Shown here: positions 1 to 64,000 of the stretch, one piece after another
Position numbering within the stretch: the stretch's first letter is position 1
Layout: every line of letters starts with the position of its first letter
Made by a program: the position numbers and the translations under genes
From: an uncultured SAR116 cluster alpha proteobacterium
GTDB taxonomy: Bacteria; Pseudomonadota; Alphaproteobacteria; Puniceispirillales; GCA-002684695
Assembly (NCBI GenBank): GCA_902612965.1
Contig: CACMFN010000004.1
Span: forward strand, 90,355 to 154,354
Direction of reading: 5' to 3'
Length of the DNA stretch: 64,000 nucleotides
Notes under the pieces: model-generated
Database searches by the model: none
Told to the model about the DNA's origin: nothing
Seen by the model: the letters and a program-made list of their open reading frames with translations, nothing else

Positions 1-548
1 CTTGGCTGATAAGAGATTTTCCCACCTGAGATCAGTTTTTTAAAACAATCAAAATGCTCATCATTTAATTGTGAAAATTCATATGCTGTGAGATAGCCTA
101 ATTTTTTTTGGTAATTAGAAGAGATTCTACCACTTATAGAAAAGGCTGATGTGCAAATTAGGCGTTGTGATATATGTTTATAAGTGCCTGCTCTTTCAGT
201 TATTGCAAAAAAAGTGCTCACTTCATTTAATCCAACATTAACATCTGGATCTTGATGAAATTTACATTGTATTGCCCAAAATTTATTATTTGTATCTTCA
301 GCAATAATATCTATGCCTATCTCTGGTTCAGGAAGGTTGAGAAGGTCTATAACTCTTTGAGGTACCTCATGATGAAGCCAAACATTTCGTAATGAAGTTT
401 TGTATAAAGGGTCTGACAAAAGGTGAAGTTTAACTAAAAGCTCAAATGCGTCACCTTTTTGTTTTTTAAACTCTGGCCCTGAGCCTAATTCGTCTAGAGC
501 TCCAACAAATTCATTCCAATTATTTGAATTGTTTATAATCTTGTTCAT
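1..548 (-). CDS. Partial CDS (N-terminal ~182 aa; gene continues beyond the window start). Mrr-like PD-(D/E)XK nuclease domain of the kind found at the N-terminus of large helicase / Type ISP-like restriction proteins
   Basis: My own minus-strand translation from ATG at 548 gives MNKIINNSNNWNEFVGALDELGSGPEFKKQKGDAFELLVKLHLL...GIDIIAEDTNNKFWAIQCKFHQD. The GDAFE...GIDxxAE...AIQCKF pattern matches the D/ExK core of that domain. The frame stays open to position 1. It is absent from the ORF track because it is truncated. Confidence 0.55.
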   Translation of the reverse strand, partial: MNKIINNSNNWNEFVGALDELGSGPEFKKQKGDAFELLVKLHLLSDPLYKTSLRNVWLHHEVPQRVIDLLNLPEPEIGIDIIAEDTNNKFWAIQCKFHQDPDVNVGLNEVSTFFAITERAGTYKHISQRLICTSAFSISGRISSNYQKKLGYLTAYEFSQLNDEHFDCFKKLISGGKISYQP

Positions 549-685
549 TTCAATATTTTAAAACCATATACATTTCATATTTTTTTATTTTAACAAATTA
601 CTTTAAAAAAATATTTTTTGTTTTCAAAAATAAATTTATAAATACAACATAAAAAATAAAAATCAACGTAAATATATTTTTTATG

Positions 686-714
686 TTGACCAACTTAAAT
701 TAATGTTCTATTAA
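686..714 (+). promoter_or_regulatory. Putative sigma70-type promoter for the 741-2433 operon
   Basis: TTGACC (686-691), a 17-nt spacer, then TATTAA (709-714). AGGAG at 731-735 follows, then ATG at 741. In DNA this AT-rich such matches can arise by chance. Confidence 0.35.
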
Positions 715-740
715 GAATGAAATACTTTACAGGAGCTTTT

Positions 741-1409
741 ATGAAAAATTTAAAAATTGAAAATCATTTTACATGTAAAATTGATAATCCAATGCATGCA
801 GGGAAGAAATATGGCTTCTATCTTAATGGTTTTGGATATCATTCTGGTGATAGTTTCTTTGAAATTCTTCGCTCATTTATTTACTTCAACCCTTTGAGGC
901 ATCCATCCAATGATAAAATGCTTCTTAGAGCAACTATCAGTCATAATATTCTTAATGATTATAATTGTGGATCAAAAGCAAATGATTGGTTCAGTAGTAT
1001 CAGATTTGTTAAAGAAAAACATTTTGAACATTGGGCAAAACTTGTTGTTAGAGAAATGTATGAAAAGGAAATTATTTCTCCATTTGCTTATTACTATTTT
1101 GAGAATGGCAGCACTGGTGTGATGCCTTTTTATTTTAGAGGCAAAAATTCAAAAGAGGTTTTTAAAAGTTTAGCCTTCCATCATTTTAGACTCTATGGTG
1201 GTGAAGCGTATGGAATCAATACTCCTAGTAATTTCATTAAAAAATTCAAAGAGTTCTGTATTAGATTTTTTGGAATCAATTCATCTATTGATAATTGCTC
1301 AAGATTTCTATCTGAGGTAACTGGAACGACTAACTTAATCAAAAAAGTGAAACCGAAAGATGTATATTTGAACTCAAGATATTATAAAAGGAGAAATCTA
1401 GTTGTTTAA
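741..1409 (+). CDS. Hypothetical protein, no recognisable motif; first gene of a three-gene operon
   Basis: The ORF track gives 717..1409. I prefer ATG 741 because AGGAG (731-735) sits 5 nt upstream and the predicted -10 ends at 714. The stop overlaps the next gene's TTG start (1402). Confidence 0.55.
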   Translation: MKNLKIENHFTCKIDNPMHAGKKYGFYLNGFGYHSGDSFFEILRSFIYFNPLRHPSNDKMLLRATISHNILNDYNCGSKANDWFSSIRFVKEKHFEHWAKLVVREMYEKEIISPFAYYYFENGSTGVMPFYFRGKNSKEVFKSLAFHHFRLYGGEAYGINTPSNFIKKFKEFCIRFFGINSSIDNCSRFLSEVTGTTNLIKKVKPKDVYLNSRYYKRRNLVV

Positions 1410-2031
1410 AAAAATTGATAATTGGAGTGGATCAAGAAAAGACCTAATAGATATTATATCAAACTTTGAAAAAAAGGACCCAAAAAAGTTTGGTATGTTT
1501 TCAAAAAAAACAGGGAATTTTTTACCAGTTAATTCAAGACGCATACAACAATTTATAGACCAGGGAATATTAATCAATCCAGAAGTAAGTAGAGAAGGAT
1601 ATATATATAATTCTGATCATTTTTTCAGATATATGGGTGCTATTTTTTTAAGAAATGCAGGGCATCCAATAAAGCAAATTGTAAAAATTCTATTTTCTTA
1701 CGAAATAGAAGACGTAAAAGAAAAAATTCTTGGAATTGATGAAACAGGAAATAGAATTAATAATATTGAAGAAAAAGAAATCAATTACTTTATAAGTGAT
1801 AATGATATTCCGGAAAAATTAAAAAAACTGGGAAGAGTAGAAGGTAGGGTACTCAGAAGCCAGTGGTTAAGATTTGCTGTTACTAACTGGTTTAATGTTG
1901 AAGTTAAAAAGAAAGAGCTTAAAAATTTAAGTGATGACGACATCACAGTTTTAGGTAAAGCATTTGTAATGTCATTAAAAGAAACAGTTAGACTTGCAAA
2001 AAATGGAAAGATTGATGGGAAGATTAATTAG
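1402..2031 (+). CDS. MerR-like HTH protein (putative)
   Basis: TTG start is preceded by AGGAG (1389-1393). Residues RRIQQFIDQGILINPEVSREGYIYNSDHFFRYMGAIFLRNAGHPIKQIVKIL follow the MerR pattern (R-Y-GLL-P-R-G-R-Y, then a G-sl-I helix). It is translationally coupled to both neighbours. Confidence 0.45.
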   Translation: MFKKIDNWSGSRKDLIDIISNFEKKDPKKFGMFSKKTGNFLPVNSRRIQQFIDQGILINPEVSREGYIYNSDHFFRYMGAIFLRNAGHPIKQIVKILFSYEIEDVKEKILGIDETGNRINNIEEKEINYFISDNDIPEKLKKLGRVEGRVLRSQWLRFAVTNWFNVEVKKKELKNLSDDDITVLGKAFVMSLKETVRLAKNGKIDGKIN

Positions 2032-2433
2032 ATGCTTTACCTAGCTTATGGATCAAATTTAAATAAAAAACAGATGAGTAAAAGGTGCCCTAAAGCAAAG
2101 CCTATTGGGTCACTGATTTTATCAGGATATAAGCTAGAGTTTCGAAGAGTAGCTACTATCAAACATACAAAAAAACCAGAGGATAAGTTAGGTTGTGGTT
2201 TATGGGATATTACAACTGCATGTGAAAGTTCTTTGGATATTTATGAAGGCTTTCCAACTGTCTATTCAAAAAAAATTATTAAATTAGATGATGGTAGAAA
2301 TGTAATGACTTATATTATGAATAATGGTGAGATAAGCCCTCCTTCATTAAAATATTTTAATACCATTAGGGAAGGCTTTAAAGATTTTGATTTACCTAAA
2401 AATCTTTTATTAGCAGATAGCAATATTGTTTAA
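2032..2433 (+). CDS. Gamma-glutamylcyclotransferase (GGCT/AIG2-like) family protein
   Basis: N-terminal LAYGSNLNKKQM (the YGSNL motif) and SLDIYEGFP (catalytic Glu context). Its 133 aa is typical of the fold. The start abuts the previous stop (2031/2032). Confidence 0.7.
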   Translation: MLYLAYGSNLNKKQMSKRCPKAKPIGSLILSGYKLEFRRVATIKHTKKPEDKLGCGLWDITTACESSLDIYEGFPTVYSKKIIKLDDGRNVMTYIMNNGEISPPSLKYFNTIREGFKDFDLPKNLLLADSNIV

Positions 2434-2939
2434 TTGATTGATCGAAGATAAGCTGCTTCGATAAAATCTTTTCTTTTGGCAATTTCGGTACACAATCTAT
2501 CTGCAACTGGTTTAATTCCAACTCTGCCAAGGTCAAGTCTGTCAGAGTCCCAGCAAGTCTGGATAGTAATATCACCGTCAATTAAGCCATCAGAATGATA
2601 CCTGCATGCCTCTACTAACAAATCTCTTTCCTGCTTATTAATATTTAACCATTCTTCATAGATGGTCATTATATAATCTGCAGCTTTTCTTCCGTGCTCT
2701 AAATCAAAATTATCATTATCTCTTTTACAATCATGAATAATTGCGAAGAGTTCTACAACATTTATATTAGCACCATTTTCTTTTGCTATCATTCTTCCAT
2801 TGTAAAGGACACGAAGCCAATGATCTTTTCCGTGTATGACAGAGTCACCAAGAGGGAATTGTTTAAAAAGATGATCAAATAATTTATAGGTAATAACTTT
2901 CGATTTTTCTATTTCAAGACTATAAATCGGCATTTCCAT
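2430..2939 (-). CDS. HD-domain metal-dependent phosphohydrolase
   Basis: HGKDHWLRV...FAIIHDCKRDND...CWDSDRLDLGRVG gives the H...HD...D pattern. Convergent with the GGCT gene, with a 4-nt overlap. Confidence 0.7.
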   Translation of the reverse strand: MEMPIYSLEIEKSKVITYKLFDHLFKQFPLGDSVIHGKDHWLRVLYNGRMIAKENGANINVVELFAIIHDCKRDNDNFDLEHGRKAADYIMTIYEEWLNINKQERDLLVEACRYHSDGLIDGDITIQTCWDSDRLDLGRVGIKPVADRLCTEIAKRKDFIEAAYLRSIN

Positions 2940-3060
2940 AAATAATAACTATGGATTAAACAAAGTTATTTCAATAAACAAAAATAAATAAATATTATTT
3001 TGTCACATTCCAAAGTTTTCATAGTTCCTTTTAAACAAGCTTGGCAAAAGGGACAAAAAT

Positions 3061-3579
3061 ATGAAAAATTTCACTCTACTTTTAATTTCACTATTCAGTA
3101 TAGTAACCCCCCTGAAAGTATTTTCAGAAGAATGGCTTTTAATTCTAAAGGATTTTGAGTGTGTTAACGAAAGGGGTAAATTTTGCTATATAGGATTAAA
3201 AAACCAGAATGACAATTCTACATTTTTATCAGAAATAAATATTCAAAGGCATGCATTCAAAGAATTTAAGCTCACTTTGTTTGTTGAATATATAAATTCA
3301 GATGTTTTGGAAATATTCATAAATAATAAAAAGTATTACTTTAAAAATAATTATTCACGTGGATATCTATCAAAGTATGTAGAAGAAATTATTACAAACA
3401 AAAATATTGTTGATGGTTATTATTCAGAGAACCATCTATTTAAAGTCGGCACATTTGAAAGAGTAATAATAAAAACAAATCAAAATACATTTATGATCAA
3501 AATCTGGGATAATCTGGAAAGACTGGAATTTTATGTATATTATAAAGATGAAAAACTGACTTATAATATGAAGATTTAA
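3061..3579 (+). CDS. Hypothetical secreted protein
   Basis: N-terminal signal-like MKNFTLLLISLFSIVTPLKVFSEE. No catalytic motif recognised. Confidence 0.5.
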   Translation: MKNFTLLLISLFSIVTPLKVFSEEWLLILKDFECVNERGKFCYIGLKNQNDNSTFLSEINIQRHAFKEFKLTLFVEYINSDVLEIFINNKKYYFKNNYSRGYLSKYVEEIITNKNIVDGYYSENHLFKVGTFERVIIKTNQNTFMIKIWDNLERLEFYVYYKDEKLTYNMKI

Positions 3580-3699
3580 TTCATAACCAAACTCTTAATT
3601 AAGTTTAATTATCTCCTCCTGTTTTTTCCCCCATTAGAGCAGCTTATATAATTTTAACTAATAAATTCAAGCAATATACAGTAGAGTATAAAAAAAATA

Positions 3700-3766
3700 T
3701 TGCAAACTGACTAATATAAACTTAAAAAGAATGTATCCTGATATATCAGGGTAAATAACAGGATAC
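3700..3766 (+). promoter_or_regulatory. Putative promoter plus palindromic operator of the methyltransferase gene
   Basis: TTGCAA (3700-3705), 17 nt, then TAAAAA (3723-3728). A perfect 14-bp palindrome CCTGATATATCAGG lies at 3737-3750. GTATCCTG (3733-3740) is repeated in inverted form as CAGGATAC (3759-3766), ending 2 nt before ATG 3769. Confidence 0.5.
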
Positions 3767-3768
3767 TT

Positions 3769-5043
3769 ATGGATAAAGGTCAGTTAATAAAATTAAAGAG
3801 AAATAGTCTTGGATTGTCTCAAAAACAGATGGCCATGCTTTTGCAGTTAAATGAAACTGGTGAAAGAACTGTTCGCGGTTGGGAAAACAATGAACATGAA
3901 CCTTCTGATGAAGTCCTCATTAAACTAAAAAATCTTAAGATGGATTTTCCCTATTCCAGAAAAGAGTTTCATAATGGTCTGAAAATAATAGATCTTTTTG
4001 CAGGTATTGGTGGTATGCGACTAGCTTTTCAAAATCAGAATTGTCACTGTGTCTTTTCTTCTGAATTTGATAAATACTGTCAGAAAACTTATTACGCAAA
4101 TTTTGGTGAATACCCTGAAGGGGATATAAATGATTTTACGCCTGCAAAAGATAAAATCCCCGACCATGATATTTTATTGGCAGGATTTCCGTGTCAGGCA
4201 TTTTCACAAGCTGGACTTAAAAAGGGTTTTGAGGATACAAGAGGAACACTTTTTTATGAAATCCAGAGAATTCTTGTTGCTAAAAGGCCAAGAATGTTTC
4301 TGCTTGAAAATGTAAAACAATTAAAAGGAAACGACCGCGGAAAAACTCTCAAAATTATTATGAATATCCTAAGAGGTCTCGATCAGGATATAGATCCTTC
4401 TATTGAAATGTCCAAAGAAGCCAGAATGGCTCTTGGAAAAAAACTTAATTACTATTGTGACTTTAAAATACTGAGAAGTAGAGATTTTGGATTACCTCAG
4501 AACCGTGAAAGATTATATATAGTCGGATTTGATAAAAATTTTTATAAAGGAAAAATTAAAAAAACAAAGCTTCTTGAAGATGAAGACGAAATTTTTTCCA
4601 TGTTTAAATGGCCTACGCCTTTGAAAGGTATAAGAACTTCTGTTCAGCAAATTCTGGAAGATAACAAAAAAATTGATTCAAAATTTACTATTTCCCAAAA
4701 ATTACTTGATGGTCATATTAGAAGAAAAGAAGAGCACAGAGAAAAAGGAAATGGTTTTGGTTTTTCGGAATTTGATAATACTGATAGCTACACAAATACT
4801 ATTAGTGCCAGATATTACAAAGATGGTAGTGAAATATTAATCAAACAGAAAAACAAAAGACCAAGAAAATTAACACCACGTGAGTGTGCAAGACTTCAAG
4901 GTTATCCAGAAGATTTTATTATTGACCAGGTTTCTGACAATCAGATTTATAAGCAGTTTGGAAATTCGGTAAGTGTTCCAGTAGTAGAAGAGATTGCGAA
5001 AAGTATGCTTCACTTTGATCATACATATAATTTAATTTTCTAA
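3769..5043 (+). CDS. DNA (cytosine-5)-methyltransferase with N-terminal XRE-type HTH domain (SsoII/EcoRII-like architecture)
   Basis: HTH: LKRNSLGLSQKQMAMLLQLNETGERTVRGWE. C5-MTase motifs: I DLFAGIGG, IV GFPCQAFS, VI LLENVKQL, VIII QNRERLYIVGF, X QFGNSVSVP. Confidence 0.95.
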   Translation: MDKGQLIKLKRNSLGLSQKQMAMLLQLNETGERTVRGWENNEHEPSDEVLIKLKNLKMDFPYSRKEFHNGLKIIDLFAGIGGMRLAFQNQNCHCVFSSEFDKYCQKTYYANFGEYPEGDINDFTPAKDKIPDHDILLAGFPCQAFSQAGLKKGFEDTRGTLFYEIQRILVAKRPRMFLLENVKQLKGNDRGKTLKIIMNILRGLDQDIDPSIEMSKEARMALGKKLNYYCDFKILRSRDFGLPQNRERLYIVGFDKNFYKGKIKKTKLLEDEDEIFSMFKWPTPLKGIRTSVQQILEDNKKIDSKFTISQKLLDGHIRRKEEHREKGNGFGFSEFDNTDSYTNTISARYYKDGSEILIKQKNKRPRKLTPRECARLQGYPEDFIIDQVSDNQIYKQFGNSVSVPVVEEIAKSMLHFDHTYNLIF

Positions 5044-5055
5044 GTTTTTAGAAAT

Positions 5056-5670
5056 TTAAAATTCTGAAGTATTTAACAGTATAGTTGAGCTTGTTCTCTC
5101 TGAAATAAGAGATTTTTTTAAATCACTACCAAAGTTATTTATTGGTCTTATAAGTTTTTTTTCATAATGATTATTAAGATTTATCGCTTCTGTTGATAGC
5201 TCCGATATTGTGCTTGATGGCATATAGATAGCTAAAAATCCTCTAAATAAATAAGCTTTGAGACGCTCTTCGCTAAACTCTTTTGGATCATCAAATCTTC
5301 CCCAGCCAATAGTTGGAGCATGAAGTGACCCAGTTCCACTAACCAGAAGTCTTTCTTTGGTTTTAAAGCTTTTTACAGATATAATTGTGGAAAGTGGGTA
5401 ACTCATGATTCCAAAATCACCCAACCACTGATATTTTTTTTGTGTCAATTTATACCATGATTTAGGCATATATCCTTCGAGCGCCAGTTGAACCAATCGT
5501 TCATTGATAGTGCCTGTTGTCTTTACATTCATTGGTTTAGGAAGAGAAGCATTTAACGAGTCCAATTCTAAATTAATTTCATCAAGTCGGTTATATTTCT
5601 CTTCCGGGCTAAGACTATCTATCCCAAGTTTTGTATAAACTTCCTTTAGATATTTATCTGCTTGTGACAT
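5056..5670 (-). CDS. Candidate Type II restriction endonuclease (cognate of the adjacent MTase)
   Basis: Called on position (between the MTase and vsr, convergent with the MTase) and a possible PD-(D/E)XK-like GDFGIMSYPLSTIISVKSFK (D...S-x-K). I recognise no named family. Confidence 0.4.
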   Translation of the reverse strand: MSQADKYLKEVYTKLGIDSLSPEEKYNRLDEINLELDSLNASLPKPMNVKTTGTINERLVQLALEGYMPKSWYKLTQKKYQWLGDFGIMSYPLSTIISVKSFKTKERLLVSGTGSLHAPTIGWGRFDDPKEFSEERLKAYLFRGFLAIYMPSSTISELSTEAINLNNHYEKKLIRPINNFGSDLKKSLISERTSSTILLNTSEF

Positions 5671-5742
5671 ATTCTAGAAATACCTGAATAATTTTGATGT
5701 TGGAATAAAAATTTTAAAACCTTTAATAATGAGTTTAAGCTA

Positions 5743-6171
5743 TTGGATATTGTATCTGTAAAAAAAAGAAGCCAGATGATGTCTGGTATAAAATCAAAAA
5801 ACACAAAACCTGAGATAATAGTAAGAAAGCATCTTTATTCTTTAGGATACAGATATAGGATAAATTTCAAAATATTTGGAATCAGGCCTGATATTGTTCT
5901 TCCTAAATGGAAGTGCTGTATATTTGTTCATGGATGTTATTGGCATAAACATAAAAACTGCAAGCTTGCAAGCTCTCCTAAAAGCAATGTTGAGTTCTGG
6001 AACAAAAAATTCGCTGATAATATTTCTCGAGACCAAAGAAACAAAAAAAAAATAGAGAGTGAAAACTGGACAATTGGAGTTATCTGGGAGTGTGCAGTTA
6101 GAAGAAAAATAATTTATAATATAGACTTCTCTAAATATCTCAGTTCACCATCATCATGGTCGATTGGTTAA
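5743..6171 (+). CDS. vsr: Very short patch repair endonuclease
   Basis: KKRSQMMSGIKSKNTKPEIIVRKHLYSLGYRYR...RPDIVLPKWKCCIFVHGCYWHKH are Vsr hallmarks. TTG start as in the ORF track. Confidence 0.9.
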   Translation: MDIVSVKKRSQMMSGIKSKNTKPEIIVRKHLYSLGYRYRINFKIFGIRPDIVLPKWKCCIFVHGCYWHKHKNCKLASSPKSNVEFWNKKFADNISRDQRNKKKIESENWTIGVIWECAVRRKIIYNIDFSKYLSSPSSWSIG

Positions 6172-8234
6172 TTTTGTTTTGTTTCAGCTTTAAATCCTAA
6201 TGATTTAGCTTCTTTGAGAGCTTTGGCAACTATAACTGCCTGTTTAGGAGTTGCTTCTTTGCCTTTATTTTTTGCAACACCTACACTGTAAATAATTTTT
6301 CTTTGCCATCCTTCAAGGTTTCCTGTTTCTTTAGACCATGTATTCAAAATGGAGAGTATTTCGGCTGATGTATTTGACAAATGTTGAAGAGCTTCTTCTT
6401 GCTCTTTAGTTTTTTCAAACTCAACAGGTATTTCTTTATCTTTCTCTTTTGCCTTTTTAAAGTTCACTGGAAGATCTAGTTTTTTTTCAATGAGGAAATT
6501 CCAAAGAGACTTCCCATTTGACTTTCTTCCTTTAGCAACTTCACTTGGATTTAGATCTTGAAAGTTAGTAGATAAAACTTCTCCAACTTTAGGAGCAAGT
6601 ATACGAATATTCTCATACCATTCTTCTGGTGGTGACTGTTTTCTCCAAACTTCCAAAATATCTAATCTCATCTCAGATAAGTTAGATAACCATGAAATTG
6701 TATAGTTAGTGATAACACCAGGGAAACCCATACCTAAGTCTTCTTTTCTAATTTGTCTGAATGTTTCCTTATAAAGGATTATCATCGCAACCAATTTTTG
6801 AAAGGATGTTTGAGGGTCATTTTTATCAAAAATTCTTTTTTCTTTCTCTATATTTTCTAGAAATATTTTATGATATTTTTCACTCCCAAGACTTACATCT
6901 TCAACTTGCTGATTCCATACACCCCAGCATTTTGCAAGGAGTGTCTTATCAATTTTCTGGTTTCTTGGGTACGTTTTTTCAAAGCTTTTCTTCTTGGCAA
7001 CAGTTTTAAACATTGAGACTTCATCAGCATAACTACCTTTTGCTCTCTCAAAAAACCACTTTGTATCTATTTGATAATTCTCAGGTGAGGGGGCGAATAC
7101 CGATCGTGAAAGTTTTTCGATTTCCTGATATATATTATTATGAGCTGCAAGATCACTTCGATTTATTCTATTCTGACTATTTGAAAATTCAGAAATTTTT
7201 GGTGACAACTCGTCAACCTTACTCTCATTCAGTACGCAAAGCTTCATGGCGACTGATATTTTGCTAATATCAAGTTTATGAACATACTTTGCTCTAAATA
7301 ATGCATTCGTGGTTTGACCTCCATTAACAATTTGAAAATTATTAAGGCTAAGTATTTCTGAGTAATTTTCGTTATTGAACTCAGCAGAAGATGCAACCGA
7401 TGTAAGTCCATTATTATATGCAAGGAATCTTTCAGGTTCATCTTCAATAGTTTTTAGCATGTTTCTGTTAACCAATTGCTTGAAAGATAAAAATGCCCTG
7501 ACATTTCTTTCAAGTAGTTTTGAACCATAAGCTTTATAAATATCAGCAATTACATCTGCTGGGACTATTGTTAGAAAAACCTGAAAATCATCAACATTAT
7601 TTCCAACACTGCATTTTAATGAATGAATATTATAATCTGTAAAATTTACATCAGTTGATCTATCAACTTTCCCGGAACTTTTCCAATTGAAAAACCTTTT
7701 AAGATCCCAAATATTAACTTGAATATTCTTGCCATCTAACTCCAAGTCTTCGGTTATTTCCTGGCTACTTAGCCCATTAGTTAAGACAAAGATTCTTATA
7801 TTTACAACATCATCCCAGAAATGTTTTATTGTACTTAAAACACCAAGATTATTGATTTTATGATCAATGGATATGTCATCATTTTTATTATTGATGGTTC
7901 TCTCAAGAAATGTATTTACTCTCTTTACAAGTATTTCATTTTCACTCTTAGGTATTGTGTATAGATCACTTGTTCGTTTGTAAGCGGTGATAAAAAGGTC
8001 CAATCTATTATCGGTATCAAGATAATGGCACCCATGTATTGCCTGACCTCTTGTTTCCAAAGTGCTAGGTTGAATATCTTCTTCAATCTCCTCAGTAGAG
8101 ATTAGAACATCGGATGCCCATTGCAAAAATTTCTCATGTGGGAGCCCACCTTCCTCCTCCATTTCAACCATTGAGTCAACTTCGTGATTTATAGTAGATA
8201 AAAAATCTTTTAATTTTATTTTTTGATCTTCCAT
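6168..8234 (-). CDS. AIPR (abortive-infection phage-resistance) family protein; last gene of the Mza-like cassette
   Basis: LLERNVRAFLSFKQLVNRNMLKTI, RFLAYNNGLTSVA and FQIVNGGQTTNAL match the AIPR core signature. Confidence 0.85.
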   Translation of the reverse strand: MEDQKIKLKDFLSTINHEVDSMVEMEEEGGLPHEKFLQWASDVLISTEEIEEDIQPSTLETRGQAIHGCHYLDTDNRLDLFITAYKRTSDLYTIPKSENEILVKRVNTFLERTINNKNDDISIDHKINNLGVLSTIKHFWDDVVNIRIFVLTNGLSSQEITEDLELDGKNIQVNIWDLKRFFNWKSSGKVDRSTDVNFTDYNIHSLKCSVGNNVDDFQVFLTIVPADVIADIYKAYGSKLLERNVRAFLSFKQLVNRNMLKTIEDEPERFLAYNNGLTSVASSAEFNNENYSEILSLNNFQIVNGGQTTNALFRAKYVHKLDISKISVAMKLCVLNESKVDELSPKISEFSNSQNRINRSDLAAHNNIYQEIEKLSRSVFAPSPENYQIDTKWFFERAKGSYADEVSMFKTVAKKKSFEKTYPRNQKIDKTLLAKCWGVWNQQVEDVSLGSEKYHKIFLENIEKEKRIFDKNDPQTSFQKLVAMIILYKETFRQIRKEDLGMGFPGVITNYTISWLSNLSEMRLDILEVWRKQSPPEEWYENIRILAPKVGEVLSTNFQDLNPSEVAKGRKSNGKSLWNFLIEKKLDLPVNFKKAKEKDKEIPVEFEKTKEQEEALQHLSNTSAEILSILNTWSKETGNLEGWQRKIIYSVGVAKNKGKEATPKQAVIVAKALKEAKSLGFKAETKQN

Positions 8235-9274
8235 TAAACTGACCCGCCCATAAAGCTTGTGTCTCTTGAAATAATGCTATTAATACAACTTTCGGAGAAA
8301 ACAACATAATCTTTTATTTTGATAGATGGCATAAATTGCTGTGGTATTATCTTGGGAAACTTTTCATCAACTAGGTATGTATAATCTTTATGATATATAA
8401 GTTTTACTCCTTCATTTTCATAATACTCATGATGAAAAAAATGATAACCATATGATGCAAGCAAATGATCAAACTTTACAATTGTAGAATTTGAATGGCC
8501 TAGTTTAGTTTTAATTTTATTTACATAAAAATTTATGTTCTTTCCGTTTTCATCTATTTCCATAACTGGATTAATAAGGTAGAGCTGTTTACCTTTTTCA
8601 ATTTCAAGCTGATCTTCACCATGTATGTTAAATTTCCTATCAAAATCCCCAATTGAAGTTTTAACTTCAATCGAGCCTTTTGAAAGACTAAAATCATGCT
8701 TCCCTCTCAGTGGTCCTTTCCATGCTTTTAAAAAGTCATCCTTGGAACCCTTTAAGTTTGAAATTAATTCATCTAAAACGAAAAGTTCTCCAATGAGACC
8801 TATTTGTCCCTCTTCAGATAAGGGGAGTTTGTTATTTGAAAAAAATAATTTCCAGAGCTCAAGTGTTTGCATGAAAATTTGACTTATTCTTCTCTGGGTA
8901 TCCAGATTATTTAATCTCTGCATAATGTCATGGATTAGATTAATAAATATATTTTCATCAAAGTTTCGATTTAGTTCTACTAAAGTGCCTTTCAGGTTAT
9001 ATTGTTCAATTGTTTTAAAATTAATGCCTTTAATTCTGGGCATTACTGGTAGGATTAAATTTTCATTGTTTATAAAAACGCCTAAAGCCAGAGACCATTC
9101 TGAGGAACTTTTCTCTACATAAATTAATAGTCTTAATTTTTCATTAGCATGAGATATTTTTCTATAAGCTTTTGTTTTACCTGAGCTGATAAGATCTTGT
9201 TTTATGTTTTCTATTATAAAAGAAATATTATTTTTATTCTTCATCTTCAAATTCTTCGATATTATCAACTTCAT
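8234..9274 (-). CDS. PD-(D/E)XK motif protein (nuclease-fold)
   Basis: GELFVLDEL...GKHDFSLSKGSIEVKTS gives E...D-x8-E-x-K. The start may be the second Met (9244), which would reduce the overlap with the Z1 gene. 1-nt stop/start overlap with the AIPR gene. Confidence 0.7.
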   Translation of the reverse strand: MKLIISKNLKMKNKNNISFIIENIKQDLISSGKTKAYRKISHANEKLRLLIYVEKSSSEWSLALGVFINNENLILPVMPRIKGINFKTIEQYNLKGTLVELNRNFDENIFINLIHDIMQRLNNLDTQRRISQIFMQTLELWKLFFSNNKLPLSEEGQIGLIGELFVLDELISNLKGSKDDFLKAWKGPLRGKHDFSLSKGSIEVKTSIGDFDRKFNIHGEDQLEIEKGKQLYLINPVMEIDENGKNINFYVNKIKTKLGHSNSTIVKFDHLLASYGYHFFHHEYYENEGVKLIYHKDYTYLVDEKFPKIIPQQFMPSIKIKDYVVFSESCINSIISRDTSFMGGSV

Positions 9275-12089
9275 TAATTACATAGGAAATTCTTTCTGCA
9301 GATGTTGAATAAGGAAAACTCAAGCCATAAGTTGGTAAAACCTTAAGTTTTGAATAAGTTGACGGATCAACATCGTTTGTAATGTCTAGTAAATATATTA
9401 AAAGCAATCCTTTTTCAGCTGGTCTACAAAATCTGATCTGGTCTCTTGTAAGATCTTTAAACTTTAAATTATTTTTAAATTCTACTGGTTGCTGAATATT
9501 ATTATCCTCAGCTTCCATAATTCTCATTTTCGCTAATTCAAAATCATTTTCTGTTATATCATATTTCTTTTCATCAATTTTACTTACTAATGCTTTATTG
9601 CTAGTAGTAATCTGGTTACCAACCTCTTTGGTAAGTTTTCTGGAAAGAGGGTATATTTTTCTATTTGAAATATCTATAGGGTCAAGTTTTTTTGAATTAT
9701 TTGAAAACAGAACAACAGTCCAATCTTTTAATTCATCATGTCTTGAATGCATCTTTTTAATATATTTTAAACTAAGATCAATATTGTTATTTACAGAGAT
9801 ATCTAAATATTTAAACTTTTTAAGAAAATCAGTGACTTTTTTGGTGGGTATATTTTTATAAACATAGTCATTACCCATTATTGTTTCTGAGAAACCGCTT
9901 TTCAGATCATCAGCAAATTTTGATATTAATTCCAAATTTTGTAAATGTTCCACTATACCCTTTTTGGAAATATCGAATGTAGTAAGTTGACTTAATTCCA
10001 TACTTTGTGAAACTTTCACACTTTTGGAATGTCTTTGTTTGTTTAAAGCTGTAACAATTAAATTTCCCGGATGGCTTCTTATTCGTTGTGTATAGTCTTT
10101 TGGGGTTAAACCTCTAAGATTCATTGTTTCCATTCTATCACGCATTTCTTCATAGGCATAAGCAATATGCCCATAGTAGGAAAACAATCTACCAGTTGTA
10201 TAAATTTTACAAATATCTGCATATTTATCTCGATATCCAAACCATCTGCCCATTTGCATTAAAGTATCATACATTTTTGAGGTTCTAAGGAAATAGCTTA
10301 CCATCAATCCAGGAAGAGTTAAGCCTCTTGATAATTTCTCACCACCAATTCTTATAGAGTTTAAACCATTTGGATAGCTCTCTTCATTAATAGTATCTTT
10401 TACAGTACCATTGATCTCAAAAACATGGTTTTTTAGAGATAATATTGCATCTTCTAATTCATCTTTAATATCACCCCACTCAAATTCTAATGCTGGGATG
10501 TTATTTTTAAATTCTCTTGCAAAAATAACTTCAATTTGTTCATAAATAGGGTTTTCAATATCGTAATCTGACCGCATTACAATATCATATAAATCATTTA
10601 TATAGTTACTAACAAATTCACAAATTTGTTTTTGGACGTCAGTAAAACGAGTTACGTGAATTAACATAGTTTTATGTTCAGTTTTATCATTTCTGAGGTT
10701 TCTTATCGCAATCCCAATTATGAAAGCCAAAATTGAATCTGTTACTGAAGTAGGCAATTCTGTAATTTGATGATCTCTTTTATGTCCATCAGGCATAAAA
10801 TCTTCCCAATCACTTTTTTTGTTGTCTTCGTTCTCATCATCATCAATTAGATAAGGAGTATCATCTAAATTTATATGCCAGTCATAAACTTCTTCTTTAT
10901 CCGTACTATCATCATCATTGGTTTGATTTTTTAGACCAAAGACATGTTTAGGACCAATGTAGTTTGATGGGCGACCCAATGTCATTATAAAATTTCTAGG
11001 AAATAAATCGTTTTTGTCTGCAGTATCAGACGAACTGTCAATCAGTATATTAGCAAATGGGGTAGCTGTATAACCTACATAGGCACTTTTTTCAAAGTAG
11101 TTTAAAATTTTAACAATTTGACCATTAATCTTTGAAGCTTTATCATTTATGGCTGCAGTATTTATTGAAGCATTATCCGCTTCATCATCAATTAAAAGCA
11201 AAGGAATATTTTTAACTAACGCACCAGGTGCTGGTCCTTCCTTGCCCTCTTCATCTAACTTGGTGGGTTGTGCGAATGATTCAACCAAACTTAAAACATT
11301 TGATAAAATACTCTGATTTTTTTTAAATACACCTATAAAGTTATTTAAATTATTTCGGTTTCGATTATTAAAACTATAATCACCTTTTTCCATTCTAGTT
11401 GTGGCCAACTGGAAATCAGGTATTTCATAGCCAGGCAATTTCCCAACACCACATCTCAAACTTGTATAAGATTGGTTATCAATATTTATACCTGTATTTC
11501 TTCCGGTAATACCCTCTTCAACTCTTTGCTGAGTTTGACCACGCAGATTATTATGCATACCTGATAAAATAAAAACAGCTTTGTAACCGGCATCTAAAGC
11601 TCTATTTGCTAAAGCTATATAATGTGTTGTTTTCCCTGATTGAACATCTCCTACTACTAACCCTCTATTATCCCATCTACCATCACGCTCCGGATCTTCT
11701 AAATTTGATAAAACTCTATCTGTTGATTTATCAATCTCATTTATTTGGTCTGATGATAACTGATTTGACAGTAACTTTTTGATAGCTTTCCATCTAGGTT
11801 TGTCTCGAAGTTGTTTTCTTTTCTCTCCCAGCCATTCAATATGCTGGTATGGTGCTGATATAATAATGCTTTCTGTTGTCTCTACTGAAAGTGTAGAATG
11901 TAATCTTTGAATAATAATATCAGGATTAATTTCGTAATTATTGTCACTATTAAGAGCTTTAAATGTATCAATAATTGTATTAACGACCTTAGAAATGGTT
12001 TTTTCATCTGGCACAGGACTTATCGGCTGAAGTAATCCCATGCACTGTTCAAAAATATTATTTTCTACATCTTTTTGTTTAAATTTCAT
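9234..12089 (-). CDS. Z1 domain protein (P-loop helicase-like N-terminal half plus Z1 domain)
   Basis: Walker A GDVQSGKTTHY, DEAD-like LLLIDDEADNASINT, GYTATPFAN, and the Z1 signature RGLTLPGLMVSYFLRTSKMYDTLMQMGRWFGYR. Confidence 0.85.
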   Translation of the reverse strand: MKFKQKDVENNIFEQCMGLLQPISPVPDEKTISKVVNTIIDTFKALNSDNNYEINPDIIIQRLHSTLSVETTESIIISAPYQHIEWLGEKRKQLRDKPRWKAIKKLLSNQLSSDQINEIDKSTDRVLSNLEDPERDGRWDNRGLVVGDVQSGKTTHYIALANRALDAGYKAVFILSGMHNNLRGQTQQRVEEGITGRNTGINIDNQSYTSLRCGVGKLPGYEIPDFQLATTRMEKGDYSFNNRNRNNLNNFIGVFKKNQSILSNVLSLVESFAQPTKLDEEGKEGPAPGALVKNIPLLLIDDEADNASINTAAINDKASKINGQIVKILNYFEKSAYVGYTATPFANILIDSSSDTADKNDLFPRNFIMTLGRPSNYIGPKHVFGLKNQTNDDDSTDKEEVYDWHINLDDTPYLIDDDENEDNKKSDWEDFMPDGHKRDHQITELPTSVTDSILAFIIGIAIRNLRNDKTEHKTMLIHVTRFTDVQKQICEFVSNYINDLYDIVMRSDYDIENPIYEQIEVIFAREFKNNIPALEFEWGDIKDELEDAILSLKNHVFEINGTVKDTINEESYPNGLNSIRIGGEKLSRGLTLPGLMVSYFLRTSKMYDTLMQMGRWFGYRDKYADICKIYTTGRLFSYYGHIAYAYEEMRDRMETMNLRGLTPKDYTQRIRSHPGNLIVTALNKQRHSKSVKVSQSMELSQLTTFDISKKGIVEHLQNLELISKFADDLKSGFSETIMGNDYVYKNIPTKKVTDFLKKFKYLDISVNNNIDLSLKYIKKMHSRHDELKDWTVVLFSNNSKKLDPIDISNRKIYPLSRKLTKEVGNQITTSNKALVSKIDEKKYDITENDFELAKMRIMEAEDNNIQQPVEFKNNLKFKDLTRDQIRFCRPAEKGLLLIYLLDITNDVDPSTYSKLKVLPTYGLSFPYSTSAERISYVINEVDNIEEFEDEE

Positions 12090-12100
12090 TTTATAGCCTT

Positions 12101-13528
12101 TTAATTTTCCCTGAGCACAACAAAAGGTTCCTGAGAGTATATTTTGTCAGTTGCCTCTTTTCTTGTTTTCCCCTGATCAATAAGATAATTGATTAAGATT
12201 TCTGCTAATTTTTTTTTCTGTGCATCTTCAAAATCCTCTACATGTATGCCGGTTGTAGATTGTTTAATTTGAATGCTTTCGGTTGGAATAGAGCTTTCAA
12301 TTAATTTTATAAGACTATTCATATCTGTTGTTGTGATGCTGTATCTTGTTTTAATTAATTTTATAAATTCATGCTCTTTATTTATTTTATAAACAGTTTT
12401 GCCATCATTCTTTATCATTTCATTCCATACAAAGCTTTTAGGTGCTGCTATAGATCGTGATTCTGATTGGTTCCTTTGTCTATAGACTTTTTCTGCAGCA
12501 GTCCTTGTATGCTTTGCTATTTTCTGAATGAGATTTCTAATATCTCCTGCTGGGACTAAAACTCTGGATTTTTTTAAATCAACCTGCCATTCTTTGTCAC
12601 TTTCAATATTTATATCAATTAAAATTCTTGCTAATTTAGTATGCTCGTCATTCTTTAATTTTAAATCTAACCATCCACCGTTTACTATAAGTCTATTCCC
12701 TCTATAAACATAAATGCCTTGTTGAGCATTCCAGCCATTTATGCCTCCAGCTTCTCTAAATTTATCTGGGTTTTGATAAAATGAATGGTGAGGCATTGTG
12801 TAAGGTCTAATATCAATATTATTAAGTTTTTGAAGTCCTAGAAAATTACCATTTTCAACTGGGTTCCATGGCTTAGTGGTATGTTTCATAACTTTAATAT
12901 TAATTTTTCTTAAGTTATTTGACAAAAAACGTGAAAACACACTTCCTAAATATACATTTAAATTTGAAGCCAAGTTGTAGAGTTGTGTATCTGTTGAAGC
13001 ATAATTTAATAAACGATCACATTTTTTCCAAACAATTAAAGTGCCATTTACTTTTGGTTTTAATGCTTCAGGGAAACTATCATACCAATCAGGAATTTTT
13101 TTCCCCACCAACCATTTGTTTTCTGATGCTACTATATCTAGGTCCCACTGTCTAAAACTAAGACCATTTTTTATAGTAAAAACATTTAATTGTCTTGCCA
13201 TTGAGAAAGTGCCAAGTTTAAAACCACAACCAAATCTACCTAAATCATCGTTTGAACGTGCATCGTCTGGACTTTTAGATCCTATCAGCATGTTTTGTGA
13301 GAGTTCTGTTTCGGTCATACCACAGCCATCATCAAGTATCGCTACCCAAGGGTCACCTTTATTCCACTCAAGGTGAACAGTTATATTCTTACTATTTGCT
13401 GACACTGAATTATCAATAAGATCAGCCATGGCTGTATTGAAAGTATAACCACTACTCCGAAGAGACTCAAAAAGAGAATAAGATGGTGGAGCTTCTTCAA
13501 AATCAGGATTTATAAAACTAATTGTCAT
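12101..13528 (-). CDS. GHKL-superfamily (MutL/MORC-like, HATPase_c_3-type) ATPase
   Basis: N-box MADLIDNSVSA, G1 box ILDDGCGMT, G2 box GRFGCGFKLG. Confidence 0.85.
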   Translation of the reverse strand: MTISFINPDFEEAPPSYSLFESLRSSGYTFNTAMADLIDNSVSANSKNITVHLEWNKGDPWVAILDDGCGMTETELSQNMLIGSKSPDDARSNDDLGRFGCGFKLGTFSMARQLNVFTIKNGLSFRQWDLDIVASENKWLVGKKIPDWYDSFPEALKPKVNGTLIVWKKCDRLLNYASTDTQLYNLASNLNVYLGSVFSRFLSNNLRKINIKVMKHTTKPWNPVENGNFLGLQKLNNIDIRPYTMPHHSFYQNPDKFREAGGINGWNAQQGIYVYRGNRLIVNGGWLDLKLKNDEHTKLARILIDINIESDKEWQVDLKKSRVLVPAGDIRNLIQKIAKHTRTAAEKVYRQRNQSESRSIAAPKSFVWNEMIKNDGKTVYKINKEHEFIKLIKTRYSITTTDMNSLIKLIESSIPTESIQIKQSTTGIHVEDFEDAQKKKLAEILINYLIDQGKTRKEATDKIYSQEPFVVLREN

Positions 13529-13535
13529 ATTTTAT

Positions 13536-14732
13536 CTATTTAAAACCATTATTATCTGCAAAATCTATTTCCTCAAGACTTGGAAGTCCTTCTATTTCAA
13601 CTATTCTTTTACCTGAAATATTCTGTATTTCTTCGACAATATTAGCTGTGGATAAAATTACCTGCTCAATTAATTTGTCTTTAGCCTTATAAGACCTCTG
13701 CATAGCTATTAATTCTTTAAAGTTTCTTTCTCTCAACTCTGAAATTGTTCCAACCAATTGTCTTACAGAATTTCGAAATTGATTACTAATTAGGTATTTA
13801 TAAATAAGCTGAGATTTTTGTTTCCTGTTTATTTCAGAGGATAAAATTTTTGATTTTTCTATCAAACCATTTTTAAGTAACTTTGAAATTAGTTTAACTT
13901 CATGAAATCCACATACCCATATACCATCAACTATGTCAGCTTGATTTATTCCTTTAGGCATTGTTTCAGTTACAATAACACCAATGTCAGCATTTATATT
14001 TACTATATCTTGATGTAATTTTTTTATCCAGTTCATTGAAAATTCTTTTGTTCTTTTTATTTCAAAATAAATACTACCAACTTCCTGAAAATTTCTTGAT
14101 AAAATTGATAATAAACAATCTGCTCCCGGTCTTCCCTGTTTTACAGGTTTAATCTTATCAGTAGGGAAAAGATCTTTAAGTAACTTTTCAATATGAAATT
14201 CACCAGTTTCACCTTGGATCTGAATTGAGCCTTGCTGAATTTTTTTATTGATTCTTATTATATCATTTTTCAAAGTTGAAATCTGATAATCTCGCTCATC
14301 AATTTCAATCTGCATTGCAGTTTCTTTCTTGTTATTATTTTCTTTTACAGCTTTTAATACAGCACTTTTAATATCAATATTCCTGTCACGCTTGATTTGG
14401 TCAGCATCTTTTTCAATTTTTGATTTTTCCATCTCAAGATTTTTATTCCTTGTTATGAGTTCTTTTTTTTCTTCAATTTCTTTTTCATATTTTTCTGAAA
14501 TCATCTCAATATGTGTTTTTAATTTTTTTTCTGAAGTCATTTCGGCTTCTTTTTTAGCCTTTTTTTGCTCGTCTAAACGAACTTTCTCTATTTCATTTAG
14601 CTTTTTTTCTTCCCATTCAATCTCAATTTTTTTTAATATTTCTTTTTCTATGCTCTGCTTAACAACATCTTCAAGCTCAACTGGCATGGTGCAATGTGGA
14701 CAATAAAAATTTTGAATGTTTCGTTCTGTCAT
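13536..14732 (-). CDS. DUF2130-like protein (N-terminal zinc ribbon, long Lys/Glu coiled coil, C-terminal nuclease-like domain)
   Basis: The CPHCTMPVE start, an approximately 150-aa KE-rich coil and the overall length fit my memory of DUF2130. The family assignment has not been verified. Confidence 0.6.
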   Translation of the reverse strand: MTERNIQNFYCPHCTMPVELEDVVKQSIEKEILKKIEIEWEEKKLNEIEKVRLDEQKKAKKEAEMTSEKKLKTHIEMISEKYEKEIEEKKELITRNKNLEMEKSKIEKDADQIKRDRNIDIKSAVLKAVKENNNKKETAMQIEIDERDYQISTLKNDIIRINKKIQQGSIQIQGETGEFHIEKLLKDLFPTDKIKPVKQGRPGADCLLSILSRNFQEVGSIYFEIKRTKEFSMNWIKKLHQDIVNINADIGVIVTETMPKGINQADIVDGIWVCGFHEVKLISKLLKNGLIEKSKILSSEINRKQKSQLIYKYLISNQFRNSVRQLVGTISELRERNFKELIAMQRSYKAKDKLIEQVILSTANIVEEIQNISGKRIVEIEGLPSLEEIDFADNNGFK

Positions 14733-14740
14733 ATTATAAT

Positions 14741-15052
14741 TTAATGAATAGTTTTTTTAGGTTTTATATTATTAATTAATTTAATTTGATCTTTATCATC
14801 TTCTTGATTATTTGCATCCTCAGCCTTTGGATGATAGTACGCAAGTTGAGCGCCTAAGAAATTTGCCATTACAGTATTATGATCGTTACAAGTCTGATAG
14901 CTCATATCAAGACCAATATAAAAAAGGGTATATGCAATTAACCCTGGGTCATTTGTTTCTTTAAGTAATTTTTTAACAAGATCATTTATAGAGTCATAAG
15001 TTTCTGCAGCCTCTCTTTCCTCTATATCTGTCCTATTTAAAAGTTGCTTCAT
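14741..15052 (-). CDS. Hypothetical small protein; first gene of the minus-strand cassette
   Basis: The ORF track gives 14741..15109. I prefer the internal ATG at 15052 (MKQLLNRTDIEE...), which is preceded by GAGGTG. No motif recognised. Confidence 0.4.
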   Translation of the reverse strand: MKQLLNRTDIEEREAAETYDSINDLVKKLLKETNDPGLIAYTLFYIGLDMSYQTCNDHNTVMANFLGAQLAYYHPKAEDANNQEDDKDQIKLINNIKPKKTIH

Positions 15053-15191
15053 GTACACCTCAAATTCAATGATTCGGTGCATAGAAACATAAAATGAAAA
15101 AAAATACAATAAAAAAATTTGATTATTTTTTAATAATTTTTTAAACTACTGTTTTTATTATAAAAAAAATTAATAAATTTTAATTTTAATG

Positions 15192-15220
15192 TTGACTTTT
15201 TTAATTTACGGCATTAAATT
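15192..15220 (+). promoter_or_regulatory. Putative sigma70-type promoter of the regulator/ATPase operon
   Basis: TTGACT (15192-15197), 17 nt, then TAAATT (15215-15220), about 40 nt upstream of ATG 15263. It shares the ATGTTGAC context with the promoter at 686. Confidence 0.35.
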
Positions 15221-15262
15221 ACTTAAATCCTAGCATGTAAAATTTAAATTTAAGAAATAAAT

Positions 15263-16750
15263 ATGACTGAGCAAACAAACATAAAAGAAACTTCGTTAGA
15301 TAAATCAAATAGGACTGTACCAAAAGTATTGTTTTCATGGATTGGTACTCAAGATTATCTAGCCTTAGATACAAAAAGCCATGGGCCTATATTCTCGTCA
15401 ATAAAATATCATGAATTTGAAGAAGTGATTTTACTACATGATAAAAATATAAATAATGAGAAATATGTTTCCTGGCTAAAAATGAATTCATCTGTAAAAG
15501 TGAGTTCATTTAAAGTTGATTTGAAAGACCCAACAGACTTTGAGGTAATTTACAAAAGCTGTAAAAAAGTTATCTCCTCATATAATGAAAATAATAATGA
15601 TTTGAGTGATTTTTATTTTTTAGTTAGTGCTGGAACATGGGCAATGGCCAGTGTCTGGATTATTATTAGTCAGAAAGATTTTCCTGCGACATTGCTAAAG
15701 GCGGATAGAATTTCTGATTCTATTATGGAAGTTAAAATTCCATTTGAAGTTTCTGTTCACTGGCATGAAGAGAAAGCAAAGGAGAATGACGAAGTTATTA
15801 CAGCAATGCGTGATAATTTTATAAAGTTTTCACAAAATGGTTTCCTCTGGAAAAGTGAATCCATGCTCAGGCTTTTAAAAACATCAATGAAAATAGCATC
15901 CAGAGAACTATCTGTTTTTATTGAAGGTGAGCCAGGGACAGAAAAAGAGGTATTAGCTAGAATTTTACATGAGGGAAGTGCAAGATCAAAAAATAGTTTT
16001 ATTAAATTAGATTGTAATTTATCACCAGATAAAGAAATAGAAGAGTTTTTGATAGGTTTAAATAAAAATGAAAGTCATAGTCATGGGACTGTTTACATAA
16101 ATGCAATTGAAAAATTGTCTCTAAGAAACCAAGGTATTTTATATTCATTAATAAAAGATTTTGAAAAAAATTCAGGAATAAAAAACCCCAGAATATTAAC
16201 GTCATCAAATATAACAGTTGGCCAATTATTCCATTTAGAAAGTTTTGATAATAGTCTATTACATTCAATTTCAATGATGATTTTAAAAATTCCTGCATTA
16301 AGACATAGAAAAATAGATTTAAATGAATATCTTGATCAAAGTATTTCTTTCGCATGTAGCGAAATTTTTGGAGAAAAATCAGGTATCAAAAAAACATTAT
16401 CACCTGCTGCTAAGAATTTTTTATTAAACTATAATTGGAAAGGCAACATGGATGAGTTGTACAGTGCAATGACAAGAATGGTCATTTTATCTGAAAGCAA
16501 TCTTGTAAATGAAAGCGATGCCCTAAGTTCGGTGTTCATGAACCATGATCAGGATAAAGACCAAAAAAAGATTTTAAACCGCTCACTCGAAAATGGAATA
16601 AATTTAAATTCACTTTTTTCGGAAGTGGCGCAGCATTATATTCCACGTGCACTTGATATATCAAATGGGAACAAAAAGAAAGCAGCAGATATTTTGGGAC
16701 TGCAAAGTCAACAAACTCTTGCAAACTGGATTGATAGGTATTTAAAATAA
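15263..16750 (+). CDS. RtcR-like regulator: N-terminal CARF-like domain, degenerate sigma54-activator AAA+ domain, C-terminal Fis-type HTH
   Basis: The N-terminus (VLFSWIGTQDY...EEVILLHD...DPTDFEVIY...FLVSAGTWAMASVW) parallels the RtcR N-domain (FGFVGTxLDY...LLHD...NPWDFEEVY...TTGTH). The AAA+ remnants are GEPGTEKEVLARILH, GTVYINAIEKLS and NWKGNMDEL. The HTH is GNKKKAADILGLQSQQTLANWIDRY. Confidence 0.75.
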   Translation: MTEQTNIKETSLDKSNRTVPKVLFSWIGTQDYLALDTKSHGPIFSSIKYHEFEEVILLHDKNINNEKYVSWLKMNSSVKVSSFKVDLKDPTDFEVIYKSCKKVISSYNENNNDLSDFYFLVSAGTWAMASVWIIISQKDFPATLLKADRISDSIMEVKIPFEVSVHWHEEKAKENDEVITAMRDNFIKFSQNGFLWKSESMLRLLKTSMKIASRELSVFIEGEPGTEKEVLARILHEGSARSKNSFIKLDCNLSPDKEIEEFLIGLNKNESHSHGTVYINAIEKLSLRNQGILYSLIKDFEKNSGIKNPRILTSSNITVGQLFHLESFDNSLLHSISMMILKIPALRHRKIDLNEYLDQSISFACSEIFGEKSGIKKTLSPAAKNFLLNYNWKGNMDELYSAMTRMVILSESNLVNESDALSSVFMNHDQDKDQKKILNRSLENGINLNSLFSEVAQHYIPRALDISNGNKKKAADILGLQSQQTLANWIDRYLK

Positions 16751-16784
16751 TAAATGCACTATTTCACTATTCATGGAATAAAGG

Positions 16785-18788
16785 ATGTCTAATACTCAAG
16801 AAAAAGTGAATATACTAAAAGCAATAAAAAGTTTCACATTGTCAAACTTCAGGTCTTGGGAAGGTGAAAATAAATTTGAATTTAAAAATTTAAACCTTTT
16901 GTTTGGTAAAAATAGCTCAGGAAAATCATCTATAATTGATGCACTTTCACTATTATCTCAAAGTTCATATTTAAAATTCCATGGTAATAGAAATATAAAA
17001 ACAAATTTGTCTTTGGGAAATCTTGTTATAAATGGTCATTTAGCTGAACTTGGTGATTTGGAAGATCTTGTATTTAAAAAAAGAACTGATCCTAGAGAAG
17101 AGAGATGGCATTTAAAGAATTTTGAGAATTCTTCAATAGCATATTATAAGGATTTATTTTTTGAATTTAAATTAGATCCAAAACTTATTTTCAATCAATT
17201 AAAAAAAGATCCTATGTTAAAATTAGTAAAGTATGTTTATATCAAATATACATTTAGCGATATAACTGGAAATCTTGTTAGAAGATCCTTTTTTATTGAA
17301 GATTACAACAAAAAAAGAACATTGCTTTTAGACCTATGGAGACCTAAGAAAACTCAAGTATGGGCTTTTAATATATCTAATGATTATTCTTTGTGGAAAC
17401 AAATTTGGGATATAGAGACATCTGAAGGAATAGACTTTGTTCGATTTTTAAATAGGGAGGGAGATAAATATGCAGCTCTAGAAATGGACAATTTAAAGGA
17501 AAACAATCAAAAGCAAAACTTGCTTAGTATTAGAAGTCTAGAAGCTGAAACTGAAAGACAAGAGCTTTTATTAGAAAAAGAGAAATTACAATTAGAACTT
17601 TCAATTTTGAGACAGAGAGATCAAAAACTGAGTTTTCAATTTAATAAAACTGATGAAACTTTAAAGGAGATGCAATTAACAGGTAAGTCTAGTATTAAAT
17701 TCGCTAAAGAAAAAGAAATACTGCTAAATGAGATTTATAAAAACAAGAATGAAGAGGACAGTCTTTTAAAGCAAATAGATGATTTATTACGTGACATAAA
17801 AGATAGAGAAAATATTCTTGAATTGACCAATTATAGCACCAAGAATGAACCCGAAAAAGTCTTGTTTTTTGAACAAATTGAAAAATTTTCTTCCTATAAT
17901 TCCAACCATACAAAAAATAAAAATTTGTTAAGTGCCAATATCGAGAGTTTTGGTGAAACATGGGTACATGATTCAATTTCTAAAATGAGGCATTTTATAA
18001 GAAACAACTACAAAGATGATGCTTATTATCAACAAAGATTAGATCCATTCGATATGGCAGGAGAATGTGAAGAAGTACTTCTTAATTTTTTGCAATCAAT
18101 TGTTCGAATTGGACCGCATAGAAAAAGACCACAAAGAACAATGACTGCATCAAGGAGACATAATGTTGATAAGTTTAATATAGGTGTGGATGGTTCGGAT
18201 TTATACCCTTTGCTAAGTGATAAAAAAATATTATCAGGTTTAAATTCTTCTTTAGAAAAGGTTGAGATACCTTATACAATATCAACTAAGAGGCATAGAG
18301 GAGGGCGATGGTCTCTTATACTAAAAAATAAAACAGATGTCAGAGTAGATATAAATGATGTTGGTTATGGTATTAGCCAGGTGCTCCCTTTAATTTTACA
18401 ATCTTTTCAAAAAAATAAGTTAATTCTTATTGAGCAGCCAGAGTTACATTTACATCCAAAACTCCAAGCAAATCTTGCAGATATATTTATTAGTTCATCT
18501 AAAGATAATGGGAATTCATTTATCATTGAAACTCACTCTGAACATATTGTACTGAGACTTCAGAGGAGGTGTAGAGAACAAGTTAAAAGTGAAAATGTAG
18601 GCTTACATTCCAAGGATAGTTTAGCAGACATGATTAACATAAATGTTATTACCCAAGATAATCAGAGGCTAAATTCAAAAAATAAAAAAATGGAAATTTC
18701 CAAAAAAGGTGAATTTATGAATGTATGGCCAGAAGGTTTTTTTGAGGAAAGATTTATTGAGCTAGGCATTATTGACGAGGGTGACTAA
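16785..18788 (+). CDS. ABC/AAA_21-type ATPase with inserted coiled coil and DUF3696-like C-terminus
   Basis: Walker A FGKNSSGKSSIIDAL (aa 40-54). A coiled coil spans about aa 235-345 (LLSIRSLEAETERQELLLEKEKLQLELSILRQRDQK...). Further motifs are GYGISQVLPLIL, Walker B/D-loop LILIEQPELHLHPKLQ and H-loop IIETHSEHIVLRLQRR. The tail motif is WPEGFFEE. Confidence 0.8.
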   Translation: MSNTQEKVNILKAIKSFTLSNFRSWEGENKFEFKNLNLLFGKNSSGKSSIIDALSLLSQSSYLKFHGNRNIKTNLSLGNLVINGHLAELGDLEDLVFKKRTDPREERWHLKNFENSSIAYYKDLFFEFKLDPKLIFNQLKKDPMLKLVKYVYIKYTFSDITGNLVRRSFFIEDYNKKRTLLLDLWRPKKTQVWAFNISNDYSLWKQIWDIETSEGIDFVRFLNREGDKYAALEMDNLKENNQKQNLLSIRSLEAETERQELLLEKEKLQLELSILRQRDQKLSFQFNKTDETLKEMQLTGKSSIKFAKEKEILLNEIYKNKNEEDSLLKQIDDLLRDIKDRENILELTNYSTKNEPEKVLFFEQIEKFSSYNSNHTKNKNLLSANIESFGETWVHDSISKMRHFIRNNYKDDAYYQQRLDPFDMAGECEEVLLNFLQSIVRIGPHRKRPQRTMTASRRHNVDKFNIGVDGSDLYPLLSDKKILSGLNSSLEKVEIPYTISTKRHRGGRWSLILKNKTDVRVDINDVGYGISQVLPLILQSFQKNKLILIEQPELHLHPKLQANLADIFISSSKDNGNSFIIETHSEHIVLRLQRRCREQVKSENVGLHSKDSLADMININVITQDNQRLNSKNKKMEISKKGEFMNVWPEGFFEERFIELGIIDEGD

Positions 18789-18792
18789 ATAA

Positions 18793-19746
18793 ATGATCTA
18801 TAAAGATTATATCCTTGAAAACGAAGTATTATTTGATGAAAATTTTTTAGTAAAGCAATTTGGTTTATTGAATGGATATTTGATTAACGAATTGCCAAAC
18901 CAACAATTTTCCAAACTAGAGATTAGAAGATTTATGAACGAGAATAATTTCAATTCTCACCAAAGATATATGATACTAAATAAAATTAAAAAATTAATAG
19001 ATTTAAAAGCCTTTACAAGACATAAACAGCTTTCTTATATTTCAGAATTAGATTGGTCTTCTCAAGCAATTAAACAAGTAAAAGATGGTAATTCTTTCGG
19101 TTTTATTACAACTACTAATAAACATCATGGAGACTCAATTAAGTATAAAAAATTCCAAGAAAATATAATTGCTACTCCATGGTGTAGAATAAACATTGAA
19201 CCTGAAAAATATCTTAAAATCCTTGAACCTGCATTATCTCAAGCTGTTAAGATAAAATTTATTGATAGATTTATTCTCAATTTGGAAGGACAGTATGATG
19301 ATTTTCGTCATCAATGTTTGGAATTTATTGGGATGGTTTGTGCCTACTATTATACTAGAAATAATTTTGATGTAGAGCTAGATATATTTTCAAATTATAA
19401 GAATAACGTTTTTGGAAAAATGAAAACAATTGATGTTTCGAAATTAAAAAATTATATAAAGTCTGATAAAAGTTATGACATTTTGTCAAAATTTAATGTA
19501 AACTTTTACCTTCTTAAGGAAGAAGATCCTCTTATTGAAGATTTGCATGACAGGTTTTTTTGGACACCTGATACTCTTATAAATGTTGGTATAGGTTTTA
19601 CCCAAGACAGACGCCGTAGTACTAGTATTACACTAATGTCAAATAAACATCTCCATGAGGAAATTGATGATTCATATTCAGGGCTAGATAATGACAGATT
19701 TAAGGTTATGGATAGTTTCTCGATTAATGATTTAAAAAATATTTAA
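18793..19746 (+). CDS. Uncharacterised protein with C-terminal MIT_C-like (phospholipase-D-fold) domain (tentative)
   Basis: VKIKFIDRFILNLEGQYDDFRHQCLEFIGMV...VNFYLLKEEDPLIEDLHDRFFWTPDTLINVGIGF resembles the MITD1 C-terminal pattern (IRIQDPYI...[20 protein letters not shown]). The start lies 4 nt after the ATPase stop. This resemblance was judged by eye. Confidence 0.4.
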   Translation: MIYKDYILENEVLFDENFLVKQFGLLNGYLINELPNQQFSKLEIRRFMNENNFNSHQRYMILNKIKKLIDLKAFTRHKQLSYISELDWSSQAIKQVKDGNSFGFITTTNKHHGDSIKYKKFQENIIATPWCRINIEPEKYLKILEPALSQAVKIKFIDRFILNLEGQYDDFRHQCLEFIGMVCAYYYTRNNFDVELDIFSNYKNNVFGKMKTIDVSKLKNYIKSDKSYDILSKFNVNFYLLKEEDPLIEDLHDRFFWTPDTLINVGIGFTQDRRRSTSITLMSNKHLHEEIDDSYSGLDNDRFKVMDSFSINDLKNI

Positions 19747-19812
19747 AATCTTGTCACATATTTAGTTTTCGCCAGTTCCTTTATTAGTAATTTTAAAAGG
19801 AGCTAAATTATA

Positions 19813-20691
19813 ATGATTAATTTTAGAAAACATTTTCAGTCATCCACTTTGACTGATAGTTTTAAACTAGGAGCATTAACACTGTACCCAATTAATTTTG
19901 AAAATAGATCAATGCCATTTCAATTTTCAACTTTTGATGATCTTCATGACAGGGATTTAGTTGAGGCAAGAGAAATAGGTACAGAAGGTATTGTAGGAAG
20001 AATTATAATTGAAAATAAAAGTGACGATTATTTAATTATATTTGATGGTGAAGCAATAGTTGGTGCAAAACAAAACCGTATAGCTGAGCAAACAGTAATT
20101 ATTTTGCCTAAATCAATACTTGAAATACCAGTAAATTGTGTTGAAAGAGGTAGATGGCAATATCGTGATAGAAGAAGATTTTCTAAAAGTAACTTCTCTG
20201 CAAGTCCAAAAATGAGAGTATCAAAAGCTGAAATGCTTAAAGCGCAAAGATATGAAAATGTTCAATCTGAAATGTGGAATGAAATTGATATGCTTTCTGA
20301 GAAGGTATCTTATTCTTCCAACACAAGTGATCTTGGAGATGTGTTGTATAATAGGGAAAAATATAAATTTGATTACGATAAAAGTTTAATAGAAAATTCC
20401 TCTTGCAAAGGTTTCCTGGTATTTGGAACAGGGAAACCATTTATTGAAGTTTTTTTAAATAATGAAATCTGTAAAAAACAAACTTTAAAATCACTTGATA
20501 GCTGGATGGCTGATATAGAATATGGTTCTGAAGTGCCATCAAACCCAAATGTATTTCTCGAACATTTTCTAATTTCGGAATGGAAAAATGACAGAAATAT
20601 AGGAATCGAAAATTCATTTAGCCCTTCAATTTTAAATGGAAGAGCTACGTTTCTGCAAAATGAATTTATACATACTTATTATTATTTTTAG
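19813..20691 (+). CDS. ARPP-1/DUF6569-like protein (tentative)
   Basis: LGALTLYPI...LVEAREIGTEGIVGRIIIENKSDDYLIIFDGEAIVGAKQNRIAEQTVIILPKSILEIPVNCVERGRWQY matches the remembered signature (LTVFPL...LLLDGEELVGAKQNR...IPVSCVEQGRW). AAGGAG lies upstream of the ATG. Confidence 0.55.
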   Translation: MINFRKHFQSSTLTDSFKLGALTLYPINFENRSMPFQFSTFDDLHDRDLVEAREIGTEGIVGRIIIENKSDDYLIIFDGEAIVGAKQNRIAEQTVIILPKSILEIPVNCVERGRWQYRDRRRFSKSNFSASPKMRVSKAEMLKAQRYENVQSEMWNEIDMLSEKVSYSSNTSDLGDVLYNREKYKFDYDKSLIENSSCKGFLVFGTGKPFIEVFLNNEICKKQTLKSLDSWMADIEYGSEVPSNPNVFLEHFLISEWKNDRNIGIENSFSPSILNGRATFLQNEFIHTYYYF

Positions 20692-20700
20692 GAGTAAATA

Positions 20701-21216
20701 ATGTGTGATGGTTGCACACAAATTTTTATAAAGTTTAAAAAAGTTATCAGAGGAGCTGCTCTTACTCATGCAAACAGTTTTGTAGCTGCTGATGATCTCA
20801 TTGGGATTATCAATTTAAAATTCTTTGCATGGAAAAAAAACCAAAAAGGACAAATCAATTTAAAAAATGCATTTTTCTATACAATTGCAAAAAATGCTGC
20901 AATTGACCAAATCGAAGATGAGGACAAAAGACTATATAATGAGCATGAAGATCTTTTAAATACTGTTTATTTTTCAGAAAAATTAAATGATGTAGAGACA
21001 AAATATCTTGTTGAACAAATTCTTATGAGTGTGGAGAACCACGAAAGAGATGCTCTTATTTCTGTTATTAATAATGAAACAGTAAAAGAGTTCTGTGAAA
21101 GAAATAAAATTGAAAAACAAAATACAGGTATTAAGAAAAGAAGAAGAGCTATTGAGGCAGCAGCTAATCGTATAAATTTGTTAAATAAAGAAGAAAGAAT
21201 TAAGAATGACATATGA
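20701..21216 (+). CDS. Sigma-70 family (ECF-like) sigma factor homologue
   Basis: Region 2-like AADDLIGIINLKFFAWKK...LKNAFFYTIAKNAAIDQIEDEDKR. Region 4-like ERDALISVINNETVKEFCERNKIEKQNTGIKKRRRAIEAAANRI. Confidence 0.6.
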   Translation: MCDGCTQIFIKFKKVIRGAALTHANSFVAADDLIGIINLKFFAWKKNQKGQINLKNAFFYTIAKNAAIDQIEDEDKRLYNEHEDLLNTVYFSEKLNDVETKYLVEQILMSVENHERDALISVINNETVKEFCERNKIEKQNTGIKKRRRAIEAAANRINLLNKEERIKNDI

Positions 21217-22297
21217 AATTCTATCCGAAAATGATTTAAAAAAATATTTTTATTCAGAGAAATTCAGTTCAGTAATTGATGAACTGGATATAAAGAAAAA
21301 ACAAAAACAAGAAACTATATGTAAATGTTTTTTTTATGGATTATCAATTAATGGAATAAAGTTTGATAAAATTTTTTATGATGAGATAGAAAATTCTTTT
21401 GATGAAAATATACCTGCATACATTATTTCAAATTATCAAACATTTAAAAAATTTGAAAACAACCAAAATGCAAATTTATATTTTAATGAATTTATAAAAA
21501 GTAAAACATTTGAATTTCTTGATAATGAACTCTTCAATATTGCTGAAACAAGATTTGACTGGTTTAACAATAATTTCGCAATTGGAAAATTAGATGCAAA
21601 CAAAAAAAATATGCAAGATTTTCAAAGTGATTTTGGAAATGTTTATTCTATTGAAAGACGTGAACCAGTTTTGTTTGAAGTTTCTGAAAAAGAAAACTTA
21701 TACAGAAATCAAATTTTAGAAATTATTTCCAAGATTGACAGTTTTCGGAATTTTCAAACCAAAATAGGTTACACAAAAGATGAATACAAAAATTCTTTAA
21801 TGATGATAAGTTCTGAATGGAATTATTTGCTAGAACAAATGAACCATACATGTCAGTTATTACTAAATGAGAATAATGAGAAATATGAAAAATTAAATAA
21901 AATAATTTTATTTTACAGAAATGAATTTCAGTATGTAAACAAACAGATTGAAACCATAATTAATAATCTTGATGACATAAATAAGAAATTTGATTCATTT
22001 CGAGAACAAAGTCAGTATGCAACTGAAGAGATGATGGAATTATTTGAAGAACGGAAAAATAATATTTATGACTTTTATAAAGCAGGCAGATTTGTAAACC
22101 GAAAAAGTGAAAGAAAAAATAAGCATTATACATTTAGTAATAATATAAACCTGGAAAAAATCTTTCAGAAAGAAGATAATAATATCGAGATAACACAGGA
22201 ATTTTTTGAAAATGTTTTCCTTATAAATAGAGTTTTTTATCACAAAAAAAACATTGATCTTGTAAAACAATCTTTTGAAGGAATACTCAATGATTAG
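21206..22297 (+). CDS. Hypothetical protein (363 aa, Asn/Lys/Glu-rich, helical)
   Basis: Overlaps the sigma-like gene's stop by 11 nt, which suggests translational coupling. No motif recognised. Confidence 0.55.
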   Translation: MTYEILSENDLKKYFYSEKFSSVIDELDIKKKQKQETICKCFFYGLSINGIKFDKIFYDEIENSFDENIPAYIISNYQTFKKFENNQNANLYFNEFIKSKTFEFLDNELFNIAETRFDWFNNNFAIGKLDANKKNMQDFQSDFGNVYSIERREPVLFEVSEKENLYRNQILEIISKIDSFRNFQTKIGYTKDEYKNSLMMISSEWNYLLEQMNHTCQLLLNENNEKYEKLNKIILFYRNEFQYVNKQIETIINNLDDINKKFDSFREQSQYATEEMMELFEERKNNIYDFYKAGRFVNRKSERKNKHYTFSNNINLEKIFQKEDNNIEITQEFFENVFLINRVFYHKKNIDLVKQSFEGILND

Positions 22298-22363
22298 TAT
22301 TTTTGTATACCTTTCATTTTTTAATTTATTCAGCATTTATGGTTTTGCAAGATCTTTAGTAAT

Positions 22364-22699
22364 ATGAATATTAAAGGACGGTTTTCAGTACAGGAAAAAC
22401 AAATTATTGCTGAGAGATATATGTCTGGTCAATCAATGGCAAAAATTAGTCGAGATATGTATCGTTCGGAATTTTCAATACGTAAACATCTTGTAAAATT
22501 AGGCATATTTAGATTTCGCAAAATTTCTGAGGTTTCAAAAAAAGAAGATAAATTTTTTCCACTGTATAAAAAGTATAAAATTACTCTCTTTTCAACCTTT
22601 ATTTGGCTTCCTCTTATTTCTATATTTTTAGTTTTATTTCCAGAGTTTAATCCCCTTGAATCATTTTTAATAATTTGTTTTTCTTTATTCAATTTATAG
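22364..22699 (+). CDS. Small HTH protein with C-terminal transmembrane segments
   Basis: The HTH is SVQEKQIIAERYMSGQSMAKISRDMYRSEFSIRKHLVKLGI. The hydrophobic stretches are ITLFSTFIWLPLISIFLVLFP and FLIICFSLF. Confidence 0.45.
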   Translation: MNIKGRFSVQEKQIIAERYMSGQSMAKISRDMYRSEFSIRKHLVKLGIFRFRKISEVSKKEDKFFPLYKKYKITLFSTFIWLPLISIFLVLFPEFNPLESFLIICFSLFNL

Positions 22700-22720
22700 A
22701 AGAACACGTTATTCTATTTT

Positions 22721-22750
22721 AATTCCTTAAAAAGGAATTTTATATTTTAG
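22721..22750 (+). terminator. Possible rho-independent terminator
   Basis: AATTCCTT (22721-22728) pairs with AAGGAATT (22732-22739), followed by TTTATATTTT. The stem is AT-rich and therefore weak. Confidence 0.3.
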
Positions 22751-22957
22751 AATCCGTTTCAAAAGGTAATAAAAAACAATATTTATGATAAGTGGACGCA
22801 TATTATTTAAATAATTAACTAGTAAAATTATAGTTGTCATCGTCTTTTAATTTCATTTCAAAACACAATATATCAAAGATGTATTAATTATGGAGATGAA
22901 AGTTGGCTAATATTCAAGATATTTATGAGGTCAGTGATAAAGCATCAAAAGTATTGA

Positions 22958-23395
22958 ATGATCTCGGGTTTAACTCACATCAATTTTCAATTAGTTATGG
23001 ACTTGAGAAATCAGCACAAAAAATTTTTTTATGAAGAGACTGGCTTTATTGATGAGAACAGTAACCACGAAGAATGGAGCAGTGATGAAAATTATTGGGG
23101 TTCCGAGTTTCAATCATTGATTGCAAATGCGATTGATAATTCTCCAACTAGGAAAGATACATTTAAGTTACTTTTCAATAAAATAAAGAGTTTTGATAAT
23201 TTTATAAAAAAAGATGAGGTCCTTCCTGATAGCAAAATTGTTGATTTTCTTCTTTCTTCAGTGGATAAATTTGTAAATTTTGACCCTCATAAAAATGGTT
23301 TTACCAATTCGAATGCAAATATTAAATGGATTGATGATTTCTCTCCTACATCTGTACAACTGGCAATAATGGCTTCAATAGTGCACCAAATTTAA
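22958..23395 (+). CDS. Hypothetical protein
   Basis: ORF only. The start is uncertain (a second Met lies at aa 14). No motif recognised. Confidence 0.4.
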   Translation: MISGLTHINFQLVMDLRNQHKKFFYEETGFIDENSNHEEWSSDENYWGSEFQSLIANAIDNSPTRKDTFKLLFNKIKSFDNFIKKDEVLPDSKIVDFLLSSVDKFVNFDPHKNGFTNSNANIKWIDDFSPTSVQLAIMASIVHQI

Positions 23396-23490
23396 ATTTT
23401 AATTGTGTAGCAGTGCAAATAAAAATTAAACTTTTATATATTTATTAATTTAAGCTGATAATATTTAATATTTAAAAAATAACTACACTG

Positions 23491-25782
23491 CTATACCAAC
23501 CTTTTCTCTGATATGTAATACCCAGTATTATTTCTTCTGATTAAATAATCTGAATTGTTTGCAATACCTCTCATTCTAGCATTGAACCTTTTTTGCGGTG
23601 GAATAAAATGTTTCGGATAATTATCCTCGACCCATGAACAACAATCACTATACGCATTTTTAAAACTGTAATTGTAATTCTTTTTTATATTTTCTTCAAA
23701 ATCTCCCCTGTCAAACCATTCAAGTATTACATCAGCCTCTTTAAACCATTCTTCAGTCGCATCAGAAACTACAGAGGGTATATCATATCCACCATTTTGA
23801 ATCACCTGCTCTAAACCCCTAACAGACAATGCAAGAAAAACATTACTTTCTTCATTTAGGATCTTATCAGCAATCATCGGTATCTGTTCATTGCTTGGGA
23901 TACTTCTTTTGAAGGGTATAACATTCATCCTTCTCTCTATGCCAGCATCTACACCATCAATGAAATTGGGGAGTTCATTAGCAGCAAACAGATGAATAGC
24001 TGTCGGGTTAAAGTTAAAAACATGTTTATAAATAATTTTAGCTGTAACTGTTTCACCTGTTATTACAGCTTTCATCTTATCTGATGTGATGGCCTGCGAT
24101 CCTGATAATTCGTCTGTTATATTTATGCTTTTCCCTGAGAGATCAGCAAGATATTGTTCTTTATTCAGGTTACCAGGCGGAATTGATGTAGAAGCTGTCT
24201 TAGGTAGGAAAAGTTTCAGAAGTTTTAAAAATTGAGACTTTCCATTCATGGCTGTAGGTCCATATAAAACAAAAGCTTTCGGGGAAGATAATCGGGTTGA
24301 ATAACTAGAACAGGCAACACCCGATATTTGAAACAAAAGTTTGATAAGCCTTTCCTTGAAAAGTTCATCTTTAAAACAGCCATCCAGAAATATTTTCAAA
24401 AAGCCATCTATACATAGGTTCTGATCAGGTTGCCATGTAGATTGAATTGTATGTCTTTGCCGATGAAGATGGTGATGTTCAAGCAAAGAGATAGAAGGCT
24501 TGTCTGTAACTTTAATGAAACCAGAAAGACAATTAATTCCAACTAAGCTCTCACTGAAGAAACCGGGTCTGGCACATATTGAAGATAGCTCATTTATAAC
24601 TCCGTCTATAAAATTTTTATTTGATATAATAAATTTCTTTTTTTGAAATTGAAGACCATCCAGATCCTGGACCCATTTTCTGCATATATGATCTTCACAT
24701 TTTTCCCAATGTGTTTTGTTATATGTCCAGAAAAAACCTTCATCAAACACAAGCGGAGGTTTATTGAATTCTTTTCGGGCTTTTATATATTTGGCAATTT
24801 CGGTATGAGATCCTCTCGTTATTATAAAATCAGATTGACCGTTCCATCCAGCATCTCTTGCTTTTATGAAAATCGTTTCAATTGATATTCTATCAGGTTT
24901 GAAAGTATTCCATTTCGAAAGAACATCCTCTTTCCCCTTAAAATTATAAGGAACGCTTCCATCAGATCGTTTTTCTGACCATGACATGAAAATTTCAAAA
25001 GCTTTATCACTTTTTGTCGATTTCAAGGCCATCCCTACATAAATCCATTGATTATAGTCTTGAGGATCAAGAAATTTTAATGGATCAGCAATATTTTCAA
25101 GAATTTTATCATTCGTGTCATTACATGTTGGCTTATAGGTTTTATTTTCAAATATATTTTTTCGGGAAACAGGCTTTCCAAAAAATGAGAAGATCTTTTT
25201 TTCACTAACTTGTCTAAGGTAATCGACCTGTTTCATATTTATGGGAGGCAGATCTTCAATATTCATATCCATAATATTATCATCTGCCCATATATAATTT
25301 TTTCCTGTCTTGGGATGGATACCCGAGATTACAGCCTGATTGCCTTTTGAGAGAAACTCGACTTGGTTTTTTTCATCACCGTCCATATAGGTTTCTGTTG
25401 ATGACTTGCTAAATGTTTTACCCTCTACTCTGAAAAACAATGCTGCTTTTGGGCTTTGCCCAATTCTCATAGGTGCATGCCCAAAATTATCTTTTATAAA
25501 TTTTATTACTTCAAAACTGAGATCTTTATTCATGATATCAATGTCAATTACACAAACTCTGCCAAGAAGAATTCCAATGCCATGCTGTCTGTGATCTTTG
25601 ATAAGTTTTTGGTATTGATCTTGATCTATTTTATCGAATTTAGTCCATCCTTTAACAGCTGGTCTTTTCTGCTTCTCAAGAATAGGTATGGGATAAAAGC
25701 CGTTATCCAGAAGTCTTTCTGCATATTCATGAAAATATTGGGGATTAGTCATTGCTCTTCTCCATATATTGAAACCATTCAT
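23491..25782 (-). CDS. Bifunctional primase-polymerase / D5-P4-type replicative helicase
   Basis: N-terminal PrimPol signature LLDNGFYPIPILEKQKRPAVKGW...HGIGILLGRVCVIDIDI. Central Walker A LYGPTAMNGKSQFLKLL. Overall architecture of phage/plasmid primases of the P4 family. Confidence 0.88.
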   Translation of the reverse strand: MNGFNIWRRAMTNPQYFHEYAERLLDNGFYPIPILEKQKRPAVKGWTKFDKIDQDQYQKLIKDHRQHGIGILLGRVCVIDIDIMNKDLSFEVIKFIKDNFGHAPMRIGQSPKAALFFRVEGKTFSKSSTETYMDGDEKNQVEFLSKGNQAVISGIHPKTGKNYIWADDNIMDMNIEDLPPINMKQVDYLRQVSEKKIFSFFGKPVSRKNIFENKTYKPTCNDTNDKILENIADPLKFLDPQDYNQWIYVGMALKSTKSDKAFEIFMSWSEKRSDGSVPYNFKGKEDVLSKWNTFKPDRISIETIFIKARDAGWNGQSDFIITRGSHTEIAKYIKARKEFNKPPLVFDEGFFWTYNKTHWEKCEDHICRKWVQDLDGLQFQKKKFIISNKNFIDGVINELSSICARPGFFSESLVGINCLSGFIKVTDKPSISLLEHHHLHRQRHTIQSTWQPDQNLCIDGFLKIFLDGCFKDELFKERLIKLLFQISGVACSSYSTRLSSPKAFVLYGPTAMNGKSQFLKLLKLFLPKTASTSIPPGNLNKEQYLADLSGKSINITDELSGSQAITSDKMKAVITGETVTAKIIYKHVFNFNPTAIHLFAANELPNFIDGVDAGIERRMNVIPFKRSIPSNEQIPMIADKILNEESNVFLALSVRGLEQVIQNGGYDIPSVVSDATEEWFKEADVILEWFDRGDFEENIKKNYNYSFKNAYSDCCSWVEDNYPKHFIPPQKRFNARMRGIANNSDYLIRRNNTGYYISEKRLV

Positions 25783-25936
25783 TGATTTTTTTAATTGAGA
25801 AGAGGGGAGTTCTGCCTGATGCTTTAATAGGTTTTGGGAAGTTTCTATTTTTAATCCATCTATTTAGTGTGTCCTTATGGATATTAAAGCGTGAACAGAT
25901 TTTGTCTCTTGATATAATTTCATAAAGTTTGTGCAT
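25745..25936 (-). CDS. AlpA-family HTH regulator / excisionase-like protein
   Basis: RFNIHKDTLNRWIKNRNFPKPIKASGRTPLFSIKKINEW is the AlpA / prophage CP4-57 regulatory pattern. Confidence 0.8.
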   Translation of the reverse strand: MHKLYEIISRDKICSRFNIHKDTLNRWIKNRNFPKPIKASGRTPLFSIKKINEWFQYMEKSND

Positions 25937-26038
25937 GCAAATTCTCCTTGCAATAAAATTGATAATTTTGGATTTGCATCGCTTTTCATGAGAAGTGGCA
26001 GCCTATGAACACCACTATGCGTATCTTTTGGTACTTTA

Positions 26039-26207
26039 ATTTCAGTACTTCAGGCTGATCGTTCACCTTTATTTCAGTATTTTCTCTTAATACTGATACT
26101 TGATTATATCATGGTATATTAAGGTATGACAGGCCCAAATTTAATTTTTTCCGGTCACATCTCCGTCACAACGGTAGCTCATTTCTTGACTTTTTAAGGT
26201 ATGCAGG
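26039..26207. repeat. Two sets of short direct repeats in the alpA-tRNA spacer
   Basis: ATTTCAGTACTT (26039-26050) and ATTTCAGTATTT (26071-26082). TTAAGGTATGACAGG (26119-26133) and TTAAGGTATGCAGG (26194-26207). GTCACA occurs twice within 26147-26170. Confidence 0.5.
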
Positions 26208-26274
26208 AGAGAATCTGATAAATATTAACAGTGAGGTGTGATTAGCCTATAGCCTTGAATTTACCTGTGAAAAG

Positions 26275-26350
26275 TGGTGCCCAGGGGCGGATTTGAACCA
26301 CCGACACGAGGATTTTCAGTCCACTGCTCTACCGACTGAGCTACCTGGGC
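26275..26350 (-). tRNA. tRNA-Phe (anticodon GAA), CCA encoded
   Basis: The reverse complement GCCCAGGTAGCTCAGTCGGTAGAGCAGTGGACTGAAAATCCTCGTGTCGGTGGTTCAAATCCGCCCCTGGGCACCA folds as a cloverleaf. It is close to E. coli tRNA-Phe. There is one U-U mismatch in the anticodon stem. Confidence 0.95.
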
Positions 26351-26417
26351 ATAAAATAATTTTAATCTCGTTTATTTAACCTATAATTATAATACTGTCT
26401 AGATATGTTATTGAAAG

Positions 26418-26636
26418 TTATGACTTATCTTTTTCAGAAAGTTTGACAATATCTAATCCGTCTGGATCCTCTACAGAAGGGATCGAATATTTTCCATCAA
26501 ACCATTTTCCCAGATCTATACTAGAACAACGTTGTGAGCAAAAGGGGTAGGAGGATTTTACTGAAAAGTTTCCACAAGTTGGGCATTTAGTTTTATTATT
26601 TTTAATTAATTTCAGGTTTTTTTTCATTTCATTCAT
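26418..26636 (-). CDS. yacG: DNA gyrase inhibitor YacG (zinc finger)
   Basis: CPTCGN...YPFCSQRCSSIDLGKWF. Confidence 0.85.
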   Translation of the reverse strand: MNEMKKNLKLIKNNKTKCPTCGNFSVKSSYPFCSQRCSSIDLGKWFDGKYSIPSVEDPDGLDIVKLSEKDKS

Positions 26637-27889
26637 TATTCAATATAGAAATTATTATATCCTAAATTTTCATCAATTAAAATATCAGTAAATTTAGCAA
26701 AATTTTTGATTTCATTAATTTGTTTTTTTAATTCTAATTTAAAGATATTCATAATATTTTCTGAAACATAAAGTTTTGTTTTGCTTTTTTTCGCACTAAC
26801 TATAAAACCTCTGAGTGCTTCTAAAGCAACAAATACAGAGATATTTTTCTCATTATCTTCTAGAGAAGTTCTTTCATGGTTACATATAATTTCAGTAAGA
26901 CCGCCTCTTGTGCCGCCAAGAACTTTGACATTTTTATTTATCTTTTCAGACCAGATTTTAATTTGATCAATTCTTTCATTATAATCTGCTTTTTTTAATC
27001 TTGGCATGTCAATAACTATTAAGCCCGATATACTTCTGAGTCTTATCAGATGCAAGCATAGGTCCAAAGCATCTTCTGTTAGTTTATTTATTCCTCCAGA
27101 ATTTAAATCTCTTTTTGATGAATCAATATCTATTGAGACTAAGGCTTTAGTTTTTTCAAAGCTTAAAGTTCCACCATTTTTGATTTTAAAAATTTTATTA
27201 TAAGCTTCCAAAATTTGATCAGTTCCATTCAATTCATTAAATCTTGAAGAAAATTTATCTTTGATCAATTTAGTCTTTGGGTATAAAAATTGAGCTTGTT
27301 TCTCAAGACTAAATCCATTGAAAAGTTTTTTTTCTTGTTTTTCATCTAAATTTATTTTTTTTATTTCAATCCATTGATCTACTAGCTCTGTAAAATTTTT
27401 TGCCAATTCATTACTAGAGATACTTTCTGCTGAACTCCTAATAATTGCCCCTGCTTTATATAGTCCGGTATCTTTTGCTATGGCAGTAATTCTGTCACGT
27501 TCATCAATATTTATAATTCTTTTAGATATTCCTAAAAATTCTTTATTATCTATAATAATAGCCGAACCGCCCTTTAAGAAAAAACCTTGTTGTGCGTGTG
27601 CAGGTTTATTTTCCCTTTCCTCTGCAGTTATTGTAATTATTTCCAAATCACCAATATTTGGATTTTTGTCGTTTAATCTAGAGCTTACCTCTAAGCCATT
27701 ATTCAACTTATAAAAAATTCTGTTAAGTAATTTTTCAACTTTGATAACTCTTGCACAATGAATTTCCCCTATCCTTAAGGAGGTATTTTCTTTTTCAATC
27801 CAACATTCTAAAAGCCTATTACCTGAAAAAAAACTAATTCGCTTTTGACCTAGGCTGTCTTCAGATAATATCTCTGTTGGACTAGTCAT
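26636..27889 (-). CDS. Ribonuclease E/G family protein
   Basis: S1-like N-terminus (GEIHCARVIKVEKLLNRIFYKL), ALVSIDIDSSK and SGLIVIDMP motifs. It occupies the conserved position between maf and yacG. Confidence 0.8.
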   Translation of the reverse strand: MTSPTEILSEDSLGQKRISFFSGNRLLECWIEKENTSLRIGEIHCARVIKVEKLLNRIFYKLNNGLEVSSRLNDKNPNIGDLEIITITAEERENKPAHAQQGFFLKGGSAIIIDNKEFLGISKRIINIDERDRITAIAKDTGLYKAGAIIRSSAESISSNELAKNFTELVDQWIEIKKINLDEKQEKKLFNGFSLEKQAQFLYPKTKLIKDKFSSRFNELNGTDQILEAYNKIFKIKNGGTLSFEKTKALVSIDIDSSKRDLNSGGINKLTEDALDLCLHLIRLRSISGLIVIDMPRLKKADYNERIDQIKIWSEKINKNVKVLGGTRGGLTEIICNHERTSLEDNEKNISVFVALEALRGFIVSAKKSKTKLYVSENIMNIFKLELKKQINEIKNFAKFTDILIDENLGYNNFYIE

Positions 27890-28469
27890 TTAATTTTTTC
27901 CAACCAGAACTTAATAATAAATTATTAACTTCATTAATTGGAAAACCCATAGTTCCTGTATAAGAACCATTGATCCATGGAATAAAACAAGATGCACTAC
28001 CTTGTATTGCATAGCCTCCAGCTTTATTTTCCCATTCGTTAGTATCCAAATACTCTTCAAGGGCATTTTTAGTTATATGTGCAAACTTTACTCTAGTTGT
28101 TATCAGTTTTGATATTTGAGAATTGCCTGGTTTAATTAAAGTGATTGCAGATAAGACACGGTGCCTTCTGCCTGACAAAAATTTTAGAATTTCACCTGCG
28201 TTTTTTCTGTCTTTCGGCTTTCCAATTATTCTTCTGCCTGCAGCAACAATTGTATCACCAGACAAAATAAAGTCATTTGTATGATTTTTTGAAACTTCTA
28301 AAGCTTTTTCTTTTGACATCCTAAGCACAAAGTCTTTTGGAAGTTCTTTTTTGAGAGGAGTTTCATTTATATCAGCTGGTATAGTCCTGTCAGGCACAAC
28401 CCCAATTAACTTTAACAGGTTTAACCTCTGAGGAGAGGAAGAGGCAAGTATAAGTAATGGCTTAGTCAA
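27882..28469 (-). CDS. maf: Maf-like nucleoside triphosphate pyrophosphatase
   Basis: LILASSSPQRLNLL, LSGDTIVA and GGYAIQG. Confidence 0.9.
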   Translation of the reverse strand: MTKPLLILASSSPQRLNLLKLIGVVPDRTIPADINETPLKKELPKDFVLRMSKEKALEVSKNHTNDFILSGDTIVAAGRRIIGKPKDRKNAGEILKFLSGRRHRVLSAITLIKPGNSQISKLITTRVKFAHITKNALEEYLDTNEWENKAGGYAIQGSASCFIPWINGSYTGTMGFPINEVNNLLLSSGWKKLND

Positions 28470-28501
28470 TTATTTAAGGCCAATATAAAACTTTTATCAA
28501 A

Positions 28502-28720
28502 TTATTTATGTCTGAATGTAATCCTACCTTTGGTCAGGTCATACGGTGTCATTTCAACATTAACTTTATCACCAGCAAGAACTCTTATTCTGTTTTTTCT
28601 CATTTTGCCACTTGTATGTGCTAATATCTGATGGTCATTTTCTAGAGTTACTCTAAACATTGCATTTGGTAATAATTCAGATACAACACCTTCAAATTCA
28701 ATTACACCCTCTTTAGCCAT
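28502..28720 (-). CDS. infA: Translation initiation factor IF-1
   Basis: [72 protein letters not shown]. Confidence 0.97.
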
Positions 28721-28798
28721 AAATTAATTTCTCCAAATAATTAAAATTATGCTCACAATGTATTTAAATAAGATATAAATCAACGATTTTCTTACTTT

Positions 28799-29239
28799 TT
28801 ATAAATAATCAAACAGTCTTTGGTGTAATTTTTTAGTCAATACATCCCTGACTTCTCTGTATCCGTCCAATCTTTGTTGCCTGTTTCCTGTTATTAAACT
28901 TGCATCTGGTATATCAAAATACTCAACAACACAAGATTGAGTTTTTGTCGATGATAAAACATATTGATAAGCTTCTTTTGTAAAAGTAATTATCAAATCA
29001 AAAAAAGTATTATCAAGTTCAGAAAACAGTTTTGATTTATGACCAGCCAAATTTAATTTTTTTTCTGCCATAACCTCCACAGCTAAATAGTCAATTTTCC
29101 CAAATTTAATACCGCAACTATCTACAAAAATTTTTTGATCAAACCACTCTTTTGTAATTGCTTCAGCCATGGGTGAACGAATTGAATTTATATTACATAC
29201 AAATAAAATAGCGTTAGGTTTTTTAATATTTTTTTTCAT
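28799..29239 (-). CDS. Low-molecular-weight phosphotyrosine phosphatase / ArsC-like protein
   Basis: CX5R(S) P-loop in ILFVCNINSIRSPMAEA. Confidence 0.8.
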   Translation of the reverse strand: MKKNIKKPNAILFVCNINSIRSPMAEAITKEWFDQKIFVDSCGIKFGKIDYLAVEVMAEKKLNLAGHKSKLFSELDNTFFDLIITFTKEAYQYVLSSTKTQSCVVEYFDIPDASLITGNRQQRLDGYREVRDVLTKKLHQRLFDYL

Positions 29240-29249
29240 TATATAAGCT

Positions 29250-29723
29250 TTATTTAGATCTTAAAATACATATAAGTGTAAATATTCTTCTTGCAGTTTC
29301 ATAATCCATTTTAATTTTTCCGTCTAAGCGCTCAACTACCAATGCAGCGCCCTCATCATGAAGAGCTTTTCTGCCGACGTCTACTGCCTGAATTTGTGAA
29401 GGAGGTTTTGTCCTTATAGCTTCATAGTAACTTTCACAAATAAGTTGGTAGTCTTTTATTAGTTTCCTAAAAGGACCTATCGCAAGATAAAATGAATTGA
29501 GAGAAACATCATTTTGAGACCTTATATCAAAAAGTAAATGTCTACTTTCTTTTGATAAAAATAATATATATGGCCCTAAATGATCTTTTAACTCAAAAGT
29601 ATTGTTTTCGATTAAATCATATATTGCTATGGCTCTTTCCTGTTTTTGTTCTGGAGTTATATTTTCCGATTGAGTTTCGGCCATTTCTATTTTTATGATT
29701 TTGTATATTTTATCATTCATCAT
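29250..29723 (-). CDS. UPF0262 family protein
   Basis: ERAIAIYDLIENNTF, IKDYQLICESYYEAIR, VDVGRKALHDEG and ARRIFTLICIL match the alphaproteobacterial UPF0262 signature. Confidence 0.88.
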   Translation of the reverse strand: MMNDKIYKIIKIEMAETQSENITPEQKQERAIAIYDLIENNTFELKDHLGPYILFLSKESRHLLFDIRSQNDVSLNSFYLAIGPFRKLIKDYQLICESYYEAIRTKPPSQIQAVDVGRKALHDEGAALVVERLDGKIKMDYETARRIFTLICILRSK

Positions 29724-30143
29724 CTAATTTTTATGATTTGGTGAAAAGATTGTAGGCCATTCTTTATTCAAATCGTCAATTCTAAATGATATGTTAGTAC
29801 CTACTAATTTTATTAAAATATTGTTTGAAAATATCAGTTCAATAAAACCTCTCTCCTTTTTTAAAGTTAGAAAATTAAGTATATTTTCTAAATTGAAAGA
29901 GGGAAAATTTTTTTTCTTAACTTCTATAACATTATCAAAGCAAATACCTGACACTATTCTTTTATTACCTTTATTTTGAAGTCTGCTTTCCCAAGAAAAT
30001 CTTGAACAAACTAAAAAAAATTGCTTTTCAACTTTATCAAACTTCATTTCACTAGTTGGAATAGCAGCATCCTGAATTAGAGCAGACAATACTTGATAAT
30101 CCTCTATATCTGATCCATATAAATGAATTTTTTTGAATTCCAT
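29724..30143 (-). CDS. DUF2948 family protein
   Basis: MEFKKIHLYGSDIEDYQVLSALIQDAA...FFLVCSRFSWE. I place the start at ATG 30143 rather than the track's 30182, which would overlap murA. Confidence 0.72.
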   Translation of the reverse strand: MEFKKIHLYGSDIEDYQVLSALIQDAAIPTSEMKFDKVEKQFFLVCSRFSWESRLQNKGNKRIVSGICFDNVIEVKKKNFPSFNLENILNFLTLKKERGFIELIFSNNILIKLVGTNISFRIDDLNKEWPTIFSPNHKN

Positions 30144-30148
30144 ATTAA

Positions 30149-31408
30149 TTAATTTGTTATTCGTACTATGTTGGCTCCACAATCTTGGAATTTCTGTTCA
30201 ATTTGCTCATAGCCTCTATCAAGGTGGTAAATTCTTGATATATAACTCTCACCTTCTGCTCTTAAAGCCGCGATTATTAAAGATATAGATGCTCTTAAAT
30301 CAGTTGCCATTATTTGAGCTCCTTTTAAGTTTTGAACACCAGAAACTTTTGCGACACCACCATTGACTGAAATATTAGCACCCATTCTCAAAAGTTCTGG
30401 AACATGCATAAATCTATTTTCAAAAATATTTTCAATTATTTCTGAATTCCCATTAGCGACGGTCATTAAAGTCATAAATTGTGCTTGTAAATCTGTTGGA
30501 AAATCAGGATATTCTGATGTTTGGACATTTACAGGTTTTAATATACCATCAGATGTAATTTTAATTATATCCTTATCACTTTCCCAATTTACACCTGCAT
30601 TAATTAGTTTTTTGGATAAGCTCTTAAGATGTTTTGGCTCACAATTACATAATTCTAATGAACTCTTTGTAATTGCCGCAGCAATTGCAAAACTTCCAGC
30701 TTCAATTCTATCAGGTATAACTTTATGATTGCATCCCTCTAATTCTTTAACTCCTTCTATGATGATTTCGCCACTACCAGCACCTTTTATTGATGCACCC
30801 ATTCTTATGAGGCAATTTGCCAAATCAATAATTTCTGGCTCTTTTGCTGCATTTAGAATTCTTGTTCTTCCATTTGCTAATGATGCTGCCATAATTACAT
30901 TTTCAGTTGCTCCAACTGAAATTTTTGGGAAGCTTATATCTGCCCCATAAAGCCCTTTTTTTGGTGCTTTTGCCTCTATGTAACCATCTTTAAGTAAGAT
31001 GCTAGCACCCATTTGTTCAAATGCATTAATATGTAAATCAACAGGCCTCGTTCCGATGGAGCATCCCCCAGGGAGACTTACTTTGGCTATTCGATACTTA
31101 GCTAATAAAGGACCTAAAACAAGAATAGATGCCCTCATTTTTCTAACTATATCATATTCTGCAATATATGTTTTAGGTTCTCCAGAAATATATGCAATAT
31201 TATTTTCAATCCTTGATTTCATCCCAAGACTTGAAAGTAGAATGCTCATAAATCTTGTATCTGCTAAATTTGGCATAGAATCTAATTTGAGCTCCCCTTT
31301 GCTTAAAAGTAAACTACAGGCCATTAGTGGGAGAGCAGAGTTTTTTGCACCACTGATTTTAATTTTGCCTTTTAATTTAGCCCCACCTATAACTTTCAAG
31401 CTATCCAT
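30149..31408 (-). CDS. murA: UDP-N-acetylglucosamine 1-carboxyvinyltransferase
   Basis: KISGAKNSALPLMA, LPGGCSIGTRPVDLH (active-site Cys loop), 419 aa. Confidence 0.97.
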   Translation of the reverse strand: MDSLKVIGGAKLKGKIKISGAKNSALPLMACSLLLSKGELKLDSMPNLADTRFMSILLSSLGMKSRIENNIAYISGEPKTYIAEYDIVRKMRASILVLGPLLAKYRIAKVSLPGGCSIGTRPVDLHINAFEQMGASILLKDGYIEAKAPKKGLYGADISFPKISVGATENVIMAASLANGRTRILNAAKEPEIIDLANCLIRMGASIKGAGSGEIIIEGVKELEGCNHKVIPDRIEAGSFAIAAAITKSSLELCNCEPKHLKSLSKKLINAGVNWESDKDIIKITSDGILKPVNVQTSEYPDFPTDLQAQFMTLMTVANGNSEIIENIFENRFMHVPELLRMGANISVNGGVAKVSGVQNLKGAQIMATDLRASISLIIAALRAEGESYISRIYHLDRGYEQIEQKFQDCGANIVRITN

Positions 31409-31421
31409 ATACTATTCTTTC

Positions 31422-31580
31422 TTAATTTGAACCTTTTTCCTTATTTAATAAGGACGAGACACCTATATTTTTTTTTCTATATCTGTTTGCATTTTCGCCT
31501 GCTTCTCTTTTTTGTTGTTTTCTCTTAAGTAAATTGTTTCTTAATGCATTAGCTAATTGTTTTTCTTTTTTTGTTTTCAT
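31422..31580 (-). CDS. Possible small basic protein (52 aa), below the ORF-track cutoff
   Basis: My own translation is MKTKKEKQLANALRNNLLKRKQQKREAGENANRYRKKNIGVSSLLNKEKGSN. It ends 13 nt upstream of murA on the same strand. Confidence 0.3.
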   Translation of the reverse strand: MKTKKEKQLANALRNNLLKRKQQKREAGENANRYRKKNIGVSSLLNKEKGSN

Positions 31581-31704
31581 AATGATCCTTTTAAACAAAA
31601 TTACAAAAAAAATAAATTAGATTAATTTGTCAAATTTAAGACTTTTCTGGATTAAAAAAATATTTATTGATTATAATATATATATTTGTTTATTGTAAAT
31701 TTGT

Positions 31705-31975
31705 GCTGCACTAGCTCAGGGGTAGAGCACTCCCTTGGTAAAAATTTGCCTCTCTTAGGTGAAAACTTAAGATGAAAAGCTCTCAAATTCGGGGAAAGCT
31801 AAGGATTAATTCTAAGCCAATCCCGAGCCAAGCCAATGAGGAAGGTGTAGAGACTGAACGGGAGCAGCCTAAGGAACTTTTCTAAGGCTAAGAGACAGTC
31901 CACTTCTCTTAAATTTCGAAAGAAAAATGAGGAGGAAGGGAGAGGTCACTGGTTCAATTCCAGTGTGCAGCACCA
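31705..31975 (+). tRNA. tRNA-Thr (anticodon GGU) interrupted by a group I intron; exons 31705-31739 and 31936-31975
   Basis: The joined exons read GCTGCACTAGCTCAGGGGTAGAGCACTCCCTTGGT|AAGGGAGAGGTCACTGGTTCAATTCCAGTGTGCAGCACCA. This is a 75-nt perfect cloverleaf, very close to E. coli tRNA-Thr(GGU). Confidence 0.9.
31740..31935 (+). ncRNA. Group I self-splicing intron (Azoarcus-like, IC3-type), 196 nt, no ORF
   Basis: The 5' exon ends in U and the intron ends in G. The IGS candidate GCC (31748-31750) can pair with exon GGU. The P2 hairpin is TCTTAGG-TGAAAA-CTTAAGA (31753-31772). Core blocks TCAAATTCGGGGAAAGCTAAGG (31783-31804), CCCGAGCCAAGCC (31822-31834), GAAGGTGTAGAGACTGAACGG (31841-31862) and CCTAAGG parallel the Azoarcus tRNA-Ile intron. 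A GAAA tetraloop hairpin lies at 31914-31925. Confidence 0.85.
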
Positions 31976-32138
31976 TTATTAAACTCAAATTAATTTATGA
32001 ATTTAGATTAATTTTATTTTCATATTTATTATGAGTGCATGAATTAAAGTAGGAAGAATAATTTTATGATTGATCGCTTGGAAGTGTTAGATTTCTGATT
32101 TAAGATATTAATTAAATAATTTTTATTAGGAATTTTTT

Positions 32139-33104
32139 ATGCCAAAAAGTTTTCAACCAATTTCAGGTTTTGAGCTTCCCAGATTTGCAGGAGTTCCAAC
32201 CTTTATGCGACTACCACACGTTTCTCTTGATGATTCAGACATTGATAAAGTTCAGATTGGTTTAATTGGAACACCATGGGATACAGGTACTACAAATAGA
32301 CCTGGACCAAGACATGGGCCACGTCAGTTGAGAGATTACTCAACGATGATAAGAGCACAAAATAGTCATACAGACATAAGACCTTTTGAACTAGTAAATT
32401 GCGCAGATTTGGGAGATGTTGGTCCCAATCCAGCAGATATCAATGATACAATGGATAGGATGTCTAAGTTTTTCAAGAAAGTGAAATCATTAGGTATATT
32501 ACCGTTAACAGGAGGTGGTGACCACTTATGTTCTTTACCAATTCTAAGAGGAATTGCATCTGATAATCCTGTTGGGATGATCCATTTTGACAGTCACACA
32601 GATCTATTTAATAGCTACTTTGGTGGTACAATGTATACCCACGGAACTCCATTCAGAAGGGCTTTAGAAGAGGGACTTTTAGATCCAAAAAGAGTTATTC
32701 AGATTGGTATTAGAGGGACAGCTTACGATAAAGAAGATCATGAGTTTGCAAAATCTGTTGGTGTAAAAATCATCAAGATTGAAGAATTTTTTGAGCGTGG
32801 CATTAAGGATGTTATGATTGAAGCAAGAGACATTGTTGGAAATAAGCCTACTTATGTTTCTTATGATATAGACTTTGTTGACCCAACCTTTGCACCGGGA
32901 ACTGGTACACCTGAAGTAGGTGGTCCTAACTCATTTCAGGCTATTCAGGTCGTTAGAGAATTAGATGGTGTTGATATCATTGGCGCTGATCTTGTTGAAG
33001 TCTCGCCCCCTTTTGATCCTAATGGTGGAACTGCTTGGTTAGGGGTATCTATTATGTTTGAATTATTATGTATTATGGCGAAAAATATTAGTGATAAAAA
33101 TTAA
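32139..33104 (+). CDS. Agmatinase / guanidino-acid hydrolase (ureohydrolase family)
   Basis: LTGGGDH, HFDSHTD, SYDIDFVDP, GTGTPEVGG and DLVEVSPPFD. The sequence resembles both SpeB-type and GbuA-type enzymes, so the substrate is not assignable. Confidence 0.9.
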   Translation: MPKSFQPISGFELPRFAGVPTFMRLPHVSLDDSDIDKVQIGLIGTPWDTGTTNRPGPRHGPRQLRDYSTMIRAQNSHTDIRPFELVNCADLGDVGPNPADINDTMDRMSKFFKKVKSLGILPLTGGGDHLCSLPILRGIASDNPVGMIHFDSHTDLFNSYFGGTMYTHGTPFRRALEEGLLDPKRVIQIGIRGTAYDKEDHEFAKSVGVKIIKIEEFFERGIKDVMIEARDIVGNKPTYVSYDIDFVDPTFAPGTGTPEVGGPNSFQAIQVVRELDGVDIIGADLVEVSPPFDPNGGTAWLGVSIMFELLCIMAKNISDKN

Positions 33105-33585
33105 TAAACAGTTTTTTTTTAGTGTTTTAGTTACATATTGCTTATTCTTTTTTATTCCTCTAACTGGTCAAAGTTCTGAAATTCAAAATCTTGATGGAAT
33201 ATGGTTTATATGTGAATACAGTATAAGTAATAACCCTCCCAATGATAATTGTGAAATGCTAGATAATGACGGCTTTCTAGTTGAGCAAGGGAACATTTCA
33301 CATTTAAAAATTAAAAATAGTCAACAGGAAGGTTGCAGGGGTGATAGAACTGGACACTGTTTTAAGGATGGTACTATTGGCCTAAAAGCCAAGAAAAGAA
33401 AAATTGGTAATTTTACTATTGGATCCAACTGGGTTGAGGTTAAACATTTAACTTGCACTCAGAGGTTTTGGTTTAAAGAATATGAAAATTTTTGGCACGG
33501 CTGGCCAGATGACAAAAAATGTTTTTGGACACGTAATAAAGAGTTTTATGTCCAACGATACCAAGGAGAACTTAAAATTAATTAA
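33058..33585 (+). CDS. Hypothetical exported protein
   Basis: Hydrophobic N-terminus FFFSVLVTYCLFFFIPLTG and Cys-containing. The true start is probably GTG 33091, which would reduce the overlap with the upstream gene. Confidence 0.45.
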   Translation: MNYYVLWRKILVIKINKQFFFSVLVTYCLFFFIPLTGQSSEIQNLDGIWFICEYSISNNPPNDNCEMLDNDGFLVEQGNISHLKIKNSQQEGCRGDRTGHCFKDGTIGLKAKKRKIGNFTIGSNWVEVKHLTCTQRFWFKEYENFWHGWPDDKKCFWTRNKEFYVQRYQGELKIN

Positions 33586-34264
33586 ATTTGATTTTTGCTA
33601 TTTCACTCTCCAAACTATAGATAAGCACTTCTAACTCGCTTAAATTATTTTCATTTAATAAAGGCATTAGGCTTTCTAAGAGCTTGTCTGCGCCTTTAAC
33701 CTTTTTTTCTTTAGCAATAGAAGCGTATCCAACTGCTTGTAAGAAGCTTTTTTCATCAAATGAAGTTAAAAACAAGTTTGATAAATATAAATATGCCTCA
33801 TTTTCATCTCTTGATGCAGCAATTTTATAAAATTTAAGAGCACTTGAATAATCTTTTTCACCTCCAAAATTATTTTCAAACATCCAGCCAAGTCTTAAAG
33901 CTGCATTTGGATATTTTTTATCAGAGAGCCTTTTGTAAATAATTCTTGCTTTCTTATTATCGTTCTCTTCATTTGATTTTTCAAGATATGAGCTGAGTTT
34001 TATCTGGGCCAGTGTATAATCTTTTTCGGCTGCCAAAGAAAAATGTTTGATCGCTTTCTTTATTAATTCTTCTTGTTCCGCTTTTAATCCAATCATGTAA
34101 TGGTATTTTGGGTCTGAATCCAAACTTCTATTTTTATACCATTTCATCGCATCACCAAAGTTTTCTGATGCATAAATTGAATTACTAAATAAAAAAAATA
34201 AAAGAAAATAAAATACTATCTTTTTTGTGAATCTAAATTTGAATGGATTAAATATTGTTATCAT
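33578..34264 (-). CDS. Sel1-repeat (TPR-like) exported protein
   Basis: Signal-like N-terminus followed by repeated A-x-x-Y/W-x-x-AA-x-x-G/D blocks (AIKHFSLAAEKDYTLAQ, ALKFYKIAASRDENEAY). Confidence 0.8.
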   Translation of the reverse strand: MITIFNPFKFRFTKKIVFYFLLFFLFSNSIYASENFGDAMKWYKNRSLDSDPKYHYMIGLKAEQEELIKKAIKHFSLAAEKDYTLAQIKLSSYLEKSNEENDNKKARIIYKRLSDKKYPNAALRLGWMFENNFGGEKDYSSALKFYKIAASRDENEAYLYLSNLFLTSFDEKSFLQAVGYASIAKEKKVKGADKLLESLMPLLNENNLSELEVLIYSLESEIAKIKFN

Positions 34265-34313
34265 AATAGTAAATATAATATAAAATTTAAATTATTAAAA
34301 CTTAGCTAATTAT

Positions 34314-35111
34314 ATGAATATTTTATCAGACAGGTCCGTATTTAAAATCAGTGGTGAAGATAGCTTTGATTTTCTGCAATCTGTTGTTACAGCTGATATA
34401 TCTCCCTTGAAAGAAGAAAGAGCAGTAGCAACTTGTTTATTGAGTGCTCAAGGAAGGGTTTTGTTTGATTTTCTTTTGTATCCAGATTTTAATAATTTAG
34501 AATTTTCATGCCTAGTAGACTGTCATAACTCTGAAAAAACTGAGTTAATTAAAAGGCTCAGTATGTATAAGTTAAGAAGTAAAGTTGTTCTTTCTGACAG
34601 TGTAAATTTATCAGTCTTTATTTGTGATGAAAAAAAAGAAGGTTTTTTTTCAGACCCCCGACACTCTAAATTACCATTTAGAGTAGTAAGAGAAAAAGAA
34701 ACTATTGACTTTGATTTTTTGGTAGACAGTGACTTTTATAAAAAAAGATTAGACTTGTGCGTAGCAGAAGGTCCGAGCGAAATAACAAGAGGTGAAGCTC
34801 TTCCCTTGGATTACTGGATGGATAAAACTTCACATGTTTCATTTAATAAAGGATGTTTTATTGGCCAAGAAGTAACCGCAAGAGTATATCACCGAAAAAA
34901 AATACGGAGAAGGTTGATATCAATTAATAATCAAAAGATAAAATTAGACCCTAGTAAAATTACGGACAAAAGTTTACGTTTCATTAATCAAATAGGTGAG
35001 ATAGTTCTTTTGCTAGCTCCTATTGATTTAATAAAAAAATTTGAAGCTAGTAATAATGAATCTGAAATAATATGGTTTAATAATTATGTTAAGTTTAATT
35101 ACTATTTATAA
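34314..35111 (+). CDS. ygfZ: YgfZ-type folate-binding protein (GcvT-like)
   Basis: Signature NKGCFIGQEVTARVYHRKKIRRRL. Confidence 0.8.
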   Translation: MNILSDRSVFKISGEDSFDFLQSVVTADISPLKEERAVATCLLSAQGRVLFDFLLYPDFNNLEFSCLVDCHNSEKTELIKRLSMYKLRSKVVLSDSVNLSVFICDEKKEGFFSDPRHSKLPFRVVREKETIDFDFLVDSDFYKKRLDLCVAEGPSEITRGEALPLDYWMDKTSHVSFNKGCFIGQEVTARVYHRKKIRRRLISINNQKIKLDPSKITDKSLRFINQIGEIVLLLAPIDLIKKFEASNNESEIIWFNNYVKFNYYL

Positions 35112-35115
35112 TTAA

Positions 35116-35289
35116 TTATTTAAATAAACTATTAACACTATCATTAACACTTTCTTTCTTTTGAATTATTTTTTTTGCTTTTTCAATCTCAAGTTCTAAT
35201 TTTGAAATATAGTCTTTCAAATCTGAAATATTCCATCTTTCCATCTCAATAGTTTTTTTTTGAGGTTGAAGTTCTTCAAGATCTTCCAT
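35116..35289 (-). CDS. DUF1192-like small protein (57 aa), below the ORF-track cutoff
   Basis: My own translation is MEDLEELQPQKKTIEMERWNISDLKDYISKLELEIEKAKKIIQKKESVNDSVNSLFK. It fits the DUF1192 pattern (LS-x-x-EL-x-x-RI-x-x-LE-x-EI...A-x-x-LF). Confidence 0.6.
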   Translation of the reverse strand: MEDLEELQPQKKTIEMERWNISDLKDYISKLELEIEKAKKIIQKKESVNDSVNSLFK

Positions 35290-35386
35290 TGTATTTATCT
35301 CTTAAATTATTTATATTAAATATGTTCAAATATATATAGAATACATTTAGTAATCATTTTGTAAATTTAGTTTTTGGAGCTTTATT

Positions 35387-35953
35387 ATGAACGCACCTTT
35401 AATGCCTAAAGCAACAGCTGTTTGGTTAATAGAAAACACAGCGCTTACTTTTGATCAAATTTCAGAATTTTGTAAAATTCATATTCTTGAAGTGCAAGCT
35501 ATTGCAGATGGTGAGGTAAATGCAGCCATTGTTGGATCAAGTCCGGTAATGAATGGTCAATTAACTTATGATGAGATTAAAAGATGTGAAGATGATCAAT
35601 CAGCTTCACTCAAACTCATAACATCAGATTTGCCAGAAGTAAGTTTCAAAACCAAAGGTCCAAAATATATACCACTTTCAAGAAGAGGGGATAAACCCAA
35701 CGCAATTGCATGGATAGTCAAATATCACCCAGAATTAAAAGACTCCCAGATTGTTAGACTAATTGGGACAACAAAAAATACTATTGAAAAAATAAGGGAT
35801 AGAACTCATTGGAATATCCTAAATATTACAGCCAAACATCCGGTTCTTTTAGAATTATGTAGTTATGAAGACCTTAATAAAGCAATAGTTAAATCAGGTG
35901 GCGATCCCACAGCTTCAGAAGTTCAAGTAAATACTATATCTGAACTTCCATAG
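35387..35953 (+). CDS. DUF1013 family protein
   Basis: PLMPKATAVWLIENTALTFDQISEFCKIHILEVQAIADGEV is the conserved alphaproteobacterial DUF1013 N-terminus. Confidence 0.82.
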   Translation: MNAPLMPKATAVWLIENTALTFDQISEFCKIHILEVQAIADGEVNAAIVGSSPVMNGQLTYDEIKRCEDDQSASLKLITSDLPEVSFKTKGPKYIPLSRRGDKPNAIAWIVKYHPELKDSQIVRLIGTTKNTIEKIRDRTHWNILNITAKHPVLLELCSYEDLNKAIVKSGGDPTASEVQVNTISELP

Positions 35954-35955
35954 AG

Positions 35956-36159
35956 ATGTCTGAAGAACAGAACAAAATTAAAGCGAAAATTAATGAATTA
36001 AGAAAACTACACTCTGAATTAGATATTGAGATTTCGAAAATTGTTAAAGTGATCCCACTAGATCAAGTAATGTTACAAAGAATTAAAAAAAAGAAACTCA
36101 AACTTAAAGATGAAATTAGTAAATTAAGTTCACATATACTGCCGGATATTATAGCTTAG
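35956..36159 (+). CDS. DUF465 (YdcH-like) small coiled-coil protein
   Basis: LRKLHSELDIEI...LQRIKKKKLKLKDEI. Confidence 0.72.
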   Translation: MSEEQNKIKAKINELRKLHSELDIEISKIVKVIPLDQVMLQRIKKKKLKLKDEISKLSSHILPDIIA

Positions 36160-36171
36160 TAAAAAATATTA

Positions 36172-36669
36172 ATGGATAGTTATAAAGATAATTTAGTTTC
36201 AATCGTAATGGGAAGCCAATCAGATTGGCCTTGTATGAAAAGTGCTTCTATAATTTTAAAAGAGCTTAATGTACAACATGAAGTAAAAATAATATCAGCA
36301 CATAGAACACCAGATAGATTATTCAAATACGCAGAAAATTTAGAGAAAAATGGAATTATGGTTTCAATTGCTGGTGCTGGTGGTGCAGCACACCTCCCTG
36401 GCATGATAGCATCAAAAACAATAATTCCAGTTTTAGGTGTGCCGGTTAAATCTAAAAATTTAAATGGTATTGATAGTTTGTTGTCAATCGTTCAAATGCC
36501 ACCTGGTGTTCCTGTAGGCACTCTTGCAATTGGAAATGCTGGTGCACAAAATGCAGCTTTACTTGCTGCTTCAATTATTGCTTCGAGTGATGATGAGATT
36601 GCAAAAAATTTAAAAACTTGGAGAAAAAACCAAACTCAATCTGTTAAAGAATATCCATCTGATGAGTAA
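36172..36669 (+). CDS. purE: 5-(carboxyamino)imidazole ribonucleotide mutase
   Basis: [16 protein letters not shown] and [10 protein letters not shown]. Confidence 0.95.
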
Positions 36670-37732
36670 TGCTCTTTTGCCTCTTGGTTCATCTATTGGC
36701 ATATTAGGAGGAGGTCAACTAGGCCGAATGATAGCAATGTCTTGTATTGAATTGGGTTATAAAAGTTTTGTATATTGTCCAAAGGGCGACAATCCTGCAG
36801 TAGAAGTTTCATCACAACATATAATTGGTGATTGGAATAATGATTTATTATTAAACAAATTTATTTCATCCGTTGATGCTGTGACAATAGAATTTGAAAA
36901 TATTCCAATTGAAGTCATTCAAAAAGTAGAAAAAAAGCTTTTAGTTTATCCTAACTCAAAAGTGCTTAGTACTTCACAATACAGACCACATGAAAAAAAA
37001 TGTGCCAAATTATCAGGTATAGATGTTCCTCGTTGGTGGTTAATCAATTCAAAAAATGATCTTGAATTTGCTATGAATGAACTTGATGGTGAAGGCATTC
37101 TTAAAACCACTTCATTGGGCTATGATGGAAAAGGGCAATTAAAAATTTCTAAAAGAGATACTCCTGATAAAATTTGGGAAAAAATCAAAGGCAAAGAGTT
37201 TATTTTAGAAGAGTTTGTAAACTTTAATTCAGAAATATCATTTTTAATTTGTAGAAGAAAAAACAAAGAATTTTGTATTTTTCCACCCACTGAAAATAAA
37301 CATAAAGATGGAATTTTGAATAAGAGTAAAGCTCCAGCGGATCTTTCTGAAGAAACTTGGTTAAGTGGTGCTGCCAAAGTATCAAAATTAGCCGAAGACC
37401 TTGAATTAAATGGATTGTTAGCAGTTGAATTTTTTTTACTAGAAAATGGGAAATTATTATTCAATGAGATGGCGCCAAGGCCCCATAATTCATTTCATTG
37501 GACAATGGATGGACTGCTATGTAGTCAGTTTAACCAGCTTGTGAGATGTATTACAGGTATACCATTTGGAAATGTTAGTATATCAAGAAGTTGGGAAATG
37601 ATAAATTTATTGTCAGAAAACTTTTCAGATTTAACAAAATATTACTCTGAAAAAAATAAAATTTATCTTTATAATAAAAACGGAATAAAAACTAAAAGAA
37701 AGTTAGGTCATATCAATAGGTTGATAAATTAA
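36662..37732 (+). CDS. purK: 5-(carboxyamino)imidazole ribonucleotide synthase
   Basis: [10 protein letters not shown] and the ATP-grasp motif GYDGKGQ. Overlaps purE. Confidence 0.92.
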
Positions 37733-38658
37733 ACCTTTTTCCTATCAATCAATGTAGTTAAGTCAAAGGGCGTCTTTTGATATAATTGATTTAACCAATT
37801 CGCAAATAACAAAAATGCAAATGGTCTCCAAGTATTCTTAGGAGTTTTATTTATATTATTATTAGGATAATAATTTTCAGGCATTTTAATTTTTGTTTTT
37901 GCTTCAAGGTCTCTTTTGTACTCATTGTGCAGGGTATTGAAGTCATATTCTAAATGATTGAATATAAAAAAATCATCATTTTTATTATTAATCATCATTC
38001 CAATTCCAGCCTGATTTGATTGAGCGAGTATATCAAATTCTGGATAATTATTAATGTCTTCTATTTTTGTTTCCGTATGTCTTGAAACTGGCATTGGAAA
38101 GTTATCAGTAAAGCCTTGCATTAATCTTAACTTTGCAGGGTTTATTTTATGGGAAAAAATTCCAAAAATCTTATCTTCTAGTGAATATTTTTCAATCTTA
38201 TATTGATGATACAAAAGTGCCTGTGCTCCCCAGCAAATACCTATTCTTTGAAATACATGTTTGTCTGACCAATCAATAATTTTTATCAATTCATTCCAGT
38301 AGATGACATCCAGAAATGGTAAAGTTTCAACTGGTGCACCAGTTATTATAAGTGCATCATAAAAATTATTCTTAACATCATTCAATGTGTAATAAAATTT
38401 ATCTAAATAGGCAGTCTCCTCATTCTTAGGTTTATAGCTAGCAGTAGTCATAAGCGTCAGCTCTATTTGGAGGGGACTATTGCCTAAAAGCCTTGCAAAC
38501 TGAACTTCTGTATCTCTTTTTTTGGGCATTAAGTTGAGTAATAGGACCTTCATTGGCCTTATGTCCTGTCTTAATGCGGTATCACTAGCTATTAATTGAA
38601 CTTGTTCTTTTTCTAATTGTTGCTTTGCTGGAAGTTTTGAAGGGATTTTTATTGGCAT
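37729..38658 (-). CDS. metA: Homoserine O-acyltransferase (MetA family)
   Basis: MPIKIPSKLPA...LLLNLMPKKRDTEVQFARLLGNSPLQ...CWGAQ. Confidence 0.92.
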   Translation of the reverse strand: MPIKIPSKLPAKQQLEKEQVQLIASDTALRQDIRPMKVLLLNLMPKKRDTEVQFARLLGNSPLQIELTLMTTASYKPKNEETAYLDKFYYTLNDVKNNFYDALIITGAPVETLPFLDVIYWNELIKIIDWSDKHVFQRIGICWGAQALLYHQYKIEKYSLEDKIFGIFSHKINPAKLRLMQGFTDNFPMPVSRHTETKIEDINNYPEFDILAQSNQAGIGMMINNKNDDFFIFNHLEYDFNTLHNEYKRDLEAKTKIKMPENYYPNNNINKTPKNTWRPFAFLLFANWLNQLYQKTPFDLTTLIDRKKV

Positions 38659-38674
38659 TTAATGATAAATACTA

Positions 38675-39316
38675 TCATCTATTAAAGTTAAAAAAAGGAA
38701 AGTTATTAAAAATATTAAATGGCTTATTTAAATTTTCTTTTATAGGTTTAGTTATACTTCCTAATAGTTTTACATTTTGTAATCTTCTTTCAATAAACTC
38801 TTCTACTTTAGATAAGTCTGGATCAAGAGAACCTAACCATGACATCTTTGTTGTTGAATAAACACCTGCTAATATTCCTCTCTTAGTATAAAAAGAAATA
38901 TCAGTAGATCTATCACCAACTGTTCTCCAAATCTCATCAGTAGTTTTGTATAAAGCTTTTAATGCAAACTTTGAATTTTTTGGTAAAGCTAAACATGCGA
39001 TTGACTTTCTAACAGCTTCTTTATTTGGATTCAAAACTCTGAACCTACATAAAAGGAGTTGCTTTATTTTATCTGGAGTTCTTAAATCTGAATAATCCGT
39101 TTCTTTGAACTCTTTGATCATTAACCTGTCAGATAAGTCAGCAAAATGAATTATTGTATCAATTATTCCATTTGGAAATAAAATATCATAATCATCAACA
39201 TTAATTTTATTTGAAACAAAGCCTGTTAGGATAGTTTCTTTAGTCCAGCCATCAAAATTTATATTTTTAAGAGCATCATTAATTATTTTATCTTTTATAT
39301 CTAAATCGTCTGACAT
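38675..39316 (-). CDS. COQ9-like 'rpsU-divergently transcribed' protein
   Basis: Sits at the conserved position divergent from rpsU. Helical, about 210 aa, with FDGWT near the N-terminus. Confidence 0.7.
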   Translation of the reverse strand: MSDDLDIKDKIINDALKNINFDGWTKETILTGFVSNKINVDDYDILFPNGIIDTIIHFADLSDRLMIKEFKETDYSDLRTPDKIKQLLLCRFRVLNPNKEAVRKSIACLALPKNSKFALKALYKTTDEIWRTVGDRSTDISFYTKRGILAGVYSTTKMSWLGSLDPDLSKVEEFIERRLQNVKLLGSITKPIKENLNKPFNIFNNFPFFNFNR

Positions 39317-39491
39317 TTTCTCTCCAGTTAAAATAATGAACTATTTTATTATAAATATATAAGTATATAAATAATATTAAAAATCAAAAAACTATTAAAT
39401 TAAATCTAATTACTTACAAATAGGTTTGCTTATTTATAAACAATATGTTAATAAACGCGACTACTAATATTTAACAAATGAAAGTTTATGA

Positions 39492-39695
39492 GTGCTAGTT
39501 ACAGTTAGAGATAATAATATTGATCAAGCTTTAAGAGTTTTAAAGAAAAAAATGCAAAGAGAAGGTGTCTTTCGTGAGATGAAAAATAGAAGAGCGTACG
39601 AAAAGCCATCCGAAAGAAGAGCCAGAGAAGAAGCAGAATCAACTAGAAGAGTTAGAAAACTAATGAGGAAAAGATTTGAAAGAGAAGGCTACTAG
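39492..39695 (+). CDS. rpsU: 30S ribosomal protein S21
   Basis: [46 protein letters not shown] start. Confidence 0.95.
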
Positions 39696-39699
39696 TATT

Positions 39700-40449
39700 T
39701 TAAAATCCTCTTTTTTTTAAAAAAAACTCAATATATTCATTACATTTTTTATAATCTTTATCTCTTTTGTTAATATTAAAAAAACCATGACCTCTGTTTA
39801 AAAATTCTTTAAATACAACATCCCTACCTAAACCTTCTAAATTACGTACAAATTCAGACACCCAGTCAATTGGAATTATATCATCACCAGTTCCATGTAA
39901 AATTATACAAGGTGGAAAATTGTTAAGACACTCTTTAGCAGGATCAATAAAAAAATCTCTGAAAAATTGATCCCTTTTTTTACCTTTAGGTGAAATGTTT
40001 ATAGCTGGATTATATAAAATTAAAGCAAGTGGTTTAATTGTATTTTGGCTTTCAAAAATATTCTTATTTGCGATAGATGCTGCTATTTGAGCGCCAGCAG
40101 ATGCACCTCCTACAATTACTTTATTTTTATCAACGCCAAACTGCCTTGATTTTTTAGTTAACCAATTATAAAAATAATGGCCGTCATAAGTAGCCTCATA
40201 GGGTCCTGTATTGTCTTTACTTTGAGTTCTATATTCAGGAACAAAAACTACATAGCCTTTAGATGCAAAGTAAAGAGACTGGTTATAAAATCTTTCAGGT
40301 GAACCAATTTTAAAACCACCTCCATGAAACAAAATAATACCACTTCGATATTGATTTGAACACCAATCTAAAGGTTTAAAAATATTTACACTTAGTTTTT
40401 TTTTATTTGATGAGTTGTACTCAATTGTTACAAATTTATTTTTATTCAA
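39700..40449 (-). CDS. Alpha/beta hydrolase (esterase/lipase-like)
   Basis: Oxyanion HGGGF and nucleophile elbow GGASAG. Confidence 0.8.
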   Translation of the reverse strand: MNKNKFVTIEYNSSNKKKLSVNIFKPLDWCSNQYRSGIILFHGGGFKIGSPERFYNQSLYFASKGYVVFVPEYRTQSKDNTGPYEATYDGHYFYNWLTKKSRQFGVDKNKVIVGGASAGAQIAASIANKNIFESQNTIKPLALILYNPAINISPKGKKRDQFFRDFFIDPAKECLNNFPPCIILHGTGDDIIPIDWVSEFVRNLEGLGRDVVFKEFLNRGHGFFNINKRDKDYKKCNEYIEFFLKKRGF

Positions 40450-40476
40450 TGCTAATTGATAAAATTTTATTTAAAT

Positions 40477-41877
40477 TTAGTCTAATGCTTGGATTACTTC
40501 TTCACAAACTTTTTTAGCATCACCAAACAACATCATTGTGTTGTCTCTAAAAAATAGTTCATTATCTACCCCTGCATAACCTGATGCCATAGATCTTTTT
40601 ATGAAAAGAACTGTTCCAGCATTCTCAACGTCTAATATTGGCATTCCATAAATTGCCGATTGAGGATCTGTTTTAGCAGCAGGATTTGTCACATCATTAG
40701 CTCCTATTACAAATGCGACATCAGCTTGTGAAAAATCGCGATTTATTTCCTCCAATTCAAAAACTTCATCATAAGGTACATTCGCCTCAGCTAATAAAAC
40801 ATTCATATGGCCAGGCATTCTTCCAGCAACTGGGTGTATTGCATATTTTACATTAACTCCTCTAGATTTAAGTATGTCTGACATTTCTCTTAAAGCATGC
40901 TGAGCCTGAGCGACAGCCATGCCATAACCTGGTACAATAATAACTGTAGATGCGTTATCCATGATAAAAGCTGCATCATCAGCAGAACCTCTCTTTACCA
41001 TTTTATCTGATGAGCCCTTTTCAGAAACATCAGCTTCGCTTTCTCCACCAAATCCTCCAAGAATAACACTAAAAAAGGATCTGTTCATTCCTTTACACAT
41101 GATGTAGGAAAGTATTGCTCCACTTGCACCAACAAGAGAGCCAGTAATTATTAATAATGGGTTTCCTAGTGTAAAACCAATACCGCATGCAGCCCATCCA
41201 GAATATGAATTCAACATAGAAACAACTACAGGCATATCAGCACCACCAATAGGAATAATAATTAAAACACCTATTAAAAGTGAAACAATAAAAATACCCC
41301 AGAATGCAGTTTCAGAATTTGTGGTCACAAGCGCAAATATTAATACTAGTAGAAGAATACCCAAAAAGGCATTAAAAGGGTGTTGCAAAGGAAATGTTAC
41401 AGGTTGACCTGATACAATGCCTTGTAATTTGCCAAATGCAACTATCGATCCAGTGAATGTAATGGCACCTATAGCTAGACCTAGGCCCATTTCAAAAAGA
41501 GAACCACCTGATATGTTTCCAATCTCGCCAATTCCATAAGCTGAAGGATTATAGAAAGCAGCAGTAGCAACTAAGGTTGCTGCTAAGCCTACCAAACTAT
41601 GGAAAGCTGCTACAAGTTGTGGCAAAGCAGTCATGTCTATGCTTCTTGCTATATAAGCTCCAATTAAGCCTCCGAGAGCAATACCTGCAAAAATGACTAA
41701 ATAAGTAACTGTGTTAAATGGAATAATGGCTAATGTTGTAATTACTGCAATAGCCATGCCTATCATTCCAAAAAGGTTGCCCCTCCTAGCTGTTTCAGGA
41801 TGAGATAATCCATGTAAAGATAAAATAAAAAGTACAGCTGAGATTAAATACAAAATTGAAGAATAAAAACCGATCAT
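40477..41877 (-). CDS. pntB: NAD(P) transhydrogenase subunit beta
   Basis: Multi-TM N-terminal half plus dIII PGYGMAVAQAQH...GANDVTNPAA. Confidence 0.97.
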   Translation of the reverse strand: MIGFYSSILYLISAVLFILSLHGLSHPETARRGNLFGMIGMAIAVITTLAIIPFNTVTYLVIFAGIALGGLIGAYIARSIDMTALPQLVAAFHSLVGLAATLVATAAFYNPSAYGIGEIGNISGGSLFEMGLGLAIGAITFTGSIVAFGKLQGIVSGQPVTFPLQHPFNAFLGILLLVLIFALVTTNSETAFWGIFIVSLLIGVLIIIPIGGADMPVVVSMLNSYSGWAACGIGFTLGNPLLIITGSLVGASGAILSYIMCKGMNRSFFSVILGGFGGESEADVSEKGSSDKMVKRGSADDAAFIMDNASTVIIVPGYGMAVAQAQHALREMSDILKSRGVNVKYAIHPVAGRMPGHMNVLLAEANVPYDEVFELEEINRDFSQADVAFVIGANDVTNPAAKTDPQSAIYGMPILDVENAGTVLFIKRSMASGYAGVDNELFFRDNTMMLFGDAKKVCEEVIQALD

Positions 41878-42362
41878 TTTTTGTCTCCTGATGGTTTTTT
41901 CCTTTTAAACATTGAGAGCATTCTTTGCGTTACTATAAAACCTCCAAAAATATTTACTGAGGCTAAAACTATAGCAAAAAAACCTACCAGTGACGCAAAG
42001 AAATTTGGATCTTTAGGGCCAGCGGCAATAAGTGCGCCAACAATAATAACACTAGAAATTGCGTTTGTTACACCCATAAGAGGTGAGTGTAAAGCTGGCG
42101 TTACAGACCATACAACAAAATACCCAATAAAACATGACAATATTAATACAGTAATTCCAAATACAAGGGGATCAACTGAGCCATGACCAAAATTAATTAC
42201 AGAAGAAAGTTTATCTCCAAGGTCTGATGCTTCAGTTGCCAATGCTTCTAATTTTGTAGATTCTAATTTAGTGGCTAATTCATTTAAATTATTACTTATT
42301 GATTTAGCTTGTTCTACTAATCCATTTGATAAATTACTGTCACCTGACATTTTAAACCTCAA
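41874..42362 (-). CDS. pntA: NAD(P) transhydrogenase subunit alpha part 2
   Basis: TM helices with HSPLMGVTNAISSVIIVGAL. Lies between the alpha-1 and beta genes. Confidence 0.9.
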   Translation of the reverse strand: MRFKMSGDSNLSNGLVEQAKSISNNLNELATKLESTKLEALATEASDLGDKLSSVINFGHGSVDPLVFGITVLILSCFIGYFVVWSVTPALHSPLMGVTNAISSVIIVGALIAAGPKDPNFFASLVGFFAIVLASVNIFGGFIVTQRMLSMFKRKKPSGDKK

Positions 42363-42370
42363 TTAAGTAT

Positions 42371-43483
42371 TTATAATAATTTTCCGTCTTTAGTTAAAAG
42401 TGTTCCCTTAACTATCTCATCTTCTAAACTTATATTTATCTTTGATTTTTCAGCATCCCAGATATTCTCAAGAAAAGCGAATATATTTCTTGCATACAAG
42501 CGACTTGCGTCTCCTGCCAATCTACTTGGTATATTTGTATAACCAACGATATTAATTTCATTCTTAACTACTACTTTATCAGCTTTAGTGGCTGAACAAT
42601 TCCCTCCAGCAACTGCAGCTAAATCAACTATGACCGACCCAGGCTTCATAGATTTTATCATGTCATCAGATATAAGTTTAGGTGCAGGTTTACCCGGAAT
42701 TAATGCTGTTGTTATAACTATGTCTTGGTCACTTATTGTCTTTGAAACGAGCTCAGCCTGTTTCTTTTGATATGCTGCACTCATTTGCTTAGCATACCCT
42801 CCTGATGACTCTGCCTTTTTAAACTCTTCATCTTCTACAGCAACAAATTTTCCACCTAACGATTCAACTTGCTCCTTTGCAGCAGGCCTTACATCTGTTG
42901 CAGAAACAATTGCTCCCATTCTTTTTGCAGTTGCTATTGCTTGAAGACCAGCTACTCCAGCGCCCATAACCAAAACCCTTGCAGGTGGAATTGTTCCAGC
43001 TGCTGTCATCATCATAGGAAATGCCTTTCGATAAATTTGTGAAGCTTCAATAACCGCCCTGTATCCAGCAAGATTTGATTGACTGGATAATACGTCCATT
43101 GATTGTGCTCTGGATATTCTCGGTACCTGTTCTAAAGCAAAGCATGTTATACCCAATTTAGCGATATCTTTTAATTCATTTGAATTTATATATGTCTCCA
43201 TTTGACATATAAGAATAGATCCCTTTTTGAATAATTTTAATAATTTAATGTCAGGACGTACAATTGAAAAAATTAAATCTGCGTCAGAAAGAAGCGTCTT
43301 TTCTGATTTAACAACTTCTGCTCCACTACTTTTATAATCACTATCAAAGTATGAGGATGATTTTCCAGCTTCACTTTGCACTGAAACCTTGAAACCTAGA
43401 TTTATGAACTTTTTGACTATCTCTGGAGTGCAAGAAACCCTTTCTTCAAATTGACTTCTTTCTTTAATTACTGCAATTTTCAT
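42371..43483 (-). CDS. pntA: NAD(P) transhydrogenase subunit alpha part 1
   Basis: Alanine dehydrogenase/PNT fold with Rossmann motif VMGAGVAGLQAIATAKRMGA. Confidence 0.95.
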   Translation of the reverse strand: MKIAVIKERSQFEERVSCTPEIVKKFINLGFKVSVQSEAGKSSSYFDSDYKSSGAEVVKSEKTLLSDADLIFSIVRPDIKLLKLFKKGSILICQMETYINSNELKDIAKLGITCFALEQVPRISRAQSMDVLSSQSNLAGYRAVIEASQIYRKAFPMMMTAAGTIPPARVLVMGAGVAGLQAIATAKRMGAIVSATDVRPAAKEQVESLGGKFVAVEDEEFKKAESSGGYAKQMSAAYQKKQAELVSKTISDQDIVITTALIPGKPAPKLISDDMIKSMKPGSVIVDLAAVAGGNCSATKADKVVVKNEINIVGYTNIPSRLAGDASRLYARNIFAFLENIWDAEKSKINISLEDEIVKGTLLTKDGKLL

Positions 43484-43568
43484 TTAATTTCCCTAATGTC
43501 TTGTGAAAGGTTTAATTAATTAAGGTTATAATTTAATATATCGTGATATTGAAAATGTTTTATTATTA

Positions 43569-44933
43569 CTAATCTATAGTGTCAATATTAATTCCGGCTT
43601 CTTTTGACATATTAACTTGTTTATTTGTTAATTTTTTTATGTCAAAATTTTCAATCATATCTTCAAAAATTCTATGCCAGTTGACTTCAGCTTTTAATCG
43701 CATGAAGACTGAGCCTAATCCTACAGCAGCTCTATCCATTAAAACAAACTCTCTAGGTGGCTCAACACCACCTACTTTCCTCAATTCTTGGTGTACCTTT
43801 GCAGCAACTTTTCTGCCCTCTGAACCATCTCTAAGCTGACTAATTGGCTCTGAACTATCATTAAGAAGAGGAGCATAAAGAAACTCTGCCCAAAGGCTCA
43901 AAATTTCTATCATTTCTTTATTTAAATTTCCAAAACCCCATTTAAAGTATGCTTCTTCAGCTAATTTTGCGTTTTTAGTTTTGAGAGCTTTGTATAAAAC
44001 GATTACACCTTCTACAAATGTCGGATTAAAAAAACGTATACTTCCAAAGTCTAGTAAATTTATATTTTCATTTTTCGTAATTGAATAATTACCTAAATGA
44101 GGATCTCCGTGTATCACGCCATAAAAATAAAAGGGAATATACCATGCTTTGAACATGTTAATGGCAACATTGTTTCTAGATTTGAGATTTGGATCTTGCT
44201 CAAGCCATTTTGTAAGTTTTTCCCCCTGAAGCCATGTCATTGTAAGTAGTCTTTTCGTCGATAAATCCTCAATTACTTCAGGAACATTTACAGAGCTTTC
44301 TGATTCTAATATTGCTGAATATAGTTTTATATTTGAAGCTTCTCTTTTATAGTCTAGTTCTTCAGATAATCTTGCAGAAAGTTCCTTATGGATAGACTTA
44401 GTTGAAATTGCTTTATCTGCTCTTTCATATAAAGTGAAACCTAATTTTAGTTGTTTTAAATCTGCTTCAATAGCACTTTGCATATCTGGATATTGAAGTT
44501 TGCACGCAAGATTTTTTTGATCCAAACTAATCGCTTTATGAACCTGACCTAGGGAAGCAGCTGAACATGATTGTTTTTCAAAAGATTTAAATTTTTTTTG
44601 CCAGTCTATACCTAATTCTGTTGCCATTCTTCTTTTTACAAAAAGCCATCCCATTGAAGGAGCATCAGCTTGAAGCTTTGATAATTCTTCTCGATATTCA
44701 GGAGGAAGTGCATCTGGAATAGTTGATAGTATCTGCGCTACCTTCATGAGTGGACCTTTCAAGCCACCAAGCGCTTCTGTTAAGACCTTAGCATGATTTT
44801 CTCTGTCAATCTTAATACCTAGATATCTTTCGCCAGCCATCCTAGCTGCAAGCCCACCAACAGCAGAAGTAACATTAGCATATCTTTTCAACCTGCCTAT
44901 CGGGTTTGATTTTTCAGTATCTGTTTCGCTCAT
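43569..44933 (-). CDS. ABC1/UbiB-family atypical kinase
   Basis: AAASLGQVHKA and IHGDPHLGN. Confidence 0.85.
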   Translation of the reverse strand: MSETDTEKSNPIGRLKRYANVTSAVGGLAARMAGERYLGIKIDRENHAKVLTEALGGLKGPLMKVAQILSTIPDALPPEYREELSKLQADAPSMGWLFVKRRMATELGIDWQKKFKSFEKQSCSAASLGQVHKAISLDQKNLACKLQYPDMQSAIEADLKQLKLGFTLYERADKAISTKSIHKELSARLSEELDYKREASNIKLYSAILESESSVNVPEVIEDLSTKRLLTMTWLQGEKLTKWLEQDPNLKSRNNVAINMFKAWYIPFYFYGVIHGDPHLGNYSITKNENINLLDFGSIRFFNPTFVEGVIVLYKALKTKNAKLAEEAYFKWGFGNLNKEMIEILSLWAEFLYAPLLNDSSEPISQLRDGSEGRKVAAKVHQELRKVGGVEPPREFVLMDRAAVGLGSVFMRLKAEVNWHRIFEDMIENFDIKKLTNKQVNMSKEAGINIDTID

Positions 44934-46690
44934 GCAGCCTCTAATTCATCAATAAGAGATGAAATTGTATTTAACCCAATATTCCAAAATTCTGGATCTG
45001 ATGCATCAAGCCCGAAAGGAGCAAGAGCCTCTCTATGATGTTTTTTCCCACCAGATTTTAAAAGATTTATATAACTTTCAGTAAAATTGCTTTGACCAGA
45101 GAGTCTGACTTGCCAGAGACTATTAACCAAACAGTCTCCAAAAGCGTATGCATAAACATAAAAAGGCGAATGAACAAAATGTGGTATATATGACCATAAT
45201 GGTTTATAACTATCATCTAAATTTATTGCATCACCAAGGGCTTGTGATTGGGTTTCCATCCAGATTTCGCTTATTTCGTCAGGTGTAAGTTCATTTGATT
45301 TTCTTTTATTATGAAAAGATGTTTCAAAATTATGAAATGCAATTTGCCTGACAACAGTATTGAGCATATCTTCAACCTTTTCTGCTATCATGGAATTCTT
45401 TTCTTGCTTTGAATCAGCTTTTGAAAGAAGTTTCTGAAATACCAACATCTCGCCAAAAACTGATGCAGTTTCTGCTAATGTGAGAGGAGTATCTGCTAGC
45501 AAGTATCCATTTTTTGATGCTAAAACTTGATGGACACCATGGCCAAGTTCATGAGCAAGTGTCATAACATCTCTAGATTTTCCATTATAATTCATTAAAA
45601 TATATGGATGTACATCTGGAACACATGGATGAGAGTATGCACCTGAGTCTTTACCATTTCTAATTTCAGCATCAATCCAATTATTTTCAAAGAACTTACT
45701 AGCTATTTTAGCAATTTCAGGCGATAGTTCATTGAAGCTCGTTAAAACGATTTCTTGTGCTTCACTCCAACTCCACTTTTGATTGGGTTTGTTTGGAAGA
45801 GGGGCATTTCGATCCCACCAATTCAATTTATCCATATTAAACCACTTGGATTTTAGTTTATAATATCTATGGCTGAGATCTTTAAATCTACCCGTTACTG
45901 CATCAGCTAATGCTTTTACAACTTCATCTTCAACATCATTATCTAAGTTTCTTGAAGATATTGGGTTAATAAAACCTCTTTTATTATCTTCAATATATTT
46001 ATCTCTGGAAATGGTGTTAAGAATTAAAGATCTAGTTCTCTTGTTTTGATCAAGAACTTTTGAAAATTCTAATCCTGCATCTTTTCTTAAATCTGGGTCG
46101 GGATCACTTAAAAGATTAAGTATCTCTGTTTCACTTAGGGTATCACCTTTAATTTGAAATCTTAAGTCTGAAGAACTTTCATCAAATAATCTTACCCACG
46201 CACCTCTACCACTGGGTCCCTTCTCAGCAATAAATTGTTCAAGATCATTCGATAATTGGAAGGGTTTCCTTTGAAAAATTTTTCTCAACCATGGTTTCCA
46301 TAAAGAAAGATGGTTATCACTCAAATATTTTTTTGAAGTATTGTCATCAAGGTTCATTATTTCAAGTTCAAAAAAAACCAATTTTGAAAATATAATAGAT
46401 CCTAATTCCCTAATTTCTTGGTATTTTTTACCAAAGTCCGGTTTGTCCGTATTAATGGAAAATGTTAATGAAACGTAGCTATAAAGTTTCCCAAGTTTTT
46501 GATTTATTGTTTCATAATCTCTAATCGCTTCATTCAAATTTTCACTGGAAAGAGTGGCAATTTTATTTTGATATTTATTTATGAAACTTTCAGTGAGTTC
46601 TTCAATTTCAATTTTATCTGAACTTAATTTACTATCATTAATAGACGCATATAAATCATTAAGATCCCATTGAGGCAAATCTCCAAGCAT
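44930..46690 (-). CDS. pepF: Oligoendopeptidase F-like M3 metallopeptidase
   Basis: Zinc motif HELGHGVH, 586 aa. Confidence 0.88.
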   Translation of the reverse strand: MLGDLPQWDLNDLYASINDSKLSSDKIEIEELTESFINKYQNKIATLSSENLNEAIRDYETINQKLGKLYSYVSLTFSINTDKPDFGKKYQEIRELGSIIFSKLVFFELEIMNLDDNTSKKYLSDNHLSLWKPWLRKIFQRKPFQLSNDLEQFIAEKGPSGRGAWVRLFDESSSDLRFQIKGDTLSETEILNLLSDPDPDLRKDAGLEFSKVLDQNKRTRSLILNTISRDKYIEDNKRGFINPISSRNLDNDVEDEVVKALADAVTGRFKDLSHRYYKLKSKWFNMDKLNWWDRNAPLPNKPNQKWSWSEAQEIVLTSFNELSPEIAKIASKFFENNWIDAEIRNGKDSGAYSHPCVPDVHPYILMNYNGKSRDVMTLAHELGHGVHQVLASKNGYLLADTPLTLAETASVFGEMLVFQKLLSKADSKQEKNSMIAEKVEDMLNTVVRQIAFHNFETSFHNKRKSNELTPDEISEIWMETQSQALGDAINLDDSYKPLWSYIPHFVHSPFYVYAYAFGDCLVNSLWQVRLSGQSNFTESYINLLKSGGKKHHREALAPFGLDASDPEFWNIGLNTISSLIDELEAA

Positions 46691-46839
46691 TAATTTCTCC
46701 AGAAAACAATTGAATATTTTAATTATATAGGAGTAGATTATTTAATATCAAAGTAAAATTAAATTTCATTATTTAAAAATTTATAATATTTTTTTAATTT
46801 TTATTATTACAAGTCTGTAGATACAGTATGGAGTAAAAA

Positions 46840-48594
46840 ATGGGAAATATTTCTGCAAAATCATTGCCAGGTATTTTTTTTGAACAAGCAAATTCACTTA
46901 AAGACAAACCATTATTTTGGTCAAAAAAAGAGGGTTTTTGGGAAGGAGTTACTTGGGGTGATGCAGCCGTACAAGTTAAAAAGTTAGCTAGTGTTTTACA
47001 ATCATATGGAGTTAAAAAAGGTGATAGGGTTTTAATAGCTTCAGAAAATAGACCTGAGTGGGCAATTTCAGATTTGGCTATTATGTCTTTAGGAGCAATT
47101 GTTGTTCCTGCCTATACATCAAATACAGAAGAAGATAATAATTATTTACTAACACATTCTCAAGCTAAATTAGCAATAACATCTGGTGGAAACGTGGCAT
47201 CTAGATTATGTCTAGCCGCGGATAGTAATAAATTTATCCAAAATATTATACTAATTGACGCTGAACCAAGAAATTTTACTGTTAAAGGTTGTAAAATACT
47301 TTCCTGGAATGAGGAAATCAAGAAGGTTGACATTGATAGTAAATTTGAGAAATCAATAGAAAAATTATCAGATGAAGATGTTTGCTGTTTTATTTATACA
47401 TCTGGCACAGGGGGTAGACCTAAGGGTGTGATGCTCACACATAAGTCAATATTTTCAAATATTTTAGCGTGTAGTGATGTAATTAAAGATGTTAAAATTA
47501 AAGAAAAAGTTTTTCTTTCACTTCTACCTTTGTCGCATGCTTACGAACATACTTGTGGTTTTCATTGGCCAATATTTTTAGGAGCTGAAATTTATTACAG
47601 TGAATCTACCGAAGCAGTTGCTCAAAACCTGCAAGATGTTAAACCAACTCTTATGATTGCAGTGCCAAGGCTTTATGAAGTGCTTTATTCAAGAATTGTA
47701 AATGGCATAAAAGCCAAAGGTGGAATTTCAGAATACCTGTTTATGACTGCGGTTAAACTTGGAAGAAAAAAATTAGAAAACCAGAATCTACTTCCTCATG
47801 AGTGGTTGCTTGACAAATTAGTTGAAAGACTGGTGAGACAAAAAGTTAAATTGAGGCTTGGTGGCCGATTAAGATATTTCGTATCTGGAGGAGCCGCATT
47901 GAATTATGAGGTTGGTAGTTTTTTTCTTGGCCTTGGAGTTGGTATTTTGCAAGGTTATGGGCAAACTGAAGCTTCTCCTCTCATTTCTGTAAATAGACCT
48001 AATTTAATTAAAATTGACACAGTTGGCCCAGCAGTTTTAGGAGTAGAAACTAAAGTTGATGAATTTGGCGAGTTGCTTGTTAGGGGTAATTTAGTAATGA
48101 AAGGCTACTGGAATGATGAAGTGGCTACAAAACAAGCAATTAAAAAAGGTTGGTTACACACTGGAGATATTGTTGAGTTTGATAAAGATAATTATATTAA
48201 AATTACAGGTAGAAAAAAGGAAATTATTGTAAACTCTGGAGGTGATAATATTGCACCAACGAGAGTTGAAGGTATTTTAGCAATTGAAAATGAGATTGAG
48301 CAAGTGATGGTATATGGAGATGGGCACCCATGGTTATCTGCTGTAATTGTTCCATCTGATGAAATTATTAAATCGCTAAATAATAACAAGAAAAAAATTA
48401 AAGATAAAATTTCTGAGGCTATAGATCACGCTAATTTAGGACTGTCTCAAATCGAGAAAATTAGAAAATTTATAATAGCTGATGAACCTTTTACTGTCGA
48501 TAATCTTCAAATGACACCAACTTTGAAAGTTAGAAGGCATGTTGTAACGGGTATTTATCAAGATAGAATATTAGAGCTTTATCCAAAAAAATAA
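46840..48594 (+). CDS. Long-chain acyl-CoA synthetase (AMP-forming)
   Basis: AMP-binding motif IYTSGTGGRPKGV, plus GYGQTE and TGDIVEFD. Confidence 0.9.
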   Translation: MGNISAKSLPGIFFEQANSLKDKPLFWSKKEGFWEGVTWGDAAVQVKKLASVLQSYGVKKGDRVLIASENRPEWAISDLAIMSLGAIVVPAYTSNTEEDNNYLLTHSQAKLAITSGGNVASRLCLAADSNKFIQNIILIDAEPRNFTVKGCKILSWNEEIKKVDIDSKFEKSIEKLSDEDVCCFIYTSGTGGRPKGVMLTHKSIFSNILACSDVIKDVKIKEKVFLSLLPLSHAYEHTCGFHWPIFLGAEIYYSESTEAVAQNLQDVKPTLMIAVPRLYEVLYSRIVNGIKAKGGISEYLFMTAVKLGRKKLENQNLLPHEWLLDKLVERLVRQKVKLRLGGRLRYFVSGGAALNYEVGSFFLGLGVGILQGYGQTEASPLISVNRPNLIKIDTVGPAVLGVETKVDEFGELLVRGNLVMKGYWNDEVATKQAIKKGWLHTGDIVEFDKDNYIKITGRKKEIIVNSGGDNIAPTRVEGILAIENEIEQVMVYGDGHPWLSAVIVPSDEIIKSLNNNKKKIKDKISEAIDHANLGLSQIEKIRKFIIADEPFTVDNLQMTPTLKVRRHVVTGIYQDRILELYPKK

Positions 48595-48630
48595 ACTATA
48601 AACTAAGAAGTTGTAATATTTTTTTAGTAG

Positions 48631-48706
48631 GGCCCTATAGTTGAACTGGATACAACGCAGGATTCCTAATCCTGAGCTCGAGGTTCGAGTCCTCGTAGGG
48701 TCACCA
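48631..48706 (+). tRNA. tRNA-Arg (anticodon CCU), intron-less, CCA encoded
   Basis: GGCCCTATAGTTGAACTGGATACAACGCAGGATTCCTAATCCTGAGCTCGAGGTTCGAGTCCTCGTAGGGTCACCA folds as a cloverleaf with anticodon loop TTCCTAA. Confidence 0.9.
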
Positions 48707-48718
48707 AATTTTTGAGAG

Positions 48719-49828
48719 ATGAATATGTTTGAATTTACACCCACACCAAGAGTAAAGAGGTCTCCATTTTATGATGCAACCGTCAGAGATGGAGTGAAAA
48801 GTTTTTATCCCTATAACAATATGTTTTTGCCAACTGGTTATGGGGATCCCGAAAAAGAATATTGGAGACTAATAAATGGTGTTTCTATGTGGGATGTGGG
48901 TGTGCAAAGACAGGTAGAATTATTTGGAAAAGATGCTTGCAAATTAGCTCAGATACTTTCTCCTAGAGATCTCTCAAACTTGGAAATTGGTCAGTCAAAA
49001 TATGTTGCTTTATGTGACCATAGAGGAGTTATTATAAATGACCCTATTTTATCAAAGTTAGAGGAAAATAAATTTTGGTTTTCTATAGCTGATTCAAAAG
49101 TGCTATTTTGGGCAAGGGCTATAGCCTATGAAAGAAATTTAAATGTAAATATTATAGAACCTGATGTATCTCCAATGGCTATTCAGGGTCCAAAAGCAGT
49201 CGATGTAATTTCTTCGGTTTTTGGAGAATGGGTTAGAGACTTAAAATATTTTTATTTTAAGGAGACTTCTTTAAACGGTATTCCACTTCTATTAGTCCGT
49301 TCTGGTTGGTCAAAACAGGGCGGTTATGAATTATATTTAATGGATGGATCAAAAGGAGACGAACTCTGGGATATAATTAAGGAGGCAGGTAAGCCTTGGG
49401 ATATTGGTCCAGGATATCCAAATACTGTTGAACGTATTGAAAGTGGGTTGTTGTCTTGGGGTGGTGATACTGATGACAATACAAATCCGTATGAAGTTAG
49501 ATTAGGCAAATATGTCGACCTTGATATACCCGAAGATGTTATTGGCTTATCAGCACTAAAAAAAATTAACAAAGAAGGTCCAAAAAGACATCAATTGGGC
49601 ATTGTTTTAGACACTGAGGAAAAATTCAAGTCTCATGGTGTATGGTATGATATTTTTGTAAATAATGAAAAACTTGGTGATATGACATGTGGAATATGGT
49701 CAAATAGAATTAAGAAAAATATTGGCTTATGTTTAGTTTCAGTAAAACTAAAGTCTGGTGAAAAAGTTAAACTTAATAAGAATGGTATAGAATATACGGG
49801 AACAATGACTGAATTACCTTTTATTTAA
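48719..49828 (+). CDS. GcvT-family aminomethyltransferase, DmdA-like (candidate demethylase)
   Basis: RSPFYDATVRDGVKSFYPYNNMFLPTGY...MWDVGVQRQVELFGKDA...LEENKFWFSIADS resembles the DMSP demethylase pattern from memory. The substrate has not been verified. Confidence 0.7.
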   Translation: MNMFEFTPTPRVKRSPFYDATVRDGVKSFYPYNNMFLPTGYGDPEKEYWRLINGVSMWDVGVQRQVELFGKDACKLAQILSPRDLSNLEIGQSKYVALCDHRGVIINDPILSKLEENKFWFSIADSKVLFWARAIAYERNLNVNIIEPDVSPMAIQGPKAVDVISSVFGEWVRDLKYFYFKETSLNGIPLLLVRSGWSKQGGYELYLMDGSKGDELWDIIKEAGKPWDIGPGYPNTVERIESGLLSWGGDTDDNTNPYEVRLGKYVDLDIPEDVIGLSALKKINKEGPKRHQLGIVLDTEEKFKSHGVWYDIFVNNEKLGDMTCGIWSNRIKKNIGLCLVSVKLKSGEKVKLNKNGIEYTGTMTELPFI

Positions 49829-49844
49829 AATAAGAAAATAGATT

Positions 49845-50783
49845 ATGGCAAAAAAAAATAATAAAGTTATAATAACATGTGCTGTTACAGGTGGTATTCA
49901 TGTTCCAAGTATGTCGGACTATCTTCCTCTAACCCCAGAAGAAATTTCAAAACAATCAATCGATGCAGCCAATGCTGGTGCTTCAATATTACACTTGCAC
50001 GCCAGAGATCCAAAAAATGGAAGGCCTACTTCAGACCCAAATATCTTTAATAAATTTTTACCAGTTATAAAGGAATCTACAGACGCTGTAGTCAATATTA
50101 CCACAGGAGGTGGTCTAGAGATGACAGTTGAGCAAAGACTAGAAGCTCCTTTAAGATTTAAGCCTGAAATGTGTTCATTGAATATGGGTTCTATGAATTT
50201 TGCACTATTTCCTGCTGCTTCAAAACTTAAGAATTGGAAGAATGATTGGGAAAAACCTTTTTTAGAAGCAAGTGAAGATTTTATTTTTCGAAATACTTTT
50301 GGAGATGTACGTAAGATTGTCAAAATGTTGGGTGATGATCATGGTACTAAATTTGAGCATGAATGTTATGATATTGGTCATTTATATAACTTATCGTATT
50401 TTGTTGATGCTGGAATAATTAAACCACCTTTCTTAGTACAATCAATTTTTGGTGTTTTAGGAGGTATTGGTCCAGATATGGATAATGTAATGTTTATGAA
50501 ACAAACTGCAGATCGATTATTCGGTGATAATTATATCTGGTCTGTTTTAGCTGCTGGAAGATTCCAAATGCCTTTTGTTACACAAGCTGCAATGATGGGA
50601 GGTCATGTTAGAGTTGGCTTAGAGGATTCGATATATCTTGAAAAAGGTGTATTAGCAAAATCCAATGCTGATCAAGTTAAAAAAATTAGAAAAATTCTTG
50701 AAGAACTAGGAATGGAAATAGCAACACCAAAAGATACACGTCAAATTCTTGGTTTAAAAGGCCAAAACCTTGTTAATTTTTAA
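49845..50783 (+). CDS. BKACE family (3-keto-5-aminohexanoate cleavage-like) enzyme
   Basis: VIITCAVTGG...LPLTPEEI...GASILHLHARDP. Confidence 0.88.
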   Translation: MAKKNNKVIITCAVTGGIHVPSMSDYLPLTPEEISKQSIDAANAGASILHLHARDPKNGRPTSDPNIFNKFLPVIKESTDAVVNITTGGGLEMTVEQRLEAPLRFKPEMCSLNMGSMNFALFPAASKLKNWKNDWEKPFLEASEDFIFRNTFGDVRKIVKMLGDDHGTKFEHECYDIGHLYNLSYFVDAGIIKPPFLVQSIFGVLGGIGPDMDNVMFMKQTADRLFGDNYIWSVLAAGRFQMPFVTQAAMMGGHVRVGLEDSIYLEKGVLAKSNADQVKKIRKILEELGMEIATPKDTRQILGLKGQNLVNF

Positions 50784-52002
50784 TTCTATTTACTAGAGAT
50801 CGATACTGAATTAAGAAAACAAATAATGATCCTAACCCCATAGAAATAAATGCAAAAATCCAGGCACTTGTATTATTAGTTCCACCATTGACATCAAGAA
50901 TAAAACCTATAATTGGACCAGCAATTGCACCTCCAGCAAAACCTATAATAGAATGGAATGCTAATATTGCTCCTCTTTCATTGTCATCTGAAACAGAAAC
51001 TGTGCCTGCTGTAAGTGCTCCAGAGTCTAGCATAATAAATGCATGATAGATCCCTACTAAAATTATTATTATCCAAATGGGTAATGAAATAGAAATTGCA
51101 CAGATAACAGAAAATACAAAAGTAGCAAATCCAATAATCATCAATAATTTTTTTCTACCATAGTCTAAACAAAATTTGGCACCCATTAGTGAGGAAACCA
51201 TTCCTATAAACATGAAAATTCCAATAATCAAAGAAATTAGTTCTGATGAAATAGTGTTTGGTGTTCTTAGGCTTGCCCACAAGAGAAAGGTAAATATCCA
51301 AGCTCTATATGCAAATAATTCGTAAGTATGTGTACCATATGAAAAAATATATCCTAAAGCCTCTTTATTTTTTAATGCAGGCCTTAAATCAAAAAACTTT
51401 CTTTCAGTAATATTCTTTTTTTGATTATGAGAAGTTATTAAAAATAAAATAATTATTGCCGACAATGCGGCTGATATTGAAGTTGTATAACATGCAATTT
51501 TCCATGAAAAATTAGCAAAAAGATAACCAATTACTGCAAAACTAATCCCATTAGACAAGCCAAATGATGATGTATACCATGGAGTTAATTTTACTCTATC
51601 GGTCATATTCAAACGATCATTTAAAACTTGTAGTCCAGGCATATAAGTTCCAGCTAAACCAGAACCTACAACTCCCCAAATAAGACAAGTAGACCAGAAA
51701 CCTACTGCAAAAAACCAAAGTGAAAAGCACGCTAAGCAAACAGAGATACTTGCTATAATAACAATCCATTTTGCATCATATTTGTCTGTTAATCCAACAT
51801 ATACAGGTGTAAGTAGAAGATAACCAATAAAATATGATCCACTAATCCACCCTACATCTGTATTAGTAAGTTTCCAAATATCTTTAAACTCTACTAAGAA
51901 TATTGGCCAAAGTGCAAAACTCAAATTACTTAAAATGAGAGAAATGCACATCAGCAATAAAAGAAAAATTTTGTTTGTTTTGATATTAAAAACTTTTATC
52001 AT
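50773..52002 (-). CDS. MFS transporter
   Basis: About 12 hydrophobic segments in 409 aa. Confidence 0.8.
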   Translation of the reverse strand: MIKVFNIKTNKIFLLLLMCISLILSNLSFALWPIFLVEFKDIWKLTNTDVGWISGSYFIGYLLLTPVYVGLTDKYDAKWIVIIASISVCLACFSLWFFAVGFWSTCLIWGVVGSGLAGTYMPGLQVLNDRLNMTDRVKLTPWYTSSFGLSNGISFAVIGYLFANFSWKIACYTTSISAALSAIIILFLITSHNQKKNITERKFFDLRPALKNKEALGYIFSYGTHTYELFAYRAWIFTFLLWASLRTPNTISSELISLIIGIFMFIGMVSSLMGAKFCLDYGRKKLLMIIGFATFVFSVICAISISLPIWIIIILVGIYHAFIMLDSGALTAGTVSVSDDNERGAILAFHSIIGFAGGAIAGPIIGFILDVNGGTNNTSAWIFAFISMGLGSLFVFLIQYRSLVNRIKN

Positions 52003-52040
52003 CTATCAATATTAAATTAACTAAGCTTGAGATTATTTCT

Positions 52041-53045
52041 TTGCAAAATATAACACTACCATTTTCTTCAAGTGAACCTCTTTCTGTTTTTTTTTCAAGA
52101 GGTTCAGGAATAGAAAGTGAGCATCTGGTTGATATTGTTTTAAGTGATACTAATGGCAAACCTATAGTTGCTATTGGAGATTTAGAGCGAATAGTTTACC
52201 CTCGTTCAGCAACAAAACTTTTTCAGTGTTTAACTTTATCCTCAATGAACCCTGAAATTTCGGAGAAGGAATACTCTGTAATTTGTTCAAGTCATAATGG
52301 ACAAAAAGAGCATATCAATATTGTAGAAAAAATTTTAAAAAAAAATGGCTTATCTCATGAAAATTTAATTTGTGGGCCTCACTGGTCTCTTGAAAAAAAT
52401 GAATTTATAAATCAGGTAAGAAAATATCCACAACCCTCAACACTTCAAAGTAATTGCAGTGGCAAACATTCTGGTATGCTTTTGCTTTGTAAATTACTCA
52501 ACGCTGATCCAAAGGGATATGAAAGATTAGATCATCCTGTGCAAAAAAAAATAGTAAAGACAATAAATTTTCTTACTAATAAAAATATTCTTGATTACCC
52601 ATATGGTGTTGATGGTTGTGGGGTGCCAGCCTTCAGTGCTCCTTTAAAAATTTGGGGTCAAGCGTTAGCTCGATTTGCTGATGATAAAAAACTTCCAGAT
52701 AGCTTGCGAAACGGTAAAAGATTAATTGCTAATGCTATATGTAAGGAGCCTTTCTTTATAGCAGGTGATAATAGAATTTGTACTGCAATAGCCGAGACCT
52801 TAGGGAACAAAATAACACCAAAAATGGGTGCTGAAGCAGTATATTTTTGCTCACTAAATGACTTAGGATTAGGTTTAGTTTTGAAGTGTAGAGACGGTTC
52901 AAGAAGGGCGGTAGAATTTGCTTTAGGGCAAGTTTTAAAATTACTAAATTATAAAATATCTAAAAAGTTAGCTAAACATTTTAATTCTGAAATTTATAAT
53001 TTAAGTGGTGATATTGTTGGTTCAAAATCTATTAAGTTGTTATAA
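52041..53045 (+). CDS. Asparaginase II-family protein
   Basis: RGSGIESEHLVDIV...VYPRSATKLFQ...NCSGKHSGML. The family was assigned from memory. TTG start. Confidence 0.72.
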   Translation: MQNITLPFSSSEPLSVFFSRGSGIESEHLVDIVLSDTNGKPIVAIGDLERIVYPRSATKLFQCLTLSSMNPEISEKEYSVICSSHNGQKEHINIVEKILKKNGLSHENLICGPHWSLEKNEFINQVRKYPQPSTLQSNCSGKHSGMLLLCKLLNADPKGYERLDHPVQKKIVKTINFLTNKNILDYPYGVDGCGVPAFSAPLKIWGQALARFADDKKLPDSLRNGKRLIANAICKEPFFIAGDNRICTAIAETLGNKITPKMGAEAVYFCSLNDLGLGLVLKCRDGSRRAVEFALGQVLKLLNYKISKKLAKHFNSEIYNLSGDIVGSKSIKLL

Positions 53046-53963
53046 ATTTGATAGGTGTTCATCAACTTTTTTAGCAATCATTGAACTCACTTGCTGATTT
53101 GCTTCGTAGGTTACGCCCCCTATATGGGGAGTAAGAATAACATTGTCCAAACCTTTAAAATAATCCCCTGAAGACTGATCCATTGGCTCTGTTTCAAATA
53201 CATCAAGAGCAGCACCTTTTATTTTGTTTCCTCTTAATAGTTTTGCAAGGGCTTTGTCATCTACGACACCACCTCTTGCTGCATTTATAATTACGGAAGA
53301 TTGTTTTAAAAGCTTTAAATTTTCAGAATTTATTAGGTGATGAGTATTTTCATTAAGAGGAGTATGAATACTGACTACATCTGATGATCTTAAAAGTTCA
53401 TCCAATGATACTTTAGTTACTCCATTCCAAAGATTTGATGTTTCTTCAATAAAAGGATCGTAAGCTATAATTTTCATATTAAAACTTTTTGCCAATATTG
53501 AGGTTTTTTGAGCGATTTCGCCAAAACCAACAAGTCCAAGTGTTTTACCAGAAATTTCATTACCCGAACTCTCTTCTCTAGGCCATTTACCAGCAATCAT
53601 TTGATGGTTTTTATTAAATGCTCCTCTTAATAATACCAAAGCTGTAGTTATAACATACTCAACAACACTATTTGTGTTTGCCCCTGTTGCAGGATATACA
53701 TTAATGTTTTTTTTTCTACATGCTGTTAGGTCAATATTATCTAATCCAACACCAAGTCTTCCTACACAGGATAGGTTTGGAGATTTTTCTAAAAGATTTT
53801 TTGAAATTTTCGTTCGATTTCGAACAATAAGAGCTTTAATATCTTTCATTTTATTAGGAATATCCTTTTGTTTGTTTGCAAGTTCCTTATCATATACAAC
53901 TTCATATTTTGATCTTAAAAAATCAATTGCTTCTTCATCCATAAATTCAGTAATTAAAATCAT
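53040..53963 (-). CDS. D-isomer-specific 2-hydroxyacid dehydrogenase (PGDH-like)
   Basis: NAD motif GLVGFGEIAQ, plus ARGGVVD and TPHIGG. Confidence 0.9.
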   Translation of the reverse strand: MILITEFMDEEAIDFLRSKYEVVYDKELANKQKDIPNKMKDIKALIVRNRTKISKNLLEKSPNLSCVGRLGVGLDNIDLTACRKKNINVYPATGANTNSVVEYVITTALVLLRGAFNKNHQMIAGKWPREESSGNEISGKTLGLVGFGEIAQKTSILAKSFNMKIIAYDPFIEETSNLWNGVTKVSLDELLRSSDVVSIHTPLNENTHHLINSENLKLLKQSSVIINAARGGVVDDKALAKLLRGNKIKGAALDVFETEPMDQSSGDYFKGLDNVILTPHIGGVTYEANQQVSSMIAKKVDEHLSNL

Positions 53964-53972
53964 TTATTTTCC

Positions 53973-55355
53973 TTAAATCTCTTGCACTGGGAGTTCCATA
54001 GTTGATGCAACTTCTTTAAGAAGTTGGGTATGGTCTCCGTATGAGAGAGCCATATGATGCTCTAAACCAGAATTAATGATATCATTTAATACATCTTCTG
54101 CATTTTTATCAAATTTAATTACACCAGAAGTGCCAGTAAATGCCATATCTCTTTTTAGCATTTCTCCTTTAGAGATGACCATCTTTTGCTTGCCAAATGA
54201 TTGTGAAATTCTCATTAGTGTAACCACACCTCTTTTTAGAGGAAACTGAAATAATAATGGCATTTTTCGATTTGTATGAATTGTGGCTTGTGGTTTAAAT
54301 TCTTTATCACACATTGATATTGGCGCTTGTCCGCAATGCCATACTACACCTGTATTATCATTAATATCAATATCTACAAGATCAGTTAGAAATACCTGCG
54401 AACCAGAGACTTCCTGAAGAACTATTTGAGTTATTGAACCATATATATCTGCTTCACATGCACAGGGTATTTTATTTTCACTTAACATTGACACAGGCGC
54501 ACAGATTGCACCACCATACTCTGTAAATGTTTCTGGCCAGCATCTTATTGCGAATGAATTAAATTTCTCTTTTTCCCTAATTTTATCTAACGATGATTTT
54601 AGGCGTAGGGATAAATCAAGCTCTTTAGGATCAACGTTATCAAGTGATGAAATTTGACTTTTAACTTGTTTATGCAAGTTATTAATTTCTTTTTTATCAA
54701 TTGATTTGGCCTCTTTAAATAGTTCATTGAGAGTAAATTCATAAATCGATATTCCAGTAAGTTTTTTGACATCATCTTTATTATATTTACAAGTATCAAA
54801 CCCTTCTGGATGTTCTCCAATCTTTGCAATTTTAAATTCTTTTATTTTATTTTTGATTTGTTTTGCTCTATCAGATGTAACCCCATATTCTACAATTTTT
54901 GGTTTATTTTTTGATAATCTTTTTTTAACAAAAGCATCAAATATACTGGGTTGAATAATTAATGGATCTTCAAAAATCCAATTTACCAACATATTATTTA
55001 GGCTTAACGCATGTGAAGCTAAATTTAACCCACAAAATGAATTTAATCTAAGTCTCTCACCTAATCTTGGCTCTGGTATAGCCCAAATTCCAAAATTATC
55101 TTTAAACTTATTTGCAATTTGCACAGTCATAAGAGCATCTGTAAAGGTGATTTGTATAATAACAACAAAGTCAACATTTTCAATTTGAAGACGTTCTGCT
55201 TCATTTTGTGTTGTATCACTCTCTAGTAAGATTTCATCACCACCTATAATTGAATAAGATGTTTTTTTTAAAAAACTTACGCACTCAGATAATTTCTGAT
55301 TGGCAAATTCAATATCGAAAGTTGCTCTGCCAAGAGCTAGTACTCCAATCTTCAT
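53973..55355 (-). CDS. L-fucose/arabinose isomerase-like sugar isomerase
   Basis: N-terminus MKIGVLALGRATFD and LRLNSFCGLNLASHAL are typical of the FucI-related family (from memory). Confidence 0.55.
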   Translation of the reverse strand: MKIGVLALGRATFDIEFANQKLSECVSFLKKTSYSIIGGDEILLESDTTQNEAERLQIENVDFVVIIQITFTDALMTVQIANKFKDNFGIWAIPEPRLGERLRLNSFCGLNLASHALSLNNMLVNWIFEDPLIIQPSIFDAFVKKRLSKNKPKIVEYGVTSDRAKQIKNKIKEFKIAKIGEHPEGFDTCKYNKDDVKKLTGISIYEFTLNELFKEAKSIDKKEINNLHKQVKSQISSLDNVDPKELDLSLRLKSSLDKIREKEKFNSFAIRCWPETFTEYGGAICAPVSMLSENKIPCACEADIYGSITQIVLQEVSGSQVFLTDLVDIDINDNTGVVWHCGQAPISMCDKEFKPQATIHTNRKMPLLFQFPLKRGVVTLMRISQSFGKQKMVISKGEMLKRDMAFTGTSGVIKFDKNAEDVLNDIINSGLEHHMALSYGDHTQLLKEVASTMELPVQEI

Positions 55356-55356
55356 T

Positions 55357-56379
55357 TTAATTTATCTCTCTATACTGCGTTCTGAATTCATAATTATTGA
55401 AAGGAAAACTACTACCACTCTTGCCATAGCATTTATGCTCATTCCAAGCTAAAGCATTATTGTCAGCAATTTTGCCAATTTCTTTTAGATAGTCATTTGA
55501 TGGACCTAATAGTTGTTGTTTAATGATATCCCAATTTGGATAATTTAAAAATGCATCTAACCAAATAGCTCTCCCGGCAAGAAAGCCTGAGCATCCTGCT
55601 TTAAAAGCCAGTTCTAAAACATTTTTAAAATCTTCTTTTCCTGCGCCTGCTGAAAGCATAACCCAAGGTCTTCCTGCTAACTTCCCCATTTCGTTAAATG
55701 CATTAATATCATTGTTAGAAATTTCACTTGCATTGACAGGGCTTTCTAATTTGAAAACATCAACACCATATTTATGATTTGAAAATTCTTCAACAGACTT
55801 AAGCACATGTTCTGTTTTTTTATTTTTCATTTCCACATAATCTTTCGTTTGATGCTTATCTTTTGAAAGGGGGTAGACTAATAATTCAAAAAGAAAAAGT
55901 ATATCATATTTCATGCATTCTTCTCCTACTTTTTGAACATAATCCTGTTGAGCTTGAAGAACTTTTCTATCAGCATCAGGCCGATACCAAGCTAATACTT
56001 TAACAGCATCTGCACCCATTCTTTTAATTTTTGAAACTGACCAATGATCAATGCTACTTGAAACTCTTCCCCCTTGTGTATCAGAAAAAATTGAATCTTC
56101 TAAAGTCACTACCAACCCCTTTTTAGAGTCAAGAATATCCATAGAAGATGGAATAGCAAAATGCGGATCAAGTAAAAGTGCAGAACTGCTATCTTGAAGA
56201 CTTTCAATAAGCAGACTTTTAAATTTTGCAACTTCTACCCATGGAGCCTCTTGAGTTTTTAAAAATTCAGCTATTGGTTTCTTTATAGGCGGTCTTTGAT
56301 CTACTGCTGTCATTTTAAATATTCCGTTTTTGTCGGATAGTCTTTTCATTCCTTGTAGCTTGCCAGGGCTTAGTTGCAT
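55357..56379 (-). CDS. Class I aldolase of the LacD/YihT (tagatose-bisphosphate aldolase) family
   Basis: LSDKNGIFKMTAVDQR, LLLDPHF, GADAVKVLAWY and LFELLVYP parallel LacD. Confidence 0.72.
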   Translation of the reverse strand: MQLSPGKLQGMKRLSDKNGIFKMTAVDQRPPIKKPIAEFLKTQEAPWVEVAKFKSLLIESLQDSSSALLLDPHFAIPSSMDILDSKKGLVVTLEDSIFSDTQGGRVSSSIDHWSVSKIKRMGADAVKVLAWYRPDADRKVLQAQQDYVQKVGEECMKYDILFLFELLVYPLSKDKHQTKDYVEMKNKKTEHVLKSVEEFSNHKYGVDVFKLESPVNASEISNNDINAFNEMGKLAGRPWVMLSAGAGKEDFKNVLELAFKAGCSGFLAGRAIWLDAFLNYPNWDIIKQQLLGPSNDYLKEIGKIADNNALAWNEHKCYGKSGSSFPFNNYEFRTQYREIN

Positions 56380-57263
56380 TATTTATACTCCATTAAAAAT
56401 TGATCTACTTGCTGTCTATTTGGAAACCCATCTCTTCCGCCAAAAAATTTGCATTTCAGAGTTGCGGCACTATTAGCAAATTTTATTGCATTAACTTCAT
56501 CATTGCCTTCAGCAAGACTTAAAGCAAAAGCTCCATGCCAAACATCGCCAGCTCCAAGCGTATCTTTAACCGTAATTTTTTTGGCTGGTATATTTTCTAA
56601 TTTATTATCTTTTAAATAGTAAACTCCATTTTCTCCATCAGTAACGCAGACCCAAGCTGAAGAAATATTTTTTATTGATTTAAGAGCCTCAAATTTATTT
56701 TCAATTTTTGTAAATACTTTTAGACCATTCATTGAGAAAGCAATATGTGATGCTTCTTTAATAATCTCTTGAGTTACTGTCTCCTCAGCATCTACTATTC
56801 CAGGAGCACAATTTTTCTTAGCTAACTTTAAAGTTTGCAATGCACCTTCTTTCCATCTTGAATCTACTAAATATGCGTCATGTTCTTTTATATTTGCAAT
56901 CATTGATGCATCAACTGGTAAAGTATGATCTCTATAATTCATTACCTGCCTATCACCATTTTTATTAATATAAACAGAAGAAAATGAAGACTTATGACCA
57001 TCAAAAATAATTAAATTATCTAAATTTACATTTTCATTAATTAATCCATTTTTGATCATTAAACCTATTTCATCCTTGCCTATTCTAGATGCTAGTGAAG
57101 GCTTACCATTCAATTTAGCGATAGCAACAGCCGCATTAGCTGCAACTCCACCACCTGATATAGATGCATTGTTTGCTCTATATTTCTCAAAATTATTTGG
57201 TATTTCATCTATTTGAAATATAAAATCAATTACTGAGACACCAGTTATTAAAACTTTTTTCAT
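56379..57263 (-). CDS. PfkB-family sugar kinase
   Basis: GGGVAANAA near the N-terminus and DTLGAGDVWHGAF near the C-terminus. Confidence 0.9.
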   Translation of the reverse strand: MKKVLITGVSVIDFIFQIDEIPNNFEKYRANNASISGGGVAANAAVAIAKLNGKPSLASRIGKDEIGLMIKNGLINENVNLDNLIIFDGHKSSFSSVYINKNGDRQVMNYRDHTLPVDASMIANIKEHDAYLVDSRWKEGALQTLKLAKKNCAPGIVDAEETVTQEIIKEASHIAFSMNGLKVFTKIENKFEALKSIKNISSAWVCVTDGENGVYYLKDNKLENIPAKKITVKDTLGAGDVWHGAFALSLAEGNDEVNAIKFANSAATLKCKFFGGRDGFPNRQQVDQFLMEYK

Positions 57264-57265
57264 TT

Positions 57266-58597
57266 TTAATCTACAGGCAAGCCGCTTGGAACACTCTCTG
57301 GTCTTCCAATTGGACGATTATTGCCATTTTTGTCAGTAAGAGTATTTAAAAAGTCTATTATGTAATCAATTTCAATATCCTCGAGTTTAACCTTATCAAT
57401 GTCAATTCTGGAGAGTAGTCTACGTTTTTCTCTTTTGTCTTTAAATACAACAAAGTCTATTGTTTCAAGCCAGGGTGCTTGTGTAAGATTTGCTTTATCT
57501 GGTGTCCATTTATTATACATAACTATAGGGTCTAAATGATGTTTTATAATTTCTTTTATAGTTGGATATGCTCCATTATGGCCATATGGTGCGGTAAGGG
57601 TAATGTTTCTTAAAGTAGGGGTTCTAAACTTATACATGTCTTTCAAGTTATCACTTTCAGCCATTCTTCCTACGTCTCTTGTATAAGGATCGAATAATCT
57701 TGTTCTTCCTGGTCCAAATTGCGGCAAAGCAATTGAATAAAAGTTTTGATCAGTGAAAAGAGAACCTGAATGGCAAGTAGAGCAATTTGCTTTACCATAA
57801 AACAAATTCATACCTTTTAATTGGTTACTTGTAAGCGCTGAGGCATTACCTCTTAAATAATCATCAAATGGTGTATCATAAGACGCCCATTCAGAAATAA
57901 TAAAAGCTGCTATAGAATTTACTATATGAGAAATTTCTATATCTCTAAAATCGTCAATATCATCAAAAGCATATTTAAAAAGTTCAACGTATTTTTGATT
58001 AGATCTAATTCTATTTGTTATCGCGGGCCATGCTGTATCAATTTTTCTATGCGCTAATCCGATTATCTCATTTTCTCCAAAGTTTCCTGCCATTTCAAAT
58101 TGTTTTGTCATTGGAAATAAAGCTTGAACTGCAAGAATGTTATCTAAATCTGGCGGAAGCCATTCTTGAGCAGGGGTGTTAAATTCATTGCCATAAATAT
58201 TTGAAATGCTTATGCTTCCATCATGAAGAAGAGTATTTATTTCTTTTGCGCCTAAGTTCCATAATGCTAGAGAATTTCTTGGAACTCTTTTCTTTATTTT
58301 ATGAATTCCTTTTCCTGCATCTCTATTAGGTCCAACACCATTTCCTCCTTCTCCAATGCCTAATGCAAGTCCATCTGAGCTTCCAAAATCATGATGATGA
58401 CATGTGCCGCATGATATATTCTGATTTCCCGAGAGTATTTTGTCATAAAATAATAAACTCCCTAGTTTTGCTTTCTTGGGATCTGAGTAATGAAAATCAC
58501 TTTTTTCTAATGGTTTAGGTAATTCTAAGGAATGAGATTGGTTTAGGTTCAAAAATACTATAAATATACTCTGAAAGGTTAAAAAATGTTTAAGAAT
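57266..58597 (-). CDS. Di-haem cytochrome c peroxidase family protein (5' end uncertain)
   Basis: Haem motifs CGTCHH and CSTCHSG. The signal-like ILKHFLTFQSIFIVFLNLNQSHS begins at an ATT codon (58597). The track's upstream 150 codons are antisense to a real Sel1 gene and are discarded. Confidence 0.8.
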   Translation of the reverse strand: MLKHFLTFQSIFIVFLNLNQSHSLELPKPLEKSDFHYSDPKKAKLGSLLFYDKILSGNQNISCGTCHHHDFGSSDGLALGIGEGGNGVGPNRDAGKGIHKIKKRVPRNSLALWNLGAKEINTLLHDGSISISNIYGNEFNTPAQEWLPPDLDNILAVQALFPMTKQFEMAGNFGENEIIGLAHRKIDTAWPAITNRIRSNQKYVELFKYAFDDIDDFRDIEISHIVNSIAAFIISEWASYDTPFDDYLRGNASALTSNQLKGMNLFYGKANCSTCHSGSLFTDQNFYSIALPQFGPGRTRLFDPYTRDVGRMAESDNLKDMYKFRTPTLRNITLTAPYGHNGAYPTIKEIIKHHLDPIVMYNKWTPDKANLTQAPWLETIDFVVFKDKREKRRLLSRIDIDKVKLEDIEIDYIIDFLNTLTDKNGNNRPIGRPESVPSGLPVD

Positions 58598-59059
58598 ATT
58601 TTTATTTTTTTGATTTTTATTCCTATAGTTGCATTTGCAGAACTCGAAAATGCTAGAGATCTTATGGAAGAGGGAAAGTTCAAGGAAGCAATGCAAGAGT
58701 TGCTTCCAGCTGCAAGATCTGGAAACGCAGAAGCTGAGGAGCTTATTGGAGTAATGTATGCAATGGGCCTTGGTGTTGAAAGAGACGATGTTCGAGCATT
58801 TGAATGGTATTTGCGCGCGTCTTTGAAGGGACATCCTGGTGCTCAATCTGGTATTGGATGGTATTATGAAATTGGACGAGGTTTGCCTGCGCCTGATCTG
58901 ATTAGGGCATATACTTGGTATGTTTTGTCTGCAATTGGCGGTGACCCTGATGCTGCTATATCCCAGGAAGAGGTAATAAAAAAAATGACACCTGAAGAGA
59001 TTGAGAAAGCTCATATACTGATTGATGATTACAAGGCTTGGATATATCCATTTCAATAA
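58586..59059 (+). CDS. Sel1-repeat exported protein
   Basis: Signal MFKNIFIFLIFIPIVAFA followed by Sel1 repeats (GNAEAEELIGVMYAMGLGVERDDVRAFEWYLRASLKGHPGAQSGIGWYY). Confidence 0.85.
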   Translation: MFKNIFIFLIFIPIVAFAELENARDLMEEGKFKEAMQELLPAARSGNAEAEELIGVMYAMGLGVERDDVRAFEWYLRASLKGHPGAQSGIGWYYEIGRGLPAPDLIRAYTWYVLSAIGGDPDAAISQEEVIKKMTPEEIEKAHILIDDYKAWIYPFQ

Positions 59060-59061
59060 AC

Positions 59062-59095
59062 AAAGGGGGCAAAAAAATGCCCCCTTTAAAAAAGA
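59062..59095. terminator. Bidirectional rho-independent terminator
   Basis: AAAGGGGGCA (59062-59071) pairs perfectly with TGCCCCCTTT (59078-59087) around an A6 loop. It is flanked by A/T runs and lies between convergent genes. Confidence 0.85.
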
Positions 59096-59096
59096 T

Positions 59097-60182
59097 TTAA
59101 TTTAAATCTTTACTGTAAGCGTCTGACATTCTGCCCTCTGCATCTGCTACTGCAGAAGTCAATGCATCAAATACTTCAGGTCCGCCCTTTACGTTAGTCT
59201 TAAACCAATCATAAACAGGAGAGGCCGCCTCTTTGAACATTGCCTTTTGAGCTGGTGAAGGAACATATAAATTACCTCCCCCTGCAACAAAATCTTCATA
59301 TGCTTGAATTGATTTCCTCTTTGGTGAAGCAAAAGTTGCTTGTTGCAATGCATAAAAACCATCAGTAATAACTCTCTGAAGATCTTTTGGCATTGATTGA
59401 TACTTAGCATTATTCATCCACCATAAAGCTCCCATATACGCATGGCCATCAAGAGTTACATACTGAAGTCCTGCATCAGGAAATTTCATATTCATAATGT
59501 CAGTAATTCCATTTTTTGAGCCTTCAACAACACCTGTTTGAAATGAAGTAAATAGCTCTGGCCATGGAATTGGTGTTGGAGATGCGCCTAAAGCTTTAAC
59601 TAATACTTGAGGTAAGTCAGCTACAACAGTTCTTATTTTTAGTCCCTTCATATCTGATGGCTCTGCAATTTGTCTTTTGGTGTTTGCAAAATTTCTCCAT
59701 CCACCTGTATTACCAATTGTCATTAGCCTAATCGTATCTCCAGAGTCTTTAAGAGCCATGGATCTCACTGTTCTTACAAAATCACTTTGCATAACATCCT
59801 CTGCAATTCTGTCATCAGCCATTAAATATGGTAAATCAAGAACCTGCACATATGGAAACACACCTGCAGCACCACCGGAAGTTGATATATATATATCTAT
59901 GCTACCATCAGATACACCTTGTAGACACTCAGCTCCTTTGGAGCAAAGTTGTGTGCCTACAAATAGCTCAACTGAAATTGCACCATTTGAAGCTGATTCA
60001 ACATAGTTCTTGAAAACTATTGATCCATCATAGTCTTCATCTTGATCATTAGAGTTCATAGTCATTCTCAAATTATAATCTGCAGCATTAGCAACAGTTG
60101 AGAGACTAAAAATAGTCGAAATAATAAAAAAAGATTTTAAAATTTTATTTAAAAACAAGAATACCTCCCTTTGTTTTAACAT
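59097..60182 (-). CDS. TRAP transporter substrate-binding protein (DctP family)
   Basis: Signal peptide ending in ANA, about 360 aa, adjacent to the DctQ and DctM genes. Confidence 0.88.
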   Translation of the reverse strand: MLKQREVFLFLNKILKSFFIISTIFSLSTVANAADYNLRMTMNSNDQDEDYDGSIVFKNYVESASNGAISVELFVGTQLCSKGAECLQGVSDGSIDIYISTSGGAAGVFPYVQVLDLPYLMADDRIAEDVMQSDFVRTVRSMALKDSGDTIRLMTIGNTGGWRNFANTKRQIAEPSDMKGLKIRTVVADLPQVLVKALGASPTPIPWPELFTSFQTGVVEGSKNGITDIMNMKFPDAGLQYVTLDGHAYMGALWWMNNAKYQSMPKDLQRVITDGFYALQQATFASPKRKSIQAYEDFVAGGGNLYVPSPAQKAMFKEAASPVYDWFKTNVKGGPEVFDALTSAVADAEGRMSDAYSKDLN

Positions 60183-60253
60183 ATGATTTAAAAAATATCA
60201 TATATTTTTATAGTATCAAATTTATTAATTTATTTTGTTTAAATGATAAAATC

Positions 60254-61543
60254 TCATTTAGCAAAGCCTGTCAACAATGGAATTGTCATTGATAATGATG
60301 GGAAATAAGTAATTAAAAAAATCACTATAATTTCAACCGCTAAGAAAGGTAATATTGCTTTGGCAATTGTCTCAACCCTCTCTCCAGAAACTGAAGATGC
60401 AACAAATAAAACTAATCCCATTGGAGGTGTTGCTAGACCAACTGTTAAATTTACTGACATTATTATTGCAAAGTGAACAGGGTGAACCCCCAAGTCTGTA
60501 AATACTGGTCCTAAAATAGGACCTAAAATAATAATTGCAGGTCCTGCATCAAGGAACATTCCTACTACAAAAAGCAGTATGTTAATTAAAAAAAGAAGAA
60601 TATATGGATTATCACTTAAAGACAAAACGAAATCAGCTAAATGCTCTGGTGCATGTGACAGACTTACAACAGTTTTAAAAGCCATTGCAGCACCAACTAA
60701 AAGTAGAACAACAGATGAAACTAATGCTGCTTTTTGAAAAACTTTAGGTACATCTTTAAATTCTAAACTTTTTATAACAAATAGACCTATAAAAAGTGCA
60801 TAAGCAGCAGCAACAGCAGATGCTTCAGTTGGGGTAAATATTCCTCCTAAAATCCCTCCCAGTATAATAACGGGTGTCATAAGTGGGAAAAAAGCTTTCA
60901 GAGATGCTTTTCCTCTTTCACCCCAAGAATATTTAGCTGTTGCTGGTGGGAAGTTATATCTGTCTGCCATTAATCTTACTACTATCATAAGACTAATTCC
61001 GACCAACACGCCCGGAACAATTCCAGCTAAAAACAAAGCAGCAACACTTTCGCCCATAACGTATGCATAAATAATCATTATTCCTGATGGAGGTATAATT
61101 GGGCCGATAACAGAACTTGCAGCAGTAATAGCTGCAGCAAACTTTTTTGAATACCCTTGTTTTTCCATTGCGGGTATTAGCATTGAACCTATTGCTGATG
61201 TATCAGCCACTGCAGACCCAGATAATCCAGCAAACAGTATAGATGATAGAATATTCACATGAGCAAGTCCGCCTCGTAAATGCCCCATCATTGCCTGGCT
61301 AAATTCCACTAGCCTTAATGTTATTCCTCCTCTATTCATTAATTCGCCAGCCAACATAAAAAAAGGTATTGCCATTAAAGGAAAACTGTCTATGCCATTA
61401 TAAATATTCCTGTAAAGCATGGCCGCATCTCTAGCTTGACCGTTAAGCCATAATAAAATACCAGGGGCAGCTAAAAGACTAAAAAATACTGGAAGTCCAA
61501 CTAAAAGAAAAATTAAGAACAGTGGCAAAAACCAAACAAGCAT
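60254..61543 (-). CDS. TRAP transporter large permease (DctM family)
   Basis: 429 aa polytopic protein with FFMLAGELMNRGGIT. Confidence 0.93.
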   Translation of the reverse strand: MLVWFLPLFLIFLLVGLPVFFSLLAAPGILLWLNGQARDAAMLYRNIYNGIDSFPLMAIPFFMLAGELMNRGGITLRLVEFSQAMMGHLRGGLAHVNILSSILFAGLSGSAVADTSAIGSMLIPAMEKQGYSKKFAAAITAASSVIGPIIPPSGIMIIYAYVMGESVAALFLAGIVPGVLVGISLMIVVRLMADRYNFPPATAKYSWGERGKASLKAFFPLMTPVIILGGILGGIFTPTEASAVAAAYALFIGLFVIKSLEFKDVPKVFQKAALVSSVVLLLVGAAMAFKTVVSLSHAPEHLADFVLSLSDNPYILLFLINILLFVVGMFLDAGPAIIILGPILGPVFTDLGVHPVHFAIIMSVNLTVGLATPPMGLVLFVASSVSGERVETIAKAILPFLAVEIIVIFLITYFPSLSMTIPLLTGFAK

Positions 61544-61544
61544 T

Positions 61545-62078
61545 TTAAACCCCTAAATGCTCCTTATTTTTGTCTATTGGTAAGTTAATTTCAGTATTAA
61601 AAGTTAAGATTATTTTTTTTAATATTAATTCAATATTTACTAAAATTAGAAGGAAAATTCCTACTGGTAGTGACATATACATCCAAGCAAGTTTTATTGA
61701 TTTTTGCTCACCTCCAATTAAATCAAGGGGAACTTTTAAAGATGATGAATTAAAAATCCAACCAATTTTTATGTGTTGCAAACCTAATTGAAAACCAATT
61801 AATAGAATGGTTAGAGATAATACAAGTAAAAAAATAATTAGCATATTTTCAAGCAATTTTGGCAGAAGTTGTGGTAGCATTTCAATTGAAACAAATCCTC
61901 CCCATCTATAAGCTGACGGTGCTATGAAACCTGTCATCCATAGCATCAAAAAACGTGCTAATTCATCTGGCCAGGGTAATGCATTATTTAGAACGTAACG
62001 AAAAAAAACTTGAAGTAAAATCACAATCACCATCAGAAATATAGCTATCCACGCTAAGTTCCTTCCTATTTTAAGCAA
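61545..62078 (-). CDS. TRAP transporter small permease (DctQ family)
   Basis: Four TM segments in 177 aa, immediately upstream of the large permease. Confidence 0.85.
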   Translation of the reverse strand: MLKIGRNLAWIAIFLMVIVILLQVFFRYVLNNALPWPDELARFLMLWMTGFIAPSAYRWGGFVSIEMLPQLLPKLLENMLIIFLLVLSLTILLIGFQLGLQHIKIGWIFNSSSLKVPLDLIGGEQKSIKLAWMYMSLPVGIFLLILVNIELILKKIILTFNTEINLPIDKNKEHLGV

Positions 62079-62245
62079 AAATGAATTTAAATATTCTAAA
62101 GTACTATAGATTTTAATTAAAAGTCTAATTCAAGTCTCCTGAAAGCATATTTATTGTTAAAGTCATATATAAACTATTAACTAAAAATTAATTCAAGTTT
62201 ATTATTGGATGATTAAAAGAAATTTTTAGAAGAAAGTTAGAGCGA

Positions 62246-63328
62246 ATGAGTGAATTAAAATATGCAATTATTGGTTCAGGAACAATGGGCCAGGAACATA
62301 TAAAAAATATTAACCTCATTGATAATGCTGAAGTTGTTGCTATTTGTGATCGTCACGAAAAATCAATTGATTTAAGTAAAAAATTATTGAAAAACAAAGT
62401 TAATATATTTGATAGCCATATTGATTTGATCGAAGCAGAAATTGCAGATGCATATGTAGTAGCTACACCAAATTTTACTCACATCGAAATTTTGAAAGAT
62501 TTATTGAAAACTAAAGCGCATCTTTTAGTGGAAAAACCATTTTGTACTTCAGTTGATGACTGTCTTGAAATTAAAAAGCTCGCTAAAGATTATCCAAGCG
62601 TTATCTGGACAGCTATGGAATACAGGTATATGCCTCCTGTTGCTAAGTTAATTAATGAAGTATCCAAAGGCACTATTGGGAGTTTAAAAATGTTGTCTAT
62701 AAGGGAGCATCGGTTTCCATTTCTTGTTAAAGTAAATGATTGGAATAGATTTTCAAAAAATACTGGTGGAACTATGGTTGAGAAATGCTGTCATTTTTTT
62801 GATTTAATGAGATTAATATCAAAAAGTGAAGCCTTGAGTGTTTTTGCCAGTGGTAATCAAGCCGTTAATCACCTTGAAGAGAATTATCATGGTAAAAAAC
62901 CAGATATCATTGATAATGCATTCGTAGTTGTAGATTTTCAGAATGGTGTTAGAGCAAGTCTAGATCTATGCATGTTTGCAGAAAACTCCAATTTTCAAGA
63001 AGAAATCTGTGGTGTAGGGGATAAAGGTAAAATTGAAACTTTTGTACCTTCAGATGCTTCTGGGAAAAATTCGTCAGAATTGATAATTGGTTTGAGAGGG
63101 AAAGAAAAAATATATTCAGAAACTGTTGTAGTGGACGAAGATATTTTAGATGCTGGAAGTCATCACGGATCTACATTTTATGAACATAAGGGATTTATAA
63201 AAGCAATCCAAAATAATACTGAAGCTGAAGTTACTCTAGATGATGGTCTTAAGGCAGTGGCAATTGGCCAAGCCGCAGAGTTATCAATTAAGGAAAAAAG
63301 AGTTGTAAAGTTAAGTGAACTTTTATAA
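62246..63328 (+). CDS. Gfo/Idh/MocA-family oxidoreductase
   Basis: Rossmann motif YAIIGSGTMGQEH and the VEKP motif. Confidence 0.9.
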   Translation: MSELKYAIIGSGTMGQEHIKNINLIDNAEVVAICDRHEKSIDLSKKLLKNKVNIFDSHIDLIEAEIADAYVVATPNFTHIEILKDLLKTKAHLLVEKPFCTSVDDCLEIKKLAKDYPSVIWTAMEYRYMPPVAKLINEVSKGTIGSLKMLSIREHRFPFLVKVNDWNRFSKNTGGTMVEKCCHFFDLMRLISKSEALSVFASGNQAVNHLEENYHGKKPDIIDNAFVVVDFQNGVRASLDLCMFAENSNFQEEICGVGDKGKIETFVPSDASGKNSSELIIGLRGKEKIYSETVVVDEDILDAGSHHGSTFYEHKGFIKAIQNNTEAEVTLDDGLKAVAIGQAAELSIKEKRVVKLSELL

Positions 63329-64000
63329 GAGGCTTTCTCTCCATTTAAGACCTGATACTGTATCTTTTAATGGGTTATACTCACAACCTATAAAACCAGT
63401 ATAATTTAATCTTTCAATTAATTTGAAAACATATTTATAGTCTAGTTCACTTTGATCAGGTTCATTCCTGTTAGGTATCCCAGCGATTTGAATATGGCCT
63501 ATGTATGCTTGAAACTTTTCAAAGTATTTTGAAACATCACCTCTAATTATTTGGTGATGATAAATATCAAAAAGTAAATAAATATTATCTCTCTCGATCT
63601 TATCAATAATTTCTATTGCCTGATCAGTTGAAGAGAGAAAATAATTTGGAATGTTTCTTTGATTTATTGGCTCAATAAGTAAATTAATATTATGTTTATC
63701 AAATTCATCACAGGCCCATTTTAAGTTTTCTATATAAACCTTTTTAGCATTTAAAATATTTTCTTTTTCTGAAATACCAGACATAACATGGATTTTGTTA
63801 CACTGAAAAATTTTTGCGTAACTAATTGCTTCTATTATAGATTTTTTGAAATCGTCTTTTCTTTTTTCCAAGCATGCTAAACCTCTGTCACCATTTCCAA
63901 AATCACCGGGTGGAGAGTTAAAAATAGTTAAAATCAACTTATTTTTATCTATTTCTTTCTTTATTGTTTGAGCCTCAATATCATATGGAAATTGAAATTC
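63323..64000 (-). CDS. hyi: Hydroxypyruvate isomerase-like TIM-barrel protein (5' end outside the window)
   Basis: EFQFPYDIEA...LTIFNSPPGDFGNGDRGLA...LLIEPIN...IGHIQIAGIPNRNEPD...GFIGCEYNP aligns with E. coli Hyi. The frame stays open to position 64000, upstream of the track's TTG. Confidence 0.85.
   Translation of the reverse strand, partial: EFQFPYDIEAQTIKKEIDKNKLILTIFNSPPGDFGNGDRGLACLEKRKDDFKKSIIEAISYAKIFQCNKIHVMSGISEKENILNAKKVYIENLKWACDEFDKHNINLLIEPINQRNIPNYFLSSTDQAIEIIDKIERDNIYLLFDIYHHQIIRGDVSKYFEKFQAYIGHIQIAGIPNRNEPDQSELDYKYVFKLIERLNYTGFIGCEYNPLKDTVSGLKWRESLL

Follow-up and report, generated by a model that had tools for sequence, protein, structure and literature searches.

In the window, by which we mean the whole 64,000-nucleotide stretch of DNA analysed here, three co-directional genes (g1, g2 and g3) lie one after another on the forward strand (Table 1). 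The intergenic gaps are 34 nt between g1 and g2 and 4 nt between g2 and g3, in agreement with the original prediction, and all the motifs quoted there (GKNSSGKS, IEQPELHLHP, ETHSEH, WPEGFFEE and LHDRFFWTPDTLINVGIGF) were confirmed in the translations. The divergent cassette upstream of g1, which had been described as Mza-like, scored as MzaB-E. The Mza genes, together with a C5 methylase and a primase, adjoin a tRNA near g1-g2-g3. Such a context is what a defence island on a mobile element would show.

Table 1 Features of the g1-g2-g3 locus and its divergent neighbours (positions in the window).
Feature	Position	Strand	Length or residues	Evidence
DUF2130 (PD-(D/E)xK superfamily) protein	13536..14732	-		Pfam DUF2130 3.2e-50
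122-aa protein, divergent from g1	14741..15109	-	122 aa	homologous small ORF in L002-L006, L088 and L001
Weak sigma-70-type promoter candidate for g1, TTGACT-17-TAAATT	15192..15220	+		consensus scan, 9/12 matches
g1, RtcR-like CARF - degenerate sigma-54-type AAA+ - Fis-type HTH	15263..16750	+	495 aa	PADLOC, Pfam
g1 N-terminal CARF/RtcR-type domain	15323..15703	+	residues ~21-147	PADLOC, Pfam
g1 degenerate AAA+ domain and lid	15851..16561	+	residues ~197-433	NtrC1 alignment; 28-sequence alignment
g1 C-terminal Fis-type HTH	16631..16744	+	residues ~457-494	Pfam HTH_8 E=0.003 (457-480); sequence NGNKKKAADILGLQSQQTLANWI
g2, NsnB-type ABC ATPase	16785..18788	+	667 aa	Pfam, PADLOC, 11-sequence alignment
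g2 Walker A GKNSSGKS	16905..16928	+	K47	sequence; alignment
g2 variable helical, coiled-coil-like insert	17499..17834	+	residues ~239-350	composition heuristic
g2 C-terminal DUF3696-like tail including WPEGFFEERF	18633..18764	+		Pfam DUF3696, isolated tail
g3, effector candidate, family directly downstream of NsnB-type ATPases	18793..19746	+	317 aa	family HMM
g3 MIT_C / PB-PLD1-like PLD-fold half	19201..19690	+		family profile, conserved D/H/R
g3 D158	19264-19266	+	D158	conserved residue
g3 H252-D253-R254	19546-19554	+	H252-R254	H252 and R254 conserved

The ORFs neighbouring the trio are those of the DUF2130 protein, the small 122-aa protein and ARPP-1. DUF2130 has been placed among the PD-(D/E)XK proteins (PMC3424549). 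Its gene is a divergent neighbour kept in the window's clade, with counterparts in L002, L003-6, L088 and L026; the window protein and that of L002 share 30% identity (E=4e-49). The 122-aa protein showed similarity to the divergent small ORF of L001 (BLASTP 2e-7, HMM 2.4e-7). It is a conserved neighbour in the same clade and possibly serves as an accessory or as a regulatory target. Sigma-70-type consensus sites were no commoner in the region than in shuffled sequence, and no operator or promoter of g1 was definable in the AT-rich intergenic DNA.

The g1 product matched the PADLOC model RtcR_PspF2--CARF_AAA_HTH over residues 21-493 (2.5e-88), as well as Pfam Sigma54_activ_2 (1.2e-15) and AAA_lid_14 (2.9e-9). 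Its N-terminus matched the PADLOC Csx1/Csm6 CARF model (1.7e-8, residues 21-136) and CARF1 models (~1e-7) and, when isolated, the Pfam RtcR model at a sub-threshold level (1.1e-4; 22.2 bits, cut-off 23.1). The CARF profiles thus recognise the N-terminus as a Rossmann-like domain of the CARF superfamily. An RtcR/CARF N-terminal domain and a Fis HTH had been recognised in the original prediction, which overlooked the central, degenerate sigma-54-type AAA+ domain. The AAA+ motifs were read residue by residue against NtrC1 (PDB 4L4U/3M0E) and in an alignment of 28 sequences related to g1. In the window copy, Walker A has the form GEPGTEKE and the GAFTGA loop has been deleted. Walker B carries INA where LDE is expected, with the acidic pair gone, and DNSLLHSI stands in place of REDLYYRL in the arginine-finger region. 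Such degeneration of the AAA+ domain could signal decay of g1.

The results speak against two roles of g1. As the RNA-repair activator RtcR it fails on its NCBIfam RNA_repair_RtcR equivalog score (99.5 bits, below the cut-off of 650) and on the absence of adjoining rtcBA; a search around g1 in the window and next to 10 related regulators found neither rtcA nor rtcB. As a sigma-54 bEBP the window copy fails because the GAFTGA loop, Walker B and the arginine finger are missing, as is a -24/-12 promoter.

The g2 product had PDC-M55A as its best PADLOC match (5.3e-44), with NsnB (1.3e-41) and the HEC-03 ATPase model (5.4e-33) also matched, and showed similarity to Pfam AAA_15 (1.1e-25) and AAA_21 (1.3e-18). 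Walker A, GYG..Q, IEQPELHLHP and ETHSEH were invariant across g2 relatives in an 11-sequence alignment (A2), the invariant Walker A residues being G41, N43, S44, G46, K47 and S48. An insert of ~110 residues differs in length and sequence among the aligned relatives. It is free of P and G, has 40-60% charged or Q residues and shows a heptad a/d hydrophobic excess of up to 0.6, features that are read as helical by a heuristic only. The assignment of g2 to the AAA_15/DUF3696 class of ABC ATPases stands, and so does the presence of a helical insert, but the term "SMC-like coiled coil" overstates an insert of ~110 residues. The isolated C-terminal tail matched Pfam DUF3696 below threshold (E=9.4e-4; 19.8 bits, cut-off 22). 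PF12476 is present in the g2 relatives P0016-P0025.

Alone, g3 had no direct match in Pfam, PADLOC, NCBIfam or PDB. A leave-clade-out family HMM matched it over residues 6-315 (E=1.4e-17). The family is large and consists of ~300-350-aa proteins; in 90 of 151 cases its gene lies immediately 3' of the ATPase gene. Its profile matched the MIT_C domain of human MITD1 (PDB 4A5Z_A; E=9.1e-7, MITD1 residues 18-149), in an alignment that pairs the DPY, HDR and GRG(L/F)D motifs, and the match was 2.6e-9 when the profile was built without the window clade. Across 61 g3-family sequences, conservation is 90% or higher at D158, H252 and R254. Among these 61 members, Pfam MIT_C was matched by five, all below the gathering threshold, and PADLOC NsnC by three, also sub-threshold, while g3 itself matches neither; one member matched the C-terminus of BrxL (1.6e-5). 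No sequence match was obtained for g3 residues 1-136. Two AlphaFold models of g3 had a pLDDT of 33-35, too low to show a PLD fold or a PIN-like N-domain. The family profile supports the view, already put forward in the original prediction, that the C-terminal half of g3 is MIT_C/PLD-like with a D...HxR signature, a likeness that holds at family-profile level only.

MITD1 (PDB 4A5Z/2YMB) shares the DPY, HDR and GRGxD motifs with the g3 family; g3 differs from it by an unrelated N-domain of ~135 residues and by its coupling to an ATPase. The MIT_C domain of MITD1 is a membrane-binding module in cytokinesis and not an enzyme, and to our knowledge it has no catalytic activity. Therefore, a nuclease activity of g3 is a guess.

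The order of a bEBP-like regulator, an AAA_15 ATPase and a protein of ~320-336 aa was found on unrelated metagenomic contigs with ~17-43% protein identity. Therefore, the g1-g2-g3 arrangement is not a chance juxtaposition. The original prediction had raised the question of synteny elsewhere, and the trio was found on L001-L006 and L088; it recurs in many genome and metagenome loci, across phyla. A g1-like gene lies upstream of 37 of 151 related ATPase genes, in a sample of relatives that is biased by its seeding on two ATPase motifs and in which several loci are near-duplicates. This association is clustered on the ATPase tree: it requires 10 Fitch steps, and 1000 shuffles gave 24 on average and never fewer than 16. 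About three quarters of the related ATPase-effector pairs have no g1-like regulator. The genes ahead of such pairs were HsdM/HsdS, AlwI, UvrD, RAMP and S1, and some g2-g3-type pairs are embedded in type I R-M loci.

The regulators of distant relatives keep GAFTGA, both Walker motifs and the arginine finger. Ahead of the ATPase in these relatives lies a near-perfect sigma-54 promoter. Of 27 loci in which a canonical regulator is followed by an ATPase, 25 match TGGCAC-N5-TTGC at 9 or more of 11 positions before the ATPase, but among 142 control ATPases that lack a regulator only 4 do. With the -24/-12 promoter before the ATPase, the regulator of these relatives is a genuine sigma-54 activator and so controls transcription. 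This speaks against the earlier idea of a CARF sensor acting on proteins.

The window's clade presents another picture. GAFTGA is missing in all of its regulators and Walker A is altered wherever readable; the altered form G(D/E)xGTEK(E/S) is common to g1 of the window, L001, L003 and L088. The window copy additionally lacks the acidic pair of Walker B as well as the arginine finger. The promoter scan detected no TGGCAC-N5-TTGC site near g1 or g2 of the window, and the promoter is lost in the window's clade. The loss of GAFTGA and the loss of the sigma-54 promoter are correlated. Despite deep divergence, homologues of g1 are intact in six lineages (the window, L001, L002, the L003 group, L088 and L026).

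No named system had been matched to this combination of genes, but the g2-g3 pair has precedent in Menshen NsnB-NsnC, HEC-03 and PDC-M55. Menshen consists of NsnA-NsnB-NsnC (Millman 2022) and was dissected by Li et al. 2025 (PMC12065111). Its effector NsnC carries an inactive PIN-like (inPIN) domain at the N-terminus. The PB-PLD1 effector domain has a D/E after beta-2 and HDR before beta-5, and in an AF3 model the DUF3696 tails clamp the NsnC N-domain (PMC12065111). Like NsnB, g2 has an AAA_15 core, a DUF3696-like tail (sub-threshold in g2), the GxG signature (not SGG) and an E-rich Walker B. Like NsnC, g3 is tightly coupled 3' of the ATPase, and by the family profile its C-terminus may be an MIT_C-like domain with the D...HDR centre of PB-PLD1. 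Both loci have three co-directional genes in the order sensor or regulator, ATPase, effector. In contrast to Menshen, there is no ParB-DUF262/ParBDB NsnA, its usual DNA sensor, and the lead gene encodes a CARF-AAA+-HTH regulator. A DGxQR-type gene lies upstream of one of the 151 related ATPases, and DUF262 was found in none of 10 sampled upstream genes. Further differences are the helical insert of g2, NsnB being said to have no coiled-coil insertion, and the failure of g3 to match the PADLOC NsnC model.

HEC-03 and PDC-M55 (Payne et al. 2024, bioRxiv 10.1101/2024.01.29.577857; PADLOC-DB v2) share with g2-g3 a compact ABC ATPase with a partner, inside or beside other defence systems, and supply the g2 matches given above (PDC-M55A, the best, and the HEC-03 ATPase model). 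HEC-03 comprises an ABC ATPase and a VapC-like PIN protein; it is experimentally antiviral, and both genes are needed (bioRxiv 10.1101/2024.01.29.577857). Neither system includes a regulator gene. In PADLOC, g3 and its 61-member family did not match the HEC-03 or PDC-M55 partner models, and g1 did not match any other PDC-M55 component. From these profile comparisons, the g2-g3 pair is judged to be of the same kind as Menshen NsnB-NsnC with PB-PLD1 and to resemble HEC-03/PDC-M55. We did not find a description of an NsnA-less, regulator-led Menshen-like system in the literature.

RtcR homologues are known to head CoCoNuTs defence superoperons (Bell et al. 2024, PMC11090510). The present locus likewise places the gene of an RtcR-type CARF-AAA+-HTH protein first in a putative defence operon of co-directional genes, and its canonical relatives share the proposed logic of a GAFTGA regulator with a sigma-54 promoter before defence genes. 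In contrast, the controlled genes encode an NsnB-type ATPase and a predicted PLD-fold protein instead of McrBC-like CoCoNuT genes or rtcBA, and g1 of the window has lost the sigma-54 features listed above. TyrR, HupR and Rhodobacter NtrC are sigma-54-independent bEBP-like regulators with an AAA+ domain without GAFTGA and an HTH. Csa3 is a CARF-HTH regulator. Either arrangement allows a ligand to control transcription from ordinary promoters. g1 combines both designs, with an AAA+ domain that also lacks Walker B; the likeness is one of design only.

Taken together, we consider it somewhat likelier true than false that g1-g2-g3 forms an anti-phage module of three genes around a Menshen-type core, in which g1 is now a sigma-54-independent regulator. 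The ancestral g1, kept in many phyla, would sense a signal by its CARF domain and switch on the ATPase-effector operon from the -24/-12 promoter. The window g1 most likely uses its retained CARF and HTH domains to regulate the g1-g2-g3 operon in response to a ligand and independently of sigma-54, and possibly also regulates the divergent small-ORF/DUF2130 genes. The DUF3696-like C-terminal tail of g2 is expected to hold g3, a protein of two domains. An infection cue would trigger ATP binding or hydrolysis by g2, by which g3 may be released or activated. g3 would then attack nucleic acid or, less likely, membrane phospholipid, and the infection would be aborted.

It is rather unlikely, in our estimate, that in the window's lineage a GAFTGA-less CARF-pseudo-AAA+-HTH protein was converted from a sigma-54 activator to the regulator, or the subunit that senses the signal, of a Menshen-like ATPase/PLD effector. 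If true, this defence would be under CARF control and have neither a CRISPR nor a CBASS signal generator. It could respond to RNA or a nucleotide derived from infection, and would perhaps coordinate the divergent DUF2130 nuclease too. The wider family, in which an RtcR-like bEBP and a sigma-54 promoter are followed by an NsnB-like ATPase and then a PLD effector, would be an undescribed inducible defence type in many phyla.

Other explanations differ mainly in what they make of g1. It may no longer be a transcription factor but a protein-level sensor subunit replacing NsnA, whose CARF domain binds nucleotide or RNA and whose ATPase-dead AAA+ ring gates g2-g3. Such a subunit would explain why g1 stays full length across lineages of ~30% identity in spite of the lost GAFTGA and, in the window copy, the lost Walker B and arginine finger. 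The Walker A variant shared by the window, L001, L003 and L088 suggests a constrained new role. g1 occupies the place of NsnA in Menshen and is probably co-expressed with g2, because the gap is only 34 nt in the window and 4 nt in L026. However, g1 keeps a Fis-type HTH, its ancestors were clearly transcriptional activators, the g1/g2 gap of 117-199 nt in L001-L003 is as expected of a still-regulated promoter, and even NsnA of Menshen is not predicted to bind NsnB or NsnC (PMC12065111). We regard this subunit as quite improbable. Equally doubtful is the view that g2-g3 is an autonomous HEC-03/PDC-M55-type system and g1 a functionless, decaying relic of a sigma-54 regulator held by linkage. HEC-03 works with two genes, most related pairs stand without a regulator behind unrelated genes, and g1 has lost several catalytic motifs along with the promoter it served. 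On the other hand, g1 is an intact 495-aa ORF with intact homologues in six separate lineages, the variant Walker A is shared by four of the loci, and the CARF and HTH domains are still recognisable; such persistence is not expected of relic genes.

A very improbable alternative is that the locus is not immunity at all but a stress or RNA-damage unit like rtcBA, in which an RtcR-like sensor controls an ATPase and a phosphodiesterase for the processing of damaged RNA or DNA of the host. RtcR is the nearest characterised relative of g1 and controls RNA repair when tRNA is damaged (PMC7790460, PMC9650030). Against this, rtcA and rtcB were beside none of the regulators examined, the best matches of the ATPase were models of defence systems, and the pairs sit in type I R-M loci, beside restriction enzymes and on mobile islands. 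Their polymorphic, fast-evolving partners are typical of conflict systems (PMC12065111).

The NsnB-NsnC-type core of Menshen is a movable cassette of two genes that accepts different front ends, and about a quarter of the nearest relatives sampled sit under an RtcR-like, sigma-54-dependent switch. This suggests that a toxic ATPase-effector pair is transcribed only upon a signal of RNA damage or infection, and it extends the idea of CoCoNuTs to a second, unrelated effector class. DefenseFinder- and PADLOC-type tools under-call such loci, because current Pfam and PADLOC models miss the g3 family. K47 of g2, D158, H252 and R254 of g3, and the HTH and CARF domains of g1 are targets for mutation. 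The joint loss of the sigma-54 contact loop and the promoter in the window's clade is a natural experiment in the adaptation of a defence module, probably to hosts or elements unable to rely on sigma-54.

Three co-directional genes of the window, separated by gaps of 34 and 4 nt, make up the module: g1, an RtcR-like regulator with CARF, AAA+ and HTH domains, g2, an NsnB-type ABC ATPase, and g3, an effector candidate. The ORFs were called mechanically, and all the results on the module are computational. The tight packing stated in the original prediction was borne out by the ORF coordinates, and every motif that it cited was found in the translations. The divergent cassette upstream, described as Mza-like, indeed scores as MzaB, MzaC, MzaD and MzaE.

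Open reading frames of the three-gene module in the window
Gene	Positions	Strand	Product
g1	15263-16750	+	495 aa
g2	16785-18788	+	667 aa
g3	18793-19746	+	317 aa

Several lines of evidence show that the g1-g2-g3 trio is a unit. On the contigs with the closest ATPases, the gene order of the window recurs with all three members, so that the synteny named earlier as a check holds. Among the genome and metagenome loci fetched by ATPase similarity, a sample seeded by two ATPase peptide motifs and including near-duplicates, a g1-like gene was present in 38 loci and lay upstream on the same strand for 37 of 151 ATPase genes. This association is strongly clustered on the neighbour-joining tree of the ATPases (10 parsimony steps, whereas 1000 shuffles gave 24 on average and never fewer than 16). 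Beyond the regulators, on the side away from the ATPase, the genes were heterogeneous (Fic, PTS, ParB, transposase, creatininase), and rtcA or rtcB, which we looked for there, was never found. Therefore, the regulator goes with the ATPase operon. The genes 3′ of g3 also vary from locus to locus. In the window, g3 is followed at 19813-22297 (+) by what looks like a separate three-gene cassette (gaps of 66, 9 and -11 nt), encoding an ARPP-1 domain protein (PF20208, 6.6e-48), an ECF-like sigma-70 factor of small size (Sigma70_r2, 3e-6) and a protein of 363 aa that could not be annotated. These genes were rejected as part of the module, as they are not conserved downstream in the related loci L001-L003 or L026; given the variation 3′ of g3, they constitute a separate unit.

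The ATPase g2 matched AAA_15 (1.1e-25) and AAA_21 of Pfam, and its top PADLOC models were PDC-M55A (5.3e-44), Menshen NsnB (1.3e-41) and the HEC-03 ATPase (5.4e-33), with AriA, GajA, PtuA and Old far poorer. The original prediction assigned it to the ATPase class of Septu, Gabija, PARIS and Lamassu-type systems. Membership in any of these systems was rejected, as the matches to them were weak and confined to the N-terminal P-loop (1e-9 to 1e-23), much below the three top models. DUF3696 matched the isolated C-terminal tail slightly below the Pfam threshold (E = 9.4e-4). Across 11 relatives of g2 (640-770 aa), the N- and C-terminal ABC halves are conserved, including Walker A, GYG..Q, IEQPELHLHP, ETHSEH and WP.GFF.ER, while the middle segment is hypervariable. 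Residues ~239-350 of g2 lack proline and glycine, are highly charged and appear heptad-like in a heuristic test, which fits a short helical hairpin. The predicted SMC-like coiled-coil insertion was overstated, the putative hairpin being far shorter than an SMC arm.

Direct searches gave no relatives of g3. The protein alone had no match in Pfam, PADLOC, NCBIfam or PDB, a word-indexed search of 5.8 billion proteins returned only g3 itself, a full HMMER scan of 1.84 billion representatives gave three weak and probably spurious matches, and its exact sequence was not matched among contigs. A PDB sequence search with a 5-sequence alignment of its clade gave nothing useful, and AlphaFold2 produced no usable fold (pLDDT 32.9 from the single sequence and 34.8 from a 9-sequence alignment). 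Relatives were instead found through genomic context, since, on metagenomic contigs, related ATPase genes are directly followed by an ORF for a distant g3 homologue (17-20% identity) in which K155, D158, E177, H252, R254 and R273 are invariant. By iterating a profile over the ORFs of 85 fetched loci, we gathered a family of ~69 proteins of ~300-350 aa, 55 of which were called directly 3′ of the top-scoring ATPase of the locus; several of the remaining members trail a second ATPase or sit where greedy ORF calling gave a different result. In the larger sample, 90 of the 151 ATPase genes had a family member as the next gene downstream. A third homologue search, using a 61-sequence family alignment as query, returned only 9 proteins. 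A profile built without the clade of the window still detected g3 (E = 1.4e-17, residues 6-315), and its family membership is therefore not owed to circular training.

Across the 61 family members, the only residues with 90% conservation or more are D158, H252 and R254, which upholds the H and R of the HDR noted previously in g3. The family profile matched the MIT_C domain of human MITD1 (PDB 4A5Z) with an E-value of 9.1e-7, aligning DPY, HDR and GRGxD, and the leave-clade-out profile matched it at 2.6e-9. The predicted MIT_C likeness of the C-terminal half of g3 thus stands for the family profile but not for g3 alone, which matches no Pfam model. The MITD1 MIT_C domain is membrane-binding and is not known to be catalytic. 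For this reason, g3 is a putative nuclease only as a hypothesis. When the 61 members were searched singly, five gave matches to Pfam MIT_C and three to PADLOC NsnC, all sub-threshold, and one matched the BrxL C-terminus. In Menshen NsnC, the effector domain PB-PLD1 resembles MIT_C, carries D/E after beta-2 and HDR before beta-5, and is shared with BrxL (PMC12065111). Judging from these sequence matches, the C-terminal domain of the g3 family would correspond to what Li et al. call PB-PLD1 (PMC12065111). Neither the PLD fold nor the PIN-like N-domain that such an effector should have could be seen in the AlphaFold2 models of g3. In the related loci L003 and L006, the g3 homologue has 336 aa and overlaps the ATPase gene by 4 nt. 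L004 (8703-9711) and L005 (6831-7838), otherwise near-identical copies of the L003 element, instead have a gap of ~225 nt and then an ORF of 260 aa, called shorter at the N terminus; they are probably natural variants with a disrupted effector N-domain.

The regulator g1 matched the PADLOC model RtcR_PspF2 CARF_AAA_HTH over the whole protein (2.5e-88), and Csx1/Csm6 CARF models of PADLOC matched residues 21-136. The RtcR-type N-domain and Fis HTH proposed originally were both found by Pfam, the former weakly, together with a central sigma-54 AAA+ domain and lid that the proposal had omitted. As an RtcR equivalog, g1 was rejected (99.5 bits versus a cut-off of 650), and this low score and the absence of rtc genes also exclude a true RtcR/rtcBA locus. 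In alignment to NtrC1, g1 shows a deletion of the GAFTGA loop and has GEPGTEKE as Walker A, INA in place of LDE in Walker B, and DNSLLHSI in place of REDLYYRL in the arginine-finger segment. The regulators of distant relatives (Desulfobulbia, Syntrophus, Spirochaetaceae, Thiocystis, Pirellulaceae, Vicinamibacterales and others) have the canonical GESGTGKE, GAFTGA or GAFSGA, LDE and REDLYYRL, with a near-perfect sigma-54 promoter (typically TGGCACG-N4-TTGCT) in the interval from regulator to ATPase. Scored as present at 9 or more of 11 positions, this promoter occurred in 25 of 27 loci with a canonical regulator and a downstream ATPase, many of them close relatives (about a dozen independent lineages by estimate), in 4 of 142 control ATPases from regulator-free loci, and in 0 of the nine loci with a GAFTGA-less regulator (window, L001-L006, L088 and L026). 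Therefore, losing the sigma-54 contact loop correlates with losing the promoter. Six lineages are covered by these nine loci, which come from marine metagenomes and the single-cell genome of a marine alphaproteobacterium. A window-wide scan revealed no excess of sigma-54 promoter sites.

In the model proposed for Menshen, an NsnB tetramer grips the effector N-domain with its DUF3696 tails, and whether the effector is active or released depends on ATP binding or hydrolysis (PMC12065111). By analogy, the tails of g2 would hold the N-domain of g3, with the ATP state governing activity or release. This core-pair model is supported by the related two-gene HEC-03, for which defence and a requirement for both genes have been demonstrated in published work. 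The upstream component of the pair is swappable: RAMP proteins, HsdM/HsdS, AlwI, UvrD, S1 and SbcC-like proteins front the sampled pairs, DUF262 almost never. In L008 (5009-10337, Spirulina MAG) and L011 (4623-9516, Anaerolineae MAG), a large RAMP-superfamily protein is encoded immediately before the pair (Pfam RAMPs, 7.8e-21 and 4.1e-9, with a fused cold-shock domain in the second case), a hint that there are front ends of a further type with a relation to CRISPR type III. In L055 (5257-13157), L051, L056, L060 and L064, all Vicinamibacterales MAGs, two consecutive pairs (~860-aa ATPase with ~337-aa partner, then ~574-aa ATPase with ~335-aa partner) lie behind a single RtcR-like regulator and a single sigma-54 promoter, as if the core had been duplicated in tandem while keeping one switch. 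Related ATPases were also present on 56 IMG/VR viral contigs (L166-L221), six with a g3-family gene directly 3′ and none with an RtcR-like regulator; thus the pair without regulator also occurs on (pro)phage-like elements.

In the canonical version, the ATPase-effector pair would be transcriptionally induced via sigma-54, for which RtcR-headed CoCoNuT superoperons are a parallel case (PMC11090510). By analogy with RtcR, the inducing signal might be damaged tRNA or RNA with cyclic-phosphate ends, or bound partner proteins (PMC7790460, PMC9650030). The g1 protein of the window is most likely a sigma-54-independent, CARF-controlled HTH regulator; the main rival readings are that g1 serves as a sensor at the protein level or is a relic. 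Simple decay is argued against by the full length of the GAFTGA-less regulators, by the variant Walker A G(D/E)xGTEK(E/S) common to the window, L001, L003 and L088 copies, and by the still recognisable CARF and HTH domains of g1. Searching the AT-rich intergenic DNA of the window for an operator or promoter gave nothing convincing. In L002, a GCAAATTA-containing palindrome (GCAAATTAATTTGC) occurs at 5091-5105 and 5186-5200, both in the divergent intergenic region, and at ~6835, just past the regulator stop codon; it occurs once in L003 (~4975), and no comparable counterpart was found in the AT-rich spacer of the window. As a lead, this palindrome is a possible operator of the GAFTGA-less regulator.

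Genes for a DUF2130 protein and a ~100-120-aa protein are divergent from the regulator in most GAFTGA-less lineages, an arrangement that no canonical sigma-54 locus shows (window 13536-15109 (-), L002 3529-4998, L003 3422-4925, L088, and L026 1113-2300). DUF2130 belongs to the PD-(D/E)xK superfamily (PMC3424549), and the two genes may act as an accessory linked to the module or be targets of its regulator. The window DUF2130 occupies the expected place of MzaA at the head of the MzaB-E genes, and no PADLOC model matched it. At 3769-5043 (+), upstream of the Mza-like cassette, the window encodes a C-5 cytosine DNA methylase with a fused N-terminal HTH_3 (1.7e-92 and 3e-7), for which no endonuclease partner was identified. 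At 23491-26350 (-), a Prim-Pol/PriCT_2/DUF5906 (D5-like) primase-helicase adjoins tRNA-Phe (26275-26350), suggesting that the entire island of defence genes belongs to an integrated mobile element; an att-type repeat of the tRNA-Phe 3′ end was looked for in the window and not found. An Rfam group I catalytic intron match (31714-31924 (+), 67.9 bits versus a gathering score of 50) lies between an EPSP synthase gene and an agmatinase-like gene, outside any ARAGORN-detected tRNA.

Compared with Menshen, g2 has the NsnB feature and g3 resembles PB-PLD1 at the level of its family profile only, whereas NsnA, the ParB-DUF262 front gene that defines Menshen, is absent, and canonical Menshen was rejected accordingly. 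HEC-03 and PDC-M55 are alike in the ATPase, but g3 falls outside their partner models. The earlier statement that no named system matches thus holds for the whole, although not for its parts. The literature searched, which did not include the CARF census behind RtcR_PspF2, contained no paper joining RtcR-like regulators to NsnB-type ATPases or MIT_C-type effectors. In the module, the ATPase-effector logic and the regulator type are known and their combination is, within that literature, undescribed, and the window form is a distinctive derived state without sigma-54 dependence.

What the first reader, a model, noticed from the sequence alone, without database searches (positions are those of the whole stretch)
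15263..16750. Enhancer-binding-protein scaffold lacking the sigma54-contact loop and with an inactivated Walker B
The central domain aligns to the sigma54-activator AAA+ module, but three canonical elements are altered.
- Where the canonical ESELFGHxxGAFTGA would be, the protein reads EIEEFLIGLNKNESHSH. There is no GAFTGA.
- Walker A is GEPGTEKE instead of GESGTGKE.
- Walker B GTLFLDEI is GTVYINAI (D to N, E to A).

The protein therefore probably cannot hydrolyse ATP or remodel sigma54 holoenzyme. The RtcR-like N-domain and the Fis HTH are nevertheless retained. By eye there is no TGGCAC-N5-TTGC element upstream of the ATPase gene. This looks like a bEBP repurposed as a ligand-gated sigma54-independent regulator or scaffold.
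Basis: seen in the sequence. Interest (0 to 1): 0.6.

Follow-up and report, generated by a model that had tools for sequence, protein, structure and literature searches.

The report
CARF regulator with dead sigma-54 module
This gene encodes a ligand-sensing DNA-binding regulator at the head of an anti-phage gene cassette; it descends from sigma-54 activators but has lost every part needed to burn ATP or touch sigma-54, so it shows how a portable defence switch was rewired to work without sigma-54.

Summary
ORF 15263-16750 (495 aa) has a CARF sensor domain, a bEBP-type AAA+ domain and a Fis-type HTH. The GAFTGA loop is deleted. Walker A reads GEPGTEKE and Walker B INAI. Both arginine fingers, the sensor-II arginine and the glutamate-switch Asn are also gone.

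This is a lineage trait. The protein matches PADLOC RtcR_PspF2 (CARF_AAA_HTH) over its full length. It sits in a well-supported clade of 23 representatives nested inside canonical GAFTGA-bearing CARF activators. In that clade the CARF and HTH positions stay conserved while the ATPase positions are relaxed.

A consensus -24/-12 promoter follows the regulator's stop codon in 65 of 73 canonical loci, in 0 of 13 loci of GAFTGA-less regulators, and not in the window. Two isolate genomes carrying GAFTGA-less members have no rpoN; this genome does.

The gene is co-oriented with, and 34 nt from, a conserved ABC-type ATPase plus ~315-aa partner module that canonical relatives drive from sigma-54 promoters.

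Best reading: a CARF-gated, sigma-54-independent "atypical EBP" regulating its own defence operon. Repressor or activator, operator and ligand are unresolved. It is a new variant of known kinds.

The parts
15263..16750 (+). Gene for the 495-aa CARF / dead AAA+ / HTH regulator (PADLOC RtcR_PspF2--CARF_AAA_HTH)
   Evidence: ORF. PADLOC PDLC01995 matches at E=2.5e-88 over residues 21-493. Pfam and NCBIfam bEBP hits all fall far below the equivalog cut-offs. The full-length AF2 model has pLDDT 85.8, and its best folds are NtrX, NtrC1, VpsR and FleQ.
15323..15742 (+). CARF sensor domain (residues 21-160)
   Evidence: The AF2 domain model has pLDDT 91.7. The leading Foldseek PDB hits are CARF proteins (Csm6 6tug, TM 0.76, probability 1.0). 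PADLOC Csx1/Csm6 CARF models hit residues 21-136. Motif positions W26, G28, D31, G41-P42, P90, S122/G124/T125, M128, W132 and P160-F161 are conserved equally in canonical and GAFTGA-less relatives.
15851..16300 (+). bEBP-type AAA+ core (residues 197-346), catalytically degenerate
   Evidence: Pfam Sigma54_activ_2 and Sigma54_activat. Alignment to NtrC1. Structural positions are kept (G222, G225, T226, A232, H236, C251, Q290, R310, P344, R349) while catalytic positions are lost.
15926..15949 (+). Walker A variant GEPGTEKE (second Gly replaced by Glu; Lys kept)
   Evidence: Glu at this position occurs in 67% of 27 GAFTGA-less representatives, against Gly in 100% of 60 canonical ones.
16034..16084 (+). 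Site of the deleted L1/GAFTGA loop (EIEEFLIGLNKNESHSH)
   Evidence: A 13-residue gap against NtrC1's GAFTGA segment. The same deletion is seen in the clade.
16085..16108 (+). Walker B variant GTVYINAI (D to N, E to A)
   Evidence: D and E are invariant in canonical relatives and variable in the clade (DE, EE, ED, EN, QS, HS, NA).
16244..16270 (+). Arginine-finger segment FDNSLLHSI in place of FREDLYYRL (both Arg lost)
   Evidence: R329 and R335 are 100% conserved in canonical relatives; in the clade R329 is kept in 37% and position 335 has no prevalent residue (commonest Ala, 19%).
16436..16459 (+). Lid motif WKGNMDEL in place of WPGNVREL (sensor-II Arg replaced by Asp)
16604..16744 (+). C-terminal Fis-type helix-turn-helix (residues 448-494)
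   Evidence: HTH_8 E=0.003, below threshold. The AF2 model shows three helices. Y459, A463, G469-N470, A474-A475, G479, Q484-T485 and N488-W489 are conserved in both clades.
15110..15262 (.). Divergent intergenic region. It holds a candidate sigma-70-type promoter (TTGACT 15192-15197, 17 nt, TAAATT 15215-20) overlapped by the dyad TAATTTA-N6-TAAATTA (15202-15221). This is a weak candidate operator only.
   Evidence: The dyad is not statistically distinguishable from AT-rich background (P=0.30). In G+C-richer relatives a conserved CTTGC-N6-GYAAG dyad lies 21-37 nt (about 65 nt in L015) before the regulator's ATG.
16751..16784 (+). 34-nt gap between the regulator and the ATPase gene, with no -24/-12 element. 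In canonical relatives a sigma-54 promoter sits in this position.
14741..15052 (-). Conserved small ORF (about 103 aa from the internal Met; the longest ORF runs to 15109), divergent from the regulator. It is the first gene of the minus-strand DUF2130/Mza-like cassette.
   Evidence: Homologues lie directly upstream and divergent from the regulator in L011, L012, L015, L016, L017 and L018 (GAFTGA-less) and in L029 (canonical). Small divergent ORFs occupy the same position in L099 and L101, but their homology was not tested. There is no Pfam, NCBIfam or PADLOC hit.
16785..18788 (+). ABC/OLD-type ATPase (AAA_15/AAA_21; best PADLOC hits PDC-M55A, NsnB, HEC-03B). It is the first cargo gene.
   Evidence: Homologues lie downstream of the regulator in about 30 related loci of both clades. 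They directly abut or overlap the regulator gene in L100 and L103.
18793..19746 (+). 317-aa partner of the ATPase (uncharacterised family)
   Evidence: An HMM built from 31 proteins that follow ATPase homologues hits it at E=2.8e-19 over its full length. No Pfam family matches any of 16 members.

Best explanation
The gene encodes a CARF-gated 'atypical enhancer-binding protein'. It is a transcription regulator descended from sigma-54-dependent CARF-AAA+-HTH activators of defence operons.

**What is shown**
- The AAA+ module has become a pseudo-ATPase scaffold.
- The sigma-54 contact loop is deleted.
- The CARF sensor and the HTH are kept under constraint.
- The sigma-54 promoter that canonical relatives carry right after the regulator's stop codon is absent here.

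**What is inferred**
- The protein oligomerises through the dead AAA+ domain.
- It binds a dyad operator in the divergent promoter region in front of its own gene.
- It acts on sigma-70-type RNA polymerase.
- It thereby controls one transcript that carries the regulator, the ABC-type ATPase and its ~315-aa partner, and perhaps the following ARPP-1 / ECF-sigma-like genes. It may also control the divergent small-ORF/DUF2130/Mza-like cassette.
- Binding of a nucleotide-derived ligand to the CARF domain switches this control during infection or RNA damage. By analogy with RtcR the ligand could be an RNA end with a 2',3'-cyclic phosphate; it could also be a cyclic oligonucleotide.

The most likely mode is ligand-relieved autorepression, as with WYL-type defence regulators (about 40%). 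Class-II-type activation, as with VpsR, is the alternative (about 25%).
For: **Architecture and dead motifs**
-.

**Clade-wide pattern**
- CARF and HTH positions are conserved while the Walker A Gly, Walker B DE, the R-fingers, sensor II and the glutamate-switch Asn are relaxed (27 GAFTGA-less versus 60 canonical representatives).
- 23 GAFTGA-less representatives including the target form one clade (SH-aLRT 98) nested among canonical ones.

**Promoter co-variation**
- TGGCAC-N5-TTGCW (2 or fewer mismatches, GG and GC exact) lies within -10 to +300 nt of the stop codon in 65 of 73 canonical loci, mostly 1-10 nt after the stop.
- It lies there in 0 of 13 GAFTGA-less loci. Fisher p=2.3e-10; background is 0.028 per 310 nt.

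**rpoN**
- rpoN is absent from the Defluviimonas aestuarii and Roseovarius sp. genomes that carry GAFTGA-less members. It is present in 4 of 4 canonical hosts tested.

**Operon structure in the clade**
- The regulator-to-cargo gap is 34 nt here, 2 nt in L100, an ATGCCTAG start/stop overlap in L103, and 13 nt in L017.

**Same cargo as canonical relatives**
- Type I R-M and the ATPase-plus-partner pair.

**Operator-like sites**
- Positionally conserved dyads CTTGC-N6-GYAAG lie 21-37 nt (about 65 nt in L015) before the regulator's ATG in six G+C-richer loci, and in four of them a second site lies near the divergent small ORF.

**Precedent**
- Atypical EBPs that lack GAFTGA and work with sigma-70 are known: TyrR, HupR, HsfA, PhhR, NtrX, VpsR (PMC6158489).
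- NtrX and VpsR are among the best structural matches.
Against: - There is no experimental or transcript evidence.
- In the window the operator cannot be identified. The 153-nt intergenic region is so A+T-rich that 21 inverted repeats occur, and the candidate 7-N6-7 dyad is expected by chance in 30% of simulated sequences.
- Sigma-70-like promoter matches in the region are at chance level: 60 found against 54 expected (one search is not relevant here).
- The conserved dyads in relatives have not been shown to bind this protein rather than another factor.
- The loci compared are phylogenetically related, so the Fisher p-value overstates independence.
- The host does have rpoN and two canonical GAFTGA bEBPs, so sigma-54 independence here is inferred, not forced.
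- Conservation of Glu in Walker A hints at a function of the pocket that this model does not explain.
- Tight or translational coupling to the ATPase gene would also fit a physical complex.
Confidence: 0.65

Rival explanations
1. Sensor subunit of a three-protein defence complex. The dead AAA+ ring is mainly a protein scaffold that docks the co-expressed ABC-type ATPase and its ~315-aa partner. CARF ligand binding would gate the effector post-translationally. DNA binding would be secondary (autoregulation or tethering).
For: - Regulator, ATPase and partner form a recurrent trio.
- The ATPase gene starts 2 nt after, or overlaps, the regulator's stop in L100 and L103, and 34 nt after it here.
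- The ATPase-plus-partner pair accompanies these regulators in about 25 loci.
- RtcR's CARF domain is known to bind partner proteins RtcA and RtcB (PMC9650030, abstract).
- The conserved Glu in Walker A suggests selection on the pocket.
Against: - In canonical relatives the same ATPase pair is separated from the regulator by a sigma-54 promoter. That is a purely transcriptional relationship.
- In several clade members the first cargo is Type I R-M, Zorya-like or VWA/kinase genes, not the ATPase.
- The HTH recognition positions are as conserved as in canonical activators.
Confidence: 0.15
2. It still activates sigma-54 RNA polymerase through a non-canonical contact, or as a hetero-oligomer with an intact bEBP, using a promoter too divergent to recognise.
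For: - The host has rpoN and canonical GAFTGA bEBPs.
- The AAA+ fold and lid are intact.
Against: - The L1 loop is deleted and L2 shortened. Walker B, both R-fingers and sensor II are lost.
- No -24/-12 match with 3 or fewer mismatches occurs from 14961 to 17825.
- 0 of 13 clade loci have the promoter against 65 of 73 canonical loci.
- Clade members occur in genomes without rpoN.
Confidence: 0.03
3. Decaying relic: a regulator gene that lost its function after the island moved, and is on its way to becoming a pseudogene.
For: - Many catalytic residues are lost at once.
- The closest relative's contig (L094) is rearranged or chimeric.
- The gene is accessory: 1 of 7 same-genus genomes and 0 of 33 same-order genomes carry it.
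Against: - The frame is intact, and the fold is predicted confidently (pLDDT 85.8).
- The same state is shared by a clade of at least 23 representatives at 50% identity, found in Alphaproteobacteria and metagenomes.
- CARF, AAA+ structural core and HTH positions are conserved, and synteny is conserved.
Confidence: 0.04

Closest known systems
Defence-associated RtcR-like CARF-AAA+-HTH regulators (PADLOC models RtcR_PspF1 and RtcR_PspF2; described next to R-M systems by Makarova et al. 2014, PMC4012209, and at the head of CoCoNuT/defence 'superoperons' by Bell et al. 2024, PMC11090510)
   Same: - The three-domain architecture is the same, with a full-length match to PDLC01995.
- The position at the 5' end of a co-directional defence cassette is the same.
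- The cargo types are the same: Type I R-M and the ABC-type ATPase plus ~315-aa partner.
- The CARF and HTH signature residues are the same.
   Different: - Both papers predict these proteins to be sigma-54-dependent activators. I confirmed that wiring for canonical members: the promoter follows the stop codon in 65 of 73 loci.
- The target's clade has lost GAFTGA, the ATPase residues and the promoter, and it occurs in rpoN-less hosts.
- I found no paper noting this. A search for GAFTGA with CARF returned nothing relevant. The 2020 CARF classification paper could not be read.
Atypical enhancer-binding proteins: E. coli TyrR, P. putida PhhR, R. capsulatus HupR, M. xanthus HsfA, Brucella NtrX, V. 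cholerae VpsR (listed in PMC6158489)
   Same: - They have a bEBP-type AAA+ domain without a functional GAFTGA, often with non-consensus Walker motifs, and a C-terminal HTH. They act with sigma-70 RNA polymerase as activators or repressors.
- VpsR also has Walker B D to N.
- NtrX and VpsR are among the top structural matches.
- This genome also has NtrC-like and NtrX-like GAFTGA-less response regulators.
   Different: - Their sensor domains are REC or ACT/PAS, not CARF.
- They regulate metabolism, biofilm or stress genes, not mobile defence cassettes.
- Most keep nucleotide binding. Here Walker A, Walker B, the R-fingers and sensor II are all altered.
- Whether this protein works with sigma-70 is inferred, not tested.
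RtcR (E. coli and Salmonella), the CARF-bEBP activator of the rtcBA RNA-repair operon
   Same: - CARF-AAA+-HTH order.
- Weak Pfam RtcR hit.
- NCBIfam RNA_repair_RtcR aligns over residues 53-486.
   Different: - The score is 99.5 bits against a cut-off of 650.
- No rtcB is found in the genome.
- There is no GAFTGA, no ATPase residues and no sigma-54 promoter.
- The cargo is defence genes.
CARF- or WYL-domain repressors and activators of defence loci (Csa3; BrxR and CapW-type WYL regulators; the WYL examples are from my own knowledge)
   Same: - A ligand-sensing domain is fused to an HTH.
- The gene sits at the head of the defence operon it is thought to control.
- Csa3 is among the CARF fold matches.
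   Different: - Those proteins are small two-domain dimers without an AAA+ module.
- Here a 240-residue dead AAA+ domain lies between the sensor and the HTH. It presumably dictates higher-order oligomerisation.

Membership tests
Canonical sigma-54-dependent bEBP | AAA+ domain homologous to Sigma54_activat (PF00158) | tested here: met
   PF00158 E=1.6e-13, but only profile positions 4-117. PF14532 E=1.2e-15. The fold matches NtrC1, PspF and ZraR.
Canonical sigma-54-dependent bEBP | GAFTGA (L1) loop that contacts sigma-54 | tested here: not met
   A 13-residue deletion at that site in the alignment to NtrC1. No GAFTGA-like motif occurs anywhere.
Canonical sigma-54-dependent bEBP | Walker A GxxxxGK, Walker B hhhhDE, arginine fingers and sensor-II Arg for ATP hydrolysis | tested here: not met
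   GEPGTEKE; YINAI; FDNSLLHS in place of FREDLYYR; GNMDEL in place of GNVREL.
Canonical sigma-54-dependent bEBP | Cognate -24/-12 (TGGCAC-N5-TTGC) promoter at the regulated genes | tested here: not met
   No match with 3 or fewer mismatches from 14961 to 17825 on either strand. No match with 2 or fewer mismatches on the + strand across the cassette.
Canonical sigma-54-dependent bEBP | Host encodes sigma-54 (rpoN) | tested here: met
   Sigma54_DBD hit at E=8.7e-62 in the own genome. Absent in two isolate hosts of clade members.
RtcR (NCBIfam NF038308, RNA repair activator) | Score above the equivalog cut-off | tested here: not met
   99.5 bits against a cut-off of 650.
RtcR (NCBIfam NF038308, RNA repair activator) | Linked to rtcB/rtcA | tested here: not met
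   The neighbours are an ATPase and defence-type genes. No RtcB hit in the 83%-complete genome.
PADLOC RtcR_PspF2--CARF_AAA_HTH | Full-length match to the family profile | tested here: met
   E=2.5e-88; residues 21-493 against profile positions 2-478 of 481.
PADLOC RtcR_PspF2--CARF_AAA_HTH | Association with defence genes | tested here: met
   It lies between an Mza-like cassette and an ATPase/partner/ARPP-1 cassette. Relatives sit next to Type I R-M, Zorya-like and kinase/VWA genes.
CARF superfamily | Rossmann-like CARF fold with conserved strand-1 and strand-4 motifs | tested here: met
   The leading Foldseek hits are CARF proteins. The motifs WIGxxD and SxGTxxM are conserved.
CARF superfamily | Binds a cyclic oligonucleotide or RNA-end ligand | not testable with these tools
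   No Csm1-type Cas10 or SMODS cyclase was found in the genome. The ligand is unknown.
Atypical EBPs (TyrR, NtrX, VpsR class) | bEBP-type AAA+ domain lacking a functional GAFTGA, plus a C-terminal HTH | tested here: met
Atypical EBPs (TyrR, NtrX, VpsR class) | Regulates sigma-70-dependent promoters | not testable with these tools
   The only evidence is indirect: absence of a sigma-54 promoter, rpoN-less hosts of relatives, and operon-like spacing.

The most novel reading that the evidence does not exclude
The dead AAA+ domain may be more than a leftover spacer. The clade-conserved Glu in the P-loop (GTEK) could occupy the phosphate site and lock the ring in a nucleotide-independent assembly state. 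CARF ligand binding would then be the only switch. The regulator, the tightly or translationally coupled ABC-type ATPase and the ~315-aa partner would form one self-contained sensor-effector system. The regulator would both autoregulate the operon and physically gate the effector. Loss of sigma-54 dependence would be the adaptation that let this portable defence switch spread into sigma-54-less marine Alphaproteobacteria.
Probability: 0.15. Interest if true: 0.7.

Novelty: new variant of a known kind. Interest (0 to 1): 0.5.

Why it matters
Defence islands are often headed by RtcR-like CARF regulators. The literature treats these as sigma-54 activators.

This locus and its clade show a second, sigma-54-independent version of the same switch. 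The protein motifs and the promoter are lost together, and members occur in hosts that have no rpoN.

- **An experimental contrast.** It gives a clean natural pair, canonical and dead-ATPase forms driving the same cargo. That pair can be used to ask how a bEBP scaffold regulates sigma-70 transcription. It can also be used to ask what the CARF domain senses outside type III CRISPR.
- **Annotation.** 'Sigma-54-dependent regulator' labels on these genes, and sigma-54 regulon predictions built on them, are wrong for this clade.
- **Adjacent lead.** It flags a widespread, uncharacterised ATPase-plus-partner module as the conserved cargo.

Tried and rejected
- **Displaced motifs.** I looked for a GAFTGA or DE Walker B elsewhere in the protein using a pairwise HMMER alignment to solved bEBPs and family alignments. 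None was found.
- **Sigma-54 promoter.** I scanned the window with up to 3 mismatches. There is nothing between 14961 and 17825. The 3-mismatch hit at 19752 lacks both the GG and the GC.
- **Operator in the window.** I tried inverted-repeat and pattern searches. The 20-bp dyad at 15202-15221 is unique in the window but not significant for such A+T-rich DNA. I do not claim it.
- **Closest relative's contig (L094) for phylogenetic footprinting.** It is a rearranged or chimeric assembly with a 514-nt intergenic region and an N-terminally extended regulator, so it is uninformative.
- **Sequence searches of the CARF domain against PDB.** Single sequence and profile both found nothing. Only the fold search identified it.
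- **The Rhodobacterales-type dyad in canonical loci.** It is not evident in their upstream regions.
- **Makarova et al. 2020 (CARF/SAVED classification).** It is not held, so I could not check whether the degenerate ATPase was noted there.
- **Small divergent ORF.** A word-based homologue search gave only two close relatives and no names.
- **First related-loci run.** The 28-sequence alignment was too divergent to give a search pattern. A 10-sequence alignment worked.
- **Rejected readings.**
  - It is not an RtcR orthologue: the score is far below cut-off and there is no rtcB.
  - It is not a pseudogene: the clade conserves it.
  - It is not a cOA-responsive type III CRISPR accessory: no Csm1-type Cas10 was found, although the genome is only 83% complete.
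Full report
**1. The observation**

ORF 15263-16750 (+) encodes 495 residues.

HMMER alignments to solved Aquifex NtrC1 structures give the following:
- GEPGTEKE aligns with GESGVGKE.
- A 13-residue gap falls exactly where NtrC1 has the GAFTGA loop.
- YINAI aligns with FLDEI.
- The pre-sensor-I (L2) region is shortened by six residues.

- The arginine-finger segment FREDLYYR is FDNSLLHS.
- The lid motif GNVREL (sensor II) is GNMDEL.
- The Asn of the VNC motif is Asp.

No -24/-12 match with three or fewer mismatches lies between 14961 and 17825.

**2. What the protein is**

- Pfam finds the bEBP AAA+ core and lid. It gives only sub-threshold RtcR and HTH_8 signals.
- NCBIfam bEBP equivalogs all hit far below their cut-offs. 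RtcR scores 99.5 bits against 650.
- The PADLOC model RtcR_PspF2--CARF_AAA_HTH matches end to end at E=2.5e-88.
- An AlphaFold2 model of the whole protein (pLDDT 85.8) is most similar to NtrX, NtrC1, VpsR and FleQ.
- A separate model of residues 20-171 (pLDDT 91.7) has CARF proteins as its leading PDB matches: Csm6, Can2, Cdn1, Cad1, Card1, Csa3 and ring nucleases.

The architecture is therefore CARF, linker helix, AAA+ with lid, then HTH.

**3. It is a lineage trait, not a broken gene**

An exhaustive profile-free search found 198 representatives (50% identity clusters) at E<1e-30.

- Most full-length relatives are canonical: GESGTGKE, GAFTGA, DE, FREDLxxR, GNVREL.
- About 30 of the best 155 lack a GAFTGA-type loop.
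- In a maximum-likelihood tree, 23 GAFTGA-less representatives including the target form one clade (SH-aLRT 98) nested within canonical CARF-bEBPs.
- Four further GAFTGA-less sequences with an intact GTGK P-loop sit elsewhere in the tree.

I compared 27 GAFTGA-less with 60 canonical representatives column by column:
- CARF signature positions (W26, G28, D31, G41-P42, P90, S122/G124/T125, M128, W132, P160-F161) are equally conserved in both sets.
- HTH positions (Y459, A463, G469-N470, A474-A475, G479, Q484-T485, N488-W489) are equally conserved in both sets.
- So are structural AAA+ positions (G222, G225, T226, Q290, R310, P344, R349, W392, N395, E398).
- Positions that are 98-100% invariant in canonical proteins are relaxed in the clade. 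These are Walker A G227 and K228, N250, Walker B D280 and E281, R295, R329, D331, R335 and R397.
- Glu replaces the second Walker A glycine in 67% of the clade.

This is the signature of a pseudo-enzyme scaffold kept between a working sensor and a working DNA-binding domain.

**4. Promoter co-variation**

A scan of one genome per species returned 80 loci. Six encode GAFTGA-less proteins: SAR116, Defluviimonas, Roseovarius, an unclassified uncultured-bacterium bin and alphaproteobacterial MAGs. The other 74 are canonical and come from Pseudomonas, Marinomonas, Marinobacter, Vicinamibacterales, Magnetococcales, Planctomycetota and others.

| Set | Loci with TGGCAC-N5-TTGCW within -10 to +300 nt of the stop codon |
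|---|---|
| Canonical | 65 of 73 |
| GAFTGA-less, including the window and four metagenomic loci from deeper branches | 0 of 13 |

- The match criterion was two or fewer mismatches with GG and GC exact. In canonical loci the promoter usually starts 1-10 nt after the regulator's stop codon, on the same strand.
- Background density is 0.028 per 310 nt. Fisher p=2.3e-10, inflated by relatedness.

Loss of the sigma-54 contact loop and loss of the sigma-54 promoter therefore go together.

**5. rpoN**

- The window's genome (a 2.1-Mb, 83%-complete MAG of the same genus as a SAR116 single-cell genome) has rpoN and two canonical GAFTGA bEBPs.
- It also has NtrC-like and NtrX-like response regulators that themselves lack GAFTGA.
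- Of six genomes with GAFTGA-less CARF regulators, three lack rpoN. These include the Defluviimonas aestuarii and Roseovarius sp. isolates. All four canonical hosts tested have it.
- In those isolates the regulator cannot be sigma-54-dependent.

**6. Context and cargo**

The gene lies in an accessory island. It is found in 1 of 7 same-genus genomes and 0 of 33 same-order genomes. The island runs roughly from a Dcm/Vsr unit and an Mza-like cassette to a Prim-Pol/DUF5906 gene beside tRNA-Phe.

*Downstream, on the same strand*
- A 667-aa AAA_15/AAA_21 ATPase follows after a 34-nt gap. Its best PADLOC hits are PDC-M55A, NsnB and HEC-03B.
- Next come a 317-aa protein, ARPP-1, an ECF-sigma-like protein and two more ORFs.
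- Homologues of the ATPase lie downstream of the regulator in about 30 related loci of both clades.
- An HMM of the ~315-aa proteins that follow them hits the 317-aa protein at E=2.8e-19. This partner family has no Pfam model.

*Spacing and cargo in relatives*
- In clade members the ATPase gene starts 2 nt after the regulator's stop (L100) or overlaps it (ATGCCTAG, L103).
- In Rhodobacterales-type loci a Type I R-M operon is inserted between the regulator and the ATPase pair, with gaps of 13-79 nt.
- Other cargos are Zorya-like genes (L011) and a VWA/CARF-Card1/PP2C/kinase set (L104).
- Canonical relatives carry the same cargos behind their sigma-54 promoter.

*Upstream and divergent*
- A small ORF (about 103 aa) has homologues in the same position in six clade loci and one canonical locus.

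**7. DNA sites**

- In six G+C-richer clade loci a dyad CTTGC-N6-GYAAG lies 21-37 nt (about 65 nt in L015) before the regulator's ATG. It overlaps a plausible -35/spacer.
- In four of these loci a second site, CTTAC-N8-GCAAG, lies about 195 nt upstream near the small ORF.
- This fits autoregulation of a divergent promoter pair. Binding by this protein is inferred.
- In the window a TTGACT-17-TAAATT promoter-like site (15192-15220) is overlapped by TAATTTA-N6-TAAATTA (15202-15221). Such dyads arise by chance in 30% of simulated A+T-rich sequences, so it is only a candidate.

**8. Mechanism**

*Shown*
- The domain architecture.
- Complete loss of the sigma-54-contact and hydrolysis determinants.
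- Constraint on the sensor and the HTH.
- Absence of the sigma-54 promoter.
- Operon-like linkage to the ATPase pair.

*Inferred*
- The protein oligomerises through the dead AAA+ domain.
- It binds an operator at its own promoter and controls a sigma-70-type transcript that includes the cargo.
- It is switched by a CARF ligand.
- Operator position in relatives favours ligand-relieved autorepression over activation.
- The ligand is unknown. The genome shows no Csm1-type Cas10, SMODS cyclase or RtcB (in an incomplete genome). RNA or nucleotide products of infection or damage are therefore more plausible than type III cOA.

*Rivals*
- Scaffold or sensor subunit of a complex with the ATPase pair: 0.15.
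- Cryptic sigma-54 dependence: 0.03.
- Relic: 0.04.

**9. Relation to what is known**

- The family is catalogued. PADLOC holds it, and Makarova et al. 2014 (PMC4012209) noted R-M-linked RtcR-like CARF-NtrC-HTH proteins and predicted sigma-54 dependence.
- Bell et al. 2024 (PMC11090510) described RtcR homologues heading defence superoperons.
- Atypical EBPs without GAFTGA that use sigma-70 are a known class: TyrR, HupR, HsfA, PhhR, NtrX, VpsR (PMC6158489).
- I could not find a description of a CARF-sensing atypical EBP clade in which the catalytic apparatus and the sigma-54 promoter are lost together and whose hosts can lack rpoN.
- I therefore rate it a new variant of known kinds, of moderate interest.

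**10. Limits**

- There are no transcript or biochemical data.
- The operator and the sign of regulation are unresolved for this locus.
- Loci in the promoter comparison are not phylogenetically independent.
- The ORF calls in related loci were made with a crude longest-ORF rule.
- Earlier AI notes of this scan report sigma-54 promoters at the stop codon of canonical relatives. I reproduced that independently. The notes are not counted as evidence.

Noticed in passing
window 14741-15052 (-); L011 9473-9823, L012 9566-9940, L015 162-521, L016 9473-9886, L017 9470-9748, L018 9467-9841, L029 9516-9887 (all -): A small protein of about 100 aa is encoded divergently and directly upstream of the regulator in the window and seven related loci. 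It has a conserved core (DP..IAFAL..VA.DMGL) and a C-terminal ...TVH/TIH. It has no family in Pfam, NCBIfam or PADLOC. The arrangement recalls pspA/pspF, so it might be a partner or anti-regulator.
   Followed up: partly
window 16785-19746 (+); e.g. L022 11549-14196 and 14302-17699, L059 11521-15122 and 15156-18139: The ABC-type ATPase (variable N-terminal and coiled-coil part, conserved C-terminal ~150 aa) and a ~315-aa partner form a recurrent two-gene module behind CARF regulators of both clades. The partner's invariant positions are W88, A92, D158, H252, R254 and G268, and it has no Pfam model. Several Vicinamibacterales loci carry two tandem copies of the pair.
   Followed up: partly
L019-L093 (canonical relatives), immediately 3' of the regulator gene: In 65 of 73 canonical CARF-bEBP loci a consensus sigma-54 promoter begins within a few nucleotides of the regulator's stop codon. 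Often 30 nt or less remain before the next ORF, which implies very short or absent leaders and an enhancer inside or upstream of the regulator gene.
   Followed up: yes
L094 (contig of the 62%-identical relative P0002): This contig carries the same genes (small ORF 74% identical, DUF2130, regulator, ATPase) in pieces of opposite orientation, and regulator residues 98-126 appear twice. It is either a chimeric assembly or a real inversion. The regulator there also has an N-terminal extension of roughly 120 aa.
   Followed up: partly
own genome C7: 60716-61201 and 64310-64747 (L004, L005): Two response regulators next to sensor kinases (NtrC-like, 470 aa, and NtrX-like, 461 aa) also lack GAFTGA. 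This small genome therefore has three atypical EBPs and only two canonical GAFTGA bEBPs, a divergent pair on C21.
   Followed up: partly
window ~3700-26350: The region looks like one mobile defence island. It holds an HTH-Dcm methylase and Vsr, an AIPR/MzaD/MzaC/MzaB/DUF2130 cassette, the regulator cassette, and a Prim-Pol/PriCT_2/DUF5906 primase (23491-25782) close to tRNA-Phe (26275-26350). I did not find an integrase.
   Followed up: partly
window 46854-46869 (-): TGGCAATGATTTTGCA is a one-mismatch sigma-54 promoter-like site. It lies about 165 nt upstream of the minus-strand gene that ends its 5' side at 46690. It may be a genuine sigma-54 promoter of this genome.
   Followed up: no
L011, L012, L017, L018, just 5' of the regulator ATG: The putative -10 (CTATTT) lies only 8-13 nt before the ATG and no Shine-Dalgarno sequence is visible. 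These regulators may be translated from leaderless mRNAs.
   Followed up: no
proteins P0067, P0150, P0183, P0193: Four other CARF-AAA-HTH representatives lack GAFTGA but keep a GTGK/GTGR P-loop. They branch apart from the main dead-ATPase clade, which suggests at least one further independent loss of sigma-54 contact.
   Followed up: no

Follow-up and report, generated by a model that had tools for sequence, protein, structure and literature searches.

The split tRNA-Thr gene and its neighbors

The analyzed DNA (64 kb, 31% GC; hereafter the window) carries on its plus strand a tRNA-Thr(GGU) gene whose two exons are separated by an ORF-less group I intron of the IC3 type (31740-31935, 196 nt, 41% GC). 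The 5' exon (31705-31739, 35 nt) comprises the 5' strand of the acceptor stem, the D arm, the 5' strand of the anticodon stem (CUCCC, 31731-31735), U32, U33 and the anticodon G34 G35 U36 (31737-31739), and reads by elements GCUGCAC-UA-GCUC-AGGGGUA-GAGC-A-CUCCC-UU-GGU. The 3' exon (31936-31975) continues with A37 and A38, the 3' strand of the anticodon stem (GGGAG, 31938-31942), the variable loop, the T arm, the 3' strand of the acceptor stem, A73 and a gene-encoded CCA end (31973-31975), and reads AA-GGGAG-AGGUC-ACUGG-UUCAAUU-CCAGU-GUGCAGC-A-CCA. The T arm, ACUGGUUCAAUUCCAGU, is specific to this tRNA, and the predicted junction of the ligated exons is CUCCCUUGGU followed by AAGGGAG.

When introns were allowed, ARAGORN reported a tRNA-Thr(ggt) with a 196-nt intron at the same boundaries that had been read by eye, immediately 3' of nucleotide 36, and the joined exons gave a canonical 75-nt tRNA-Thr(GGU) cloverleaf. 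These exact coordinates agree with the insert described in the initial annotation. With default settings, the same program did not call the split gene in the window; its only calls were tRNA-Phe (26275-26350, minus strand) and tRNA-Arg(CCU) (48631-48706), the latter being intron-less by both ARAGORN and the Rfam scan, as had been noted earlier. In E. coli, the identity set of threonyl-tRNA synthetase consists of G1-C72, C2-G71, G35 and U36, although the rules of this organism may differ. The acceptor stem GCUGCAC/GUGCAGC supplies the first two of these pairs, and the anticodon is GGU. The arms had been described as near-identical to those of E. coli tRNA-Thr, which is overstated, with blastn identity of approximately 83% over approximately 70% of the length. 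Codons ACU and ACC account for 316 of the 648 threonine codons in the long ORFs of the window, thus placing tRNA-Thr(GGU) in demand.

The window has the gene content of an ordinary bacterium, and the tRNA gene is flanked by murA (30149-31408, minus strand) and by an agmatinase gene (32139-33104, plus strand). A simple consensus scan of the plus strand found no convincing sigma-70-like promoter or intrinsic terminator for tRNA-Thr. The best sigma-70-like match of the intergenic region (TTTACA-N18-TATAAT, 11/12, 31670-31699) lies on the minus strand just upstream of the tRNA-Thr 5' end and faces murA. Since this match points to murA and adjoins the tRNA, the two genes are probably transcribed divergently from a short AT-rich spacer. 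Immediately upstream of murA there is a small and very basic ORF of about 52-58 amino acids (31422-31598, minus strand) with the motif ALR-NLLKRKQQKR-AG-N-RYR-NIGVS. Its counterpart in a related contig is found at L001:3836-4000, and it is conserved at 75% MurA identity; a Pfam search returned no match for it.

Two further observations concern the wider surroundings. Directly beyond the 3' end of tRNA-Phe lies a P4-family phage/plasmid primase gene (23491-25782, minus strand). Because an FAD-binding gene occupies this place after tRNA-Phe in the relatives L001 and L004, the arrangement suggests that tRNA-Phe served as the integration site of a genomic island; no delimiting direct repeat of tRNA-Phe of at least 12 nt was found in the window. 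A 951-aa protein (9234-12089, minus strand) matches the NCBIfam model MzaC, the Z1-domain protein of the MZA anti-phage system, with E=3e-169 and a score below the curated cutoff, and is probably part of a defence cluster within this putative island.

Architecture of the intron

The Rfam model Intron_gpI (RF00028) matches positions 31714-31924 over its full length with 67.9 bits, the gathering score being 50 (E=4.4e-15), and this is the sole group I match in the 64-kb window. The covariance-model search proposed in the initial annotation thus supports the group I intron that it placed in tRNA-Thr(GGU) at 31705-31975, and the tRNA finder run on the joined exons agrees. No ORF longer than 40 amino acids lies inside or overlaps the intron. 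The split gene is real and correctly placed, far beyond chance expectation.

Elements P1 to P9 were assigned by homology to the Azoarcus architecture. P1 (31737-31741/31746-31750) is formed by exon nucleotides G34 G35 U36 and intron nucleotides A1 A2 on the internal guide. It was initially taken for a helix of 3 bp and in fact has 5 bp, GGUAA/UUGCC, with a U36.G wobble at the 5' splice site (31739/31748). A candidate P10 would join intron nucleotides U6-U8 (31745-31747) to A37 A38 G39 of the 3' exon. P2 has 8 bp (31753-31760/31765-31772) and is capped by the GAAA tetraloop L2 (31761-31764). The 5' strand of P3 (GCUCUC, 31779-31784; 3' strand GGGAGC, 31860-31865) is followed by J3/4 AAA (31785-31787) and by P4 (31789-31793/31822-31826), after which comes J4/5 GAAA. 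P5 (31798-31805/31811-31817) contains a CUAAG...UAAG motif that resembles the 11-nt receptor, and P6 (CC/GG) together with a minimal P6a of 2 bp and a 5-nt loop occupies 31828-31845.

The guanosine-binding helix P7 (G-A-GACU, 31850-31855, with bulged A31851; AGUCC, 31897-31901) is pseudoknotted with P3. P8 (31867-31875/31881-31888) carries the second receptor-like motif, CCUAAG...UAAGG, where L2 would be expected to dock. P9 (CUUCUC, 31903-31908; GAGGAG, 31929-31934) encloses P9a (31914-31917/31922-31925), whose cap is the GAAA tetraloop L9 (31918-31921), and directly abuts the last intron nucleotide, omegaG (31935). The intron is therefore of a compact build that lacks a P5abc extension, with two GAAA tetraloops, where a single one had been counted before, and with the two CUAAG receptor-like helices of the initial annotation now placed in P5 and P8. 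By analogy with the Azoarcus structure, L2 would dock into P8 and L9 into P5. The noted boundary rule of an exon U and a terminal intron G, U(-1)/omegaG, is obeyed by all 78 collected pre-tRNAs, with G as the last intron nucleotide in 78/78 homologues.

Covariation among homologous introns

The secondary structure is supported by covariation among 68 homologues. In a MAFFT alignment of 68 distinct introns, 87.5% of cells were paired under the P1-P9 model, compared to 32-55% when partners were slid by 1-3 columns. Double-sided changes occurred at 32 pairs, and none of 500 shuffles reached any of the observed measures. Four pairs of P1 were nearly constant (GC and GC in 68/68 each, UG and AU in 67/68 each). 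The P2 hairpin of the initial annotation has double-sided compensatory changes at all 8 pairs, and it also shows compensatory switches within the marine clade. P3 is 99.8% paired with compensatory changes at 4 of its 6 pairs, P6 and P6a reach 100% pairing and show compensatory changes as well, and P7 is 100% paired with a CG/UA switch at one pair (45:23). P5 covaries (CG/GC, 38:28), as does P8 (AU/GU/GC and CG/UA). P4 is 100% paired and invariant in 68/68 introns, an invariance partly forced by the search pattern.

P9 scored poorly in this alignment because MAFFT mis-registers the helix across lineages. A clade-only alignment was made of 17 distinct sequences from 23 marine contigs, and in it the UA/CG switch at pair 168/191 (5:12) supports the 6-bp register of P9. 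Pairs 66/72 in P5 (AU/UA, 11:5) and 128/149 in P8 (GC/AU, 11:5) also switch within the clade. An alternative P9 register of 4 bp, which would leave a tail of 3 nt ahead of omegaG like that of other lineages, breaks in contig L001 and was discarded. RNAalifold, given no structure, recovered P1, P2, P3, P4, P5, P6a, P8 and the L9 hairpin, while the single-sequence minimum free energy fold contains P2, P3, P4, P5, P6a, P8 and P9a with a z-score of only -2.0.

The receptor-like motifs show a pattern of their own in the marine clade. Where the 11-nt receptor in its canonical form (UAUGG) has a bulged U, any of the four nucleotides (A, U, G or C) is found in the clade, and the rest of the P5/P8 motif is fixed. 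The window intron has UAAG in both helices (31798-31817 and 31867-31888).

Synteny and fixation in marine relatives

The MurA protein of the window is 97-98% identical to marine metagenome proteins and 75% identical to that of a 'SAR116 cluster bacterium' MAG. Gene order, with agmatinase and murA on either side of a gap of approximately 700 nt, is kept in five contigs bearing MurA relatives, and each of the five gaps contains an Rfam group I match of 60.6-67.9 bits. In four of them ARAGORN reported a tRNA-Thr(ggt) with an intron of 194-196 nt at the site seen in the window; the fifth (L004) was missed by the program, and its homologous intron has 193 nt by alignment. The arrangement of agmatinase, tRNA-Thr with its intron and murA is therefore conserved down to 75% MurA identity. 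The contig CAZNBI010000077.1 of a GTDB species representative (L067) shares 96.4% identity with the window across 5.6 kb.

Contigs of the JGI metagenome collection contain no copy of the spliced junction combined with the T arm and acceptor of the window tRNA, and 18 of them have the intron 3' end joined to the exact same exon. Vertical inheritance and fixation of the intron in this lineage are, in our assessment, very well supported as part of the overall explanation.

Two other accounts of this conservation were considered. The locus could be a decaying relic, that is, a tRNA-Thr pseudogene with an inactive intron whose codons are read by another tRNA-Thr gene, and it is in favor of such an account that tRNA-Thr genes were viewed within the 64-kb window only. 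However, the tRNA-Thr exons are identical between lineages that share no more than 72-80% identity in the flanking DNA, the helices evolve by compensatory change, all blocks of the catalytic core are invariant, and intron-less alleles in the metagenome collection number zero against 18 with the intron, so that decay appears extremely improbable. Alternatively, the intron could be no neutral passenger and be kept for regulatory splicing that ties the supply of tRNA-Thr(GGU), for example, to guanosine-nucleotide or Mg2+ status. Its fixation and vertical inheritance over deep alphaproteobacterial divergence would fit such a role, but fixation is to be expected just as much for an intron that lacks an ORF and any means of precise loss, and in cyanobacteria and plastids a pattern of this kind in the tRNA-Leu(UAA) intron is generally taken to be neutral. 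We regard a regulatory role as very unlikely.

Distribution across bacterial genomes

Genomes of GTDB species were scanned for a signature that combines P1 and core elements, TGGTA-N-TGCC-N-AAATTCGGGGAA, which gave at least 120 loci. In at least 72 of them, ARAGORN found a tRNA-Thr(ggt) interrupted at the same position by an intron of 193-293 nt. Two more loci (L102 and L122) are real split tRNA-Thr(GGU) genes cut off at contig ends, so that at least 74 GTDB species have the intron. Among the matches listed, 46 of 120, from a wide range of non-alphaproteobacterial phyla, lack an upstream tRNA exon and were rejected as chance matches to the degenerate pattern; being scattered over phyla and devoid of tRNA exons, they lend no support to a pan-bacterial class. 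The positives among the matches listed are named almost exclusively as Alphaproteobacteria, including Hyphomicrobiaceae, Rhodospirillales, Acetobacteraceae and Rhodobacterales, with the isolates Acuticoccus mangrovi, A. yangtzensis and Roseomonas acroporae. The survey of related genomes suggested in the initial annotation thus located the intron at the same tRNA both in the five syntenic contigs and in these species, and the tRNA-Thr(GGU) intron is common in Alphaproteobacteria.

Two MAGs with other labels, 'Chloroflexia' (L022, on a 1.5-Mb contig) and 'Bryobacterales' (L106), contain typical alphaproteobacterial split genes of this kind. The L106 intron (228 nt) groups by its terminal sequences with those of Rhodospirillales and other Alphaproteobacteria (L035, L039, L075, L104, L114), and this match of termini and length suggests mis-binning. 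For L022, given its long contig, either mislabelling or transfer could be the cause.

Introns of the marine clade (193-196 nt) are the shortest among the 78 surveyed. The clade also has the second-lowest GC content at 41%, only L117 being lower (37%), and most others are at 50-72%. P6a, of 2 bp in the marine clade, is much longer in most other lineages.

Similar introns in viral contigs

Introns of a similar kind were also seen outside tRNA genes. IMG/VR contigs represent two variants (L144, L146, L149 and L152; L145, L148, L150 and L153) of a split gene for a phage major head protein (PHROG 3437, E=3e-59), for example at L144:3400-3620 on the minus strand. Both variants are interrupted at the same codon, between SRHADTPL and V-DTPHSRR, by IC3-like group I introns of 206-208 nt with Rfam scores of 51-54 bits. 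As in tRNA-Thr(GGU), the 5' exon ends with UUGGU and the guide is UGCC, a likeness in P1 that was imposed by the search pattern. These introns are 73-75% identical to some of the alphaproteobacterial tRNA-Thr introns. A third viral group I intron (L151:2105-2301, 68.7 bits) interrupts a hydrophobic ORF between GUUGGU and A; the viral contig in question is AT-rich.

It is conceivable, although we hold this only tentatively, that the tRNA and phage introns are exchanged by reverse splicing between UUGGU and A, and that phages seeded or spread the tRNA-Thr(GGU) intron. Co-transfer of exon sequence was considered for a 12-nt identity between the L144 5' exon and the window exon (CACTCCCTTGGT) and was rejected as a coding coincidence, since the sister variant L145 differs at the same codon.

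Proposed splicing mechanism

The explanation that we favor with high confidence is that a marine alphaproteobacterium of low GC content, related to SAR116, has at this locus a functional tRNA-Thr(GGU) gene split by an ORF-less IC3 ribozyme of the Thr.5Ug class that is vertically inherited and fixed. From homology to the pre-tRNA introns of Azoarcus and Anabaena, we infer on good grounds that the intron is self-splicing, and the cell would depend on this reaction for its mature tRNA if it had no other tRNA-Thr(GGU) gene; a second one of divergent sequence may lie elsewhere in the genome, beyond the 64 kb. A tRNA-Thr(UGU), were it to carry cmo5U, could also read ACU and perhaps, weakly, ACC. The guide UUGCC would pair with exon GGU and intron AA in P1, with U36.G as the wobble pair at the 5' splice site. 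The GAAA tetraloops would dock into receptor-like motifs, L2 into that of P8 and L9 into that of P5, and so hold the P3-P8 domain against the P4-P6 domain. Exogenous guanosine occupying P7 would then attack the bond between U36 and A1, after which omegaG (31935) would take the same P7 site. The AAG of the 3' exon would displace intron AAA on guide UUU to form P10, aided by the anticodon stem CUCCC/GGGAG. Finally, the free 3'-OH of U36 would attack the bond between omegaG and A37, yielding mature tRNA-Thr(GGU) and a linear intron.

A counterpoint to autonomous splicing is the reduced periphery of this AU-rich intron (41% GC), with its 2-bp P6a and a single P9 hairpin, on account of which folding unaided at physiological Mg2+ is not guaranteed. 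The intron might be a genuine group I ribozyme that relies in vivo on a host protein, such as an RNA chaperone or a dedicated splicing factor. Its length, the shortest of the 78 surveyed (193-196 nt in the clade versus up to 293), the low GC content compared to 50-72% in most others, the 2-bp P6a and the modest z-score of -2.0 are in line with such a dependence. Nevertheless, purifying selection has kept both tetraloop/receptor pairs and the entire catalytic core intact, the 205-nt Azoarcus intron of the same architecture self-splices efficiently, and neither an intron ORF nor a candidate factor in adjacent genes was seen. On balance we judge host-protein dependence unlikely and retain the self-splicing ribozyme as the preferred reading.

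Implications for annotation and ribozyme studies

According to the paper that describes tRNAscan-SE 2.0, group I introns lie outside the design of the program. As standard tRNA finders miss the split gene, genomes of this abundant marine lineage will appear to be without tRNA-Thr(GGU), which reads ACC and ACU, about half of the threonine codons; recognizing the split gene corrects this annotation. If self-splicing holds true, the intron would be a natural IC3 ribozyme of 193-196 nt and 41% GC, smaller than the 205-nt Azoarcus model. Very compact, AU-rich and native to an organism that is mesophilic or lives in cold water, it could serve in folding studies as a complement to the G+C-rich Azoarcus intron. 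Otherwise, it adds one more lineage to the computationally catalogued Thr.5Ug class.

Comparison with known introns

[quoted passage not shown] The initial annotation had suggested that tRNA-Thr might be a host as yet unreported. Bacterial tRNA group I introns were extended to 21 settings by Williams (bioRxiv 2020, 10.1101/2020.01.27.920355), and the supplementary seed alignment of that preprint contains Rba53.Thr.5Ug, with P1 'ggUA..UGcc', as well as Thr.3Ug and Thr.2Ug. There, 'site 5' denotes insertion after nucleotide 36, as in the tRNA-Arg(CCU) and tRNA-Ile(CAU) introns, which bears out the identity of insertion sites proposed earlier for the window intron. The seed Rba53.Thr.5Ug is identical over 258/258 positions to the intron of 'Rhizobiales bacterium Ga0077537' in our survey (L118). 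The window intron aligns with it over all core helices, and intermediates at 67-92% identity link the window to other members. By this evidence from the preprint and its seed alignment, tRNA-Thr is not new as a host, and the window intron is a member of the already catalogued Thr.5Ug class. No splicing experiment on this class was found in the searchable literature, where, as far as these sources extend, it has been catalogued only computationally.

With the Thr.5Ug seed, as given in that alignment, the window intron shares the host tRNA-Thr(GGU), the site after nucleotide 36, U(-1)/omegaG, P1 of the form GGU/A...UGCC, the GAAA tetraloops L2 and L9 and the same core blocks. In contrast to the 258-nt seed, introns of the marine clade are 193-196 nt long and AU-rich with a 2-bp P6a, and they bear 11-nt-receptor-like CUAAG motifs in both P5 and P8; P5 is of another form in the seed lineage. 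In the marine clade, P9 is a single hairpin and omegaG follows directly on its closing helix, while most other Thr.5Ug members have a 2-nt spacer at this place.

The IC3 intron of Azoarcus sp. BH72 pre-tRNA-Ile(CAU) is likewise inserted after nucleotide 36 and has the P1-P9 layout with L2/P8 and L9/P5 clamps. The core blocks that had been noted as similar to this intron are real by alignment, with J3/4-P4, P4'-P6 and J6/7-P7-J7/3 being near-identical and 72% identity over aligned positions. Unlike the Azoarcus intron, which is 205 nt long, G+C-rich, equipped with an 8-bp P6a and of beta-proteobacterial origin, the window intron is 9 nt shorter, 41% GC and alpha-proteobacterial, and the two differ in their host tRNAs and internal guides.

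The alphaproteobacterial tRNA-Arg(CCU) intron (Agrobacterium type, 'Arg.5Ug') agrees with the window intron in class, subgroup and insertion site, and the seed Bbo3.Arg.5Ug in the same alignment is 87% identical to it over aligned positions; the host differs, however, and the window's own tRNA-Arg(CCU) has no intron. The cyanobacterial and plastid tRNA-Leu(UAA) intron is similar in being an ORF-less, vertically inherited IC3 intron in an anticodon loop, and its splicing is assisted by tRNA exon pairing (Zaug et al. 1993, as cited in PMC3984707). It differs from the window intron in its site between nucleotides 34 and 35 and in residing in a different tRNA and phylum.
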